A stretch of 64,000 bases of DNA from Epithemia pelagica. Its lineage: Eukaryota > Protista > Bacillariophyta. A program made the translations under genes and the position numbers. Of this stretch, positions 1 to 64,000 are shown piece by piece. Where the stretch lies: contig OX337229.1 of the NCBI GenBank assembly GCA_946965045.2, forward strand, positions 1,612,001 to 1,676,000. The letters are read 5' to 3'. The notes beneath the pieces were generated by a model. It had not been told where the DNA came from. It saw only the letters and a program-made list of their open reading frames with translations, and made no database searches. Positions within the stretch are counted from its first letter, which is position 1; each line of letters opens with the position of its first letter.

Positions 1-8
1 ATCAACTC

Positions 9-2111
9 ATGGAGTATATCGAACGAGATAACCAAGCTCAAACCTCTGGAGATAATCTTTTCAGGTTCAGGGACGTCATTGCCCATCAAGGCCCACTGAA
101 CACAACTGATCCAGATTACAAGGGGAGCAAATATAATTTGCTTGTCGATTGGGAAACTGGGGAGACTACCTATGAACCTTTATCACTCATCGCCAATGAT
201 GATCCGATCACTGTAGCAATTTATGGAAAGAAACATGGTTTACTCAACGAACCTGGATGGAAGCATTTGAAACGTTATGTCAAAACAAGCAAACGTCTCA
301 TTCGAGCAGCCAAACAGTCAAGGATTAAACAAGTTCACCATTCCGTCAAGTATAAGTTTGGATTCTAAGTACCACGCAATTATGAGGAAGCTGTCGCTCT
401 TGATAAACAACATGGCAACACAAAGTGGCAGGATGCAACAGAATTAGAATTGTCACAGATCCAGTCCTACAAGACATTCAAGGATTTTGGGAAAGCCATC
501 TTCATTAAAGGGAAAGTATCCAATGCACCTGAAGGATATCATAAGATACGTGTACATCTTGTCTTTGACGTAAAACATGATGGACGACATAAAGCAAGAC
601 TTGTCGCAGATGGACATCTCACAAAAGAACCTGTTGAGACAATCTATTCAGGTGTTGTTTCCATTCGCAACCTCCGCATTGCCTTATTCCTGGGTACTTT
701 GAATGACTTGGAAATATGGGGAGCAGATATTGGAAACGCATACCTGGAAGCCTTGACAGGGGAGAAAATTTTCATTGTCGCAGGACCTGAATTCAAGGAA
801 TTAGAAGGTCACATCCTGATTATATACAAGGCACTTTATGGATTGAAGTCATAAGGCGCACGCTGGCATGATGTCTTATTTGATGTTTTGACAGACATGG
901 GATTTTCACCAAGCAAAGCAGATCCGGATATCTGGATGAGGAAAGCACCTGGAGAAGACTGTTACGAATACATTGCCGTATACGTTGATGACTTAGCCAT
1001 TATTTCTACTGATCCTGGGAATATCTGCAAGATCCTGAAGGAGAAATACAACTTCAAACTCAAAGGAGATGGACCTATTGATTTCCACTTGGGATGTTGT
1101 TACACCAAGGATTCTGATGGAACATTAGTAGCAGATCCAAGACGCTACATTGGTAAGATGATGGACACTTTCGAACGAATCTTCAAGGAGAAACCCAAGA
1201 AAGCCAAAACACCTCTTATTGGTGGAGACCATCCTGAATTGGATGATTCTGAGCTGCTTGATGAAGAAGGTACTAGCCATTTCCAAACTCTGATTGGACA
1301 ACTCCAATGGGTGATCACTATTGGTCGTTTCGACGTCTTCACCGCTACAATGACGCTATCACGCTTTCGTGCTGCTCCGAGGAAAGGACATCTTGATAGA
1401 GCCAAGCGTATCTATGGATACCTTGCACATCTCCCAGAAGGCGCAATCAGATTTAGGATTGGAGAGCCTGATTATTCAAGTCTTCCTACCCAAGAATTTG
1501 ATTGGACTCGCACTGTCTATTCAAATGCAAGTGAACGTATTCCTGAAGACTGCCCAACACCTCTTGGCCGCTATGTTACCACAACTCATTATGTTGATGC
1601 CAATCTCATGCATGACATAGTCACTGGTAAATCCGTCACTGCTGTTCTACATTTGTTGAACGGAACACCTATTGACTGGTACAGCAAGAGACAGAGCACG
1701 GTGGAAACTGCTACCTATGGATCCAAGTTTGTGGCTGCAAGGACAGCAATAGATCAGATTACAGAATTACGACATTCTCTCCGCTACCTTGGAGTACCTA
1801 TCCGAGAGCGAAGTTACATGTACGGAGATAACAGATCTGTTGTGCTCAATGCAACCGTTCCTCATTCCATACTATCCAAGAGACACCATCTTCTGTCATA
1901 CCACCGAGTTCGTGAAGCCATCGCAGCAAAGTATGTTGCATTCTACTGGAAAGATGGAAAGACCAACCCTGCCGATATCCTTAGCAAACATTGGGATTTT
2001 GTATCTATTTGGCCCATGCTCAAGCCATTGTTGTTTTGGAAAGGAGAAGTTCAAGACCTCAACAAATCCAATGATGACAAGGCTGAAACGACGAGTTGTG
2101 GGGAGTGTTAG
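9..2111 (+). pseudogene. Copia pol (integrase C-terminal region, RT, RNase H) interrupted by two in-frame stop codons
   Basis: ORFs 9-368, 450-854 and 888-2111 share one frame. TAA at 366-368 (KFGF*VPRNYEEA) and TAA at 852-854 (GLKS*GARWHD) interrupt conserved sequence that continues in frame. Confidence 0.85.
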
Positions 2112-2724
2112 AATTCTCACCGTCTATGGTGGTTAGATTCTACATCTCATCGATTCCCCATGTCACATAGCCTCGTGCTATCGCATCATGCCATCTAGCT
2201 TCGAGCTATGTTCCCTAGCTTCGCGCTGTATCGACCTATATTTCTTCGCAAATCATGAAAAGTGAGAATAGATTGACGAACTCACTCTCAAGACTAAACT
2301 GGGTCGTGCGGTATTACAACGGACGTAAATTTGGCCGTTGCTCGGACATTATACTAACGCCCTAAGCGTACGCGCCCGAAATCATCGAGCGCGCCCAAGC
2401 GACATCCGAGCGCTGTCGGCATCTATCCGACCCAACGGTCTAAGTATCCCAAGCACGACACACGATCACGCGAGACCATATTTCCATTCCCACAATCTCC
2501 AAATTGTCAACAAGCTGCGCGCCATGAAAACAACTATGCCAACCCAAAGCAAGAGCTGTTGACCCTGTATATGTTATCCGTCCACATATACATGTCATAT
2601 ACATCACATGAATCGACTCCAACTATTCCAAACCTGTTGCCGCCAAGAACCTATGACACATGACCCTTGGCAGGACCGAACATTTCACGTAGACCTATCG
2701 TAGTAATCAACACACAATCTAACA
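2106..2724 (+). repeat. Probable 3' LTR of the copia element (619 bp)
   Basis: Starts TGTTAGA directly after the PPT; ends TCTAACA (2718-2724), a perfect 7-bp inverted match with TG...CA termini. The 5' LTR is not in the window for confirmation. Confidence 0.75.
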
Positions 2725-2925
2725 ATATCACCATTTATCACATCTTCTTTTGTGTCCCGACTATCCTTCTGATAGACTTCGACTTGCTTGCTTCTCTGAC
2801 CCTGAGAAGCTTGTATCGGTTGGTGACCTACCTGATTGTCTGCTCTACCGAGCATCAATGCCTCTGCAATTCCAAGAGAATTGTAACAAGAACAAGGCGA
2901 TTCCGGCAACCAAGAATGGCAAGAG

Positions 2926-3352
2926 TCATTTGGTCATGAGCAGCAACCACATGGACGACTCCAAAAAGCCAGCCAGCACCAAACCAGTTCTGGAGGAACC
3001 GGTTCTGATTGCCACGGGTGAATTGCTCCACTCGGGCGGTAGTCGTAGTCTTTTGTCGGTTTGTTCCTCCTCGTCTTCGGGATCGATCCACCCCAGACTT
3101 TTCAAAACCGCTTTGTTCCATCCACTCCAATTGCGGTGTCGTTCCGTCTCTGTCATGCGGGGCAGGTAGCTTTGGGACACGGCCCACAAGGTTTTTATTT
3201 CATCGACACTGTCCCAAACTCGCGTGGCCAATCCGGCACAAAAGGCGACACCAAGCGACGTGGTTTCCTTGATTTTGGGTTTGACCACGGAAACATTGAG
3301 CATGTCGGCTTGAAATTGCATTATGAGATTGTTGGCCGTACCACCGCCATCA
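2926..3352 (-). pseudogene. Glycerol kinase (FGGY) C-terminal fragment, 5'-truncated
   Basis: DGGGTANNLIMQFQADMLNVSVVKPKIKETTSLGVAF...WNKAVLKSLGW matches the last ~100 aa of glycerol kinase. No N-terminal kinase sequence (DQGTSSTR) or suitable splice acceptor is visible upstream. Confidence 0.75.
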
Positions 3353-3748
3353 TTCGCAATGAAGGCGAAGAAGAAGAATCCACCTTGGTGGGAACCAGTT
3401 ACTATTCGTCCGCGGCCACACCCAAAGGTTTGTGGCCAGGATGGGCCAAAGTCCTCTTGGCCTGTACGGCACCCACGACGGGACGTGGGGCGGTCGATGG
3501 GTGCAGCACTACTCCAGAACTTGTTGTTCTTGTTTGCTTTAGTTCTAGTATGTGTGTTCGTTTTGAGATTTGTGAGTGCGGGCATGGACGAGTTTTTCGC
3601 GCCTCATGGCGCACTTCTTAATTAAGGAAAATTTGTTGGCTGGCGTGACATTTGGTCCGTTCGGAACCTATTCCAACCGACACGACCCACATCGGCCTCA
3701 TATTTTCCGTGGATCTCCTGTTACACCACCGCGAAAGAGAATACCACC

Positions 3749-4363
3749 ATGTCGACAACTATCAACGGCCGTCGTACAAGTTTGCGCTATCAAGCGCGCA
3801 TCAAAGCAGCCTCAGGAGCTGATGCAGCTTCGCAGTGCACAAGCTCCATTCTTGCTCCTTCTGTTTCCGTTTCCAACCAACCCGCGTCCCGGTTGTCGCA
3901 TCGCAAAAAGACGACGAAAACTAAGAAGGCAGTGGCAACCAAGAAAAAGAACATGAAGGCAAAGGAGAAGGTGGCGATGGACGTTTCAGATCTCAAGGAT
4001 ATGGAAGCCAAGACGGTGCATGCCAAGATTGTCCCCAAAAAGAATCATGTTGCTGTTTTGTATCCAGCACCCGAGAAGAAGTTGTCCTCATCTCCGTCCC
4101 CCCCTTGCTTTGACTTGATGATGACGATGCACTTCAAGAACATTGAGACATCATGCAACAATCAGCAATGTTCCAATACTGTAAGGAAGTCCGTGGAAAT
4201 GCCAAGCAACTTTGATGACGACAATAATGAAAATGATTCATCCAATGAAAACTTGTCCAGCAAATTTGGAAAGCGCAATTCTTCAATTGGTGTCGATAGC
4301 AACCTGTCCTTTGAGTTCTCTGAGACTCAGGAGCCAAGTGTTGCCTACAAGTTCGAATACTAG
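3749..4363 (+). CDS. Hypothetical 204-aa Lys/Ser-rich protein, no recognisable domain
   Basis: ATG-to-TAG open frame, basic N-terminal half and Ser/Asn-rich C-terminal half; no family recognised. Confidence 0.3.
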   Translation: MSTTINGRRTSLRYQARIKAASGADAASQCTSSILAPSVSVSNQPASRLSHRKKTTKTKKAVATKKKNMKAKEKVAMDVSDLKDMEAKTVHAKIVPKKNHVAVLYPAPEKKLSSSPSPPCFDLMMTMHFKNIETSCNNQQCSNTVRKSVEMPSNFDDDNNENDSSNENLSSKFGKRNSSIGVDSNLSFEFSETQEPSVAYKFEY

Positions 4364-4697
4364 GACGTAGTAAGTCTAAAAGCCGAGCTTTACATGAGTT
4401 TCTATAATGTGCCCATAATGTGCCCACACACGTTGCACACACCACAAGCTTCTAGTAGAGGCGCTCCTATGACCCCCATTTGTCCTATGTAGGCCAAATG
4501 GGGCATCAAATGGTGACAGAGGATGCCTTAAAGATTGGTAAGATGCATCAGATCATTGTCGTAGGGCTAATATTGATCGAGTTCTATCTACCTAAAATGT
4601 TGTGCCCAACGGGACATTTTCGCACGTAATGGGCACACCCGGAGGTAAGGCACTAGATTCAGATTCTATTGATATGAGGTAAACATACTGAGTCACA

Positions 4698-4787
4698 GAT
4701 GTCGGAGGATTTGGGAGATGTCGGATGATGTCGGATGATGTCGGATGATGTCGGAGGATGTCGGATGATGTCGGAGGATGTCGGATG
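4698..4787 (+). repeat. Tandem array of 10-bp unit GATGTCGGA(T/G)
   Basis: Seven contiguous units 4717-4786, preceded by one good and one degenerate unit. Confidence 0.95.
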
Positions 4788-4935
4788 TTTTTATCGCCAA
4801 AAGAATCTTTACTCTCCAGCAGTTGGAATTCGTCAAGAGAAATCACACGGTCACAAGTCAATGATTGACAGTGGGCCCATCTACTGAAAGAGCACCGCTG
4901 GATTTTGAAACAAACCATGTTTCCGCGCGAGCCCG

Positions 4936-5021
4936 AAACGACATCAAACGACATCAAACGACATCAAACAACATCAAACGACATCAAACGACATACCAAA
5001 CGACATACCAAACGACATTCC
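4936..5021 (+). repeat. Tandem array of 10-12-bp unit AAACGACATC/AAACGACATACC
   Basis: Eight units: five 10-mers then three 12-mers. The core CGACATC is the reverse complement of the GATGTCG core of the 4698-4787 array. Confidence 0.95.
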
Positions 5022-5428
5022 CGTTTGTTCCATACTAGAGAATGGGAAACCATATTCTATGGCATCATAATACGTGCTTTGTAATAATATCGATCTTAGT
5101 TTTTGGATTCGCCCGTTGGGTATTGGTACAGAATATGCGACTCACGTGTATTTACCGGAAGTTGCTGGTAATATGAAAGACTGTGACAATGACGGTGATG
5201 AGAGAGTTATTCGACTTCGCGGATCGCGGATGCAATGTGCGTCTTCGCAAACGCGACACAAAGGCGCTTTTGGACGCGTTGGGGTCGCTTCTTGGGTTTC
5301 CATCTCACAAACCACGTAACCTTCGCCTTCCGGGAAAGGGAAAAAAGACCGACAAAACTGTTGTAGTTGTAACGTCAATAGAAACTTTCCATACTCGAGC
5401 CACCATTGGCAAACATTCAAGTTTGAGA

Positions 5429-6022
5429 ATGAGACTTCCATCGAAAATTGTTATCATATTTGCCGTGGCACAGGTGTTGGACGCATTCTCGCCACTCGGC
5501 GTCCCTCGGACGACTCGACCAGCATCAAGACTGCATTTGGTGGCCGCACCTCCTCCTCCTGGTGAAGATAGTTCTGACAAACCACCCCAGGGGAGAGGTG
5601 GGATGCAGCCTGAAGAAGAGTTCAATTTGGAGGAAAGAGGCGCCACCGTGGATTGGGATGCTGAGTGGAAGAAAGTTGTCAAGGATCAACAAGCAGGTAA
5701 ATCTGTGGAACGACCTGGTGAAGGATACTACAAGTCGGAGGCAGAAATTGCAGCTATACGGGCAGCGAACAAGGCAACTGAGCAGATGGGTCGAGCAGCC
5801 AGTCAGATGCCATCAATGCCGTCGTTTGATTCCCTCAAGGGTGACTGGAAGGTATGTAACCATGCTTCATTATCTTCTATGAAATGTAAGGGAAGTCTGA
5901 CAAATCTTTTTCCTTAGTTCTGGATTGGCATCATTGTCATCATCAGCGTCGGAACATCCCTTCTGACTGCTTCAGTGCCAGTGTCTGACAGTATGTCGTC
6001 GGGTGGTTCCTACTACATTTAG
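5429..6022 (+). CDS. Hypothetical plastid-targeted membrane protein, 2 exons (5429-5851, 5918-6022)
   Basis: Signal peptide ending VLDA|FSP (ASAF-like); GT-AG intron 5852-5917 restores a frame with a C-terminal TM helix (FWIGIIVIISVGTSLL); WDAEW motif. Confidence 0.8.
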
Positions 6023-6815
6023 AGGGCAAATCATCCTCCTGGTAACGTCTGTCGTTTTCATGCTTCGCCGCCTTCTGGCTCGATGCATTGTCGCGCATTA
6101 TCTGCAAGGTTTACCTAGACCGCCGCCCTTGTCCTCACGTGTGGTAGATCCCTTGCCTCAACATAATTGCACAATCCACCTACCTAGAGCTTTTTAAACA
6201 AAGCGTACTATATTTTCTGCATCTTTCTTGTCACCTTTGAATTTGACGATCGCTTGTTTGTTGTCGCCTGAGCAAATGGGTTTAACAAACTGCCGTCATC
6301 TTGCCCACATTCTGTGCATGATTCGATTTGGTTTGTCGTCACAAGCCATTGAATTTCATTGTGGAGCTGCCGTCATCTTCCTACACTTGTTGACTCGAAG
6401 AGGCTGTGATGGAAATGCTGTAAGAAGGCATGTCTCGACTTTGACTAAGAGACGAAACGGAAAGATGTCATTCTAAACCCGCATGCGTCGTTCATGGCAG
6501 TTTCATACTGTTAGCTAGGTTTTAAATCTCACAATTCTATCATGTACAATTTCACATATTCGTGGGAAATGGGACAATTCTCCATTGTATGAATTCACAA
6601 ATGCCTGTCGGTTCAATACGTCAATAACCTGTAATAATCTTGCTTGGTCCCCTCTGCAAACCATCAAGCCACACGGAGAATATCTGTTCTTGGCCAAATC
6701 GTTTCATAGATTGAAAGGCCTATGAACAGTTTCCTCTAGAGTAGCTGCGTAGCTTCCTACCTGATCGATCTCGGCATTTTCAAAACCCTTTCACCTGTCA
6801 CAAGTCACAAAATGA

Positions 6816-8198
6816 TCATCCTCTCCGCCCACTCAAGAAATCTGGCACATCTGTCTTGGCCTCTTCAGCTTCCAGTTGTTTACTTCCATTGAAACCAGTA
6901 GCCAGAACAGTTATTGAGACTTCGTCAACAATCTCGTCATCTACCAAGGCACCAAATATTACATTTGCATCCTCATGCACATTGTCATAAATGACACGTG
7001 CAGCCCTGTTGACTTCTTGTAATGACAAGTTTCGTGGCCCCAGAATATTGAACACAACACCCGTTGCGTCTTGCACAGGTTCGTCTAGAAGAGGACTGCT
7101 AATTGCAGCTATTGCAGCATCTTCAGCACTGGTCTTCCCAACACCAGTACCAATGCCCATTAGTGCACTCCCCGCATCTTTCATCACAGACCGGACATCT
7201 GCGAAATCCACATTGATCAGACCTGGTCGGACAATAATCTCTGATATACCCACAACACCTTGTCGCAAGATATCATCGGCAACTCGAAATGCGGCAGTCA
7301 CCGGTGTATCATCAGGAATGATTTCCAGCAGTTTGTTGTTGCTCACTATGATCACTGTATCTACATTTTTTCGTAAGCGATCAATTGCATCGGTTGCTTG
7401 TCTCATTCGTCTTCTTCCTTCAAATGCAAAGGGTTTCGTCACAATGGCCACTGTCAAGGCGCCGCTCTCTTTGGCAATCTCAGCTACTACTGGGGCTGCC
7501 CCAGACCCAGTACCTCCTCCCATACCGGAAGTGATGAAACATAGATCAGTACCTTGAATCATAGTGGCGATGTCTGCGGCAGATTCTTCTGCAGCCATTT
7601 CGCCTATAGCTGGATCTCCTCCAGCTCCAAGTCCACGCGTTACAGATGAACCAATGTTCAACACTTTGGCTCCCAAGGCCTTACTTCGGCCAAGAGCTTG
7701 TGCATCGGTATTGATCGCCCAGTACTCAACTCCCCCCACCGCTGTTTCCAACATCCGATCTACCTGCAATCATCATGAAATACCACACCAAACAATAGAG
7801 CGCGAAAAACGAAAAAATTCATTAACCTTCAAGTTTCAGATAAAATACGACAGGTTCACATCGATCGTCAGACCTACCGCATTGCATCCTCCCCCTCCAA
7901 CTCCTAGAACTCGAATAACACAAGGACTAAGACCTCCATCGGGCATCAGAGGTTCCACAGATGATTTCATGCCTGGTATATCCTTCGTATTCCGAAATCC
8001 CAGAAATGTTCCTCTGCCATTCGGTAGTCGATGAGGTTGGCGTTTTGTGACCAAATCATCTTCGTTGCCGCTTCGTGTGCTTGGAATATCCAAAGATCTT
8101 GCTGTCCTCCATCTATGTCTATTCAGTGGTATGTCGAAGCAGTGCGCCTGGAAGCCCCCCAAGGCGAGCAGAAACACAATTTTTGTCGGCACTTTCAT
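6816..8198 (-). CDS. ftsZ: Plastid division protein FtsZ, 2 exons (8198-7878, 7763-6816)
   Basis: [15 protein letters not shown]|VDRM, tubulin signature [19 protein letters not shown]; bipartite presequence; GT-AG intron 7764-7877. Confidence 0.97.
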
Positions 8199-8805
8199 AA
8201 TTCCGCAACGACCACCCTCGTCGAGAAAACCTAGAGCCAACGATCGGATTACGGAGACGAGCCAAAAGGTCTCTGAGCAAAGAACGGTATGTATGGGATA
8301 AGAATTATTCCTTTAACAAGCTCGCCTCCACAGGATAGCAGCATTCACAACTTCTCGTGAGCGAGTTTCAAAATTAGCGAACCATCACGTGAAGACGCTG
8401 ACCACAACGCAACAACACGCACTACGAAAGCTCAACGTGTCAAAGATGTAGTGAACAGCACACAAGGGCACGCCGGCTTGCGTCCCAAAAAATTCGCTCT
8501 GTGACGACGGATTGACGGCCAGACCGCTCTGACCGCACCTACGTCACAAAGCAAAGATACTTCACTTTCCCGTTGGAGTTGGAGGTTGCAGTGTTTTCTG
8601 CGACAGCAAGAAAAGATAAAGGGATGAGGGATAGATTTTAGAATCTCCTCGTAGCCGGTGGTGATGTCAAGGTCGGCTTCGGCAGTTGTTGTTGGTATTT
8701 GATATCCATTCCACATTTCTAGTTGGTGACTGCAAACGTCGATCGATTGTCTAAACGATTGCCGTAGAGACAAGCCTCACATTCCAGAGCCAAGATAGTT
8801 GAAAG

Positions 8806-9539
8806 ATGAAGCAAATCATGTTCGCCACAACTACCAGACAACAAAGTCTCTTTTGGTTCAGATATGTTTGTTTTGCTTTGACAATCGCCGTTATGGCGAC
8901 ACCTCTCATGTCGTTTTCTCCAAGTCGATTACCATCTCGATCTGCGTCATGCGCGCAACGGGCCAGTATAACGCTCCTGATGAACGAACAAGACAATACA
9001 CCAGCACCTACCAGCTTCAGGGAAGCAGAGGTACTAGGCTTGAAGCTGATGCAAGAAGGCAGCTTTGAAGATGCTCTTGCTGGTACGTTCAATCTTCTTT
9101 CTCGGGAATATTTGTATATGTTTATGATGACGTCCCTCTCACTTTCATCGTCCTTAATTGGTTGGACTCAGCCTTCAAGAAGGGGCTCCAACTACCTGGC
9201 AGCAGGTCTGATGTTGTCCGAACAAAGTCTTTGTCTGGCCCATCACCGGTAGGTGGTTCGACGGGAGGTTTCGATAGTCAAAACATTCAAACTCTTGACG
9301 AGTTTGAATTGCAGGCAGCAAACTACAATATGGCATGCGCTCATGCGCAACTTGGCAATATCGCTGACTCTGTTTCGGCACTGGAGTCTGCCTTCAAAGC
9401 GGGATTTGATAATTTTGGCACCGTGAGAGGTGACCCCGATTTGGATCCTGTTAAGAAGGATAAAGGCTTTGAAAAGCTCATGGAGCAATACGAACCGAAG
9501 AAAGGTTTCAACCCATTTGGATTGTTTGGTGGAAAATGA
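8806..9539 (+). CDS. Plastid TPR protein, MET1-like C-terminal domain, 2 exons (8806-9082, 9172-9539)
   Basis: YNMACAHAQLG...SALESAFKAGFDNFGTVRGDPDL resembles the MET1/TPR domain; presequence; intron 9083-9171 joins the frames. Exact start ATG uncertain. Confidence 0.8.
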
Positions 9540-9754
9540 TTTGGCCATGCTGGATGGCATGTAGAATTATGGGTAACAGAGGCAGAACGTAATTACCCTA
9601 TCGATCTCGATCCGTTGGCGTCGGTGCCGATGGCGATGTGAACGCATTTCTCGTAGGTCACTGTGGAAACTTTTGTTGATACTTAAATTACTCCTATGGT
9701 TCGCTTGAATACACGCGATCGCCGCAATCACTAGTTATCATCTTTTCGATGCTT

Positions 9755-10515
9755 TTACAGTTCATCTTTCGAAGTTCCCTTGAGATATGTGAGCATAGTC
9801 TCAGCATCACTGACTACAAATGGATCGGGGTCTGAGTTTTGAACGCGGTCTGGTTCCACAAAAATCTTTTCAATCACGCCATTGTTCACAACCATACTGT
9901 AACGCCACGACCTTTCTCCAAAGCCTCGGTTGGACTCCCAAACGCTCGACATTCCCATGCCTCGAGTGAAATGAGCAGCTCCATCAGGGATCAACTTCAC
10001 CTTGGTAAATCCGAGAGAGCCTGGTGTCTTGTCTTCCGTCAGGCCCAAGTCCAGGCCCCACTTGCGCATCACAAATGCATCATTGACAGAGAGGCCTATT
10101 GAGGAAAACAACACAATCAGTCGACATTTTCATCAGTCATTTTAATGTTTGGTAGTCTTCAAGATTGTCGTGTCCACTTACAGTAAACTTCATCGATTCC
10201 GTTGGCCTTGATTTCGTCGTAGGCCTCCTCATAGCCAGGGAGGTGTGTACTGCTGCACGTCGGAGTGAAGGCCCCTGGAAGAGAGAAGATCACAACACGT
10301 TTACCAGAGAAATAGTCCGCCGTAGTCATTGTCTTCCAATCGAAGGAGCTGTCCTCAAGTCTCACCCTAGTCAAAAAGTTGACGTCAGGGACCTTGTCGC
10401 CCTCCTTTTTCTCGACAAGCCATTCTCTCTTCACTTCATGTGAGAAGCTAGAAGAGGCCTCCGAGAGTTTGACAAAGAGAGGCAGTAAGACAGCTACAAT
10501 TTCGACAAGCTTCAT
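9755..10515 (-). CDS. Type II (Prx5-like) peroxiredoxin with signal peptide and C-terminal KDEL, 2 exons (10515-10182, 10095-9755)
   Basis: FSLPGAFTPTCSSTHLPGY active site, VYC|LSVNDAFVM, RSWRYSM; intron 10096-10181; ends GTSKDEL*. Confidence 0.93.
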
Positions 10516-11018
10516 AGTTTTCACTCGAGATCTATTCAACCAACAAGAAAGTGTCGCTCAATGACGTGATCGGGATCTCGAGAGATGCATCTCTGCGCGA
10601 TCTTTCTTTGAGGTTCTTTTTGTGACGCCCCTCTATAGACGAAATCAAGAGGGGGCGAATATGGGGGTGGTTTTGGTGACCACAATCCATTCCGTGTTGT
10701 TGTCCCTATCATCATCATCCTGCTAAGCCCTAATCTGACCAATGACGTCTCTGTGATATACAATATTAAAGCAATTATAGAAACTCAACGCTCTTCAACT
10801 GGTAAGAGTAGTTGTATAATCATGCATCCAGTTCTCAAAGACAAGACATCCCTCATGGTAGCTGATTAGCATTTTGTCATGTGTCTATTCGTTCCATGTC
10901 TTGGTCCTGGACTCGGTATGGAGATGACGTTGATTCAAACCAACTATATTCGTGCGCCTCACTCCATGACCAAATGTTTCGTGTGGGCTGTTCACCATGC
11001 GCGCGTGTCCAAGTCGTC

Positions 11019-11933
11019 TTAGAACAAACGGCGTTTTCCAGAAACGTGATCGATGCTACTTTGCACAGCCTGGCAAGCCAGAACCATGCGTTCGTAGTCG
11101 TTGGTACAGCAGAGCATGGCGGGTCGAATTTCGATGCACACACCTAGGGCGGGGAGTGGGTTAATGGCCGCCGCCACCCAAAACGCCCGATCGGTGCGAT
11201 CGGATGGCATGGGGCCCAAGGATTCCAGCCGCGACGACAGGCCCGTTTCGTCTGTCGCTCCCGATTCCGACACAAACTGCGACCATTCCTTCATGGCCGT
11301 GGGAAGCGTGTCGTAGAGTTGTTGCGTCCTTGCCTCGTGTTCGGCCGAAAGTGGTGGCTCGGTATGGTCATCCATGACTTCGACATCGGCCAAGTAAAAG
11401 GATCCAGACTCGTCCAACCACGGTTGTGATTGCACCTCAATACGTTGTTCGGCCGCCACGGTCAAAACGACAGTCTTTTGCCTGGGACGAATCTGAACGT
11501 GTTGGCCACTGACAGAAAAGGTCACACCCCGACTGAGTGGACTGCCAGTGGTTGGATTGGTTCCTACCATGGCGGCATCACAGCCATTTTCCAAACAGTA
11601 TTGAATGAGCTTGACCAAACTTGGATCTGCAGATTCAAAGGTGAGCTCTTGTCGTGGAACCATGGAATCCAAGACCAAAATGGGCATGGTCTTTTGACGT
11701 GTCTTGAGGGCCTGAAATCGTTGCATATCAGAGGCAGAGAGATTTAGCGGGGTCGCATTCTCTGCGGCATCGTCCGTATGAACCGAGTTCAGAGCATGGT
11801 ATCTTGGTCGATTCGTCGAGATGGCGGGGCTCTTGTTCCATGGAGTTGTCAAGGAAAAACTGGATCCATTCTCCAATCCCAGAGCTAGAAGAAAAACACC
11901 AAATGAAAAGAGCGAGATGTGGTGAACCATCAT
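11019..11933 (-). CDS. LON-protease N-terminal (substrate-binding) domain protein, probably plastid-targeted
   Basis: MPILVLDSMVPRQELTF...AAMVG...RGV and FWVAAAINPLPALGVCIEIRPAML...ER motifs; signal peptide ending GSS|FSL. First ATG in frame is 11933. Confidence 0.75.
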   Translation of the reverse strand: MMVHHISLFSFGVFLLALGLENGSSFSLTTPWNKSPAISTNRPRYHALNSVHTDDAAENATPLNLSASDMQRFQALKTRQKTMPILVLDSMVPRQELTFESADPSLVKLIQYCLENGCDAAMVGTNPTTGSPLSRGVTFSVSGQHVQIRPRQKTVVLTVAAEQRIEVQSQPWLDESGSFYLADVEVMDDHTEPPLSAEHEARTQQLYDTLPTAMKEWSQFVSESGATDETGLSSRLESLGPMPSDRTDRAFWVAAAINPLPALGVCIEIRPAMLCCTNDYERMVLACQAVQSSIDHVSGKRRLF

Positions 11934-12396
11934 GTAACAAAAAGTGATCAACAAGTGCAGGTGGAACAAGTTCCCTTGATGCCAGTTCTTTTTTGTGTGC
12001 TTGTTTGTGTGATCTTTGTCAAGATCGACGACGACGACAATGGCACGACGTTTTGTGAGAAATGGAAAAATGACAAAGACTTTCTTCGTCAGAATGCAAT
12101 CGGTGCGAACTCGGTGTCAGCGCCCCCAGCCCCAGTGGTTGTTGGGTGACGTCGTTCCGATTCGATGTCGTGGTCGTGTCGATATGATGTCTGGACTGCT
12201 TCTCCACATCTGCGTTTCCGCGTGGGGGGGGGACACCGACCACCGACCCCACCAGCATCAGCATCCACAGTAGAGTTCGAGCTTTCCATTTTCCCAGTCA
12301 TTGCCCCAACAACAAGGCGACGACGACCGAAGACGAAAACAAAAAAGAGAATTGAGAAGGTGGCAAGAAGAAGAGACCGATACAAGTGCAATCATC

Positions 12397-13860
12397 ATGT
12401 CTGGAGGTCGAGATAGTTCGGATGATTTTTTCAACAGCTTTGATAGCAGCTCTCCGCCGGCGAAAACCAGTCAAGCACTTCGTCCTCCTCCTCCTCGCGT
12501 GAGTGGAGGTGCAACAACCATGCCAAAAACAACCAAACCAGCGGCAGGAACACCTCCACCACCACCGCCTCCACCACGACGAGGAGGGGGAACGACGGGT
12601 CCTACGGCTGATAGTAGTCGACGAGGTCCCTCCTCCGGTACAGCCGCTGGAAGGGCACGACCGACACCACCACCATCACATTCGCACGTTTCATCGGCGT
12701 CCAAGACCACCACGCCAGCCTCTTCGTCTTCCGCGTCCTATTACGGATCCGCTCCGTCCGGTCAAGCGCCATCATCGTCACGCATGGCCCCCAACCCTCG
12801 TCCAGCTTCTTCGTATTATGGTGGTGGACCACAGCAACAACAACAACCTGCTGCAACCTCTTCGTACATGGCACAAAACCCGGTAGGACAACAACCACAA
12901 TCCAATCCGTCGTACCGTTCTACGGCCACACCCACTGTATTCAATCCAGCCTCGACGACCGGAAATTCTTCCTATCCGGAACCGTCGAATTACAATGGGA
13001 CCACCAGCACCTCAGACACAGATCCGATGGACTCTTCGGGCGACTGGTTCAAACCAGACACGGACCAGCAAGGAATTGGCCCTACCACAACTCCACAACA
13101 ACAACAACAGCCACATCTACAACAACAACAGGCTCCTACCTCCAATCCGTTTGCACAAAGTGCGCTCTTTCGATCGTCCTCGTCCTTGGAAGGAAATATG
13201 GATGGGGCGGTGGCGAGTGCACCCTCAGCTCCCACCATGTTTGTCCCCACGGCCAGCGCCAGTGCTCCCAACTCGGGGAGCGTTGCCTACAATCCCGCAG
13301 AATTCGAAAATGAGCCACCCCTATTGGAAGAATTGGGCATTAACATTGAACATATTTTACTCAAAGTAAAGGCCGTTGTGATACCCTTCAAACGATTTTC
13401 GGGTCAACATTCGGCCCTCTTGGATCCTGCCATGATTGTCGAAGATGCCGATTTGGCCGGTCCTACCGCATTTGCTCTACTGTTGGGTGGTGAATTGTTG
13501 CTGACGGGCAAGATTCATTTTGGTTATATTTACGGCTTTGGTGTCTTTGGTTGTTTGTCCATGACATTGATTATTAATCTCATGAGTCCTTCGCAAGCAG
13601 TATCGGTATGGACGGTCACGAGTATTTTGGGCTATGCGCTCATTCCTGTCAATGTATTGGCCGCCGTCAAGATTATTTTGGTCAACATTGCCAACTTGGC
13701 AACGCTGGGACAGATTTTGGCCTTGCTCACAATCCTGTGGAGTACCACGGCCAGCACGCGCCTACTCGAAGTGGGATGTGGGATGAGAGATCAACGTTAT
13801 CTCTTGGCCTATCCGATTGCCCTTGTATACAGTGCCTTTGTTCTGATAACAATCTTTTAG
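12397..13860 (+). CDS. YIP1: Yip1/YIPF5-family Golgi membrane protein with long low-complexity N-terminus
   Basis: FENEPPLLEELGIN, DADLAGP, KIHFGYIYG, SILGYALIP, QRYLLAYPIALVYSAF. Confidence 0.92.
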   Translation: MSGGRDSSDDFFNSFDSSSPPAKTSQALRPPPPRVSGGATTMPKTTKPAAGTPPPPPPPPRRGGGTTGPTADSSRRGPSSGTAAGRARPTPPPSHSHVSSASKTTTPASSSSASYYGSAPSGQAPSSSRMAPNPRPASSYYGGGPQQQQQPAATSSYMAQNPVGQQPQSNPSYRSTATPTVFNPASTTGNSSYPEPSNYNGTTSTSDTDPMDSSGDWFKPDTDQQGIGPTTTPQQQQQPHLQQQQAPTSNPFAQSALFRSSSSLEGNMDGAVASAPSAPTMFVPTASASAPNSGSVAYNPAEFENEPPLLEELGINIEHILLKVKAVVIPFKRFSGQHSALLDPAMIVEDADLAGPTAFALLLGGELLLTGKIHFGYIYGFGVFGCLSMTLIINLMSPSQAVSVWTVTSILGYALIPVNVLAAVKIILVNIANLATLGQILALLTILWSTTASTRLLEVGCGMRDQRYLLAYPIALVYSAFVLITIF

Positions 13861-14241
13861 AAAACTACACATGATATAGGAGCAATGGAAAGGGATTATC
13901 TCAAGCGCTCCTTCTGAACCCGAAATCCGAATGCGTAGCTTCTAGAGAGGGCTCGGGAAAATGATGGATAGAGCACGATGATTTCGACGAGGAAAGCAAC
14001 ACTATCACGGCTGAGTTCTGTGCAAAAGCCAACCGGAAATGGCATCTCCAGTGCTAAATAATAGTGGGAATGAAGTCATGCGTAAACTCATTACAATTAA
14101 AAATTAAAAGACTCGTGCTGTGAAAGAGATGAACAAGAAACCAAAGTGTTTCGGCAAGTAAGTTAGACAGAAAAGCAATGACGGTTGACTAGGAACTGTC
14201 AGAAGGTCATGGTCGACGACTGAAAAATCGCACGATCCACA

Positions 14242-15243
14242 TTAGTTGATGAGGTCCGAGTAGGACTCGCGGATTTCCTGGATTTCCTGTTGGTTGAGTT
14301 GGCGCTGGTTGCCACTGCCGCGAGATATACTCAGGCGCTTTGGCAACGAAAACATAGTCTTTCGACCAAGGCCCTGCGGTTCCGTCTCCTCGATGACCTG
14401 GTCCTTGCCAGTGCTTGCATCGGCCGAGCTTTCATCCAGAGTTGATTCCGTTGTATCCCTCGCGTTAGTCGAAGGGTCTTTGGAAGAGGAGCGTCTAAAA
14501 AATTTGCGAGCGTTCAATCTGGGAGATTCGCAAGTTGACACCTCCTTGGCCACAGCCGAAGAATCCGACTTGAGGCTGGTCGTGCTTGACGTTCGACGTC
14601 GGTTACGAAAGGACGAAAGCTTCATATTAGGCAAAAGTTTCTTGTCTTTGTTTGATCTGGGTGAGTCTGGAACTCCTGGCTCGCTACCTGGAACGGAAAG
14701 GGCCGCGTCGGACAATTGGCTTGTGGTGCTCGAAGTTCGGCGACGGCTGCGGAAGGATGATCGCGCCGTCGCATGCGAAGCAAGCTCAGTCAAACCAAGC
14801 TGGAGAGCCATAACCTCCAATTCCTCCTTTTCGACCGATGAGATGGACCTGGCATCAGGAAGGGTTTTGAAGAGAAGGAAGTTTAGAACAATCTCAAAAA
14901 GACCGGCCGATGTCCCCAATGTTTGCATGGATCCATCAGGTGAGTTTTCCCACGGAAGATTCTTGAGTTTTGAAAAGACATCATGGTCAACAGAGAAATG
15001 AGTTCCGGAAACCACAACATGAACTGTATTATTCTTATCTTCGACAGCGACACCAGATTTGGAGATTTCTGGGACCGCAAGATTTTCTTCGTCAAAGGAA
15101 TTGACACTTCCATACTCATCCGTGAAGGTCGGAGAAACAGCGCACAGAGGAGGACGGTTGTTCGCTGACTCTTCCCATGAATCAAAGGAAATCAAATCGG
15201 GAGGAGCGGTTGCTTGGAATTGGTTCATTGCTTGGGTGGACAT
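14242..15243 (-). CDS. BTB/POZ-like domain protein with Ser/Arg-rich tail
   Basis: VHVVVSGTHFSVD...LFEIVLNFLLFKTLP...ELEVMALQLGLTEL pattern typical of KCTD-type BTB domains. Confidence 0.6.
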   Translation of the reverse strand: MSTQAMNQFQATAPPDLISFDSWEESANNRPPLCAVSPTFTDEYGSVNSFDEENLAVPEISKSGVAVEDKNNTVHVVVSGTHFSVDHDVFSKLKNLPWENSPDGSMQTLGTSAGLFEIVLNFLLFKTLPDARSISSVEKEELEVMALQLGLTELASHATARSSFRSRRRTSSTTSQLSDAALSVPGSEPGVPDSPRSNKDKKLLPNMKLSSFRNRRRTSSTTSLKSDSSAVAKEVSTCESPRLNARKFFRRSSSKDPSTNARDTTESTLDESSADASTGKDQVIEETEPQGLGRKTMFSLPKRLSISRGSGNQRQLNQQEIQEIRESYSDLIN

Positions 15244-16780
15244 GGTGACTCAAAGCGTAATGAGAAATGAATGTGGGTGCAATCAGAGTTGTGTGGCTGA
15301 AATAGATACTCTTGTCCCCAAGAAAAACACGAATTTCGCCTTCAAACCTCCCTAAAAATGTGAGGAGGTCCTATGATGTGGTGTCGAATCGCCGATCCAT
15401 TCCGGCCAACGAACCGTTCCCCCTAATTACGTGAAACGACGCGAGTCACGCTAATTCGGTAGAGAAGGCGTTAACACTCTTGCTGAGACAATGACCCCCA
15501 AAATTTATACTCTCACACCTATACTGCGAGGATGCGACCAATGAACTTTCAAGTCATAAACATGAACTTGCTCGCGCGAAATGTTTCGGTTGAACGTTGC
15601 ATGGTGCGCGCTCTGAACAGACAAATCTTTCTGGGGAATGACGTATGTCAAGTGTCTGGGATTGAATTCATGGGACTAAATCGCTAGATGGATCGTGTCG
15701 AACGATATGTCAATCTTGGTCATCTTGATCCGTGGCAAATCCAGAGAGATACGATGATATCCTTCCACTGTCTTAGGTGCACTTCTCTTGTCGATATGCG
15801 AGGAGAACTGCGGTTGCCAACTGATGATCTCGACAGAAAGAAGACAGCGTTGCAACTGTTGAAAGAAGACGAACCCGAAATATTTCGGTTTACGGTTGAC
15901 AGAAATCTTTCGTAAGACTGCGTCCCTGGATGGTCTGCCAGAAAGTGTCAATGGAATGGAGACGTGCGAAAAGTAATGACACACGCTCTCCGCAGAAATG
16001 GAAGGTGATTTGGAATGGAAGTTAGATGCAAATAGTCATGTTCATTGGAAGCTCCCCCGACGCAATACAAACGGGATAGTGCTGAGCCACTACCACGGGA
16101 CTGCTCAAGTTCCTGGACCATAGCGAAGGAAAGACAGAACCCGTGGCAGAATGACAAATTCGTGGTCTAAAAGTATCGTCACATGGAACGAAGAGATCAT
16201 ATTTCCTACACTTGATTGAAGCACGAATTTGGAAGCCTTGTGGGATGGACTGCTTGTTGTACATGTCATGCAAAGGAGGGCTCATGTTTCTCGAGCTTCA
16301 CGACTAAGCATAAGAGCCAAACAGAAGATCTGATGGACTTCCTGAGAATCGTGATAGCTGAGTGAAGTACCAAGCTGTGGTCCACATTGCAGAACGAAAA
16401 ATGGAATATCTTTCGCTTTCCCACATAGGAGCACTTCATCATTTCTTGGGAACGCGTAGTTCATCCTTAGGTACAAGCATATTCTTCGATTTGGACTCAG
16501 TAGCTTTACATGGCAACTGATATTTTATCATTCAAAGTCGATGGCCAAGTTACGAAAGTCTTTTTCACAAGCATGAAACAAAGTTGATCGGCAAATAGGA
16601 ATCGATAAGGGGAGGCTCTACTCTAGGCTCTGGAGAGCTACTCCGCTCTAGCTAGAGTAGCTTAGGAGAGGTTTGTGAGTGAGCTACCAATTCGTATTAA
16701 TGCGACTGAAACCATTTGTAACCAACAACGAAAGGATACATTGGATACCAACTACCAACGTAATATATGAGTCCTCCACC

Positions 16781-19131
16781 ATGAAATCGGAAGCAAGTAC
16801 GGACAAAAGACCACGAAATGATACTGGTCCTGGTGGTGCTATAGAGAATGGTGAGGAGGAAGATCTCGTCCGGTCAGAGAAGCGCATCAAACAGACACCG
16901 GATGACGAACTGCCACAGGAACCCACCAACTCTGACGACATTAGCAAGAAGAAGCTTTCCTGGAGTGATGAAAACGTTCCAAACACAGCTCACTATCACA
17001 TATCCTGGATGCATGCAGATTGCGTGAGCCATGTCGTTCACAATGCCAAGCATGGATATGTGGTGTCAGGAAGGTCAGTCATCACACGATCTGCGTTCAA
17101 AACCTTTCTCTGCCACTGCTGTATACATGTTTCTCACTTTGTGTTTTCAACAGTAAGGATGGAGTTGTAAAATTCTGGAAACGATTGACAATCTCGAAAG
17201 AAACTAGAATACCTCTGCCGACATCTCAGCAGCAACAATCTGCATCCAAAGAAAGTCATCAACCTTGTCTGGAGTTTGTCAAATCCTTCACTGCGCATGA
17301 CAGATTGGAGGACCTTGCGATGGAAGAGGATTGGTGTGCCTCTCTGGGACTTGATGAGATTCAAATTTACGATGTGCGGCTTTTCGATTCCCTTTCTCTC
17401 GTCAACTCAAAGCCCGTCCCAAACGTGACATTTTCTCGAGCTTCGTGGTTCAGCTTTGGGCCGGAGAATGCCAAGGCCCTTGCCGTTGCAGTTCGTGAGA
17501 CGGGTGCAATTTACCTGTATTCGACAATATCCCACTCGTGGATGAAACAGGTAGTCACTGTTCATGGAAAAAATCCAGTGACAGCCATGACCTATGACCA
17601 TATACACCAATGTATGATCACTGCTGATCGAGCCGGAATCCTGGAACTATGGGATTGCCATGGTGAAGCAATCAAGAAAATGCCCAACACCAAAGACAAA
17701 ACTCAGGAAGAAGGTTTCGATGAACCGACGACAACTGCAGGGGATGACATAGAATGGAAAGTTGGCGGTCAGCTTACAGAAAAGAAACACGCGATTTCGT
17801 ATTCATCAAAATTGGACACGGATCTTTATTTATTGCACAAAAAGAAAACGTTTGCTATTGATATCGCCTTCACAGGCACAAAGCGATCTTCCCAGATTGC
17901 ACTGTACTGTAAAGATGATCGGATTCGGATATTCGACTTTGCTAGTGGCAAAGTAGTGGTGAGCTATGACGAACGTCTTAAGACATACGACAAAATCCAC
18001 CACAAACCACCATTTCAGTTAGACAGTATGGAGTATGGGACACGAGCTGCCAAGGAGCGGCAAATGCAGAAAGATCATGAAAACAGGAATTCACACAATG
18101 GGCCATCCATCTTGTCGTTTGATCCTTCTGGGAAATACCTTATTGTCTCTACCATCATGGGCATCAAAGTCATTGACTGGCATCCCAAACGGCACAAACT
18201 AGTTTGTATGGTGGGGTCGAACGACGCCAGTCAACTGAGATTCACCAAAATTTGTCTGTGTCCGGGTCCGCCGCAAATTGATACTCAAATGGAGTTAGCG
18301 CGTCGGCAGCAAAATGCCAAGTCAACAGGGTCATTTTCATCGGACCAGGACAAAGATTCAGACCAAGCCATCAAAACTGATGCATTACTCATTGCGTTGG
18401 CTCACGACCAAAGACGCTTGTATGTTTTTAGCCAGTACGACGTTGTTGATGATACCGATGCCCCTAGTGACATCTTAACGAGACGTGATATTTGGAACGA
18501 AGCACCAAGTGCAAAGGACCACATTGCCGCGGCAGCATCTTCAACGTTGGGAGGGGATGGCGACAGCGTTCAACGATATCTCAAATCGGCTGTAACTGTC
18601 AAAGCAATTTTGCGCACAACCATGGGGGACATTCATCTTCAACTTTTTGCAAAGCAAACACCCAAAACGGTTGAGAATTTTGTGGGTCACGCACGCTCAC
18701 ACTACTACGACAATGTCATTTTCCATCGTGTTTTAAAGAACTTTATGGTTCAAACAGGAGATCCACTGGGGGATGGAACAGGTGGGGAATCAATCTGGGG
18801 TGGAGACTTCAACGATGAATTCGTTCCTGGTCTCCGGCATGATAGACCTTTCGTTTTATCCATGGCCAATGCTGGTCCCAACACCAATGGTTCACAGGTG
18901 AGAGTTGTTTCGGATTAATGTTCTTGCCTCAATTTGGTGTAGCTAACCATTCTTTTTTCGCCATAGTTTTTCATTACGACTGTTCCTTGTCCATGGTTGG
19001 ATCAAAAACATACAGTCTTTGGAAGAGTTATTCGTGGAATGGACGTTTGTACTTTGATTGAAAACGTGAAGACCAATGAACGAGACAAGCCTTTGGAGGA
19101 CATCAAGATTGTAAGTATTGATGTTGAGTAA
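16781..19131 (+). CDS. PPWD1: WD40 plus cyclophilin peptidyl-prolyl isomerase (PPWD1/CYP71), 3 exons (16781-17073, 17154-18897, 18967-19131)
   Basis: SWMHAD...DGVVKFWKR, cyclophilin [40 protein letters not shown]|[13 protein letters not shown]; two GT-AG introns. Confidence 0.95.
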
Positions 19132-19145
19132 ACAGTATTGACGCT

Positions 19146-22100
19146 CTATCCTGCCATCTGCCCAATCTGGGGTATCCAAAGATAGGTATCAAGGACGTCA
19201 CCACCACGATGCGAAACACGAGTTTGGTCAATGGATGCAGCCAACAAATCTCCGTTCATCGTGAGTTGAATGGCATCTGCGAGTCCAGTCCTTTGCTGTT
19301 GAGAAGAAATGTTTCTGCCGTTTGCATGAATGACATCACTGATATAGGAGAATTTCAGAGAAGTTGCTGTAGAGAACTTTCCGTTTGAAGTGACCATCGC
19401 GCAGATCGCTTGGCTTTTGGGGGGAATATCAAAGGTTTCTCCGTGTCTGCCAAATCCAACAAGGAGTCCGTTCGGAACATCAAGGCTTAACCTCAACGAC
19501 AGGTACTTGTCACATTCTCCATTGATACCTAGAAAGTACACGCATCCGTGACCATGGGCGCAAACCAACAGTCCTCGCGACGCCACTGGATACAAAAGTT
19601 TGTGATCGGCTTTCAGAAGTTCCCGATGAAGAGCAGCGAGTGCGTTGGGCCGGACGTCAACCAGGGGGTCACACATAGGTTCAACAGAGACTGTCGATGC
19701 ACTGTAGGTGCAGACCCGAAAAGTAGCTGGTTCTACCCCCGCTTTACCACTTTGTGTACAGGAAAAGGGGACACAATAGTACTCGTGGTCGGGATCAAGA
19801 AAGACTTCACATGTGCTGATCCGTTTGACACCCACGATCGTACTAGCTTCACAGTCCCAAGTTTGATTCGGCTTCGTGGAACTTAGCTTTCGACGTATAA
19901 TGATGAAACTGGGGTCCACGTACCAGAACGTATTGCCAGTGTTGGATCTTTTCTTAGGTAGGCAAATGGATATGAAAGCACAAGTTCTCTGCGATGGTAT
20001 AATACGAAACACCGAGGAAGAAGTTTGAAGAGGGTCTCTCCGTCCAACAAAGCATCCATCAGTCGACGTGTGAACCCAACCTTCCCTGGTCTTACCCACG
20101 TCCATATGGTGAAACCGCGTCAACATATCCTCATATGACATGAAGAAAGTACCATCTCCTTTGGAGTATGAACTGCTTCCTAGAATTTTTCGCAGAGCAC
20201 CGGTCCAGTTTTCGCTTGTCGCACTCCAAGCACCCTTCCATTCTCTTTTCCCCCATGGGTTTCGTATTCTCACCAAACGTACTGTTGTTCGGGAAACCGA
20301 TACAGCATGCATGCTGTCCTTGTCTGTCTTCTGCTTCTTTTTGATGGGACTGTGCAGGAATTGTGTCATTTTCAATTGTTCGCCAACAATCTGGTCTGGA
20401 ACTTCCACAACATCCAATACACTATACGCATGCCCTCCGACCAAACCATCACCGCCTTTGGATGTGGCCACACCCATGAGAAAGCCAGCTTCATGAAATG
20501 ACAATAAGCGGGCCCACAATTCCTCATAGTCCAACAAGTTTCCAGCAAAGACAATCGTCTCAAAAGGTGCACCCGTCAAGTCATACAATCCTTCGGAGAT
20601 GAAGCCTCCCGAAAGCTGTGCGTACGACCCGTGAGCCTTTGCATAAGCCTTTTCCACCATGGATGGCCAAAGTTGCAAGCCAGGAGTGGCGCAAAAGGCT
20701 GGGAAGGCAAATAAATCCTGTCGACAAATGTCATAGGGCACTCCATCTCTACCGCCCAGTTTTGTCCTTGTAATGTTATCACTCTGACTATAAGTTGCAA
20801 ACAATAGGCTGTTTTGCTGTGTTTGTCCCCTGGCATCTTTAACGACCACGGGCAGATTGGAATCGACAATAATTGGTGTCCACTTTCCATCCAAACACAA
20901 GTTGACTTGATAGCACCCTCTTTGATTCAATTTGTCGTGAGGCAAGAGTTGGCGAATGAGATAGGGTTTTTCCGCCACCACAGCCAATGCTGACAAGAAC
21001 CAACAATTTCCCACAGCACCTTGCTGTACTTGCGATGGACCAATGCCCGATTTTTCATTGTACAAACAACATCCATTTTCGAGCCCAAAGTGCTGCCAGG
21101 CAAACAAGGAATAGCGACCCGTCATTGAACCGTAGCCACCACCACCATCCGTGGCCTGGGCTCCAATGGATCCATCGGGATCCCAACGAAAAAAGTTGCA
21201 TTTGGAAGGCGGACCTGACTTGTTGTTGTTGGTCGCCGGTTTCTCCTTTGATTTTTGTTTGGAGTTACGATATGGATTGTGCACCGGGACGGTTGTTCGT
21301 GCCTGCATTTTGTTGGAGTTGACCTGTTGTGGATCGCGTGGTTGTTCCTTGGGTGGTGGTTGTCGTCGCCTCTTGCGGGAAGGTGGTTGTCCACAGCAAA
21401 GATAAAAGCGACCATAATTGGGACCATCCGACTATCCACAAAAAACAGAGAATCAAACACAAAACGAAAAGAACACCAAGGATGCACAGAACACAAGAAC
21501 CATGCGTCAGAAACGAACGTTGACCAAGGCTTGGGGGAGGGCGATCCAAAGTTGATCCGAGTGTTTGTTTACCTGGACTTGTCGTGCGGCAGCGACGAGT
21601 CCGCAATGACAGTAGTAGTGACTGCGATCGTCAGTTGATTGGTTCGAATGACGACTGTTTGGGTCGATTCGTTTACGTCCATCCAAGGATTGGGTCATGG
21701 GTGGAAAGTCGGGGTCGACAAAATAGTGTCCCCCGTCGTCGCTCCAATGACCGTCTGGACCATGGTTGTTCTTGTAGCACAGATGCCATTGGCTCGATAA
21801 GCCAAGGAAAGGCGTCATTGTCGCGGAGGAAGAAGAAGAAGATTCGGACGTTGTTGAAACAAGGCGGGAGACTGAATTCTGAGCAACACTTGTATTGGTC
21901 CTTTCGTGCAACGGCGTTGCTTCTTTGCAAGATTCAAGGAGATCCACAACCACTGTTTTGTTTGGTCTGCTCTTGACAGACGCTTCCGAGTCTCTCACAG
22001 AAATGTCTCTCGTAGACATTGCCAAGGTTAGATTAGGGTCATGTGTCTGTAGATTTGTTTGTTTTTCTTCGAGATAGGATGCAATGGCTCGTTCGAGATC

Positions 22101-22448
22101 AAAATCATGAGAACGAAGATAAAACCATGCCAAACTCTCATGGCAATCATTGGAAACTTCTCGAAATGTTTGAACAAGACAATGGTGGTGCTCGTTGTGG
22201 CAACCTGTTCCCTTGGTCGGTGGCGGTCCAGTGGTTCCAATGGCATTCTTAGGACGCTCCATGGTTACAGGTGGTGTTGGCCCTCCTTCCGAGCGTTTGT
22301 CATTCTCCTCGTCACTGTCGTCAATCACGATCGCATCATCCACATTGGTCCCATCACCACCACCACATGGATTGCTTGCCACTCCAATCGGACCCAGGGG
22401 ACTCATATTCGAAGAGGTCTTTGGGCTTTGGAGGACCTCCTCTTTCAT
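19146..22448 (-). CDS. Calpain-like cysteine protease with UBA-like and zf-GRF domains, 2 exons (22448-21573, 21431-19146)
   Basis: Catalytic QQGAVGNCW / GHAYS / RNPWG; CHCG...Q|SDGPNYGRFYLCCG...CNFFRW zf-GRF spliced across intron 21432-21572; AWFYLRSHDFDLERAIASY UBA-like. Confidence 0.9.
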
Positions 22449-22693
22449 GACGCGAAAGGGACAAAACGAAAAACGAAGACTGCTGCCACTGGCGTCACGC
22501 AGGGGAGGGGCTCGCCCAGCGCGATCCCCACCCAACCAACGGAAAAACCCAAACTTTTTAGAATATTTAAATTTAAAACTTTAAAGAATGGATCTCCCCC
22601 AACCACGAAACGTCACACACCCATCCGCCAATATATCTTTCTGTCGGATCGGACGGATAGAACTGACTTGACTGCACCGCAAACAGCAGAACA

Positions 22694-25600
22694 ATGACGT
22701 TGTGGAATCGGCTTGTTCGAGGTTGCTGCCTAGCAGCCGTCTTACCATGGAACAGCCTTGTTGTCGTAGCTCCAGTGGACGCCAAAGATGGTAGCAGTCG
22801 TCTTGGTTGGTTTCGCCCCTTTGGTCGTCGGGCAGTGGTCGGTTCCTCCCCCAAGGAGGATGGAATGGTTTGGAATCCTCTCCTTCCTCCACATGGCGGC
22901 GCCGGCAGTGGCCGTCGAACTCGTGTCCTGGCGGAAAATGAACAAGAAACGTCTTCCATGAAGGTTGCCGAACCATTGGCCAGCGCCGGCGTCGATTTGT
23001 TTCGAGATGAACCACTGACGGCCGATTTGGATTTGTTGTCCACCATTTTGAGTGATTTGGTGAATCGAGAAGATGCCGATGCGCATGATTTGTACGAGAA
23101 GTTTCGGGAATTGGGATTGGAACGAGCGCAAGATTTGGACAATCCGAAACCCTTGCAAGAAATGGTGGCGGCAGCGGCCAAGTTGTCGGCCAAACAGATG
23201 GTGGGGGTGGTACGGACCTTTTCCATCATGCTCAACATTGTCAACTCGGCCGAAGTGCATCATCGCTTCCGCATCTTGCACAAATTCATGGCGGAAGATA
23301 GTGAGTCGCAGAATTCGGAGGATCCCTTGCCCAATGTCGAAGATTCCATTCGAGGAACCATTCATGCCTTACTGCGACCCAACGGTGCCACACCCGAACA
23401 AATCTACCAGCAGCTCCTGAATCAAAAGGTGGAAATTGTCTTGACGGCCCATCCCACACAAGTTCAACGAAAATCGTTGCTTAAGAAATATCGTGAAGTC
23501 TCGGAAAATTTAGGACGTTTGGAACGGGCCGATATGGATGGGTACGGCAAGGCCGAAACCAAGCGCACCTTGCAACGAGTCATTTCCAGTATTTGGGGTG
23601 CCGATGAAATTCGTCGACAGAAACCAACACCCCAGCAAGAGGCTGCAGCTGGATGTGCCATCGTGGAGTCGGTTCTTTGGGAAGCTGTCCCAGGTTATCT
23701 TCGCAAGCTCAATGAACAATGTCGCATGTCTTTGGGGAAGAGTCTCCCCATTGATGTGTCACCCATTCATTTCGCCTCCTGGATCGGAGGTGACCGAGAT
23801 GGGAATCCCAATGTCACACCCTTGGTAACCAAAGAAGTGGCCTTGCAACAACGTTTGAGAGCCTCACGGCTGCTGATTCGTGATTTGTACAGTCTTCAAG
23901 CCGATTTGGCCATTTCGTCACGATTCTCGCCGGAAATGGCAGAGTTGGCGGCCACCATTCCGGATTCACGTCATGAAACGGAATTGTACCGTCGTGTGCT
24001 TGGACATTTGATTCAACGCCTCATTAAAGCAGCACGCGAATATGAAGGACAAATCACGGCGCTTTCCACATCCGTCCCGATTGCCGCCGAACAGGCGACG
24101 GGTGTGGAAGATTTTCTTGTGGATGGCTGGCAAAATGTCGAGCCTCTCTACGACACTGAAGATTTAATGCGTCCACTCAAAATCATTTATGATTCCCTGG
24201 TCCAAACTGGCTTTGAACTCGTCGCCGATGGTTTGTTGGTGGACATTATCCGTCGATTGACTGTCTTTGGTTTGTCGTTCTTGCGATTGGACATTCGCGA
24301 AGAAAGCACTCGTCATACAATGGCATTGGATGCTATTACGAAATATTTGGACCTTGGTTCCTATGAGGAATGGTCGGAAGAAGACAGAATTGTATGGCTT
24401 GTATCGGAGCTGGCAAGCAAACGACCTTTGATTCGTATTGACTCGATCGACAAGTGCGATTTCGACCCTTTGGTAGTTACAACACTTCAGACATTTGAGA
24501 CGGCCTCCAATCTTAAACCTTCGGATCTCGGAGCCTATGTCATTTCTCAGGCGCAAACTGTCAGTGACGTCCTAGCTGTCATGTTGTTACAGAAACAGTT
24601 TGGCATGACGGCGGAGAATGGAAACATGATGCGAGTTGTCCCCCTCTTTGAAACCCTGGATGACTTGACGAATGCCCCAGATGTATTGAACACCTTATTT
24701 TCGATTGAATCGTACGTCAAAGCCGTGAAAGGGAAGCAAGAGGTGATGGTCGGTTACAGTGATAGTGCCAAAGATGCTGGTCGTTTAGCTGCTTGTTGGG
24801 CACAGTACAATTCTCAGGAACTCATGGCGCAATGCGCCGCCTCTCATGGTATTGAGCTCACATTTTTCCATGGTAAAGGCGGTACCGTTGGTCGTGGTGG
24901 TAATCCATCCGTGTATCGGGCCATTATGTCGCATCCACCCGATACAATCAATGGTCGTTTCCGGGTCACGGAGCAAGGAGAAATGATTACGCAAAACTTT
25001 GGTGCCACATCTATTGCGGAACGCACACTGGATATTTACACTTCAGCCGTTTGTCGGGAAGCTTTTGTGAAGCACGTGAACCCCTCACAAGAGTGGAGAG
25101 ACCAAATGGCCAAAATCTCGGATCGAAGTTGTTCTGGTTACCGCCACATGGTACGAGAAGAACCTCGGTTCGTCCCCTACTTTCGCCAGGCGACTCCGGA
25201 ATTGGAATTGGGCAGTTTGAACATTGGTAGTCGACCGGCCAAGCGCAAGCCCAAGGGTGGCATTGAAAGCCTTCGCGCCATCCCATGGACATTTGCATGG
25301 GCTCAAACTCGCATGCATCTTTCGGCATGGCTGGGAGTTGGCGATGGTTTGCGACACCAAGACGAAAAGGAATTGGAAGTCATGCGAGATATGTACAAGG
25401 AATGGCCCTGGTTCCGTGAGACAATCGACTTGATTGCCATGATTTTGAGTAAGACAGACTTTAGCATGAACAAGAACTACGATGCGCAGCTCGTCAATGG
25501 TGCAGATGAACGAGTTCTCGGTGAAGAGGTTCGAGACAAGTTAGTACAAACGCGTCAAGCTGTGTTGGACGTGACTGAATCACAAGACTATGCCGGTAGT

Positions 25601-25810
25601 CACACAGCACTTATGCGTGCTTCCACACGCATTCGACACCCCTACGTAGACCCAGTCAATGTCATTCAAGCAGAGGTTCTCAAACGTGTCCGTGCATTGG
25701 ACTTGCGAGATGACTTGAGTTCGGAAGAGACGGAAGAGTTGGAAACACTGCGAGATGCAGTTGTCCTTAGTGTTAATGCGATTGCTCAGGGAATGAGAAA
25801 CAGCGGGTAA
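22694..25810 (+). CDS. ppc: Phosphoenolpyruvate carboxylase with N-terminal signal peptide
   Basis: VLTAHPTQ, WIGGDRDGNP, QEVMVGYSDSAKDAG, FHGKGGTVGRGG, SLRAIPW, C-terminal GMRNSG. Confidence 0.98.
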   Translation: MTLWNRLVRGCCLAAVLPWNSLVVVAPVDAKDGSSRLGWFRPFGRRAVVGSSPKEDGMVWNPLLPPHGGAGSGRRTRVLAENEQETSSMKVAEPLASAGVDLFRDEPLTADLDLLSTILSDLVNREDADAHDLYEKFRELGLERAQDLDNPKPLQEMVAAAAKLSAKQMVGVVRTFSIMLNIVNSAEVHHRFRILHKFMAEDSESQNSEDPLPNVEDSIRGTIHALLRPNGATPEQIYQQLLNQKVEIVLTAHPTQVQRKSLLKKYREVSENLGRLERADMDGYGKAETKRTLQRVISSIWGADEIRRQKPTPQQEAAAGCAIVESVLWEAVPGYLRKLNEQCRMSLGKSLPIDVSPIHFASWIGGDRDGNPNVTPLVTKEVALQQRLRASRLLIRDLYSLQADLAISSRFSPEMAELAATIPDSRHETELYRRVLGHLIQRLIKAAREYEGQITALSTSVPIAAEQATGVEDFLVDGWQNVEPLYDTEDLMRPLKIIYDSLVQTGFELVADGLLVDIIRRLTVFGLSFLRLDIREESTRHTMALDAITKYLDLGSYEEWSEEDRIVWLVSELASKRPLIRIDSIDKCDFDPLVVTTLQTFETASNLKPSDLGAYVISQAQTVSDVLAVMLLQKQFGMTAENGNMMRVVPLFETLDDLTNAPDVLNTLFSIESYVKAVKGKQEVMVGYSDSAKDAGRLAACWAQYNSQELMAQCAASHGIELTFFHGKGGTVGRGGNPSVYRAIMSHPPDTINGRFRVTEQGEMITQNFGATSIAERTLDIYTSAVCREAFVKHVNPSQEWRDQMAKISDRSCSGYRHMVREEPRFVPYFRQATPELELGSLNIGSRPAKRKPKGGIESLRAIPWTFAWAQTRMHLSAWLGVGDGLRHQDEKELEVMRDMYKEWPWFRETIDLIAMILSKTDFSMNKNYDAQLVNGADERVLGEEVRDKLVQTRQAVLDVTESQDYAGSHTALMRASTRIRHPYVDPVNVIQAEVLKRVRALDLRDDLSSEETEELETLRDAVVLSVNAIAQGMRNSG

Positions 25811-25898
25811 AAACTCAAACGAAGGATTTTCTGTTATCAAAGATCGACGAATGTTTACAATACACACACTGATATGTAAAAAACCGAATTTTATCGTA

Positions 25899-27617
25899 TT
25901 AATGAGATTCTTTCTTAGGACGCGATTCTCTCTTAGGAAGAGATGTTTTCTTCGCCTGTTCACGCGCAAGCTTTGCGAGATAGGGTTTCATTTCCTGTTT
26001 CCTGTTGGTTTGTCTTTGATAAGCGAGCGTCAACTTGTCCGATACGAATTCATGCAAGCTTTCTAGTTCCTTTACAGAAGGGGTTGGCCATGCTTGGGGA
26101 TACCATGGACCTGATTGTTCACAAACTGTATCGGCCGTCTTGCCGCCATTGGATGGCTCCCACAAAACACTGGGTTCCGTACCGTATCCAGGTGGAATAA
26201 CGGATGATCCTGGACCATAGCGTAGACTGTATCGACGATAAATCGGGGGATCCTCGGCAACCTCATTCTCTTGCCGTCTTTGATTCAAGAATGTTTCAGA
26301 AAAGGCAATGGTACGGTGGAACATCCATCGTTCATGAAAAATGACATCCCCTCGTTTTACTGGATAAACACGTTTGGTTTCTTCCATACGACGATGCAAA
26401 TGCGGTGCCGATGTAACAAGGTTGCACGTTCCTGATCCAGTTCGTCTTTGTATCATATCACGTGCGGAAAGAAATCCTTCTGGAGGACTTGTGGTACTTG
26501 CTCCAGTGACAAAATGTGCCTCGTCCTTCCACGAGGCTTCGTGGGAACCCACTGCCACGGCAAATCCACCACCATTCTCCAGGGGCATACTGTAGAGCAA
26601 GAAAAAGGGTTGTGAGTAGTGAGTAATACCTTAACCCAACCATGAACCAAACAACCGTCAAAGGAAAGAGCAATGACGAACGTACTCATCCAGGGCAATC
26701 CAAGCATTAATCCCCAAAGAGTCAGGCGTCGCAGGCCAAAATCCAAAGTCGTCGACGTGCCAACCACACACGTATGGATCGTCATCTTTGGCCAAAAAGA
26801 TGTCACGAATCAAGCGAAGTGTTTCCTTGTTTGATTCACTGTCGTCATTGGTAGTACTGTTGTGGTTGGCGTGGAGGAGAAGTGCCGCCACGTGAGGAAC
26901 CAGAGAATCCACTGCCACATTCAAGAAGGGAGGCAACGTTTCGCCCAAACTCGTCTCCTGATCCTCCATGGTCGTGAATTGCGGCGGATCAAGAAACACA
27001 ACACCATGGTTGGAGGTGAAGAATTGAGTACCATTCCGCCGTCGGTAGCTTTTGTCACCACGTCTCAATTTAGTGGATACTAGTTGCTCTTGTACAATGA
27101 TACGGCTCGCTTTATCCAAACGATCCAATAGTGGCTGATCAATCAGCCCCCGCACTGCGACAACTCCATCCTTCATGTAAGCTGCTTTCACTGTGTCCAA
27201 GTTTTCCAACGACGAAAACTGGTGAATTACGGGAGGATCAAGCTGAGGAATAGGACCCAGCTGTCGGTAAAGCTTGTCCTCTGGCGACCATCCGAAAAAC
27301 GGAAATGAAAGAGCCAACGATCCATCCTCGCTCTCATGCAGAGACAGGGAAAAGAAAAGTGCAACAACGAAAATTAACAACGAGAATCCCAATGCTGCCG
27401 GTGAATCACCAAGAATGGCAATGGATGACAACCATTGATGAACCAATGTGTCTTCCTCTTCCTTATCCTCATACTCTTGATCGTCATCGTCCTCCTCATC
27501 GTCATTGTCTTCTTCTTCCTCCTCCCCCTCGTCTTCTTCTTCCTCCTCCTCCGTTTCTCCTTCTACTTCATCCAGTTTGGAATCATCCTTCTCTTCAGCC
27601 TGTCTCCTTGCCGCCAT
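25899..27617 (-). CDS. Phytanoyl-CoA dioxygenase (PhyH)-family 2OG-Fe(II) oxygenase with acidic N-terminus and TM segment, 2 exons (27617-26686, 26589-25899)
   Basis: GWHVDD, NAWIALD|DMP, GFAVAVGSH, GDVIFHERWMFHRT, RYSLRY; intron 26590-26685. Confidence 0.85.
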
Positions 27618-27819
27618 GATGGTGTAAAAGTCGTCGAGTTAAGACGAGAATAAAATGGGTCCATCAACAAATTCCAATGAAGAGGGAAAGTCATTGAAAT
27701 CGCGTTTAAGTCGCTCCCAACTTCGGAACCATCAAATCACGTTTGGATTTCAGCTCCGCGTTGTGGACAATGTAAAACAAAGGAGAGATCAACTCCCCCA
27801 TGTTTGTATGATCAAGGTC

Positions 27820-29694
27820 ATGACATCCCTTGTACGGCGTCGGCGTGGACTTCCTGCATCTCCGAATGATTCTAGTCGCCGCGATGACCGCAAGAACATA
27901 AATACACGGGAAGAAGCTCGATTGTCGGATAAAGATAAAGAGTCGTCCCGAGAGCAGTCGTCTGGGACATCGTTCACGGTAGAACATGAAGGGAACATTC
28001 CGCCTTTGGCGTATGGATTTGCCAAATGGATCATTCTTCGCACGGTCGGGGCAATATACTTTTTTGCGTTCCTCGGAGCATGGTATCAAAACATTGGTTT
28101 AATGGGACAATATGGTCTCATGCCGGCTCAAGAACACTGGGAAACTCGTATTCAAAGACAGTATTCCTCTCCGTGGAATGGATTCATGAATCATCCTAGC
28201 ATCTTTTGGTGGATTCCCCTCAACGATTCCTCACTTTTGAGTGTCTACGGTTGTGGAGTCCTTGTCTCGTCCCTGAGTCTTTTCTTGAGCATCAACTCGT
28301 GGCTACTCCAGTTGATCTTGTGGCTTTTGTACTTTTCGGTTGTTACCTCAGCTGAAGGAACTACATTTTATGCCTATGGTTGGGAATCGCAATTGCTAGA
28401 AACTGGATTTTTGACCATTTTCCTTTGCGCTCTACCGCACGTGAATAGAGGTCGCTTGAATTGCTGTTTCTGGGAACCGATTGGTAGTCGTCGTCGAGGA
28501 CAAGAAGATGAAGAACACGTTGCACCTTCCTATTGGATCCTATGGTTGTTTCGGTGGCTATGCTTTCGGATCAATATTGGTGCTGGTCTCATCAAGATTC
28601 GAGGATCGTCGTGTTGGGCCGAAAAGACTTGCTTGTATTATCATTTTGAAACCCAACCCATTCCATCTCCACTCTCCTTTGTATACCATTTTCTTCCCCG
28701 ATACGTACAGAGCCGAATGGTGGATATTGACCTTGTGGTTCAACTCTATACGAGCTTTTTTGTCCTCTTGCCTACATGGATACCTTTTTCATGGTTGTGG
28801 ACTACTTTCAGTCGTTGGGTTGTGCGAATTGGAGGCTTTGTACAATCTGGTTTTATGGTGGGCATTATTCTCAGTGGCAACTTTGCCTTTTTGAACCACC
28901 TGACCATCGTCCCGGCATTGGCTTGTTTAGATGATGACTGTTGGCCAGCCTTCCTTGTACGTTGGTCGCAGTCGTCCAACCCTGCCGACGGCCAACCTCG
29001 CCGACGTGTCTTGCTGCGGAATGTTCTCGATGCCATCCTTCTTTTCTATATTTGCTACCTGTCATCCCCTGTTGTTTCCAACCTTTTGCAGCTGGATGGG
29101 AAACATCAAGTAATGAATGCAAGTTTTGATCCATTTCGATTGGTCAATACCTATGGTGCCTTTGGAAGTGTCGGTGAACGACGTTACGAGCCCATTGTCA
29201 TGATTAGCGACGACGGTGAATATTGGATCGAGCTGGAATTTCCTTGCAAACCAGGAAATGTCACTCGTCGACCTTGCTTTTGTGCACCTTACCACTATCG
29301 AGTGGACTGGAACATTTGGTTTCTGGGATTCAAACCTCACAGAATGTACCTCGAACGAAGGGAATTCTGGCTGTACAAATTGTTGGAACGACTGCTCGAA
29401 GGGGGACGAACTTCTCAAAACAAACCACGTCCGTGGCTCAACCTGCTCGAGGGATCGTCCGCAAATATGCTATTGACAAAGTACTATCAAAATGGACATG
29501 CTCCTCGATTCGCCAAGGTCGAAATGTACCATTACCACATGGCCGGGTCGCTGTCAAACATCTTGTATCGAGAATGGGAGGAAGGGGGTGCGACTTGGTG
29601 GAACCGTCGGTTTGAAGAAACTCTTATTCCTCCGGTCCGACTCATGAACGGTAAACTAGGATATGCGAGCATTGATGAGGAAGGAGCTTCTTAG
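27820..29694 (+). CDS. LMF: Lipase maturation factor family protein (start uncertain: 27655, 27808 or 27820)
   Basis: YGWESQLLETGFL, LFRWLCFRINIGAGLIKIRG, YHFETQPIP, SGNFAFLNHLTI, NTYGAFGSV, PYHYRVDWNIWF. Confidence 0.93.
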   Translation: MTSLVRRRRGLPASPNDSSRRDDRKNINTREEARLSDKDKESSREQSSGTSFTVEHEGNIPPLAYGFAKWIILRTVGAIYFFAFLGAWYQNIGLMGQYGLMPAQEHWETRIQRQYSSPWNGFMNHPSIFWWIPLNDSSLLSVYGCGVLVSSLSLFLSINSWLLQLILWLLYFSVVTSAEGTTFYAYGWESQLLETGFLTIFLCALPHVNRGRLNCCFWEPIGSRRRGQEDEEHVAPSYWILWLFRWLCFRINIGAGLIKIRGSSCWAEKTCLYYHFETQPIPSPLSFVYHFLPRYVQSRMVDIDLVVQLYTSFFVLLPTWIPFSWLWTTFSRWVVRIGGFVQSGFMVGIILSGNFAFLNHLTIVPALACLDDDCWPAFLVRWSQSSNPADGQPRRRVLLRNVLDAILLFYICYLSSPVVSNLLQLDGKHQVMNASFDPFRLVNTYGAFGSVGERRYEPIVMISDDGEYWIELEFPCKPGNVTRRPCFCAPYHYRVDWNIWFLGFKPHRMYLERREFWLYKLLERLLEGGRTSQNKPRPWLNLLEGSSANMLLTKYYQNGHAPRFAKVEMYHYHMAGSLSNILYREWEEGGATWWNRRFEETLIPPVRLMNGKLGYASIDEEGAS

Positions 29695-30161
29695 ACTTGA
29701 AGGTACGAACCTTTTCATCACTACAGCAGAAGCAAATGATCTCTTTGTTGTTTTGAAAGGATGCAAGCTTTGCCTTCCGTGCAGTGTACAGGAACAATCT
29801 TCAACTTGTTCACTGAGCAAGCAAGCCATGCACTCGGTCATGTATGAACAGGGACAGTAGACGATGCAAATCTCTGCATCATCAATCGTTGACACCGAAA
29901 ACAGTTGACATGCTCCATATAGCAGCATCTTGTGTCGCCCATGCCCCTTCTCAACGAACACAATTTTTCTGAATTCAGAGTGAAATAGGAAGGCTGTGAA
30001 ATTGTGAGCAATCCATGCCTTAACCTATAAAGAGTCGTGGTAGCCCAGTGTGGCCAGGCTCCACCAATTAAGAGCCTAGCGGAATCCGCCGATGGGAGGT
30101 CTCCGGAGACCTTCCGTATTCTAGTGGGTTGTTTTGTTTTTGTAGTTGGAATCCATCCAAG

Positions 30162-31427
30162 CTACGGCTGAGAGATCTGGATTTCAGCAGGTATGGGGAT
30201 TCTAGCTTGTCTTTCTGCCATGTATGCGAGGTATCGTTGAGCTTCAAGCTCGTCTTCACTTGTCCAATCTTCGACCGGTGGGCAGCCAGGAAGCAAACGT
30301 TCCCCCAGTTGGCTTGATGCAACAACCGCGGACTTCATTAACAGTAACGTCGGATCCGGTGCCAGATGGTCAAAGTTTGAGTCGCCTGTCTCGTCTGTCG
30401 CTCGAAATGTGACCTTTGCAACCTTTGCAAGGTGGCCTTTACTTGAGCCAAAGACAGGCACGGTGATTTTACCGTCTTGGATTTTGTCAAACGTTGAAAG
30501 AAGCTCTTCTTTGTACGTCGCTGATTCTTCGAAATGTTCTCTTGGTTTCTGGCTCATGGAAAAAGCAAGCGCCTTCATCGCTTGCGCCAACAAGTAGGTA
30601 GCGGCTTCAATCTCTTGATCTTCACATTTTGGCAATTTAAGTGTTAATGCTATGCCTAGAACAACTGCAGAAACAGGGATATCCCCATTTGCACCATCGT
30701 ATTCCGAGACAAGCACCATCGCATCGTATCCATTTCCTTGATCCCAGTTTCGAAGGAAGTCGGTGTTAACCAGTGGAATGATCAAGACACACGGGTATTT
30801 GTCGAAATAGTTGCCTTGACCCTGCAATCTGATACGGTTGTACACACTGCGTTTGAGAGCGCTTTCCGAAACTTCTTCCGCATTCTTCGTCTTTTTGAAC
30901 CCGTTGATGACCATTTTTCGACGTTTCTTTTCCATTGCTTCAGGACTGGATTTAAGTCGCTTGGACCACCTCGTGGTTGGCATCTCGATTGGTTTCAAAG
31001 GAAGGACCCACGTTCCCACATCATCAAAGTACAATGCACATTTTGGTGAATTTGGGATAAGATGCGCAATTTCACCAACGCGCTTGTTGCCAAAAATATC
31101 GCGTGGAAAAAGATCAAATGCAGAAGCGATGGTAGAATCTTCTGTATCCGCCATGTGAAAACGCCTGATGTCTGTGCCATTCGCATTTTCTAGCTTTTCT
31201 GCAATCCCACCGTAACACTTTGGTCTGCAAGTTCTGCAAAATGCGTTCGCATCGTTCGAACAGAATGTTTGTCTCTCGGTCACAAACAAGTCTTGAAAAG
31301 TGCTATAATAGGAGCCATTTTGCAAACTTTCTGCTTCTTGTTGCTGTTGTTGCAGTTGTATCGCTATTTCTTGTTGCTGTTGTTGCAGTTGTATCGCTGA
31401 TACTTGATACTTGGAAAGCTCTTTCAT
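30162..31427 (-). CDS. Intronless 421-aa protein with poly-Q coiled N-terminus and HNH-endonuclease-like motifs
   Basis: GEIAHLIP...YNRIRLQGQGNYFD resembles the AH[IL]xP...NxxxL...FD pattern of HNH_2/Crinkler-type domains. Assignment is by eye only. Confidence 0.45.
   Translation of the reverse strand: MKELSKYQVSAIQLQQQQQEIAIQLQQQQQEAESLQNGSYYSTFQDLFVTERQTFCSNDANAFCRTCRPKCYGGIAEKLENANGTDIRRFHMADTEDSTIASAFDLFPRDIFGNKRVGEIAHLIPNSPKCALYFDDVGTWVLPLKPIEMPTTRWSKRLKSSPEAMEKKRRKMVINGFKKTKNAEEVSESALKRSVYNRIRLQGQGNYFDKYPCVLIIPLVNTDFLRNWDQGNGYDAMVLVSEYDGANGDIPVSAVVLGIALTLKLPKCEDQEIEAATYLLAQAMKALAFSMSQKPREHFEESATYKEELLSTFDKIQDGKITVPVFGSSKGHLAKVAKVTFRATDETGDSNFDHLAPDPTLLLMKSAVVASSQLGERLLPGCPPVEDWTSEDELEAQRYLAYMAERQARIPIPAEIQISQP
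31335..31398. repeat. 33-bp tandem duplication encoding AIQLQQQQQE twice
   Basis: TTCTTGTTGCTGTTGTTGCAGTTGTATCGCT occurs at 31335 and 31368. Confidence 0.9.
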
Positions 31428-31875
31428 AGTCCCGAGCCGCCTGGAATACCGTCGCGAGCTCTTGAAGTTGTTGTAACGTCAACTCCCCGCGACGCGCCTG
31501 ACACAATTGTTGACCAAGTTCGCCAGATAAGTCGGCCATTTGATTCGCTTGATGATGTGGAGTTTTAATGGAGATGGCCAGAACTGGGACACGCAAAATA
31601 ACGAGCCAACCATAGTCCCCAGCGGGGGTAATGTTAGTCGCAGGTGGGTCATATTCTAGGAAGCATTCCGAATGCGTATCGCTCAGTCCACTCACTTGCG
31701 CCCTGTACCTAGACTCACCGCTGCTTGGGGGTAGAGCCAACCAGAACCAGTGAGTGTTGGCGTGGCCGAGCCCCACGGCTACTCCTTCGGCTGCTCCAGG
31801 CACCCCCCAACTTCAACCCTATTGCCAACCAAACGTCACGACCATGAATGAGCATCCACAAATCCACTTTATGTC

Positions 31876-32655
31876 ATGTGGAATTGTGTATTGATTTTGA
31901 GTCTGTTTGGAGGCTCATCGTATGCTTTTCAATCAAGTTCACGGCCGACGTATCGAATTTTTGTCTCAGAAGACCAATGTCTTCGTTATCAACAGGGAAG
32001 AGTAAGACAGCGATTTCCCTTGGCAAGCTCAAGCCGTGAAGGGGTTGAGACTGAGAGACGTCAATTGAACCACAACGACATTGAATGGATACTGCGACCT
32101 TGGTCCAACATAGATCCTAGTATGTTGGAGCAGCTGAAGTCAATAACCGATCCGACCCCCTTTTTGGAATTCCCTTTACCGCCTGACGGGAGAGTTGTTC
32201 TCGAATCTTGGATCACGGACAACTCAAACACCAGGACAAAAATAGGACGCTTTGGGATTACGGCAAGACCTGGTCCGTCACACTCTGCAATTACCGATTC
32301 GATTCAAGAACTAATGGACAAGGATCTAACACCGCCGCTAAATGCTGGAGCAATAATATACATGTTCGTCGAAGAGGACTACCGAAAAAGGGGCATCGGA
32401 GAAATGGCTTTGCAAGTAATCAGCTGGATTCAAGCACAGGCTGGGTGTGGCTACACAATGTTGGTGGCGAATGACAACGGATCAGGAAAACTAGTGTCGT
32501 GGTATGAGGACCATGGATTTGCAAAAGCCCCTCTACTACAAAAGTTGCTTGGAAGTCCCGACGAAGTGTACGGTACAAGCATGATCGCACCAACATCAGC
32601 GGATTCAATATCAGAGAATTTCTCACTCAAGCAGGAGGCGGAAGCTCCTATTTGA
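31876..32655 (+). CDS. GNAT-family acetyltransferase, probably plastid-targeted
   Basis: Acetyl-CoA motif YMFVEEDYRKRGIG, KLVSWYEDHGF; presequence ending SYA|FQS. Confidence 0.85.
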   Translation: MWNCVLILSLFGGSSYAFQSSSRPTYRIFVSEDQCLRYQQGRVRQRFPLASSSREGVETERRQLNHNDIEWILRPWSNIDPSMLEQLKSITDPTPFLEFPLPPDGRVVLESWITDNSNTRTKIGRFGITARPGPSHSAITDSIQELMDKDLTPPLNAGAIIYMFVEEDYRKRGIGEMALQVISWIQAQAGCGYTMLVANDNGSGKLVSWYEDHGFAKAPLLQKLLGSPDEVYGTSMIAPTSADSISENFSLKQEAEAPI

Positions 32656-32780
32656 CGCATGAAACAAATCATCTCTTGAGAACAGAAAATGGGGACTAGG
32701 TAAAGAGAACATGCTATGATAGTAACAGACAGCTTGTCAGTACCTTCCTTCTGAACTCCCCAGTTCAGTCGAAGCAGAAA

Positions 32781-34222
32781 CTATGCTCCGTCTTGACCAA
32801 ATAGTTTCGTCCAATCTGTGAAGCGCTGGAGTTCGCTCTCCGAAACAGTTGATGTTGAATGCTTCATGACTGCCTCAAAATCTTTAACGCCCACCATTGG
32901 TGCTTTGAGCAAGTCTGGTGGGACATCCCACAAACTCATTCGCTTTGCACCGCAGTGGGGACAATCATAGTTTTTATTCGGGTCGTCACTTGAGAGTTTT
33001 GGAGGACATCGGCTGCAATTTGGGTATTTCTCACATGGATGGTAGAAACCGTCCGTATCAACAAAGAACTGTTTGGCCAATTGGCATTTCCGGAGAGGTT
33101 GCATCAGAGCCTCTTTCACGAGAACCTTAATGTCGGACCCACTGGCACCCTCAGTGAGTTCTCCAAGTTTTTCAAAATCCTCTTCCGTCATATTGTTTGG
33201 AGTATCACCCAAGTGCAACTTCACCATGTACGTCCGTGATTCTGCTTCTGGCAACGGAATGTAAACACGCTTTTCGAATCGACGACGAATGGCAGCATCC
33301 AGCTCCCACGGAATATTAGTTGCTCCAAGAACAAGTACCTGTCCATCTTCCTTACCCACGCCATCCATCTGGACAAGGAATTCTGTTTTAACACGACGAA
33401 GGGAGTCCGATTCACCCTCGCTTCGACTTCCACATAGAGAGTCGACTTCATCAAGAAAAATAATGGCCCTTCCGCCCTCCGATTCTCGTGCCATTTCGAA
33501 AAGGTTTCGAACCAAACGTTCCGATTCGCCCTGCCATTTCGAGATCAAGTCCGCACTACTAACGGAGAAAAATGTTGAGTCGGCCTCAGTCGCAACTGCT
33601 TTGGCTAGGTATGACTTCCCGGTACCAGGAGGACCATAGAGAAGAATACCTTTGAATGGTTTCCTTTTCCCAGTGAAAAGTTGTGGGAACCTGGTCGGCA
33701 AAATGACAGTCTGCAAGGGACGATGAATGTTAGGCGAACGAAAACTGTGTTCCATCGGATGCTTCCTATCACATCTCGTCGGTTTCACATGCAAACACCA
33801 CGACTCACCTCCTTCAATGATTCTTTGGCATTTTCAAGACCGGCGACATCATCCCACGTAACATTAGGCTTCTCTGAGACGATGGAAGATGCAAGAGCTC
33901 CTCTGAGTTTCTTTGTTTCGGCATCAACGTCATCCTCACCGTCGCCCTTGCTTTTGGTCGCAGATCCACCGCCGCCACCCTTGTCCAGCTCATTTTGTTT
34001 CTTCAGATAATCCGAGAGCTCTTCAGCCCGCTTCATATAGCCTTCAACACGGTCCAAGACAAGTTTCTTTCGTGCTTCATTCTTCTCATACTTCAATCCC
34101 ATTGTGAATCGAGCCAACGCATCACGATACAGTGCAAGCGCTTTCTCAATATCGCCTTCTCCATCCGCTTGGATGGCTTTTTGAACAATCTCAATTCCTT
34201 GAGGTATCAAAGAATTCTCCAT
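32781..34222 (-). CDS. VPS4: VPS4/SKD1 AAA ATPase with MIT domain, 2 exons (34222-33809, 33710-32781)
   Basis: MIT N-terminus, WDDVAGLENAKESLKE|TVILP, Walker A GPPGTGKS, Walker B IIFLDEVD, FTDWTKLFGQDG; intron 33711-33808. Confidence 0.97.
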
Positions 34223-34643
34223 CCTGATCTCTTAATGTGCTTGCAACTGAAAAGACCCTTTCAAAGTGCCAATGTCAAGCCTGATGCTTGAACGAAAGGA
34301 ATTGTGTCTTAATTTGATTCGTACCAAGGGTATTTTTGGAACGGCTTCGTCCATATTTTCCCACTCAGTCCACAGTCATGACTCGAAGCGCGACAGGATA
34401 TTTAGTCGAGAAGGATACCCGGTACCCGGTCGTGGATGTTATGTGATGGGAACCAACTATCTATTCTATGGGTGTTGTGACTGTGGTCCATTCTGCTCTT
34501 GTGCTCTAGCGCTACCAATTACTCCTAGGAGTACCAACCCTAAAAAGATACAGTTGACATATCAAAGTATAGATTCGACAAGCAGGATCAATAAAGCGAC
34601 GTCACAGCTGGAAAGCTTCCAATGCCAGGGAGGTTAAATTTGA

Positions 34644-37600
34644 TCAAAGATAGCCGGGGGCTGTGATGCGGGACGAGAGTTCATCGACGACTTGACTCCG
34701 TCGCTCTCGAACACGCTCTGGTTTGTTGGTATGGGTATCAAATTCTCGTTTGTTCAGCGAAACAAGGCTTTCGTCTCCCGTGTCATTGCTGTCTGCTACG
34801 ATTCTATCGATATTATGGTAGCATCGATCACAAACACGCACCGGACAACTGAGTCCAAGTGATGGCAAGGGAACCCGATTCGATGAACAAGGATCACACA
34901 CAAGAGTTCCACAGCTGCGACAATTGTGCTTGTCTCTAGCCTCTTGCGCCTTGCTACTGGATGTACTCGCCCATGTAAAGCGGCTTGCACAACACGAACA
35001 CGTTGTGTCTTCGTCGAACGCCGTCCACCGAGGTGGATCTTCTGGAGCTAGCCGAACGGTACGAACTTCCAACAAAGCCTCGTAGTAGGATTTGCACTTG
35101 TGGTCAGTCAACATGTTGCCCGCCAAGGAAATATGGCACAGTTCGCGAAAAGACCGAGGGACGTAAACCGCACGATACACTCCGCGATGAGAGTATATGT
35201 GTACAACCTTGCCAGGGACATAAAGACGAGGAAGCGGTGTTTCATCCAAAACAACCATTCCGGGGTTCTCTGTGTCCGAGCTTCGACTTTCCATCGCAGA
35301 AGTTCCCGTGTTGGACAACTGCTTTTGTTCACGGTGAAAGAACGACTTCTCTTTTTCTTGTTGTCGAGCAAGATCATCTACAGCATCTTCAAACCGTTCG
35401 TCTTCGACCAAACTTTCGCCATTCGCTTCAAAGAACTCATCCCCATCAATTACAATTCCACTCGTTTGATGGTCGATCCCTCCCATAAAATCTACCAACA
35501 AACGACTTTCGGGATGGGAGAGCGTCGCATGATCCTCTCCAGATGCGCTACCACATTCAAGGGGAGATTGGGATCCCTTAATCGAAGGACCAGAGCTAAT
35601 CCTCTCAATTTGTCTATCCTCATGTCTTCTCTTTTCTTCATCAACCTTTGTACTGGGTCCGTATTGTCCATCTGCCACTTTCAGGAGTTTGTCTTTAATC
35701 GAGAAAAACTTTTTCCTACCACTATTGTACTGTTTTCGGCAATATCGTTTGATCGATGAAGACGACGGTGTTGACAAAAGAGTGAAGCCTTCCCTCCACC
35801 GCGGTGCCCACACCTGTTTGGCCCGTTCTGTGATTGCCATAAGATCATTCGGCAAATGTTCCTTTACCCAGGTATCCCTGATATGCAGCAAGTGCTTCAA
35901 AAGACCACGACACGACGCAGGACTCAACCTTGGCACTGCGTCATCATGAAGCACTGCCGAGACCACAAAATCTTGCACATTATCTGACAACCGAGCGTCA
36001 ACACAAGCTGGCGTACCGTACGAATACACCCGAAGAGAACGATCATCCTTGTTCTTGGTTCTCGTTTTTTCATCCAATGAGGTGGCTTCCTTAAGCGCTG
36101 GAAAGTCACGGCGCAGGAGGACACCAATCAAAGTTGCCACTGCACCACCAAGCGAGTGTCCCACCAAACGAATACGGTAGCCCTCCAACGCCAAGTAGAG
36201 CAAAGAATCTACATGTTCTCGGTACAGGTTCAGCGCTGCTGCCACCATACCCGACACTGCCAAGCCTTGAGCATCCGTCATGGTAGTCCAATCTTCGCTC
36301 GATACCTTGTACATCTCGGGCTCCGGAAAGGGAACTGGAACTTGTCGTATATCTGTGATAACGTCATGGATAGTCGCAGTGCCACGGACTGCAAGGCACG
36401 CAACACGGTGTTTCTCGTGAACAAATACAGCTGAGGAAGGCCGATTCATGAGAGTTGATGAATCTTGTCGTGGCTCTTTCTGTTGGAGGTACGCATACAA
36501 GAGTCTCCATCCCTGTTGGGCTGCCAAAAGCTGCATGTCGACTTCCTTTTCCGCATATATAAAACTCAGTGCAAGAGGCGCATAAAAGATGAGTGAATTC
36601 AATACCGAATCCGGCAATGGTTCACAAACCGGCGTAATTTCGTGGCTGGTATCCTCAGCAGATATCTGTGGTGCATGGTGATCATTTCCCGGACTCTGCT
36701 CTAGACCATTGTCGGAGGATGAAGACACTGTGACGGTGAAACTTGTGCAACTCGATTCGTCCTCCTTGGGTTCCAAAAGCATATTGGTGCAAGATTGTGG
36801 CATTTCCGGACTGTCCGGTTCGCTTGTCCTTCGCAATGCATGGATTTCATGCTCTCGTTCAGGGTGCAATCCACGAAGTGCACGATGTTGTGCCAAGGCA
36901 TAGAAAATGGCAGCACTTAACTCATGTACAGAAAGGGGCCAGCTTCGGTCATCTATACCAAGGGCTTTCCGCAACATGTCGGCAGCAGCCAAAAATTCCT
37001 GTCTTAGCAGAATTGTATAGATGCCATTCAACCCGTACCGTCGCAGAACCTCAATGGTCTCAACGGCAACGGTTGCCTGAGCACCCAGAGGAATCGACTT
37101 GGCCATGGCAATGGCTGCCTTGGTCAAGCGAACTGCCATATCGTGCATGGTATCCACACCGAGATCAAAGTATGGGCAGAGTGCGTCTTCTGTCAAATCT
37201 CGACATCGAGCAAGCCGCCACGACACGCGTTCCGAGAGATCGTGTTCCAATAATCTTGTCTTACAGGAATTACACACGCGCTCCGGAACTCTATATCCCA
37301 AATGGGGAAGAGGATGAGAATCGGAAGAATGTGCTTGGCAGAAGCTATTTCCACAGAGTCGACAATGGTGACGCAAGCGCGTAGGTCCAAAAGGCTTGTA
37401 GCAGCAATGACAAGTCTCCGCATGTTGCCATTTCGGACGAAGCTTTGGACGTGGCACCAAGGTACGCGCCCGGACAAACTCGTCTTCGTCTTCCTCATCG
37501 TCGCAACTGCTTAAGGAATGCGTTGATGATGAGTCAGTCATGTTGTTATTGTCGTTCCGGATGCTTTGTTCCTGCTTTGTCTGCAATGCTCGTGGATGCT

Positions 37601-38417
37601 CCCCCTCGCAGTGGGAAGAAGATGTGGTTTTAGTGTCTCCTCGTCCATTGTTGACAAAGGTTCTCCATTCCTGTACCATTTGTCGTTCAATCCAGGGAAG
37701 AGAGCTAAAGGGAGGTAAATCATCATCAGTAGAGGAAACATTGCGAAAATAGCCTCTCGTCGGATTCCCTAGCTCCTGGTATTCCTGTCGCCACTCGGTG
37801 GTCAAGGCATACGACAAACGTGCGGAATGGCAGAATCGTCGGACCGATGTCGACAAGAGTTCACGGGCGGCCGCCGGCAAAACTTTGGAAGATATTTCTT
37901 GCCAGGACGGTGAAGGCAAGGGAGCTCCGACAGTTTGTTCTCGTTGACGTCGCAACCGATTTTGGTTTTGTTGAGAAGCACAATGGTTGGAGTGGTCCGC
38001 CGATTCCAGCGTGGAATCAAAGAGAAAATGATCCTCGGTTGTCCTTGTGAAAATCATGGGTTTGGTAACAGTGGAATCATCATCATTCATGACAGGATTT
38101 GCAACTTGTTCGTTCGAAAAGGAGTCGTGACATTGTGAGGATTCCTGAAGATTATCGTGAGTCGTGGTGGTGTGCATCTTGTTTGTGTCGCTACTGTTTC
38201 CCTCGTCTTTTTGGTAATCGAACGCGTGGTGCTGCGGATTGGTGTCTACACCCCTGCATGATGTTGCGTTGGAGTTTGATGATGTCGAAGGAATTGACAT
38301 GTTGCCACTGGTGTCAAACCAAGCACTGGGGGCCGGCAAGAGACCGTCGAGTTCCTCTTCCTCCCTATTATTCCTCGGTGTCACCACGCTATGCGGACTG
38401 AATTCCATCACTTCCAT
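34644..38417 (-). CDS. FYVE - class 3 lipase - FYVE protein (1257 aa)
   Basis: FYVE1 W..AETCHCC..RHHCRLCG..RVCNSC; lipase AVRGT, VGHSLGGA, DAVPR; FYVE2 CSCC..KHNCRSCG..RVCDRC. Confidence 0.88.
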   Translation of the reverse strand: MEVMEFSPHSVVTPRNNREEEELDGLLPAPSAWFDTSGNMSIPSTSSNSNATSCRGVDTNPQHHAFDYQKDEGNSSDTNKMHTTTTHDNLQESSQCHDSFSNEQVANPVMNDDDSTVTKPMIFTRTTEDHFLFDSTLESADHSNHCASQQNQNRLRRQREQTVGAPLPSPSWQEISSKVLPAAARELLSTSVRRFCHSARLSYALTTEWRQEYQELGNPTRGYFRNVSSTDDDLPPFSSLPWIERQMVQEWRTFVNNGRGDTKTTSSSHCEGEHPRALQTKQEQSIRNDNNNMTDSSSTHSLSSCDDEEDEDEFVRARTLVPRPKLRPKWQHAETCHCCYKPFGPTRLRHHCRLCGNSFCQAHSSDSHPLPHLGYRVPERVCNSCKTRLLEHDLSERVSWRLARCRDLTEDALCPYFDLGVDTMHDMAVRLTKAAIAMAKSIPLGAQATVAVETIEVLRRYGLNGIYTILLRQEFLAAADMLRKALGIDDRSWPLSVHELSAAIFYALAQHRALRGLHPEREHEIHALRRTSEPDSPEMPQSCTNMLLEPKEDESSCTSFTVTVSSSSDNGLEQSPGNDHHAPQISAEDTSHEITPVCEPLPDSVLNSLIFYAPLALSFIYAEKEVDMQLLAAQQGWRLLYAYLQQKEPRQDSSTLMNRPSSAVFVHEKHRVACLAVRGTATIHDVITDIRQVPVPFPEPEMYKVSSEDWTTMTDAQGLAVSGMVAAALNLYREHVDSLLYLALEGYRIRLVGHSLGGAVATLIGVLLRRDFPALKEATSLDEKTRTKNKDDRSLRVYSYGTPACVDARLSDNVQDFVVSAVLHDDAVPRLSPASCRGLLKHLLHIRDTWVKEHLPNDLMAITERAKQVWAPRWREGFTLLSTPSSSSIKRYCRKQYNSGRKKFFSIKDKLLKVADGQYGPSTKVDEEKRRHEDRQIERISSGPSIKGSQSPLECGSASGEDHATLSHPESRLLVDFMGGIDHQTSGIVIDGDEFFEANGESLVEDERFEDAVDDLARQQEKEKSFFHREQKQLSNTGTSAMESRSSDTENPGMVVLDETPLPRLYVPGKVVHIYSHRGVYRAVYVPRSFRELCHISLAGNMLTDHKCKSYYEALLEVRTVRLAPEDPPRWTAFDEDTTCSCCASRFTWASTSSSKAQEARDKHNCRSCGTLVCDPCSSNRVPLPSLGLSCPVRVCDRCYHNIDRIVADSNDTGDESLVSLNKREFDTHTNKPERVRERRSQVVDELSSRITAPGYL

Positions 38418-38983
38418 TGCAGTAATCGTCCTTCTCTTCTTGCACGTATCTTTGACGCCACGGTAAGACTATGTTGGATGAAGCGCAGTCTTTGTTGGCT
38501 GGTATTCTTGAGTATCACCGGACGGATTCGATCAACAAGAACAAAAAGCAGCGAAACATCGAACGAAGAGAGAGCGAAGCTCATTCACGACAAAACCTCT
38601 TTTGATCACGAGTGCGACCGAAGAACATCACTACGTAGCGAAATCGATTCAAGTATTATTAGTATCTATATATTGATTGCAGAAGATTCATCATCCGGGG
38701 AGTAGTATTGCACGGTCTTATTCCCCAGCGGGATGTTTCGGAGGAAGGAGTAGTCTGTAGAACGTCATCGCTGTCCATTCAATTATCTCTTCGCTTTTTT
38801 TCTGTGTGCCGACATTGACAGAGGTCTTTGTCCACAAAACATCATATCGTAGACCACAGGGAAAACTATCTCGTTGGTTAGATCTCGCATGGATCAAACC
38901 AGACTTTTGTGAAGCATCATTTCCTACAGCGCGAACTGGTGCGAAAGGAGCTCGGTAGTTGTCTGGCTGGTTCGCAAACGATC

Positions 38984-40972
38984 ATGTCAGTGTCGTGCTT
39001 ATCCAACCGACGTGAGCATCGGCAATCGCCCAGAAGAATACGCGAAGCGAGAGAAAGAAGACCGAACATTGCCCGATGGGATTATGGATTCTTCGTCCTT
39101 TCACCATTGGCTCTTTCGATGCTCTTTTTCGCGCATCATGTTCAGGGTTTCGTTTTCTTGGCTCATGTGTTTCCATCGAACCGTGCTATCAATCGATCTC
39201 CTCGACAAATATCACCTCATTCTATCAGCATTTCGAATACTGAGAATGATGCCACCATATGGAGAACACAGTCGTCGACAACTTCGGTGCACTGCCAGAA
39301 AGAGCCAAGCCATGTGGACCAAGAACATCGTCATGTTGACGGTCATGCGTCGAATCCTTCGTTGCAGGCAGCGGCTGATGGCTTGATGCTCAGTGAAGTG
39401 GATGTGTTGTATGACCGGAGCTCAGAACTTCTTTATGACCCCGTTCTCGACCGATATCGAAAGGCAACTAGTGCGGATTACGCCGACGTCTTATCATCGG
39501 TCAACAGTCCTCCTCGCCACGGGATGGGTCGAATGATTTGGAACACGATTGCTCCACGATTATCCGTCGCCTTTCTCCCAGCTGGTGTCACTCCCAATTA
39601 CTATCGATTTATGCGATGGAGAGTTCTACAGCGCTTTGTCAATGCCAATTTACACGTGTTTGGAACGCAGTCCCTCCTCATGGGATTGGGGATCAAGTCT
39701 TCCTCGAGTCAACTGGGCGCCCTGTCGGCCGCCCTCAAATGGGTCCTCAAGGATGCCTTGGGAAAAATTGTTCGCATGACATGGGCATCACGAATGGGAC
39801 GACGGTTCGACTCGGATGCCAAACGCTGGCGATTTCGCAGTGCCTATGTGTATGCCATGGGTAACTTTTTGGAAATCACCACCTACATTATACCCAACAT
39901 GTTCTTGGTATGGGCCACTCTGGCCAATTGCTGTAAGCAAGTGAGTATGTTGACATCGTCCAGCACTCGGACATCGATCTACAATTCGTTTCGAGATGGA
40001 AGTCGGGAAAACATTGGTGATATTACCGCCAAGGGAGAAGCCCAGATTGCGGTTGTGGACTTGCTTGGTATTGCCAGTGGAGTTTCGCTCAGCCGGCTGG
40101 TGGGGACATCGGCGCAAAGTATTGTCCTTGTGTACGCCATGTTGCAAGCGTTTGAAATTGTCTGCATGTATCGACAACTCCGTACGGTAGTTTACCGAGT
40201 GTTGAACTTTGAGCGCATGTCAGAGGTGATTGATGAGTTTTTAGATTCAACAACACAAACAACGTTGCAATCGTCACATGTGGATCTCCATGAACACCAA
40301 AATGCCGACCTATCAAGAGTGCATGTGGTCAACGGTACTCCTGCACAAAGCGAGGAACAATACGCGATTCATGGATCAAAGGAGAGGTTCTACGTGCCAA
40401 GCGCCATTAAGACTCCTGATGAAATGGCTCGAACAGAACGCATTTTCTTACCCCCTAAAAGATTGGCACGACGAGCAAATGCGTTTGGATCCCTCGGACG
40501 GACAAAGTTGTCTCCAGCAGAGCTCGAACGGCTGCTGCAAATATTTGCCAAGGAGCGATTCCTGCTGGTTGTGGGTCAAAATATCAAACATGGCACAACG
40601 ACAAGAATACGACAACGCAGACTCTCCAAGGAAGAAGTCCTGAAAGAGAACTGTCACATCGTGTTGCATAAAGACGCTACCAACTCTGATATCGTCAAGG
40701 CTTCCTTGGCGTTGCTACTACTTCGGAGAAAACTTGTCGCGGCGAGCTCAGAATTAGATCCTTCGACAGTACGGTCGTCGGATTGCTTCCATATGGTGGA
40801 AGAATCGCTGAAGCAGACTGAAGATTTGTATGGCTTGTTTCGGAGGCACCTTTCCAAACAAGGATGGGAATCTCCCGCTCGATTCATGTTTGGACGGGTT
40901 CATATGCGCGCTGAATGGCCACTGGCTAAAACAACAAAGACTCGAGTATCTTCCAGCAATCTTCAATCATAA
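38984..40972 (+). CDS. RUS1/DUF647 (root UVB-sensitive) family protein; start uncertain
   Basis: FLPAGVTPNYYRFMRWR, AALKWVLKDALGK, RFDSDAKRWRF, ENIGDITAKGEAQ, LNFERM. Confidence 0.88.
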   Translation: MSVSCLSNRREHRQSPRRIREARERRPNIARWDYGFFVLSPLALSMLFFAHHVQGFVFLAHVFPSNRAINRSPRQISPHSISISNTENDATIWRTQSSTTSVHCQKEPSHVDQEHRHVDGHASNPSLQAAADGLMLSEVDVLYDRSSELLYDPVLDRYRKATSADYADVLSSVNSPPRHGMGRMIWNTIAPRLSVAFLPAGVTPNYYRFMRWRVLQRFVNANLHVFGTQSLLMGLGIKSSSSQLGALSAALKWVLKDALGKIVRMTWASRMGRRFDSDAKRWRFRSAYVYAMGNFLEITTYIIPNMFLVWATLANCCKQVSMLTSSSTRTSIYNSFRDGSRENIGDITAKGEAQIAVVDLLGIASGVSLSRLVGTSAQSIVLVYAMLQAFEIVCMYRQLRTVVYRVLNFERMSEVIDEFLDSTTQTTLQSSHVDLHEHQNADLSRVHVVNGTPAQSEEQYAIHGSKERFYVPSAIKTPDEMARTERIFLPPKRLARRANAFGSLGRTKLSPAELERLLQIFAKERFLLVVGQNIKHGTTTRIRQRRLSKEEVLKENCHIVLHKDATNSDIVKASLALLLLRRKLVAASSELDPSTVRSSDCFHMVEESLKQTEDLYGLFRRHLSKQGWESPARFMFGRVHMRAEWPLAKTTKTRVSSSNLQS

Positions 40973-41285
40973 GCTAGTCGACTACGGTGGTACGATTCAA
41001 ACGTTCCGGAAAAGACCTATTTCTATTTGGTGGCATTTTCCCAATCACACTTGAGGACGAGCTCATTAGCCACCATGGATTTTCGGAAAGGCGTAAACCC
41101 ATGATTGAAGCTTTTCGCATGGGTTCAGAAACTATCTACCGACAACCCCTTGCGAATTACTCCTATGTTATCTATCACCTCGATGTTGTTTCTGCGCACA
41201 TAGAGACCCTTAATTTTCTGAAGTCAAGAACGTACATAGCTATTTCAGATTCTTTCCTTACAATACATACATTACAACACGAGGT

Positions 41286-42991
41286 TTAAATGGCAGTTCC
41301 ATGGTCATAATCGTCATTCGTAACATCGACTGGCCCACCAGCGTCCTCGCCATCGCTAGACCGCCCAAAGGCTCCTGGTGGCACAAAACTCTGTTGCTGA
41401 TCGAACGTGGCAGCGACATTATGGTGTTGCCCGTCATCATTATTCTGTGTGTCTACTGGTTCGGCACCAGGATCATTGGTCTCAACAGGTTCATCTTGGG
41501 GATCGTTTGGTTGGTTCGTGGGAGGCATAGACGAGTCCATACCGAAGTTGCCTCCAGCACTGCCAATTCCAAATTGGGTGCCACCTCCGGCCTGTTGCCC
41601 CCCAAACTGTCCACCATTCGGCTGACCATACATGCCCATACCGCCACCACGGCCGTTGCCCATGAGCGGATTCATTTGTTGGTTAGCAAGCAGCTGCTGC
41701 AACAGTTGTTGTTGTTGCATCTGTGGATTAAACGGTCCTGGACCCATAAAATGTCCTTGTTGACCACCTTGGCCGCCTGTCGGCTGGCCACCTTGCATAC
41801 CAAAATTCATATTCATGTCTCCTTGTCCCTGTTGAGGTGGGAAACCATAGTACGCAGCACCCATACCTGACATATCATGCGTCATACTTTCCATTGAGCC
41901 ATTGTTTGCATTCCTAGCTGCTTCGTTCGCTCTATTTTCTGCCGTTTGCATGGCCATAGCTTCCCGTTCCTTGCGCTCTGCTTTCTTTTCGTCAGAGACC
42001 TTCTTTCGCCACTTCGCCATCGCGACTTTGTAAGTTTGGCGAAGCTCAGCTTCTTCGTCCATATATTTCCGACGAAGCTCTTCAGGAGCTTCTTTCCAAG
42101 TTTTTGACAACATCTTTGAGAGATCGGCATTCGTAGCATCAGGATGTTGTCGCTTCAATGCTGCTCGGCGCTTATTGGAGAACGCCAAGAACGCAGACTG
42201 CATCAAACATATTCGTCATCAATGAGAACACGAAATCAATGGACCAGCAAAAAGAACCAGGGCACTCACCATCGGTCGTTTAGGAGCAGTGGGATCTTTC
42301 GGAGTTCGCTTGTTCGCAGGTACTTTCCATGGACCTTTGTACATTGCTTTTTCAACTTCGTAGCGAGCTTTGTCTTTGCGGGCCTTCTTTTCCCATATTT
42401 CCTTCTGGTCAGGGGCAAGCTCGCGCCATGCCTCGGAAACCAACTTGGCAATATCGGTGGTCTATGTGGTGGGAGTAACGCATCAAAGCTTAGAACATTC
42501 ACAAGGGTCCCTTCAGCGACCACGACTGAAGTTCCTTACCTTTTCTGATCTTCCTTGCTTCGCGAGGTCTTCTTTGATTTCCTTATGTTTCTCAGCGCTA
42601 AAGATAATAAACGCAGACTTGAAACGTTTCGGAGCGTCGGGTGCCTTCTTGTACTTTGGAGCGGCAACAGTTTTACTGGGAGGCTGCATGCGGGCCGTAA
42701 CGTCCAGGATTTGTCGTTCCTGCAATTGGTCCGCTTGCGGAACCATCATGGTAGGGGGAAATGGCAACTCATTTCCTGAAACACAACAAAATGTGAGGAA
42801 CAAATTCTACTATTTGTTTCCTCATCAGGTCACGTAAGTAGACCGGGAATGAGGCCTTGCAAGTCATCCGCCATGAACATTTAAAAGTCTCAAAAAATCA
42901 TCATAGTTTGTCTCTTACAACACAACAAAATAGTTGCTGCGCCAATGTGTTATGGTTCCATACCTGGAGTTTGTGGTGGAAGTCCATCCAT
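41286..42991 (-). CDS. Double HMG-box transcription factor with Q/G/M-rich C-terminus (exons about 42991-42964, 42775-42540, 42461-42270, 42197-41286)
   Basis: KAPDAPKRFKSAFIIF...|TTDIAKLVSEAWREL and KDPTAPKRPM|SAFLAFS...LSKMLSKTWK; GT-AG introns reconstruct the frame. First exon tentative. Confidence 0.88.
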
Positions 42992-44521
42992 TTTGCACAA
43001 TTGAATCAGACACTCTTTGAATGTATAGGCTTGGAAGTAGTCGGTCAAAGAAACCACAACCTTTGAACAAAAAAAACAACAGCAAGACAGAGACAGTGCA
43101 ACAACCTGTTGATCCTTGTCAGTGTGGTGAATTGTGTTCAGCGCTCTCTCGTTCACACACTTCTGTACTCACTTTGTCGTACTTTTCTACCGAGAGTTTC
43201 TACGAAGACGTAGATGCGAAAAGAAGGGGAGAATCACACACACGTTTAGGAAAAAGGAAAGACGGTTAGGGGCAATTATATATAAGACATCAGCGCTATG
43301 TCGAGTTTCTAAGTAGAATGCGAATCGTAAGTGTCAGACCGCTAACTCAGAAAGATACATACACGTTTTTGAAATAATTATTGGTAACGACGAAATTGGT
43401 CGCAGAAGAAGAAAAGCAGCTAGGTAGGGCATTTAGCTACTCTAGCTAGCTAACGTAGTACTCCTCTAGCTCTAAAGAGTAGAGCATCCGTGTCCTGTAC
43501 AAGCTCTTCGTCCAGACCTACTCCTACAATATTGTATTTCCCATCTCTCCCATCTCTAGCCTCCAAAAGAAGTAGGAGTATTCCATACTCTTGCTCCTAG
43601 AGGTAACTACTCCTAGTAGGTAGGAGGTAGGAGTAATTCGCAACTTCGAGGAGTCTCGTTAAAACTGACTCCATGAATTCATGAAACAAAAATATGAAGG
43701 CCGCCTACTCATAATATAGAGCAGTAGACCAAATTGACCAGCTGCATATAGTTTGACCAATGACCAGTCAAATGATTCGCTCAAGCGATTTGTGACATTT
43801 TTGAATTCCGATTGACAAGGAAGTGACCTACAGTCGTGTCAATTGATGTCCATTCGACAAAGTTCTGCGGGAACCATCTGGTTTCCGATGCTTGTATCCA
43901 GTCTCCAATGCGAAATCGCCTACCTAAACACCTGGGACACGTGAATTCATTGTTGTAGTTCTATGGCGCTTGGTGCCTCGATCCTTGCCAGAAACGAGAA
44001 GATGATGTTGTGCGCTGTGAGTTGTGTGATTGTTGCCATCACAGAAACTATAGATAAATCGCCCGACTCTCACGATTGTCTGAAAGATTGCCAGGCGTGA
44101 CACTTGGTCTTGTTTGATCTTGCCCAAGGATGGAGTCTAACATTGTATTTAATCGGATATTTGTAGTTAACGCATCAAAACTTCTTCTCTTTCAATGGGC
44201 AATAACATAAATTGTTTCAGTCGTGTATCCGTATTAGTGCCTTTTGTATAAGCCTATTCTTGTATTTGAGAAACAGTAGGTCAGTGGCGCGTTGGGATAG
44301 AATTTTAGATGCAGTGACTGGACGTGCTAAGGGGAAAGGAAAGAGCTGGCACATTTTATTACTTCGTGCATGGATACAACATTAGTTTAATAATTCATCC
44401 GTTGGGGTCAACGGACCAAAATTGGGTCCACCAAACATCGAACCAACACGATCTCACAATTTCAAGAAACATAACCGCTTGAAATCACTGAAGAAGAGCA
44501 TCCACCAAAATAGCAACTATC

Positions 44522-45424
44522 ATGAACAAGATGAGAACGGTTGGAAGTCTTCTTCTAGCATCCGTGGGATGTACGAAGGGAATGGAGGGATTTATCGGGA
44601 CACCAACGGGAACTCTCGATCCGCAGAAAAGAAGACAGCTGGAATCTATTCTCAAACAACGGAATGCCCCAGAAACGGTGTCTTCGGGACCCGCTAACCC
44701 TGATGTCAGTCGTGACCTCTACCGGCCGTACGATGACTATTACTACGACGATTATATGCCTTATGGACATGACGACTACGCCTATGGGTACGATTACTAC
44801 GGGAAGAAAGGATACCGGTACGGAGACGATGATGACTACTACGCGCCTAAAAACGGATACGGAGGGAAGAAGAGAGGCAAAGGCAAAGGGGGCAAGAAAA
44901 AGGCCAAGTCATATGCGAACGATAATGCTTGTGAGCTGTTTGTCACTGAGGAACATTTCCGGTTCGGAGCAAGCAACGTGACTATCCCTGTCATGGACGG
45001 AGGCAACTCTACAGACATTGGAACAAAGTACATTTGGGCCGGCCAGTACCTCGAAGACCCGGCATCGATGCATCCTCTTGGAGCAATGATTCACGGAACA
45101 TGTACGAGAACTTTAGATGCCGGAGACAATTCTGCGGGTCAATGCGACTTTACTATCATCGAGACATCCAAAGGAACATACGATCAAATGCAGTTCAGTG
45201 GCGTTCTTCAAGGTGCAGGTGGCAACTTGCTAATAACAGGGGGATCAGGAAACTTTGTCGGCCTTATCGGAGATGCCAAAATAATGGCCTTTCCCGGTGG
45301 AGACCCACTTGAAGATGCCTCGTTCTATGATGTTACACTGGTAATTGGCTTGATTGTATGTCCACCACAATTTGATCCAAATGCGTTTGGAATTACCGAT
45401 GATCACTACTACTACTATCCTTGA
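44522..45424 (+). CDS. Secreted Tyr/Asp- and Lys/Gly-rich protein with C-terminal dirigent/allene-oxide-cyclase-like beta-barrel
   Basis: Signal peptide; DDYYYDDY and GGKKRGKGKGGKKK tracts; HGTCTRT...GQCDFTI...LLITGGSGNFVGLIG motif. Confidence 0.7.
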   Translation: MNKMRTVGSLLLASVGCTKGMEGFIGTPTGTLDPQKRRQLESILKQRNAPETVSSGPANPDVSRDLYRPYDDYYYDDYMPYGHDDYAYGYDYYGKKGYRYGDDDDYYAPKNGYGGKKRGKGKGGKKKAKSYANDNACELFVTEEHFRFGASNVTIPVMDGGNSTDIGTKYIWAGQYLEDPASMHPLGAMIHGTCTRTLDAGDNSAGQCDFTIIETSKGTYDQMQFSGVLQGAGGNLLITGGSGNFVGLIGDAKIMAFPGGDPLEDASFYDVTLVIGLIVCPPQFDPNAFGITDDHYYYYP

Positions 45425-45736
45425 TACAGGGTTACAGGCGGGTTGTAATGTCGTGTTGGAATGGTATGGGCACTAAATAGCGAGCATACGAAAAAAGCAG
45501 TATAAAGTTTTCACACGTGAATAGTATTACATGTTATTTGATCATACTGCTCCTTGTTTTCATTTGTCAACATACTCCTAGTTCATAACGGGCCAGCTTT
45601 CTGTGCATTTCTTTTAAGATAACAGTTGGCCTATTCGTTTTATCTCTCAGGTGCACCAATTCTTTTTAAAAAGTCGATACGAAGAGGTCGCAAGTGTTCT
45701 ATCATTATGAATCCTTTCGGTGTTTTTCTTTCCTTC

Positions 45737-47890
45737 TCAAACTTGCTTGAACACAGTGGACCTGTGTCTATAGAGTCGTATTCTCAGCTCTTTTGCTTGT
45801 TGTGGATAATGGACCGCGACTTTGCGAAGGAGCGAGAGTGCATCTTCGTCCAGGGCATGCTGCACCGCCGGCCCATAGTTTTGTGTAAGGTTGCACAGAG
45901 CAAGACACCCGGCTTTCTGAACGTTAATTTTACCCTCGTGTCTCCGCATGGCTACAATGATTGTTCCCACCGCCCCTGCATCGGTCAACATTGGCTTGTT
46001 GCCGTCATCGTTGGCACACATTCGGCCAATGGAAAGGCATCCGTGTTCCTGAATGAACGCATTCTGTTCAAATTGCCACATCGCAGTCAGGATCGCTTCT
46101 ATACCACGAAACGACACAACATCAACATAAACGCGATCACCTTCGTTCATCAGTCTCTCCAAGGCTAGACAGGCTGCTTCTTGCAATGCTTCGTCGGTCC
46201 GATGAAGACGCATAGACAGTGTTATCAGTCCGATCCCCTCGAGGGTCATGATGGATTGGAGAACAACCGGATCGCCAACCACCATGGACGAAATAAATAA
46301 ACAACACTTGTGTTGCAATGTAGGTGTGGCTGGATACATCTTCATTGCTTTGAGCACGGTCGCAATTGCGCCGTACGATACAACTAAAGCCTTAACATTT
46401 TTCCCAGCGGCCCTGGTGGAGATGAGATTGGAAAGGCACTCGCATCCACAGTCCTGGATCATTTCATCTTGTTCAAAGATCCACATAGTACAAAGCAAGG
46501 TTTCTACACCTCCAGCAGAACGAATCACATCGACGGCTGACTCATCCTGTGATAAATTGGCCAACGTGCCCGTGGCCCAGCGTGCTTCGTACAAGGCCCG
46601 ATCCGCATCGGTAGTCTCCAAGGGCGAATCCAAATTTGGTACCCCCGGAGCTCTGGCAGAGACATAGGCAGACACCGATGATCCAGAAACTGAAGGGATT
46701 CTACGACTGTCGGGTGCATGACTCACCAATCCGGTATGGTAAGTTGCAGCATAAGACTGGTCGTCGTGCATAGGTGCTGAGGCGGACGCTGTCCATTGAG
46801 AATGGGAAGCTCCACCAGCAGTGCTCGTATTCCCCAATGTCGCACTGCCAGCGCTGGAAGTATCAGCCAAGAAGTGTCCAAAAGCTCTATCGATGTCATC
46901 CATGGTAGGCGGTGGAGGAGAAACCATACTACCAGGACCCTGAGAAGGCACCGTAGTTGGGGGCATCATAGAGACGTCTCGACTGTCTACTGTAGCACTC
47001 GTGGGTGGAAAGTGGTAGCTTCCGGGATACGACAGCATGGTGTGACCAGCAAGCCGTGAGGAGGAATCTCCCTCATTTGTGACAAATGTTCCCGTATTGC
47101 TGAGGGCGTCAACGGAAGCTTCGTCGGTAGAAGATATGTTTGCTCTGGGATGAGAATATAATGTATTGAGCCTTTGCGGACCGCCATGCATATTGTCGAA
47201 ATCATCTTGGTCCATAGGTTCAGGGTCATTTGTCACAATAGTGGATGCGTCATCCAAAGTGCGAGTATCCATCGTCGTTGCCACGTGGATTTGATGCGGT
47301 TGAGCATTTGACAGAGACATTGACGAATTCAAAGCTTCGGTGTTCTGTCCACCAGATCCTCGATCAGGGACGTGTTTCTCCTGACAATACTGTAGGATAT
47401 TGGTTACGATATATATTCCTCCAACATCAGTTATTAATCGTCGAACGGCTGTGTCCCCCAAGGACCAGGCACACAGCATCTCCAGTTGATCCACGATAAA
47501 GTCAGGTCCACGACTTGGGTTTTCCCTGTCCAACAAAGAATGAACCATTTCTGCTATTTTCTCTTCCAAATCTTTCTGGTCGATCACTGTTGATGTTGTT
47601 GTTGTCGAAAACGCTCTTGAGGGTCGAGCTACAGTGGGACTTTCAACTTCGTACGGAGCGGAGGGAGTGGGCAGTTCTTGGGACACCGAGTGATCGCTAC
47701 TGTCCACGCCGGCGTTGGGAAAGTGGACGGGCCATTCTTCTCGACAAAGAGGACATTCATCGTGAATCACTTCAAGGCGGCCTCGACCGAAAAAAGACCT
47801 TCGTCGTTGTCGTTGCAAGGTGACATCGGGGTGAACTGGACAAACAACCTCAAAGTCGTTCGATCTCCGTCTCCCCGCTACTGCCAACAT
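45737..47890 (-). CDS. Armadillo-repeat protein with N-terminal C-x2-HP...C-x2-C motif
   Basis: Repeated GG...++.AM..H....+QE.GC..L..L ARM units; intronless ORF, likely start MLAVAGRR at 47890. Confidence 0.8.
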   Translation of the reverse strand: MLAVAGRRRSNDFEVVCPVHPDVTLQRQRRRSFFGRGRLEVIHDECPLCREEWPVHFPNAGVDSSDHSVSQELPTPSAPYEVESPTVARPSRAFSTTTTSTVIDQKDLEEKIAEMVHSLLDRENPSRGPDFIVDQLEMLCAWSLGDTAVRRLITDVGGIYIVTNILQYCQEKHVPDRGSGGQNTEALNSSMSLSNAQPHQIHVATTMDTRTLDDASTIVTNDPEPMDQDDFDNMHGGPQRLNTLYSHPRANISSTDEASVDALSNTGTFVTNEGDSSSRLAGHTMLSYPGSYHFPPTSATVDSRDVSMMPPTTVPSQGPGSMVSPPPPTMDDIDRAFGHFLADTSSAGSATLGNTSTAGGASHSQWTASASAPMHDDQSYAATYHTGLVSHAPDSRRIPSVSGSSVSAYVSARAPGVPNLDSPLETTDADRALYEARWATGTLANLSQDESAVDVIRSAGGVETLLCTMWIFEQDEMIQDCGCECLSNLISTRAAGKNVKALVVSYGAIATVLKAMKMYPATPTLQHKCCLFISSMVVGDPVVLQSIMTLEGIGLITLSMRLHRTDEALQEAACLALERLMNEGDRVYVDVVSFRGIEAILTAMWQFEQNAFIQEHGCLSIGRMCANDDGNKPMLTDAGAVGTIIVAMRRHEGKINVQKAGCLALCNLTQNYGPAVQHALDEDALSLLRKVAVHYPQQAKELRIRLYRHRSTVFKQV

Positions 47891-48540
47891 ACTCGTATTC
47901 CTCTTTGTTCCAAAAGGGTCGGTGGTGCTTGTTTTCCTCTTGTCTTTGGACCAATTGACAATCAACCTGTGTTATTGTGTGGCCATCGTCTCTGGGAAAG
48001 GAGCCCCCATAATCCACGACTCAAACTATCCATCTCTGTCGCTGTTGTCGCAATCAGCGATTGTGTGATTCGGTACGTTCCAAGACTCGACTATCTCTTG
48101 GATTTTTATTTTCCGACTTAACGACAGGCTCTTTTTGTTGAAACCTACACATGAATTACCGAATCGTCACTTGTTCATGTCATTTATTACTCATTCAGTT
48201 GTGTTCCTACTTGTATTCGAGACGCATTGGATCGACCTCTTGGTTGTCACTATCCGCCCCAAATTTCCGTCGTGTTGTTGCCCTTCCTCACCCAGGAGGT
48301 TTATCGTCATTCAAATGCCATTCCATCGATCTTACTCCAAAAATGGCACCTATGACTCCACGGTCAATGGGTCTGTGTGAAGGTGGCTATTCGTTACTCA
48401 GTAGTGTTCGTACAAGAACCATGTAAATCACTATTACTCACTCGGATGTGTTCCTGATCAGCGTCTAAAGATGACAACCTTGAATAACAAAAAGATCAAT
48501 GGTAAACATAAAAAGCGAAACACATGCCTGTTTTTTCGGT

Positions 48541-50222
48541 CTATGAAAACCACACAATCGGCGCATAGCGAGCAAGGCGAAGTCTGGTCATAATCTGTCG
48601 GGCATGATCTGGACTGTGTGATTTGGCGACACGAACAACTGCGAGTGCGCCATATCCATTGGCCATTTGAGCAATCTGCAGCTTCTCAGTCAAGTTGAAC
48701 AGGGCTACACACCCAGCTACTTGGATTCGAGAGGTCTTTGGATGCGACCTCATGGCCTGCACTATTCGCTCCAAAGCCCCCGAGCGGGCAATGGAAAACT
48801 TGCGCTCCACATGACAAATCGATAAATGTCCAAACAAACGGCATGCCTCTTCCTGAACGTCCGAATTGGATTCATGTTCAGTCATCGCATGAAGCACAGT
48901 TGCTAAGCCTCGGCCTGAAACAATAAGAGTCTTGTTCGATTCGACCTTTCTGCACAAAGCTTTCAGGACTGCACAACCAAGCATTTGTACTTTTGCGTCC
49001 TTAGGATGTGCCTTCATTGCTGACAGTACTGCATCAATGCCTCCCGAGTTACCAATAGCAAGGCTTGTGTCTGATCCATCCATACTGAGTCTATGGAGGC
49101 CGACCATGCCTCTCCGCTGGACATGAACATCCTGACGAGCATTAGCCATTGCAACGAGAATGGCCTTCACTGTGTCATACCTTTCGATCAAGATGCGACG
49201 ATAGTCAGAGATGCGCGCGAAACAACATATTGCACAGAGACCCTTTTCCTGAAGATTTGCATTGTTGGAATACTTTTTCATGGCTGCGAAAATCGTTTTC
49301 ATAGCACCTTTGGATTCCAGAACAGAGCACAATGATGATTGGTGTGCCAGATTTGCAAGACAACTTACGCCAAGCTGTTGCAATCGAAGGAAGTAAACTG
49401 AGTCATCGTCTTTTTCACGGTGTCTTTTCTTTCCGTCGTCTTTGCCATCAAACCGCGTAGGTTTGTCCTCGTTCAAATGACGTTCCATCGCTCTTACAAT
49501 GGCACCAATACCTCCACGGTCAGCAACCGCACGTAGCTGCATGCCGTTGTGCGTGAAAGTCAATTCGCGCATTCTTGCCATATAATAGGCTGTTTTGGTA
49601 AGAGTGTTATCGGCGTGGTCCATGGACTCAATTGTTTGCTGGATTCGTCTAAGAGTTTCCTCTGACGGCTTCTCTTCCCTGAGTCCTGGATGTCCAAGAG
49701 CTCTAGAGTTGCTCTCTGTTCTTTCCTCTTCCTCGTCTCCCTCATCCAAATCCGACAATACTTCCTGATCGCTCATCCATCTCCTTGTTAAGCTGTCTTT
49801 GAGCACAGCCGAAACCTCTTTGGAATGAGACAGTGAACTAGAGGATAGTCCTGTCGCACTGTGAGAAGCACTTCCTGATTCCATTGACCCCATGTGTGTA
49901 CCTCCGCCATCGCTGTCAAAAAAGTCTTCAAACTGGGAGAGTTTCTCGGACAGAGAGTGCCTTCCCTCCGACATTGAAATATCCTCCAGGTCTGACTGCG
50001 TCTACGTACCAGTGGGCACCAGGGTAAGACAGTGACACGGTATACCAAACAGACCAAGGAAACCAGAAAACTTACCGAGTCTGCCGACTCTCCCAGACGA
50101 CGCTCATTTCGAAACTTTGCAAAACGCGACTTCTTACTTCCACTGCTCTCTTTATTTTTTCTCCTCTTCGAAAAGCTACTACCCAGTCGAAAGCGTCCTG
50201 AAGACTCAGTGTTGCTATTCAT
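48541..50222 (-). CDS. Armadillo-repeat protein, 2 exons (50222-50076, 50001-48541)
   Basis: About six ARM units (GGIDAVLSAMKAHPKDAKVQMLGCAVL). Intron 50002-50075 (GTAAGT...TAG) joins ORF 49788-50363 in frame to ORF 48541-49974. Confidence 0.85.
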
Positions 50223-51112
50223 TCTTCGACTTCCTGATTTCTTCGATGAAGACTGTCCTCTCAGTTCGTTGTGTTGTCGCCAACCCAAAGAACAAAACGG
50301 GTGAAGTTGGAGGGAGAATGGGAAGCGAGCGAGTGCAAGTGTGGAGGTGCGAGTGCCATCCAATTAAAAAGTCAGACGGCGTCTCTACCTCAAGTACTCA
50401 TTAGAGAGTAGAGCTACGTGCTGAGGGCTTAGTAGCTGCATGCCCTTGAAGATGATCCCGAGAACACATAACACATATGTACTTTTTTGCACTCTCGCTC
50501 TCGCTCTCACTCCCACTCCCACTCCCACTCCCTCTCTCTACTAGCTCTAGCTAGTAGCTAGTTAGAAAGCATGAGACGATTCGTAATAATATACTTAGAG
50601 TGACGAACAATCTAAATTCACACATCCGTAGTTAAAGCATAGTAAGGCTAGCTCCGCTGTCTTGCACACCACTCCCAAAGTTCCCTCCTTACTCCTTACC
50701 TCTAGCTAGAGCGCTCTACCGTCCTGCGAAATGTTTTCAGGGTTTTTTTTGTTAGAGGAAGACAACTATGACTATGATGTAGAAAGGTAGGAGTGCCTCT
50801 AGATTTTAGAAACAATCGAGCTGGTTCTCCTCTACTCCTCTAGGTAAGTTCATTGGACAAGGTACAATAGGTAGAAGGAGAAGGTAAGTATTACTTAATA
50901 GGAGCATCAATAATATTTGAATGTGTGGTGTCAAAGACGGTATTGGCATTACTGGCTTGCTACATACGAGTACTCCAAAACATTTGGGTGTCCGATTAGA
51001 GCTACGGTCTACTGTGCGATGTTCTACATTGTAGACCTCTCGAGCCTAGCTAGAGCTAGAGAGTAGAGAGAGAGAGAGAGAGCTCCTCGTATCAAGCACA
51101 TAATAGTAGATA

Positions 51113-53044
51113 CTCCCTCCTGCCCAAAATTATCGCAACAAGTTACTAAAAATGACGTAACTTCTCACGCGCAAGCCCGTTGGCGCTAAAAATTATATAG
51201 ATCGATAGCTTATTACACGACTCAAATTTCCATGTATAATTTATATGTTCCATCTCACAATCCTGGAGAGTTACAGGGAACTAAACGAGGTGAAAAAAGA
51301 AACTCAGACTTTGGCGTACCGGTTCTGGCCCTACAGGCATACCCAAGCCATGCCACCTTCAGGGGAGGCCCGCAAGGGGGTAAAGTACAAGGAATTGCGG
51401 AGAGAAGACCGCGGACGTGCCATGGCGATCCTTCTAACCTTCCATCTGAATGGCACCTTGCCCAGAGGTGTTTTGTCAGGCGTCGCTGAAATGTTTGGTG
51501 TGCATCGATCCACCATAAGCCGACTTTGGGAGCGCGCGCAGAAATCGCGCGTGGAGAACGTAATTAACTCTCCTGAAATTTCATCCAACGCACGCGCGCG
51601 CGGAAGACTCCCTATTTGTTCTTCACCAGACGTTAGAGAAGCTGTTAAAAATGTCCCATTGATGAAGAGACGAACCCAGGAACAACTCTCTACCGTTCTG
51701 GGTATGTCAAGAAGCACAGTGCAGCGATTTGTGAAGAAAGGCACTCTACGATGCCATACCAACACCCTAAAACCCTTCCTCACTGAAACCAACATGATGG
51801 CAAGATACCTGATGGCACAATCCTTTGTAAACCCCTTGAAACCCGGTGAGTACCAAGACATGATGGACATGATCCATGTCGATGAAAAGTGGTTTTTTGT
51901 GACGAAAGATGCACAGCGCTTTATCTTGACCGACGATGAAGAGGATCCACAGAGGACATGCAAACACAAGAGCCACATCACAAAGGTAATGTTCTTTTGT
52001 GCTGTGGCTCGTCCTCGCTTTATTCCAGCTATGAATCAATGGTGGGATGGTAAACTGGGCATCTGGCCCATTGGTGAGTGGGTCCCTGCGAAGAGGAGCA
52101 GCGTCAACAGGGAAAAGGGGACTATGGTATGGAAGAACATTACTGTTAACAGAGAGGTCTACAGGGATTTACTTGTGGAAAAACTAATGCCAGCAATATT
52201 GGAGAAGTGGCCACAAGCAGACAGAAACAAGAGAACCATAAGGATTCAACAGGATGGCGCCAAGTCCCATATCAAGGATGGAGACATGTACTTTGTGGAG
52301 TTCCTGAGATCCATGAAAGAGTTGGGAGTGAGGGCAGAGTTCTTTACACAAGCTCCCAACAGCCCAGACACAAACATTTGTGATCTGGGCTTTTTCAGGG
52401 CTATCCAGAGTCATGGTTTGATTGTTGGGTCGAGCGAGGCACAGCTGCTTGAATCTGTACAGAATGCTTTTGATTCCTATCCAAGAGACAGACTAAACCA
52501 CACATGGCTCACCCTCCAATCTTGCTTCAATGAAATCATTAAAGCAGGAGGAGGGAATGACTACAAAATACCCCACATGAATAAACAGGGGCTGGAGAGG
52601 AGAGGGGAGCTTCCCCATGTGCTGCCAGTTGCAGACGACCTCTGCAGCCCTACAAGCAGCAATCTGCAAGACTAGACATTAATAGACTAGTCAAATGAAT
52701 ACCTGGTCGACCTCCACTGAACCAGGAGGCGACCAGGGGCCACGGCCAATGATCGTCACCCTAGTAGGAGTAGGATCATTGTGTGTGTTGTGTCGTTGTT
52801 CCTGCCATTCGTGATTTTTCAGTGTTGGTGGTGGGAGATGAGTGAGGTCTTGTACCGTTGGGGAGTGATGATTGAAGGGCTGGATAGATTTTTTAGCACG
52901 TGTCACAGTGAATGTTCATCTCCAAAATTCGACTCCGAATGAGCCGGCCATCCTCCTGTAGAAATGTACCAGGGCCTACGAGAGCTTTTTGTGCGACTAC
53001 TATGACTAAAAAAACTTGTTGCAATAATTTTGGGCAGGAGGGAG
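51113..53044 (+). mobile_element. Full-length plant-type mariner transposon (1,932 bp) with Stowaway-like TIRs
   Basis: 32-bp TIRs CTCCCTCCTGCCCAAAATTAT(C/T)GCAACAAGTT at 51113-51144 and 53013-53044 (1 mismatch); TA on both flanks (51111-12, 53045-46). Confidence 0.95.
51245..52675 (+). CDS. Mariner-like transposase, uninterrupted, DD42D
   Basis: HVDEKWF, WDGKLGIWP, IQQDGAKSH, PNSPDTNICDLGFF, GGNDYKIPHMNK; N-terminal HTH. Confidence 0.95.
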   Translation: MFHLTILESYRELNEVKKETQTLAYRFWPYRHTQAMPPSGEARKGVKYKELRREDRGRAMAILLTFHLNGTLPRGVLSGVAEMFGVHRSTISRLWERAQKSRVENVINSPEISSNARARGRLPICSSPDVREAVKNVPLMKRRTQEQLSTVLGMSRSTVQRFVKKGTLRCHTNTLKPFLTETNMMARYLMAQSFVNPLKPGEYQDMMDMIHVDEKWFFVTKDAQRFILTDDEEDPQRTCKHKSHITKVMFFCAVARPRFIPAMNQWWDGKLGIWPIGEWVPAKRSSVNREKGTMVWKNITVNREVYRDLLVEKLMPAILEKWPQADRNKRTIRIQQDGAKSHIKDGDMYFVEFLRSMKELGVRAEFFTQAPNSPDTNICDLGFFRAIQSHGLIVGSSEAQLLESVQNAFDSYPRDRLNHTWLTLQSCFNEIIKAGGGNDYKIPHMNKQGLERRGELPHVLPVADDLCSPTSSNLQD

Positions 53045-53240
53045 TAGTAGCGGTAGATCAAACTACACTATTGTACTTCTACCTTCTACCTACTCTCGTG
53101 CTGTAGAGTACGTGTAGTAGCTCCTACTAGGAGTAGCTCTTAGCTCTACTAGAGAGATCTCAAGCTAGCTAGAGTGAGCTACTACAATACCCATAGTACT
53201 CTCTAGTAGAGAGTAGAGGTAGAGACAAGTAGTATTAATA

Positions 53241-53410
53241 CTTCCCGGTGTCGAGTCCTTTCAAGGAGGGACCGCCCGGCGCGGAGGGTAGAATGACGAG
53301 GAGGGCAATGGTCGAGGAGGGCGCACGCCCGACAAGACAATTGCCCGTCGAGCCATTCTCCCGACAAGCCGGGCGCGCCCGACGCGAGAGGACGGCCAGA
53401 AACAGGGAAG
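53241..53410. mobile_element. Possible 170-bp GC-rich mini-element
   Basis: TA|CTTCCCGGT...ACAGGGAAG|TA (9-bp IR, 1 mismatch); internal repeats GAGGAGGGC x2 and CCCGACAAG x2. Confidence 0.4.
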
Positions 53411-53412
53411 TA

Positions 53413-54006
53413 AGGGCTGGGTAAGCCGATCCATGTTCGGCTAAGTAGGCTCAGTACATTAAGCTACGTAGTACTATTTTCATCACTGTAACAAGTGGGG
53501 CGAATGGTCACAAATCGAAAACTTGCTGCCACGAGAAACAATGCAATCCGGAAACCATCACTCGACAATGGTCGAAGAAATCACCCCCATGGCAATAACT
53601 TCATGGATAATTGAGCCTAACTGAATCACTTTTAGAATAATACTCTTGAATACTAGAGCAACTATGGTTTCAATTTGATTCAGTCACCGTTGAGAAATGA
53701 ATGAGTTAGGAAGGTTTTTGGATTACATCACCAGTATACCTTTTGATCCAACGCGACAAATCTTCTGTAGCTGCAGAACACAGTAATACTAGCAAACTCA
53801 AATAACTTACAGTAGTAGGATGTTGATGCGATGCATCGGTAAATGCATGCGGCATCAACGGATCTCGCCGTCATCGTGGAGTGTTTTTGCATTTTTTCGG
53901 ACTTCCCACCATTTCAGGTATGACGTGTACTATGGGATTTTATGTACGCTACGTAGCTTTTGTACTGAACCTACTTAGCCGAACATGGATCGGCTTACCC
54001 AGCCCT
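53413..54006. mobile_element. MITE (594 bp), superfamily unassigned
   Basis: About 59-bp TIRs AGGGCTGGGTAAGCCGATCCATGTTCGGCTAAGTAGG... at 53413-53471 and 53949-54006; first 37 bp perfect; TA flanks; no ORF. Confidence 0.88.
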
Positions 54007-54645
54007 TAGTAAACTTACAAGCTGAGTTCAGACAGAATGTTCCTGACGTAGCGCTCCAGTAGGAAATCTACGTAATCCGCGCGAGCCATCCCCTTAATAT
54101 AGCCCTTCTATTTATGCCTCTACCGTTCTACCAAAAATTGACCATGGTGAACGGTCCTTTTGACCGATCTCTTGCCAAATAGGAGACGGCTCCATGATCC
54201 CATGCTCTGAACCTCTTCTCCATTCATGGGTTGAGCATGGAGAACGATGTCGGCGCTGCATTCGTTTTGTAGGTGTCGTTTTATCTAGTTGAAGGTGGTC
54301 GCCGCGCGATTTACTACGGCGACTCACGGCAAAACTTGGTGCAACCAATGCACCTCTATTGTAGAATCGAATGATAGAAGATAGAACAAAGACTATGAAC
54401 ACTTGTAGCGTTGTTCACGTCAAAAATTGATATTCTTCTCGTTAGATATATGGAACTTAGACTAGAAGTTGCGTCGTTCACAACAAAGATTGATGTTCTT
54501 TTCTTTGTTGTGACTCACACAGCCGTACCTGAACGCAATGTATTGTACGGTAAACGTAACACAACTATAGAATTAGATCGTATTCATAGAGAATGAAGAT
54601 CCTACTCAAATGATAATCATAAAACGCTGCTACATTGTTCACTAT

Positions 54646-55218
54646 CTAGGCTTGTTGATGATTAAAGAAGAGATTTTGAAGCGGGTGCTTGAGCATCATC
54701 GCACCAAGCGAAATGTTGAAGCGATCCATATCCTTGCTGCCCATGTAGATTGTAACGACCTGGGGTTCCATGCAGGCTTTAGGGTTGATGGAGCAGCGTG
54801 TGTAGAGGCGGATGCGTCCCATGGGAGGTCCGTTCTTGCTCGTCTTTCCAGAGACCTGGTCCAGGTGCGACAGAGCAATGAACCCAACTGGAACAACCAA
54901 CGCTGGTTCCTCATGCTCGCTTGTTGCATCCCGGTCAAAGACTGCAATCCGTAGGTAGTCGGTCGCAAGCTCCCGCTGCACAAGCAGATGGCCACGGTCG
55001 ACGATGTTGTGGCCAGTGTCCTTGTTTCTCGACATGGGCCCGATGAGCGCGCAAACATCGCTGGCATAAAAGCACGACTTGAACGGGAGACCAGCACCAC
55101 CCTCACGGCCATCCTCTTCGTTGAACTCGAACTTCGTCCTCATGTTGGTCATCTTGTTTCTTCTTCCTTGCCTCTTCCTGTCGTCTCTGTTTGATTGTTC
55201 CATTGCACGGCGGGTCAT
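54646..55218 (-). CDS. Cargo orphan protein, 190 aa
   Basis: ATG-to-stop ORF with globular-looking composition, divergent from the 55390 gene across 171 bp; no family recognised. Confidence 0.55.
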   Translation of the reverse strand: MTRRAMEQSNRDDRKRQGRRNKMTNMRTKFEFNEEDGREGGAGLPFKSCFYASDVCALIGPMSRNKDTGHNIVDRGHLLVQRELATDYLRIAVFDRDATSEHEEPALVVPVGFIALSHLDQVSGKTSKNGPPMGRIRLYTRCSINPKACMEPQVVTIYMGSKDMDRFNISLGAMMLKHPLQNLFFNHQQA

Positions 55219-55389
55219 TCGGAAGTTGCTTCATGCTGCAAGTTGATTTTGTGGCGCGCGCCGATATTGTTCACGAATGAGCGCGGGGGGATTCCCTAGA
55301 TGACACAAGAACGGAGAGCGGGCAACAATCAAACAAACAAACACAACAATCAAACGAACGAATCCCTATTGTGTTCTCACTTTCCAACG

Positions 55390-56296
55390 ATGCGCCAGAC
55401 GCGTAGTGCTACCAAACGAGCTGAGTCTGCGAAGAAGGAGCAGGAGGACTCCGCCGCAGCTCCCTCCACAACCGCATTTCCCTCCGACAAGGGAAACAAG
55501 GGAAACAAGGCAAACAAGAAAATGAAGACAAAGACGGCCGTGGACAACAAAACGTCGAAGAAGAAGAAGACGACGACGACGAAGTGTCCCGCTTCGACAA
55601 AGAAGCATGTGACCTTCAACCTTGAGGGTCCTTCGTCGTGGCACGAGCGCGCAAAACAGTGGCAACTCACCATTGGGGATGAAGATGGTATCCCAGTGTT
55701 CTTCGTCAGCAACAAGGACGTCGAATGCGCTAACCTGTCGGATATCGCGGCAGAGCTCCTTGCGATCGAGGCTGTCGGCAAAGAAGGTAAGTTTGATTGT
55801 TCATTGTTGGTTTTGAGTCTCCCTTTCTCACGACGCGCCCTCTGCTGCCACAGACACCAAACCCAACAGCAAGCCCGACAACAAGCCCGACAGCAAGCCC
55901 GAGAAGGAGATCAAGAAGGAGGACGACGTCGAGAACAAGACTCCAGAGTCTTATGTGACCCCGAAGAAAGTAACTTCTTCCCCGAAGGTGGCGTCTCGAG
56001 CTTTCGCACTGACCCCCTCCCAGAAGCATGCTTTCCAGCGTCGGATTGCTGAGGAACAGGTGAAGGAAAGTGGAGCGACAGACCCTCGCCAGACTTTGAA
56101 TGAGTCGCTGGCATTGGGAGAAAACATCCCGTCGTCTCCTCCTTTGTTCTTTAGCAATCCTTCCCGTGCATACCGGACATCCATTGATTCGTATGCCGAT
56201 GATGGATTTCTCGAGACCCAAGAAGACTTCATCGGTACGCAGCAAAACGGGCTTTTTGGTCCCGATTACTTGGATCATGAGGACGAGGCGTACTAG
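55390..56296 (+). CDS. Cargo orphan protein, 279 aa, basic N-terminus and acidic C-terminus, 2 exons (55390-55786, 55854-56296)
   Basis: Intron 55787-55853 (GTAAGT...CAG, 67 nt) joins ORF 55300-56052 in frame to ORF 55955-56296. Confidence 0.7.
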
Positions 56297-56822
56297 ATAT
56301 CTACTGATGGACGTTTTAGGTATCCTTAATCACTAAATATGAATCGATTTGTCATCATGGTACTTGTAGTGCTTCTACAGTCGTTCTTGTTGTGATTATC
56401 ATTATTGTCGTCGTCCAAGTCCTCGTCATTGTCGTGGCTATCATTGTCGTCGTTGTATTGTAGTCGTCCTTGTTGTAGCTATCATCGCTCATCCCGTTTG
56501 TCCTCTTCATCATCGTTATGGTCGTGATTGTCATGGTCATCATCATCGTCATCGTCGTCATCCAGCTTCCCAGTGTCGGCAGTTGGGTCCCGGTTTGCGG
56601 GCGCGTCTCGTATGGATGTACGAGGGAGTTCGTGATTGGTCCCAGACGAGCTATGATTCTTATCTCATATTTTGCGTTTTCGACACTTCATGGAAACAAA
56701 CACGACAATGTACTAAAGTATAATATGAAGGAATAAACTAATAAATCTTAATGTCATACTGCAACTCAACGTACCATGGTATTCTTTTTCAACAATAACA
56801 CACTTTCACCACGAGGAAAGAT

Positions 56823-59672
56823 CTAAGTTTGATCGGCTTCTTTGCTCGCGATCTTCTTACCAGGTTTATAATTCGCGGCCACAAGCACCTTACGAGGATT
56901 GTCACTTAGGACGCAAACACGCTTGTCCCCGACCCAAAGCTTAACCCCAACGAGCCCACTTCGGCGAACACCAGGGATGTCTTTGTCATGGAAGTAGTAG
57001 TCGGAAAGCCTGCTTTCTCCAGAAGGAAGGTTGTAGGTGTTCTTTGGCATGGGATCGTGAACGGTCCCATCTTTTCCTTGGTACACGTAGAAATGTGCAC
57101 GTGGATTCCCCATCTCCCCAGTCTTAAAGCCACCAGCATGGACAGTATCTCCTCGAACGAGGAGAAACGTGCCATATGGGATATGTACCACTTTACCCAG
57201 CTCGTTCATATAATCCTTGTGCTTCTCACCGCGGAAACTCCACAATTCAACGGACATACCCTCCTCCGCCAGGGGCATGAAAACAATAAAAGGCATGCGT
57301 TCCCGGAGTGGCAGATCTGCATTCGCTCTCCGAGTCTTTTTGATTGGTTGCTTCCCGGAGGGCGTTTTGGGACCTTCGGACATGTTCCCTGTTACGCTCT
57401 GGAACAAGAAGTCGATGTGAGGTTCTTGAACTTTTGCCTCTGTGGTCTTCATGAACGAAAGGTGAATGTTGATTTGGTCCGCAAATGAATCATCTTTTGC
57501 GTAGTTCATCCCATAGAGAGCTGAGGCAAGCAGCTGCTTGAAATTGGCCGTGACCTTTGCAGCATGTTCGGGGTTAACGTGGCCGAAGTACCGAATGTTG
57601 GACACCATTCCCTCATGTTCCATCATTGCCATCAACAAATTTGGTGTGTAGTCTTGAACAGATTTGAAAAATTTGCCCTTTCCTTTCTGGTCCAAGCCTG
57701 TGCTGTGCCACGCATTCTCCAACATTTCGAGGAGATCTGGCGGAGTTGTCAAAAAATATCCTCGATACATTTTGTTTTCAATATCGTAAAGCCATTTGAA
57801 ATACTTCGAGCGCAATTCTCTATGTAACAACTTCATTTTCTCGAAACGCTCATTCTCCTTCGCTTTCGCATCGATCGCTTCCATCTCCTCAAAAATACTA
57901 TCCGTGTCATCTTCTGCCATTACCACTGGTACGAACATTCCAGTACTAGGGCTGGGATTGGCTTGAGTGGCGGGTTGAGCTTGTGCTGCAGGTAGGACGG
58001 GACTGCTGGGAAGGAGCACGGGTTGAGCTTGTGCTGCAGGTGGGATGGGATTGCTCGGAAGGAGGTGGGGTGAGCCTTCGACCGGCTGGGTCGTGCGTTG
58101 TTGTTGCTGCTGATGATTGAGCGATGAAGGTAGAGTCCCCCCGTAACCTCCATAGTTGGGTTGATTGTAGGACGGAGGATGTCCATGGTACTGCGGCGGA
58201 GGATGACTCGTCGGAGGATGAGGATAATGCGGCGGAGGATAAGGATAATGCGGCGGAGGATGATGATTGTACTGCGGCGGAGGGTAATTGTACTGCGGCG
58301 GAGGATAATTGTACTGCGGCGGAGGATGGTGATAATATTGCGGAGGATAATGCGGCGGCAGCTGAGGGGGCGAATTGTAGTGCTCAGAAACGTATTGCGG
58401 AGGAGGCGGAGAAGGAGGACGAGCAACAGTAGCAACTGGACGGAAAACAGTAGAAGGAGAAGTTAAGACAGGCTTCTTTGTTTTTTTCCCGTCGTCTTCA
58501 TTTTCATCACTGGGTCGACCGCGTTTCTTTCCCTCGTTTTCGTCGTCGTCACCTTTCGTCGACGGTCGGATAACCTGTTCGGAGGACGTCGGCGATTCGT
58601 CCGTAAGGTTATAAAACAAAGACAGCTCGTCGCCCGGCTCAATATTTTTGATTGCCTTAACTAGAAGATTCGGCATGATTCTCACGTTGTAACCGTCGTC
58701 CGATTCATCCGGTGGATTGTCTGTACCGTACAGATGGTGTTGGTGGTCGTTGATTAAGTGCAGCCCCATGCCGAAGTGATCGTCGTTGTCTGCTTGAAGC
58801 CTTCGATTGTCACGTCCGAACTGAATCGCGTACTCGTTGGGTACAACTGTCCGAGACGTGACGTCGTTTCCCGTGTACGCACCAATCACTTCACCATCTT
58901 TGATTGTCCGAACTGCAAAAACGCCAAACCCGGCGCCTGGGAGTTTTGACTCCTTCACCTCAAACAGAAGCATTTTTCCAAGGTAGATCTTGACTACCGG
59001 ATTGTTCGCAAATGTGTAACCGACATGCTTGCCGATCGGGAAGGTATGTTTTCTGTTCTTCTTGACAGGGAGACCCATTCCACTCGAAAGTGGCACAATC
59101 TTCCCCTTTAGCAAGCCAGAACCGGGCTTCCGAATTGGAGCTTCTTGGACCGAAAAAGTGGCCGAAATCTTCCGTGAGACATACTCTCCCATAGCACAGG
59201 CAAGTACAGCACTGTCTTTGATCTTGGAGAGCGTCTTGAGGCCTTCGGTGAAAGTCCTGATTGGATCCCGTCCAGAACGAGAAGGGAGTTTCTCCACTTC
59301 CTCGATGCCTTTCTTGTAGTCCTCTGTGCGCGTATCGATGAGGAGCTGCCGCATTTGAGTTTCCGAATACTGTTTGCTGTGGTCCTTCTCTGGATGGCCA
59401 CGCCGAACATCTGCAAGCTTTTTATCCTTCACTTCGGCAAAGTCTTGATCCGAAAGAAACCGATGGTGCTTTGTTGTTGTCGCTTCGTCTGTTGCTGCTG
59501 CTTCGGGTGCTGCGGCTGCTGCTGCTTCGGGCGCCGCTGCTGCTTTGGCTGACTGCTCTTCCGCTGCATCTATTGCAAGTATAAGAGCGTCAAGATTTCC
59601 TTTGTCACTCATGCTGTCTCGTTTTTGAGCGCCTGCTTTTGAATACTGTTTCTTAGGGCTTGGTTTCCCCAT
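56823..59672 (-). CDS. Cargo protein, 949 aa: SET domain + Pro/Tyr/His-rich linker + 2OG-Fe(II) dioxygenase domain
   Basis: SET motifs VKESKLPGAGFGVFA, GEVIGAYTG, HLIND, AIKNIEPGDELSLFYN (about 58958-58608); dioxygenase motifs QEPHID (H at 57417-19), GDTVHAGG (H at 57138-40), NPRAHFYV (R at 57099-101). Confidence 0.8.
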   Translation of the reverse strand: MGKPSPKKQYSKAGAQKRDSMSDKGNLDALILAIDAAEEQSAKAAAAPEAAAAAAPEAAATDEATTTKHHRFLSDQDFAEVKDKKLADVRRGHPEKDHSKQYSETQMRQLLIDTRTEDYKKGIEEVEKLPSRSGRDPIRTFTEGLKTLSKIKDSAVLACAMGEYVSRKISATFSVQEAPIRKPGSGLLKGKIVPLSSGMGLPVKKNRKHTFPIGKHVGYTFANNPVVKIYLGKMLLFEVKESKLPGAGFGVFAVRTIKDGEVIGAYTGNDVTSRTVVPNEYAIQFGRDNRRLQADNDDHFGMGLHLINDHQHHLYGTDNPPDESDDGYNVRIMPNLLVKAIKNIEPGDELSLFYNLTDESPTSSEQVIRPSTKGDDDENEGKKRGRPSDENEDDGKKTKKPVLTSPSTVFRPVATVARPPSPPPPQYVSEHYNSPPQLPPHYPPQYYHHPPPQYNYPPPQYNYPPPQYNHHPPPHYPYPPPHYPHPPTSHPPPQYHGHPPSYNQPNYGGYGGTLPSSLNHQQQQQRTTQPVEGSPHLLPSNPIPPAAQAQPVLLPSSPVLPAAQAQPATQANPSPSTGMFVPVVMAEDDTDSIFEEMEAIDAKAKENERFEKMKLLHRELRSKYFKWLYDIENKMYRGYFLTTPPDLLEMLENAWHSTGLDQKGKGKFFKSVQDYTPNLLMAMMEHEGMVSNIRYFGHVNPEHAAKVTANFKQLLASALYGMNYAKDDSFADQINIHLSFMKTTEAKVQEPHIDFLFQSVTGNMSEGPKTPSGKQPIKKTRRANADLPLRERMPFIVFMPLAEEGMSVELWSFRGEKHKDYMNELGKVVHIPYGTFLLVRGDTVHAGGFKTGEMGNPRAHFYVYQGKDGTVHDPMPKNTYNLPSGESRLSDYYFHDKDIPGVRRSGLVGVKLWVGDKRVCVLSDNPRKVLVAANYKPGKKIASKEADQT
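58140..58410 (-). repeat. Coding minisatellite, ~21-bp units encoding PPPQYNY/PPPHYP
   Basis: Repeated GGCGGAGG...TGTACTGC units on the + strand. Confidence 0.85.
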
Positions 59673-60083
59673 GGTCGAAACGCAAAAACTCGAAACACGA
59701 AACACAAGAAACACGAAACGCAGCATTCTCCTCAGCCCTCAGCCCACATTCCAAAAAAAAATCTTGAGCTCACATACTAAAAAACGGTGAAGTTTTGGTA
59801 TGTGGGCTGAGTTACTTAAGGATTTGCGTGCCAGTTTTGCGATGCGTGCGCGTTTTCGGAGAGGGAGGCGTGTTTCGCGCGAGGTCTGCTCCGAAAATCG
59901 TCCATTTTCTCGCTCTCTCACATTTTCGAGGTACTTACAAACTGATAATCCAACACGCAACACGAGCACGCAACACGGAAGTGATCATTGATACCAATAA
60001 CTGACAAGAAATACATTCAATAAAATGGATTGCTGTTATAAATAGTTAAGTTACATGCATTTTGATGATAAATGGAGATTAGA

Positions 60084-63000
60084 TCAGGTTTCTACTGCAC
60101 CAGATCCTTGCGTTTCTCTCCAGAGACGTGAGATGAAGCCATGATCTTGGTCGAAGGCGGATCGGTGACACTTGATTGCTTTTGACATCTTTTCAATTTC
60201 GGCATACGAGAGGCCCGCAGCTGCATAGTCGCTGTTGTTGGAATTTTGATCGTATAACAAGTACGCGAGCATATAGCGACGTGCCTTTGCTGACATTTTC
60301 CGCATGATTTCGGGTGTTGTTTTCTTCAGGCTCGCTGTCAAACATCGTAAAAAGGCAGCTTTGTCTTTCTTCTCATTCAGTGAGAAAGCACGAAAGACTT
60401 TTTTTGAGTAACCCCAGCCATACTCGATCCCCTCACCGGCCATTTCACAGTGATACTTGGTCGATACGAGAATCTCGATCCTGCAACGATGTCGTTCAGA
60501 CAAGTCTTCCGCCAGCTTCTCCATTGCAGATTTTTCGTTCTTGAAATCGGAGCATTCGCTCATCAGATGAACCATAGAGTACTTTTTGTAGTCCGCCTGA
60601 TAGGCTTCTTTCACAGTCTTCTTATCCGCTTCCAACCATGCATCTCTGGTTGTCTTGACGTACTTGATCATGTTGTTAGGGTCTATCCACCCCCGCTCCC
60701 ATAACACTTGAAAGAGCCCTTTTGCATTATTCATCCAGCCTTCCTCGATCACATCATCTTCAATCACCGTTGCAATGTTGGAGCGTTTACAAAGGTCCTG
60801 TAGTTCACCAGCATTTTTCGATTGAAATGAACGTTGCATTCCAGGTCCCATGACCCGGACAAGTTTTGCCATGAGCTCCTTCTTTGTGAGGTTGCGCTTT
60901 TTCTTTCTACCAGTTCGGTGTGTATTCTTCGATGCGACACGCTGCGCGTCATTGAGACGATGGCCTTTTTTAGCAACTGGACCACGATCGTTCTCCTGAT
61001 AGACGAGGTGTTGTACGTCACCAACTCGTAGTTTGTCGTCATGGTTGTACGGGCCAAGGCAAGCTTGATCAATAATTTGTGTGTCCCGCATGCTGGGAAC
61101 AGCTCCTCCCCAGTCGTTATTCATGTTCAGAGCATTTAACCCATCGGATTGTTGTTTTCCATGACCACTGCTTTGGTCGAACAAAAAGACAAAGTCATGG
61201 GCGGGGAACATGACCACGAGGCAATCGACAATATCCTCCAACTGCAAGGCCATGTATTCATAATTCCAATATCCCTCTTTATCTGCTCCGTATTCAAAAA
61301 AGCGAGTGAACGGTTGGGCATTGGTAATTGGAGTCTTGGCAGTGTGACCATTGAGGTTCACTGCAGCCTCGGTAGAGACGTATTTGTTGTGTGTCGCATG
61401 TAGACGGAGTTCATTAATCCGAAATAGACTCGCAGCAAGCAACGGGTTTCCGTTCATAAGGAAGCCCCATGATCGGCTTACAAAAGCGCTGATCATCATC
61501 CCATGTCCATCATCCTTTGGCAGCATTTTAGTTGCGCCATCTTTAGTGTACCATGCCTTAGACGAGAAGGAAAACTGCTTGTAGATCGATTCGTCCTGGC
61601 CGATGAGGATGACAGGTTTGCGGTCGGAGGGAAACCTGTGTGACAAGTTTCCATTGTGAATTGTGTTTTCTGGTTTGATGTACCGTTCAAATTCGCTTGG
61701 GAAGGCATCAACATGGTACTCCCGCATCTGCTTGCCTGTTGTTACATCAGTGTACTCAAATACAAAGCTGTTTGGCAAGAGCTTCTCCTTGCCCGCATTC
61801 CCTTCGTTTTCAAGTTTGATTGCATCCTCGGTAGGGAGCTGCACCCACCGATACGACAGCTCTTCCCACTTAAAGTACTTCTTGACAAAAGCAGCTCTGT
61901 GGGCAACATTCTCAGCATTTTCGTGTCGATCAGTGAAGTATGTTTTCGTGTGTTCCTTGAACACGAGCCCTGCAGCAGCAATACATCGCCACGCTGTGCT
62001 TTGCGAAATGGTGGAAAGCTTCATCGATGCCAAGAAGGCCTCGTACGATACTGGCGTTGCATTCGTATCCATGCACTCTTGTACGATCATGGTATGCATA
62101 TCCGGAAGCAATGTTGTCCTCAGGTACATTAGAGCAGACTCTGTTGTAAGAGTGCTCAGGTTTTCCTTTGCCCAGCATTCAAACTTTACCTTTGCTTCAG
62201 GTATGTGAACGAATAAGACGGGCGATGGCTCTTTCCCAATATGAACGTGGTAGTTGGGATGAGGGAAACTGTCGTTTTCCCGAAAGTACCTGTGAAAACG
62301 AGCAATGGTCTTGGGATGTTTTTTTACTTTTTCACCATAAATCTGTTCCATTTTGCTTATGGCTTCGCTTATGCAGTTCAGCCATGTACGACCGTGTGGC
62401 ATATCAAGCAACGCTATCTTATAAGAAAGTTGTAAATACGTTGCCTTGAGCAGTACCCTCTGTTGCTGTTCCTGGTTGGGGGGGAAGATGTCTCCCTTGT
62501 TAACCACATTCGGAAGTGCCTCCACGTTGGAAATGGCCCTTTCAAGGGTTTCTATCCATCGCTCAAGATTTCGTTTTGACGATCCTGGAGAATCGCATTT
62601 GCCGGCAAAGAGCCTACGGTTCCTTGGCTCATCAAAACAGGCGCTTTCCATTTGTTGCGATAGACCTTGGATCATCTCACTCTCGAAAACTGAAAAACCA
62701 ATCGGCAAACTCTGTGGATGGTCATGGCCGATTTCGTCTGTGGCCAATTCAGGATGTTGGATTGCTCCAACAAGCACCTGATTTGTGTTGTCGTGAGGTG
62801 GTGACGTTTGCATTTCGGTAGGGCTGTCTCCAATTTGTGGCGGTTGACCATGTTGCTGCGTTGCAGTGCTCTTCATTGCTGGTGGTGTTGTAGTGTTTCT
62901 TGCTTGCTTGGATACAGTTGCCGTGCCTTCATGTACCCCTGGTGAGTCTTCGTTCCTTCGCTTCGTTGGCTTCTCTCGTCCCGACCGCCGAATCACATTC

Positions 63001-63350
63001 TCGGCTGCAGCCTCCAGCCATTCTTGGTGATCGTTCAACATCACTGGCAGTTTTGTTGTGTCGGAGCTTATATACAAGAATGTGTATCTTTGTTTATTGA
63101 TTGTGATTTTGTGGCGGTACCAGCCAAACTTGTTTGGTTCCGACACCTCATTTTCGAAAATGGGTTTAAGGACAATGTCTCTAGAGAAAAGAGAATTCAA
63201 TCTGATTGTCGACAGTCCTGGCAACCAAGTTCTCAGGTATCCTACAATCTCGGTGTCTTGGATCCACTTGTTGCAGAATCCGAACGAGGATCGGGTGCAT
63301 CGCGTCTTAAAGACGTCAAGAATATCTTTCCCAGAAAAATTTCGTTCCAT
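60084..63350 (-). CDS. Large DDE transposase (1088 aa), IS630/Tc1/mariner-like, D138D250E
   Basis: GQDES (D at 61593-95), FLFDQSSGH (D at 61176-78), KYHCEMAGEGIEYGWG (E at 60423-25); upstream HTH-like ISQSTAWR and YFTDRHE motifs; uninterrupted ORF. Confidence 0.88.
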   Translation of the reverse strand: MERNFSGKDILDVFKTRCTRSSFGFCNKWIQDTEIVGYLRTWLPGLSTIRLNSLFSRDIVLKPIFENEVSEPNKFGWYRHKITINKQRYTFLYISSDTTKLPVMLNDHQEWLEAAAENVIRRSGREKPTKRRNEDSPGVHEGTATVSKQARNTTTPPAMKSTATQQHGQPPQIGDSPTEMQTSPPHDNTNQVLVGAIQHPELATDEIGHDHPQSLPIGFSVFESEMIQGLSQQMESACFDEPRNRRLFAGKCDSPGSSKRNLERWIETLERAISNVEALPNVVNKGDIFPPNQEQQQRVLLKATYLQLSYKIALLDMPHGRTWLNCISEAISKMEQIYGEKVKKHPKTIARFHRYFRENDSFPHPNYHVHIGKEPSPVLFVHIPEAKVKFECWAKENLSTLTTESALMYLRTTLLPDMHTMIVQECMDTNATPVSYEAFLASMKLSTISQSTAWRCIAAAGLVFKEHTKTYFTDRHENAENVAHRAAFVKKYFKWEELSYRWVQLPTEDAIKLENEGNAGKEKLLPNSFVFEYTDVTTGKQMREYHVDAFPSEFERYIKPENTIHNGNLSHRFPSDRKPVILIGQDESIYKQFSFSSKAWYTKDGATKMLPKDDGHGMMISAFVSRSWGFLMNGNPLLAASLFRINELRLHATHNKYVSTEAAVNLNGHTAKTPITNAQPFTRFFEYGADKEGYWNYEYMALQLEDIVDCLVVMFPAHDFVFLFDQSSGHGKQQSDGLNALNMNNDWGGAVPSMRDTQIIDQACLGPYNHDDKLRVGDVQHLVYQENDRGPVAKKGHRLNDAQRVASKNTHRTGRKKKRNLTKKELMAKLVRVMGPGMQRSFQSKNAGELQDLCKRSNIATVIEDDVIEEGWMNNAKGLFQVLWERGWIDPNNMIKYVKTTRDAWLEADKKTVKEAYQADYKKYSMVHLMSECSDFKNEKSAMEKLAEDLSERHRCRIEILVSTKYHCEMAGEGIEYGWGYSKKVFRAFSLNEKKDKAAFLRCLTASLKKTTPEIMRKMSAKARRYMLAYLLYDQNSNNSDYAAAGLSYAEIEKMSKAIKCHRSAFDQDHGFISRLWRETQGSGAVET

Positions 63351-64000
63351 CCTGTTGTAGACCGTGTTGCGTGGGATGAGTTGGATGATCGAATTATTGA
63401 GGATGATGCCAACCGTTTGAGATGTTGCCCCATTTGGGGTGGTTCAAGTAAACCCTAAAGCATCCGGATGCAGCTCGGCAACATCTCGAACGGTTGGGAT
63501 GGCCCTCCACCATGGTCGTTAGACAACAACCGTTTTTTCATCATTTTCGACGGAATTCTAGCGTTCGGAAGCTGTCACACATCACGGTACGAAACAAAAA
63601 ATTTATTATTCAGACACTGGGTTGTCACGAGTCGGACACTTTCATTCACTAGTCAGGCCAAACGCTATTGAGGATTATATTTTATGGTACTAAATCTACG
63701 AGGGGTCTACGTCAGGAACATACTCCCTGAACTCAGCTTGTACTCCCTATCAAGCTGTGTAGGTAGTGAGAAATTCCTGGAAGCCATGTCACAAAGTGTC
63801 ACACAAGTGTCACACACGAGAGGGAAACCGCGCGACTCTCACGAAACTACTTCCCGGTCGTACAAAAAATTCCTACTGTAGTATAAAAATGTGAGACGAA
63901 CTACCTACACAGTCTGGTATGGAGTTAGTAGAAAGCTATGAGTAGTAGAGGAGTAGAGGAGTTCTACGTTCTCTACTGCTCCGTTTTGTGGAAAGAGCTG

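Follow-up and report, generated by a model that had tools for sequence, protein, structure and literature searches.

The 64,000-nucleotide stretch of Epithemia pelagica DNA analysed here (the window) contains, at positions 54018-63740, a 9.7-kb element that is bounded by terminal inverted repeats (TIRs), has the dinucleotide TA directly outside both ends and carries four intact genes. The core of the TIRs is 34 nt long (54018-54051 and 63707-63740) and is identical at 31 of the 34 positions, leaving three mismatches; none of 100 shuffles reproduced any such match. A longer inverted repeat of 47 nt (54016-54062 and 63696-63742; 83%) includes this core. The left TIR, on the plus strand, extends from 54018 to 54062, with a core that starts with CAAGCTGAGTTCAG and imperfect pairing up to position 54062, and the right TIR, on the minus strand, extends from 63696 to 63740. 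The TA dinucleotides at 54016-54017 and 63741-63742 form a putative target-site duplication. A preliminary description of this DNA had reported the repeats, the outer TA dinucleotides and four enclosed open reading frames (ORFs), and it was accurate in every detail. MITE-like repeats are present on both sides of the element.

Three of the four genes are located on the minus strand: the transposase gene (60084-63350), whose uninterrupted frame encodes 1088 aa, a gene encoding a fusion of a SET domain and a 2OG-Fe(II) oxygenase domain (56823-59726; 967 aa), and an accessory gene of 190 codons, orf190 (54646-55218). The remaining gene, gene 4 (55390-56296), is on the opposite, plus strand and is predicted to consist of two exons (55390-55786 and 55854-56296) that are joined in frame and encode 279 aa. 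Its predicted intron (55787-55853, plus strand; 67 nt) is of the GT-AG type (GTAAGT...CAG) and corresponds to the clean intron that had been noted before. When all ORFs were compared with Pfam, the SET domain was the sole match, and none was obtained for orf190 or gene 4.

Copies, relatives and the TA target site

Five further copies (L006-L010) in the same assembly as the window match positions 54016-63742 at 99.80-99.95%, so that this assembly contains at least six near-identical copies. The five copies end exactly at TA on both sides and have unrelated flanks. All four ORFs are intact in all six copies; compared with the window, the proteins of L006-L010 are 100% identical for the transposase and orf190, at least 99% for gene 4 and 99.8% for the SET-2OG protein. 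In addition, we identified four diverged relatives (L002-L005), which have a length of 7.0-11.5 kb and encode transposases that are 38-56% identical to that of the window. Their termini consist of TA followed by CAAGCTGG at both ends, and the terminal motif CAAGCTG(A)GTT is common to all family members. According to tblastn, the order of the four genes (transposase, SET protein, opposite-strand two-exon gene and orf190) is conserved in all four relatives. Thus, homologues of orf190 occupy the same place in L002-L005, and the gene 4 homologues of L002, L003 and L004 have a GT-AG intron of 61-71 nt at the equivalent position. For the three genes tested, transposase, SET and orf190, pN was lower than pS, and by this sequence measure they are shown to be under purifying selection. 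The mobile, multi-gene, TA-flanked and Tc1/mariner-like element proposed in the preliminary description is borne out by the presence of the same TIRs and genes at six loci and by the retention of the gene set in relatives. Observations that would have spoken against it had been named in advance, among them a TIR pair that never brackets the same genes elsewhere; all came out in favour of the element, and the TIR pair does bracket the same genes at other loci.

A second assembly contains 1.8-kb deletion derivatives with the same termini, which have lost SET and most of the transposase and retain orf190. For two remote relatives of the transposase, which are located on short contigs (L012 and L013), no SET, orf190 or gene 4 was found adjoining the transposase; because of these relatives without recognisable cargo, the four-gene set may not be universal in the wider clade.

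With respect to the target site, TA was present on both sides of all ten insertions examined (the window copy and L002-L010), that is, at 20 of 20 flanks. The target of L007 is a tandem repeat of two units, of which the uninterrupted one contains the sequence GGGGCC-TA-GAA once, and in the interrupted one a TA precedes and another follows the element. These sites support insertion into TA and duplication of this dinucleotide, as in Tc1/mariner elements; no true empty-site allele was found, and formally the TA could be the last two bases of the TIRs and not a duplication. Removal in silico of the element together with one TA did not give a convincingly restored host gene at the six near-identical copies or at L002. 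Read-derived contigs containing the element, obtained from three organism runs and one sediment metagenome, have non-canonical joints, which are located at CAA/CAG low-complexity repeats; they yielded neither evidence of splicing nor a measure of expression, and no empty site.

The transposase

The structure model of the transposase predicts a winged-helix-like domain in residues 1-118 and a disordered linker in residues 119-227, followed by a helical region with helix-turn-helix (HTH) folds (~296-470) and, at 474-1054, a catalytic domain of the RNase H-like type. The predicted catalytic triad is D586/D725/E969. Both aspartates are invariant in the family alignment, the glutamate lies in the motif KYHCE.AGEGIEY.W, and three motifs, DE(S), D..S.H and E...IE..W, are similar to the signatures of Tc1/mariner enzymes. 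In structural comparisons with VIA-align the best matches were Metnase (Z 14.2), Mos1 (14.0) and Sleeping Beauty (12.5), with 193-204 residues aligned; full-length Mos1 (3hos_A) gave a Z of 13.7, with 317 of its 336 residues aligned to model residues 296-1054. Retroviral integrases were the next-best matches (Z up to 8.8). Furthermore, from about residue 328 the protein has matches, with E values of 1e-17 to 1e-9, to AFDB clusters that bear the name "Tc1-like transposase DDE domain". A Foldseek search of the PDB with the whole 1088-residue model gave a weak result, in which Mos1 reached no better than E 0.24; the assignment was settled by the wide VIA-align search and the AFDB clusters.

Sequence profiles of the Tc1/mariner superfamily do not recognise the protein. 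The Pfam families DDE_3, Transposase_1 and HTH_Tnp_Tc3 gave no match to it at E≤10, nor to 19 of its relatives at E≤1, and a profile of the transposase family compared with PDB sequences detected no transposase and nothing meaningful. The claim that the 1088-aa protein is a DDE transposase, to which Pfam is blind, is confirmed by the structure model, which points to an RNase H-like DDE/D domain of the Mos1/Tc1 type and to an N-terminal bipartite HTH region predicted to bind DNA. Apart from this lack of profile matches, two features depart from what is characteristic of Tc1/mariner elements. Firstly, D725 and E969 are separated by 243 residues, owing to an insert or extra domain of ~225 residues (~730-955), and this spacing ranges from 198 to 290 across 17 transposase relatives; it is 34-41 in classical Tc1/mariner families and 82 in Sailor, and to our knowledge the values found here are well beyond any in the superfamily. 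Secondly, the elements have four conserved genes and a size of 7.0-11.5 kb, and not a single gene in ~1.3-2.4 kb. Based on the model, the transposase is best placed in a very divergent Tc1/mariner-like lineage.

The accessory genes

The SET domain (residues 266-373; 58608-58931, minus strand) was identified by Pfam PF00856 with an E value of 7.6e-6 and a score of 26.7 bits, above the cut-off of 22.4. The window copy contains the SET motifs GxG (264-268), YTG (284-286) and ELSLFY (367-372), and YxG and the tyrosine of ELxxxY are invariant. Domain and motifs together indicate a putative SET-domain lysine methyltransferase with an atypical NH motif (LINDH), because of which catalytic activity is not assured. 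A profile of the SET family matches the SET domains of MECOM/PRDM3 and EZH2 weakly, at about E 2e-5. The SET domain is separated from the oxygenase domain by a low-complexity linker rich in Pro, Gln and Tyr (57927-58409, minus strand), which is partly encoded by a 21-nt tandem repeat (58188-58403).

The 2OG-Fe(II) oxygenase domain (residues ~640-893; 57048-57809, minus strand) was assigned by its modelled fold and active site, and Pfam gave no match to it. The model, with a pLDDT of 84.6, predicts a double-stranded beta-helix with an H-x-D...H iron triad and a basic 2OG-binding residue: the predicted iron ligands H770, D772 and H863 and the predicted 2OG-binding arginine R876 are invariant in 40 relatives. 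Foldseek returned 384 PDB matches at E≤1e-3, and the best 50 of the 384 are all 2OG-Fe(II) oxygenases. The best structural matches are AsqJ, AndA and FtmOx1, which are of the PhyH type, and prolyl hydroxylases. In VIA-align, AsqJ reached a Z of 12.3 and one prolyl hydroxylase 11.6; ALKBH1 and FTO scored only 9.6-10. Judged from its model, the domain has a generic fold of the PhyH/prolyl-hydroxylase type, and its active site follows the pattern H-x-D...H...R. An identity as a JmjC or TET/JBP enzyme was rejected, since none of these was among the 50 best matches of either structure search.

An exhaustive search with the 2OG piece alone detected 241 relatives; a word-based search with the full-length fusion protein returned only its own cluster for this part. 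The ten long 2OG relatives that were scanned contain no informative domain fusions. One 2OG relative bears a TFIIS/Med26 helical bundle. Within the transposon family the domain is restricted to one sub-lineage, which makes it a late addition outside the family core. A 36%-identical relative is located among ordinary genes in syntenic contigs, and it seems probable from these sequences that the domain was captured from a host gene. The chromatin-modifier cargo of the preliminary description is therefore retained in part: the SET domain is supported by Pfam, the 2OG domain is not of the JmjC/TET/JBP type, and it belongs to one sub-lineage only.

Of the two smaller proteins, that of orf190 is conserved better than any other protein of the element. 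In its alignment 55 columns are invariant, variation is greatest at third-codon positions, and comparison with L005 gave a dN/dS of ~0.23. A weak atlas lead points to a C2-like beta-sandwich. Gene 4 encodes a protein that is rich in Lys at its N-terminus, contains a QWQL..D..G motif and ends in an acidic tail (DDGF.ETQ). As judged by homology, the family-wide cargo is a SET protein plus two proteins without assigned function. These accessory genes lie inside the TIRs and are kept across copies and diverged lineages, as is characteristic of transposons with chromatin cargo.

Interpretation and related systems

Taken as a whole, we consider it very likely that positions 54018-63740 represent a single copy of a cut-and-paste DNA transposon that is autonomous and was active recently, with a transposase of the Tc1/mariner fold and conserved accessory genes that serve the element. 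The transposase would bind the TIRs, excise the element and reinsert it at TA with duplication of the TA. The three accessory genes would serve the element itself, because they are never separated from the transposase across deep divergence, and most likely they would act on the chromatin of the element or of its surroundings. The SET protein might methylate a histone or some other protein of the nucleus and thereby allow continued expression or transposition of the element, and the two small proteins may be partners or DNA- or chromatin-binding adaptors. In the sub-lineage of the window, the SET gene would have been fused to a 2OG-Fe(II) oxygenase domain that was probably captured from the host. 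That the cargo is a methylation-modifying machinery that counters silencing, as had been proposed, is something we infer. Going further, it is conceivable, and we advance this tentatively, that the family is a previously undescribed deep branch of IS630/Tc1/mariner ("DD~240E", with an inserted domain) that, in contrast to every known member, is obligatorily multi-gene, and in which SET and two other proteins evolve together with the transposase and are required for mobility or for escape from silencing in diatoms.

Other explanations differ in how well they fit these data. An accidental bracketing of host genes, by chance TIRs or by the ends of two unrelated MITEs on either side of a host SET-2OG gene, might be suspected from the MITE-like repeats that flank the element on both sides; it is ruled out for practical purposes, its probability being negligible, because the entire 9.7-kb sequence, ending exactly at the TIRs, is found again at five further loci whose flanks are unrelated, and the diverged relatives hold the same genes within their own TIRs. 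It is also very unlikely that the mechanism is not Tc1/mariner-like, with the TA being the end of the TIR and the transposase belonging to a separate superfamily that shares only the general RNase H fold. The missing Pfam and PDB sequence matches, the missing true empty site, and the D-E gap of 243 residues with an insertion domain of the hAT, P or Transib kind would agree with this. However, Mos1, Metnase and Sleeping Beauty score about 4-5 Z units above other RNase H-fold enzymes, the near-complete Mos1 chain including its HTH domains can be aligned, the motifs are Tc1/mariner-like, and L007 provides a paralogous site with a single TA.

The role of the cargo is more debatable. Gene 4, orf190 and perhaps SET may encode transposition cofactors that bring the transposase to the element's ends or to its target DNA, and not anti-silencing chromatin modifiers. 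In PIF/Harbinger elements a Myb-like second protein recruits the transposase, and the Lys-rich N-terminus and conserved short motifs of gene 4, the high conservation of orf190, and its retention in deletion derivatives that lack SET and most of the transposase, which would fit a small factor useful in cis or trans, are in line with such a role. Against it, Pfam detected no DNA-binding domain in the gene 4 and orf190 products, the transposase has HTH domains of its own, and Tc1/mariner transposases work without cofactors; we regard a cofactor role as rather unlikely, yet as the most serious of the alternatives. Less likely still, the SET protein may write a repressive mark, or a mark for self-limitation or targeting, so that the element is quiet and tolerated and does not escape silencing. 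Its nearest solved SET sequences, PRDM-type and EZH2, are mostly associated with repression, but this similarity (~E 2e-5) is too weak for assigning a substrate, and six near-identical intact copies speak for recent activity over self-silencing.

Tc1/mariner is the textbook minimal transposon, with one gene and no cofactors. Like Mos1, Hsmar1/Metnase and Sleeping Beauty, the element has TA on both sides, short TIRs, and a transposase with N-terminal HTH domains and an RNase H-like DDE core. Unlike them, it is 7-11.5 kb long with four genes, compared to 1.3-2.4 kb with one, and its transposase of ~1000-1100 aa has an extra N-terminal winged-helix-like domain and the ~225-residue insert. SETMAR of primates is a gene of the host that arose by fusion with a dead copy of Hsmar1. 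It likewise links a SET domain to a mariner-type transposase, and the transposase domain of Metnase is our top structural match; here, on the other hand, SET and transposase are separate genes of a live transposon.

No description of the family was found in the literature, Repbase and Dfam being outside this search. The idea itself has precedents in HarbingerS, MuDR, Plavaka and Helitrons. SET-domain histone methyltransferase genes are present in HarbingerS and MuDR of Phytophthora (Kojima and Jurka, Repbase Reports 2014, cited in PMC12730594). As far as described in that citation, these too are stramenopile DNA transposons with a stable SET accessory gene inside the TIRs; they differ in having a PIF/Harbinger or Mutator transposase, and their SET genes are comparable to ours by description only. 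Accessory genes with SET and 2OG domains have been reported for Plavaka of a red alga and for Helitrons, and the CACTA-related Plavaka of Bostrychia moritziana has three accessory genes (bioRxiv 10.1101/2025.02.11.637652). The latter is likewise a multi-gene algal DNA transposon with SET and 2OG-dependent oxygenase domains in its cargo. However, its transposase belongs to another superfamily, and its SET is joined to a DNA methylase and its 2OG to a DNA-binding domain in separate genes, whereas our family has a SET-2OG fusion in one of its sub-lineages and two further accessory genes that are unrelated. KDZ, Plavaka and Helitron elements of fungi carry TET/JBP dioxygenases (PMC12730594). These elements and VANDAL/VANC of Arabidopsis share with ours, by analogy, the concept of a transposon protein proposed or shown to counter silencing; the 2OG domain described here differs from the fungal enzymes in not being TET/JBP-like, its nearest folds being PhyH-type enzymes and prolyl hydroxylases.

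Transposons carrying SET and 2OG domains are thus already known, and what is new here is a variant with a Tc1/mariner-like transposase. If our view is correct, even the Tc1/mariner superfamily can evolve a dependent accessory module, with three extra genes retained by relatives whose transposases have diverged to 38% identity. The transposons that carry chromatin enzymes would then also include elements from diatoms and from a third or fourth transposase superfamily, and this widening of the list suggests repeated, convergent capture. The six intact copies would make the role of a transposon-borne SET enzyme directly testable, and the apparent activity of the element also makes it a possible genetic tool for diatoms.

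Termini, copies and genomic surroundings

The preliminary description, made from the sequence alone, had proposed that 34-bp terminal inverted repeats (TIRs) with TA on both outer sides enclose an uninterrupted 1088-aa transposase frame, a SET-2OG gene and two further ORFs, one with a clean intron, and all of these features were recovered. The inverted repeat arms of the element (window 54018-63740) span 47 nt at 83% identity (54016-54062 and 63696-63742), with a 34-nt core that has 3 mismatches (54018-54051 and 63707-63740) and is directly adjoined by TA at both outer sides; none of 100 shuffled sequences gave such a match. The minus strand carries the transposase ORF (60084-63350, 1088 aa), the SET-2OG ORF (56823-59726, 967 aa) and orf190 (54646-55218, 190 aa). 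On the plus strand lies gene 4, whose two exons (55390-55786 and 55854-56296) join in frame upon removal of a 67-nt GTAAGT...CAG intron. The sequence observation is thereby confirmed, and the interpretation attached to it is partly supported.

The window sequence lies on contig ctg1343l of the ENA assembly ERZ21939226, in which five further loci (L006-L010) encode an identical 1088-aa protein. Each of these copies is 99.80-99.95% identical to window 54016-63742, with matches ending at TA on both sides and with unrelated flanking genes and sequences. All five match the window at 100% in the transposase and orf190, at 99% or more in gene 4 and at 99.8% in SET-2OG. These comparisons indicate that the element is mobile and has recently been active. 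In a seventh copy (L001:9615-14746), 97% identity extends from the right TIR as far as window 58611, which falls within the SET gene. Beyond this point the sequence is unrelated; it contains two ORFs (636 and 501 aa) and, further downstream, a Copia-type RVT_2 gene. The copy either received a nested insertion or is a recombinant. Since the 90% cluster of the transposase holds 43 member sequences, dozens of copies and fragments probably exist. Parts of the element are also covered at low depth by marine sediment metagenome contigs, eight of nine at ≥99% identity. Contig joints in the organism's own runs fall at low-complexity repeats and are assembly artefacts.

TA was present at 20 of the 20 flanks of 10 insertions, and we envisage that the element would transpose by cut-and-paste at TA. 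No empty-site allele was found for the insertions examined. The target of the L007 copy is a two-unit tandem repeat, in which the intact unit reads GGGGCC-TA-GAA and the interrupted unit GGGGCC-TA-[element]-TA-GAA. This pattern is what TA duplication predicts, and is supportive but not decisive.

The surroundings of the insertions are themselves repetitive. The orf190-side end of the element is separated by 7 bp from a 598-bp MITE (window 53411-54008) whose 48-nt TIRs are 98% complementary; in L008 and in the diverged relative L004, a copy of this MITE stands 16 bp and 2 bp, respectively, from the corresponding end. Thus, the MITE adjoins three of the 10 insertions, each time on the orf190 side, and either the MITE or the element has a preference for this neighbourhood. 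The right flank (window 63742-63925) is itself a small inverted-repeat element with 26-nt arms (63742-63767 and 63900-63925). Contig depth there is very high and the sequence continues in many alternative ways; the transposon is thus flanked by a repeat on either side. At 1.3 kb from the element, a 476-aa plus-strand ORF (window 51245-52675) with DUF7769 and faint HTH_23/HTH_17 matches may be another transposase-like gene.

A divergent Tc1/mariner-like transposase

The claim that the 1088-aa protein is a DDE transposase is borne out by its predicted fold and catalytic residues, whereas sequence profiles are silent. Pfam gave no family at E<=10 apart from one chance match, and none for 19 transposase relatives; a search of PDB sequences with the family profile found no transposase. 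An AlphaFold2 model built on 19 sequences (mean pLDDT 77.8) was searched exhaustively against 48,161 chains. The top match was the transposase domain of Metnase (Z 14.2, 194/201 residues, rmsd 2.9), and the Mos1 catalytic domain (Z 14.0), full-length Mos1 (Z 13.7) and Sleeping Beauty (Z 12.5) also matched, with retroviral integrases ranking next (Z <=8.8). As 317/336 residues of the full-length Mos1 chain match, its HTH domains align too. In AFDB, the model matches fold clusters that bear the name 'Tc1-like transposase DDE domain' (E 1e-17 to 1e-9), and protein-language features likewise indicate DDE_3. D586 (GQDES) and D725 (FDQSSGH) are invariant in the relatives, and the third catalytic residue is E969, within KYHCE.AGEGIEY.W. 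The structural ranking and these three residues predict an enzyme with the mode of action of Tc1/mariner transposases.

Spacing between the catalytic residues is 138 for D-D and 243 for D-E (198-290 across the family). The element departs from Tc1/mariner in this D-E spacing, in profile recognition and in not having a single-gene plan. The proposal of a multi-gene, TA-flanked element with a Tc1/mariner-type transposase is supported, and we class the element as a very divergent Tc1/mariner-like lineage without assigning it to a named family. The model also shows a confidently predicted extra N-terminal domain (residues 1-118, window 62997-63350), set apart from the remaining transposase by a 110-residue disordered linker. 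In structure this domain weakly resembles winged-helix modules (ESCRT-II, TFIIIC tauB, Z-alpha; Z 5-6).

Diverged relatives with the same four genes

The same assembly contains four further transposases, 38-56% identical to that of the window, in elements of 8.4 kb (L002), 7.0 kb (L003), 11.5 kb (L004) and 9.8 kb (L005). Each has its own TIRs and is bounded at both ends by TA + C(A/T/G)AGCTGGTT... In all four, tblastn shows the transposase to be followed downstream, on the same strand, by a SET-domain gene and next by a homologue of orf190. L002-L004 have a two-ORF gene 4 homologue between these genes on the opposite strand, with a GT-AG intron of 61-71 nt positioned as in the window and with the shared motifs QWQL..D..G, TPG.K.A and DDGFE.TQ; in L005, gene 4 homology was detected by tblastn alone and a spliced model was not recovered. 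Across the five lineages orf190 has 55 invariant columns. Differences cluster at third-codon positions, and pN < pS in every pair for the transposase, SET and orf190.

The C-terminal 2OG part was found only in the window lineage and L005. Between window 56823-59726 and L005:13785-16736, the SET part is 85% identical at the aa level and the SET gene dS is 0.16, whereas orf190 dS is 0.87 and the transposases share 56% aa identity. The far greater similarity of the SET-2OG gene suggests that this module was recently exchanged between the two lineages.

In another assembly, ERZ25042306, two 1.77-kb elements (L018:9400-11172 and L019:9394-11171) have the family termini TA + CAAGCTGGGTTCAG and are reduced to transposase codons 10-43 plus an orf190 homologue, whose protein belongs to a 90% cluster of 24 members. 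They have the appearance of classical internal-deletion derivatives, and an orf190-retaining derivative has multiplied in that genome. The L018 derivative likewise has a DUF7769 ORF beside it. The terminal motif seems to be conserved well beyond the genome studied here, because TA + GTAGCTGGTTCACG occurs about 1 kb upstream of a 32%-identical transposase gene on a metagenome contig (L013:1499); no cargo was detectable on this short contig.

Cargo and its possible role

The SET + 2OG-Fe(II) assignment is sound. The SET domain scores above the Pfam threshold (PF00856), and a five-lineage profile matches the SET domains of PRDM3 and EZH2 (~E 2e-5). Of its motifs, YxG and the ELxxxY tyrosine are invariant; the window copy also has GxG, but the NH motif is atypical. 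A 21-nt tandem repeat of 7 copies (window 58188-58403) encodes the PPPQY/PPPHY-rich linker that joins the SET domain to the 2OG domain. An exhaustive search gave 241 relatives of the latter, with an invariant H-x-D...H...R site (H770, D772, H863, R876). Its model (pLDDT 84.6) had 384 Foldseek matches in the PDB at E<=1e-3, of which the best 50 are all 2OG oxygenases. In syntenic eukaryotic contigs, a relative with 36% identity occurs as an ordinary gene, so capture from a host gene is the probable origin of this domain. For the 2OG part, the proposed methylation-modifying function, and with it an 'eraser' reading, is unsupported: the closest among the matches listed are the PhyH-type AsqJ, AndA and FtmOx1 and prolyl hydroxylases, and there is no JmjC or TET/JBP in the top 50 of either structural search.

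The cargo has never been parted from the transposase over deep divergence and is under purifying selection, which argues that it would serve the element, most likely by acting on chromatin at the element. As the main alternative, the small proteins would be cofactors of transposition. No recognisable domain was found in the products of orf190 or gene 4, and orf190 gave a weak C2-like lead.

Chromatin-enzyme cargo is already a known concept. PMC12730594, citing Repbase Reports 2014, records that HarbingerS and MuDR transposons of Phytophthora contain SET genes; Plavaka of the red alga Bostrychia has SET plus DNA-methylase and 2OG accessory genes, and Helitrons have also captured genes of both the SET and 2OG kinds (bioRxiv 10.1101/2025.02.11.637652); and several fungal transposon lineages carry TET/JBP genes (PMC12730594). 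No description of this transposon family was found in the literature, Repbase and Dfam lying outside the search. New in this element are its Tc1/mariner-like backbone with an insert of 243 residues, the constant set and order of four genes, the fusion of SET to 2OG, and the occurrence in a diatom.

Follow-up and report, generated by a model that had tools for sequence, protein, structure and literature searches.

What a protein that joins a SET domain to a 2OG/Fe(II) dioxygenase might do, and for whom, is the question raised by one locus of the diatom Epithemia pelagica. An earlier note on this locus had read the two domains as a possible writer plus eraser of chromatin marks. We analysed the whole stretch of DNA in which the gene lies (the window, 64,000 nucleotides; all positions given are those of the window), and we hold the account of the anatomy and evolution of this transposon gene given below to be very probably correct.

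Two enzyme-type domains in one reading frame

The frame lies on the minus strand at 56823-59726 and runs through 967 codons with zero stops; a stop-free run of this length has a chance probability of ~7e-21 if uniform codon use is assumed. Gene callers start at its second ATG (M19, position 59672) and thus report a form of 949 aa, and nine distinct full-length variants of 948-970 aa share one 90% cluster with the ORF. The motifs from which the earlier note had deduced a SET domain and an HxD...H...R triad in a single polypeptide each occur once in the 967-aa ORF, where it had placed them, and the uninterrupted frame bears this deduction out. Three sequencing runs contain the stretch, in Logan contigs of up to 509 kb, which marks them as genomic DNA in which neither splicing nor transcript ends are visible; a search limited to RNA libraries listed no run for the SET–oxygenase stretch. 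Sequence searches with region 600-967 and with residues 1-400, as set by the length limits of the tool, matched the same assembly only, and within those limits no fused SET–oxygenase relative is on record outside it.

The first domain (residues ~255-375; 58602-58964, minus strand) is small, of PR/SET-like type and by family a putative lysine methyltransferase. The Pfam profile PF00856 matches residues 266-373 with 26.7 bits in the whole protein and 28.9 bits in the N-terminal piece, above its gathering cut-off of 22.4 bits, and in a language-model search SET clusters make up 96 of the 100 nearest neighbours, with scores up to 0.97; the nearest consist of SET proteins, 143-170 aa long, from haptophytes and giant viruses. 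Local matches to the PR domains of MECOM (PRDM3), PRDM16 and PRDM12 are weak (E 0.0006-0.3). The ORF contains no pre- or post-SET cysteine clusters, and the description of the domain as a minimal SET domain stands; in this it is similar to the PR/SET domains of the PRDM proteins and to small viral and algal SET proteins. Unlike the PRDM proteins, to whose PR domains it is matched only weakly, the fusion lacks zinc fingers and has the acidic sequence PPDESDDGYN inserted between its 'IND' and the C-terminal ELSLFYN. Designed Kelch repeats (SAKe), the best PDB matches of the A3 profile, were set aside as an artefact of composition, as they consist of many 3-5-bit repeats over this acidic insert. 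The AF2 model of the SET half, built on an alignment of five sequences, is unusable (pLDDT 33.7).

The residues expected of a SET enzyme are partly retained. The segment GAGFGVFA (residues 264-271; 58914-58937, minus strand) begins with GAGFG (residues 264-268), the counterpart of PGAGLG in the aligned PR domains of MECOM and PRDM16, which contains the GxG SAM-binding motif; from GAGFG, a SET-only homologue in a sister subfamily of the element (L016, described below) retains the second glycine alone. In HLIND (residues 323-327; 58746-58760, minus strand), LIND stands in place of the 'NH' of the RFINHSC-type motif, with Asn326 kept and the histidine changed to Asp327. The replacement of this histidine by aspartate makes SET activity uncertain. 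The 'ND' pair is conserved as FIND in an old remnant of the element (L007) and as FAND in L016, which indicates a trait of the lineage and not decay. Within ELSLFYN (residues 367-373; 58608-58628, minus strand), Tyr372 occupies the sixth position counting from the glutamate, the equivalent segment of L016 being ELFWCY, and by analogy only it is a candidate for the conserved catalytic tyrosine of the ELxF/YDY motif.

The two enzyme domains are joined by a disordered, low-complexity linker of ~245 residues in which Pro, Gln and Tyr abound (residues 386-629; 57840-58571, minus strand), recognised by its composition and tandem repeats. Proline accounts for 22% of residues 386-640, with PPPQY-type repeats; the underlying DNA has 21/42-nt and 48-nt tandem repeats and, on the plus strand, a strong excess of G over C. 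An AT-hook-like KKRGRP in the linker is found in close copies and is absent from the scanned stretches of two other loci (L006 and L013); it was set aside as evidence.

The second domain is a classical 2OG/Fe(II) dioxygenase (residues ~630-925; 56952-57839, minus strand). Its family has not been described before, and the other members are host genes that stand alone. A confident AF2 model (pLDDT 83, pTM 0.81) predicts a double-stranded beta-helix fold, extended by helices on the N-terminal side and interrupted by a disordered stretch of ~25 residues. A Foldseek search with this model returned 371 PDB chains at E<=0.001, of which the best 50 are all 2OG/Fe(II) oxygenases, with TM-scores below 0.5 relative to the model; in a search independent of Foldseek the best 50 matches are likewise all double-stranded beta-helix proteins of the 2OG/Fe(II) type, with Z up to 12.3 over ~195 residues. 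Both regions can be placed in the family or fold that the earlier note had assigned to them, the SET domain by profile and the double-stranded beta-helix by predicted structure.

The catalytic-type residues are those of a complete HxD...H...R set. H770 and D772, the HxD pair of the iron-binding triad within PHID (residues 769-772; 57411-57422, minus strand), and the distal H863 within VHAGG (residues 862-866; 57129-57143, minus strand) do not vary among 44 aligned members of the family and are present in >=90% of 79 more distant ones. R876, within NPRAHFY (residues 874-880; 57087-57107, minus strand), is present in >=90% of sequences; at 13 residues beyond H863, a spacing shared with FtmOx1, it is a candidate for the basic residue that binds the C5 carboxylate of 2OG. 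The residues conserved across the family are Q767, H770, D772, W829, D860, H863, R876 and H878. The whole VHAGG...NPRAHFY block (57087-57143, minus strand) aligns residue for residue with VVHAGG...PR of FtmOx1 (chain residues 203-218, with H863 aligned to residue 205) in a sub-threshold result of the family profile against PDB sequences (E 0.15, not significant alone).

In structure the model comes closest to PhyH-type oxygenases of small molecules (Z 12.2), followed by prolyl hydroxylases (Z 11.6); AlkB-type proteins reach only Z 9-10. It shares with AsqJ, FtmOx1, AndA, KanJ, P. putida P4H and PHD2 a double-stranded beta-helix core of ~175-200 residues at ~3.5 A (Z 11-12), whereas its identity to PhyH-type proteins and prolyl hydroxylases is only 9-14% and a match at the level of profiles is lacking. 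Pfam, NCBIfam and PHROGs gave zero matches to the domain (in Pfam, none at E<=10), and the PhyH profile PF05721 matched neither the domain nor any of 121 relatives; PhyH clusters do turn up in Atlas searches with it. The predicted structure thus resembles the PhyH type, while membership of the PhyH family is unsupported by profiles. An exhaustive search places at least 241 cluster representatives in the new family, which as far as seen is confined to microbial eukaryotes; one named member, from the diatom Epithemia, and two members among MMETSP transcripts were found. SET is absent from all of the 121 relatives scanned. These relatives are nearly devoid of Pfam domains, with one Med26/TFIIS-N match and one CTNNBL match, too few for a function to be inferred from partner domains.

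These results bear on the proposal that the protein pairs a writer with an eraser, in which the SET domain would methylate a histone lysine and the oxygenase would demethylate methyl-lysine or oxidise methylated DNA bases. The two domains do share one frame, the oxygenase carries its complete residue set, AlkB-type and FTO chains occur among the structural matches (Z 9-10), and the more distant structural relatives include some that bear the name C2H2 zinc-finger protein. Of this proposal, the SET and 2OG domains with their plausible catalytic residues hold up; the eraser half does not, since by no profile is the oxygenase JmjC, TET/JBP or AlkB. Neither the JmjC nor the Tet_JBP families of Pfam are matched, the 50 best structural matches include no JmjC or TET/JBP chain, the AlkB-type matches rank below the PhyH-type proteins and prolyl hydroxylases, and elsewhere the family is found without SET or any chromatin domain. 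We consider such a pair very unlikely.

A metabolic role is, in our view, just as improbable. The oxygenase would then oxidise a metabolite, or hydroxylate trimethyl-lysine, free or within a protein, that the SET domain had produced, and the natural-product oxygenases AsqJ, OkaE, AndA, FtmOx1, SnoN and KanJ are indeed the top structural matches (Z ~12). The gradient of Z-scores, with prolyl hydroxylases following closely, is however too shallow to name a substrate class, and a PR/SET fusion resident in a multi-copy transposon fits poorly with metabolism. The TauD-type family is that of the known trimethyl-lysine hydroxylases, and no standout similarity to it was seen; for this reason, and on account of the transposon-borne gene, a carnitine-type pathway of lysine methylation followed by trimethyl-lysine hydroxylation was ranked low.

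The transposon that carries the gene

The gene is carried as cargo by a DNA transposon that is present in many copies, looks recently active and is probably of the Tc1/mariner type. The element spans 9,727 bp (54016-63742); homology to five loci ends exactly at these positions, beyond which the flanks are unrelated. These five further copies lie in the same assembly, are 99.8-99.9% identical and have the same internal gene order in different flanks. Terminal inverted repeats of 47 nt, 83% complementary to one another, occupy 54016-54062 and 63696-63742, and the end sequence at the latter is identical in all six copies. TA is found at both ends in each of the six; it may represent a target-site duplication or may be part of the repeat. 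Many copies of the element are broken by truncation or frameshift. A scan for bacterial promoters and terminators was disregarded as irrelevant to eukaryotic DNA. The transposon context of the gene had been overlooked in the earlier note.

At 60084-63350, on the minus strand, lies a transposase ORF of 1088 aa that belongs to a giant family found across the diatoms. It has no Pfam match of its own; among its 90 homologues are named Fragilaria crotonensis proteins, one distant homologue carries Pfam DDE_3 (PF13358), and its language-model neighbours are DDE_3 Tc1/mariner clusters. Two accessory ORFs complete the element. One, of 250 aa (55300-56052, plus strand), is 98.8% identical in L008 and 38% in L006, with no significant Pfam match; the other, of 190 aa (54646-55218, minus strand), is 99.5% identical in L008, 60.5% in L006 and 43% in L016, is retained across three diverged subfamilies, and likewise has no Pfam match.

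Origin of the fusion and selection on its domains

Comparison with related elements points to the order in which the parts came together. A Fragilaria relative (L017) has the transposase, and the 8 kb to each side of it contain no match to SET or to the oxygenase. The sister subfamily L016, whose transposase is only 38% identical to that of the window element, encodes a SET-only homologue of 408 aa, 30% identical, which scores 25.7 bits against Pfam SET (cut-off 22.4) and has the motifs MGLHxxND, YNV and ELxxxYN in common with the fusion protein. Other oxygenase relatives stand alone: P0007, 34% identical by tblastn, is an ordinary gene amid housekeeping genes, with the same neighbourhood in three environmental samples. 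In a tree of the oxygenase family the transposon-borne 2OG copies form a single clade (support 100/99) nested inside the family. Given a sister subfamily with SET alone, a relative without either domain and stand-alone oxygenases elsewhere, the most likely place of origin of the fusion is the transposon lineage itself, where an older SET cargo would have been joined to a 2OG domain.

The substitution ratios of the coding sequences show purifying selection on both the SET and the 2OG domain. In comparison with the old remnant L007, SET has a dN/dS of 0.18 and 2OG one of 0.30. Among intact variants pN/pS is 0.18-0.48 for SET and 0-0.27 for 2OG, and it rises to ~1 or more in the linker and the N-terminus, in those comparisons that include synonymous changes; the counts among recent copies are small. 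The level of pS is uneven from one part of the gene to another, a pattern that suggests recombination among the copies. Young transposon copies also appear conserved regardless of the importance of their cargo.

This bears on a further explanation, in which the gene is a functionless passenger, assembled from captured pieces of host genes as in Pack-MULEs, useless to the element and intact only since its copies are young. The near-identity of the copies leaves scant time for decay, truncated or frameshifted copies are numerous, and pairwise dN/dS among near copies is 0.4-0.9, all of which would suit such a passenger. Against it, SET and 2OG are still paired at amino-acid identities as low as 42-50%, at the low dN/dS seen for the old remnant; SET cargo is retained in L016 alongside its distant transposase; the catalytic-type residues are conserved; and the changes in intact variants concentrate in the N-terminus and linker, sparing both domains. 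We regard a passenger of this kind as unlikely.

Proposed function and comparison with known systems

Residence in a transposon changes whom the SET–oxygenase protein probably serves. The best explanation overall, and one that we favour as probable, is that it is transposon cargo, a two-domain putative enzyme serving the element. We propose that the element makes the protein, which would act in the nucleus. There the SET domain would methylate lysine, and the oxygenase would hydroxylate, or less likely demethylate, a protein or nucleic-acid substrate; possible targets are histones, other chromatin or DNA-repair proteins, or the transposition machinery. The element would benefit if silencing were resisted or if integration or repair were helped. 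The fusion protein would be a likely means for the element to modify chromatin or nuclear proteins of its host; a function that is both chromatin-directed and element-serving we put forward more tentatively, as somewhat less than an even prospect.

A stronger version, in which a bifunctional putative enzyme encoded by the transposon rewrites host chromatin to its own advantage, with SET adding a lysine-methyl mark and the oxygenase removing or hydroxylating a silencing mark on histones or DNA, appears quite unlikely. If true, it would represent a new class of epigenetic oxygenase that is neither JmjC nor TET, and a new anti-silencing strategy of DNA transposons in diatoms.

To our knowledge, few cases of transposons with their own chromatin enzymes are known. 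VANC of Arabidopsis is one case of a chromatin enzyme carried by a transposon. The present element brings in the diatoms as a new host group, in which the control of transposons is little understood; the fusion of SET with a 2OG/Fe(II) oxygenase is a new two-enzyme architecture, and it exposes an oxygenase family that the three profile collections had left uncovered. The intact copies, together with natural relatives that carry SET only or transposase only, form a comparison series for the benefit of such cargo to a transposon.

The nearest parallels come from other DNA transposons. HarbingerS and MuDR transposons of Phytophthora carry SET genes (Kojima and Jurka 2014, as cited in PMC12730594). 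The likeness lies in a stramenopile DNA transposon with a SET gene beside its transposase and host chromatin marks as the presumed target. The superfamily differs, the present element having TA flanks, a Tc1/mariner-like character and a transposase ~1,000-1,100 aa long, and its SET domain is in addition fused to a 2OG/Fe(II) dioxygenase. Fungal DNA transposons encode TET/JBP dioxygenases, for which a role in countering epigenetic silencing has been proposed (PMC12730594). They too have a 2OG/Fe(II) dioxygenase as cargo, whereas the one described here lies outside TET/JBP, as judged from Pfam and the 50 best structures, and is fused to SET. The diatom element adds a third transposon superfamily that carries chromatin-type enzymes.

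In primates, SETMAR/Metnase is a SET gene fused to the Hsmar1 mariner transposase and is reported to be linked to H3K36 methylation and DNA-break repair (PMC2847698, PMC2566874). Both systems link SET with a mariner-type transposase. SETMAR, however, has been domesticated as a host gene with one copy, and its SET domain is joined directly to the transposase. In Epithemia the SET domain shares an ORF of its own with an oxygenase, separate from the transposase, within an element that is mobile and present in many copies.

A SET domain and an oxygenase in one reading frame

Our analysis shows that a single frame within a mobile element encodes two domains of enzyme type whose active-site residues are conserved, joined by a disordered linker. 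The fusion ORF (56823-59726, minus strand) runs stop-free for 967 codons, for which the chance is about 7e-21 if uniform codon use is assumed. Position 59672, taken as the upper limit in the earlier note, is the second ATG (Met19), the start chosen by gene callers, and gives a 949-aa form of the protein. That note had proposed from motifs that a SET domain and a 2OG-Fe(II) dioxygenase share one polypeptide; each quoted motif occurs once, where expected, and a Pfam SET match and a modelled double-stranded beta-helix in one continuous frame bear the proposal out.

The Pfam SET profile matches residues 266-373 over its full length (positions 1-105). The score is 26.7 bits with the whole protein and 28.9 bits when the N-terminal piece is taken alone; the gathering cut-off is 22.4. 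Of the 100 protein-language-model clusters nearest to the domain, 96 are SET clusters, consisting of small haptophyte and giant-virus proteins (scores up to 0.97). Among solved structures the domain comes closest to PR-type SET domains (MECOM/PRDM3, PRDM16, PRDM12), in weak, local matches. Cys-rich pre- or post-SET regions are absent, as had been noted from the sequence. The usual 'NH' pair is 'ND' in the fusion protein; since 'ND' is kept in two diverged homologues, at the old remnant L007 (50% identity) and the sister-subfamily locus L016 (30%), it does not reflect decay. The Tyr of ELSLFY is conserved in L016, and an AlphaFold2 model of the domain from a five-sequence alignment came out at a pLDDT of 34, too low for a fold assignment.

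The oxygenase domain is real and conserved although it lies outside the profile libraries, residues 601-967 having no match in Pfam, PHROGs or NCBIfam. When 1.84 billion cluster representatives were searched exhaustively with HMMER, 241 relatives came up at E<=0.001, 63 of them at E<=1e-10. Q767, H770, D772, P818, W829, D860, H863, G865 and H878 are invariant in 44 aligned relatives, R876 is conserved in at least 90% of that alignment, and the same core recurs in 78 more distant relatives. The 44-relative alignment yielded a confident AlphaFold2 model (pLDDT 83, pTM 0.81), with which Foldseek retrieved 371 PDB chains at E<=0.001; the best 50 are all 2OG/Fe(II) oxygenases, so that the structural check suggested in the earlier note came out in favour of its assignment for this half. 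VIA-align superposed about 195 residues at 3.5 A (Z ~12) on AsqJ, OkaE, AndA, FtmOx1, SnoN and KanJ. The top 50 of a Foldseek-independent search of 48,161 chains are exclusively 2OG/Fe(II)-type double-stranded beta-helix proteins with a shallow Z gradient, the matches listed including PhyH-type small-molecule enzymes (Z 12.2), prolyl hydroxylases (11.6-10.8), and AlkB homologues, thymine hydroxylase and FTO (10.3-9.2). A family-profile alignment (E 0.15), supportive only in combination with the fold, pairs VVHAGG...PR of FtmOx1 with VHAGG...PR of the oxygenase, placing FtmOx1 chain residues 205 and 218 opposite H863 and R876 with a 13-residue spacing in both. On these results we regard the fold and the cofactor-binding residues as established; they do not fix the substrate class. 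Among AFDB clusters the best match to the model is the 'Fe2OG dioxygenase domain-containing' K0S6F9 (E 6e-15), and C2H2-type zinc-finger protein is the name given to several distant structural relatives (E ~5e-8 to 1e-6, 11-17% identity).

The transposon carrying the fusion gene

The earlier note overlooked the setting of the gene, which lies in a 9,727-bp element (54016-63742) between 47-nt terminal inverted repeats (54016-54062 and 63696-63742). A variant of the fusion protein is encoded at five further loci of the assembly, where the order of genes inside the element is preserved and the surroundings differ completely; their homology to the window (99.8-99.9%) ends exactly at 54016 and 63742, and TA is found at both ends of all six copies. 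The element also contains a 1088-aa ORF (60084-63350, minus strand), the putative transposase, with 90 homologues of ~600-1,100 aa, many within multi-member clusters and several known from the diatom Fragilaria crotonensis as named hypothetical proteins. One distant homologue carries Pfam DDE_3, and the language-model neighbours are DDE_3 Tc1/mariner clusters. Taken together, the inverted repeats, near-identical copies in differing flanks, TA ends and DDE_3-linked protein mark the element, by sequence criteria, as a transposon of probable Tc1/mariner type that looks recently active, with the SET-oxygenase gene as its cargo.

Two further ORFs in the element are without Pfam match. The first, of 190 aa (54646-55218, minus strand), is kept in three diverged subfamilies at 99.5%, 60.5% and 43% identity and therefore probably encodes a genuine third protein of the element; the other has 250 aa (55300-56052, plus strand). 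The transposon seems to be placed between two small repeat units: a ~600-bp MITE-like unit (53411-54008; 48-nt inverted repeats, 98% complementary, 502 nt between), which stops 8 bp short of its low-coordinate end, and a 26-nt inverted repeat pair (63742-63925; 85% complementary, 132 nt between), which begins on its last base.

A possible role for the fusion protein

We propose that the element makes the SET-oxygenase protein for its own benefit, as a means of modifying chromatin or proteins of the nucleus. Such a protein could counter silencing, for which parallels exist in Phytophthora, whose HarbingerS and MuDR elements bear SET, and in fungi, where transposons bear TET/JBP (PMC12730594), or it could aid break repair where the element excises or inserts, for which the SET-mariner fusion SETMAR is a parallel (PMC2847698, PMC2566874). 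The earlier note had read the oxygenase as a possible eraser; no JmjC or TET/JBP chain is found among the best 50 matches of the 48,161-chain structural search, which speaks against this. As the domain is not JmjC-like, it is more likely a hydroxylase of protein or another macromolecule than a lysine demethylase. It is conceivable, solely from the prolyl hydroxylases among its structural neighbours, that it hydroxylates the proline-rich linker of the fusion protein itself.

DNA transposons that carry an epigenetic enzyme are already known. Word searches of open-access text found neither a SET-oxygenase fusion nor a diatom transposon with cargo of this type, and within that scope the fusion of the two domains, the orphan family of the oxygenase, the superfamily of the transposon and its host group are new.

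Origin of the fusion and selection on its domains

Related loci of the assembly record several stages of divergence. In L008 the transposase and SET domain are 93% identical and the oxygenase, called as a separate ORF, 75%; in L006 the values are 56%, 84% and 73%, with frame shifts among the linker matches. In L007, where no transposase was found, SET (50%) and oxygenase (42%) are adjacent in the same frame with stops between. L016, its transposase 38% identical, encodes a 408-aa SET-only protein that passes Pfam SET on its own, has the lineage motifs MGLHxxND, YNV and ELxxxYN in common with the fusion protein, and has an acidic tail instead of linker and oxygenase. At a Fragilaria crotonensis locus a related transposase is present, and no SET or oxygenase match was found within 8 kb either side. 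Of 121 oxygenase relatives scanned beyond this genome, none has a SET domain. One relative has ordinary genes around it (selenophosphate-synthetase-like, TPR, WD40, phosphoglycerate kinase), a neighbourhood that recurs in three environmental samples; further relatives are known as MMETSP transcripts or as a named Epithemia protein. In a maximum-likelihood tree with arbitrary root, the transposon-borne oxygenases form one clade (support 100/99) that joins L007 at 98/63, nested within the wider family. These sequences are most simply read as follows: the transposon group first carried SET as its cargo, and in one lineage a host-type oxygenase gene later became fused behind SET, a single time.

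Compared with the old remnant L007, SET has a dN/dS of 0.18 and the oxygenase one of 0.30, rough values given a saturated dS of ~2. Among the intact variants L013-L015 (n=3; small counts, with the window copy common to every comparison), pN/pS is 0.18-0.48 for SET, 0-0.27 for the oxygenase and, where synonymous changes exist, 0.8-2.7 across the linker and the N-terminal region; residue changes are concentrated before residue 540. Because of the small counts, shared window copy, saturated dS and uneven pS, we take these data to fit purifying selection on SET and oxygenase alike, short of proof. The pS along the gene varies more than ten-fold among intact copies, indicating recombination between copies. 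Divergence is also mosaic: the accessory ORFs of L008 are 99% identical against its lower SET and oxygenase values, and the transposase of L006 lags behind its SET domain. Together with the uneven pS, the pattern suggests that subfamilies of the element recombine or exchange cargo.

The 90% cluster of the fusion protein holds nine distinct full-length variants (948-970 aa) and truncated ones, and a second, 19-member cluster consists of SET-only fragments of ~404 aa, the examined member of which (L012) ends after residue 372. The linker starts with an AT-hook-like KKRGRP (58512-58529, residues 400-405) and then a basic GKKTKKP; RGRP was not found in the scanned stretches of L006 and L013 and is present in the close copies L008 and L014. 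Copia-type (RVT_2) retrotransposon ORFs adjoin or interrupt some copies (L013, L012), pointing to nested insertions in repeat-rich regions.
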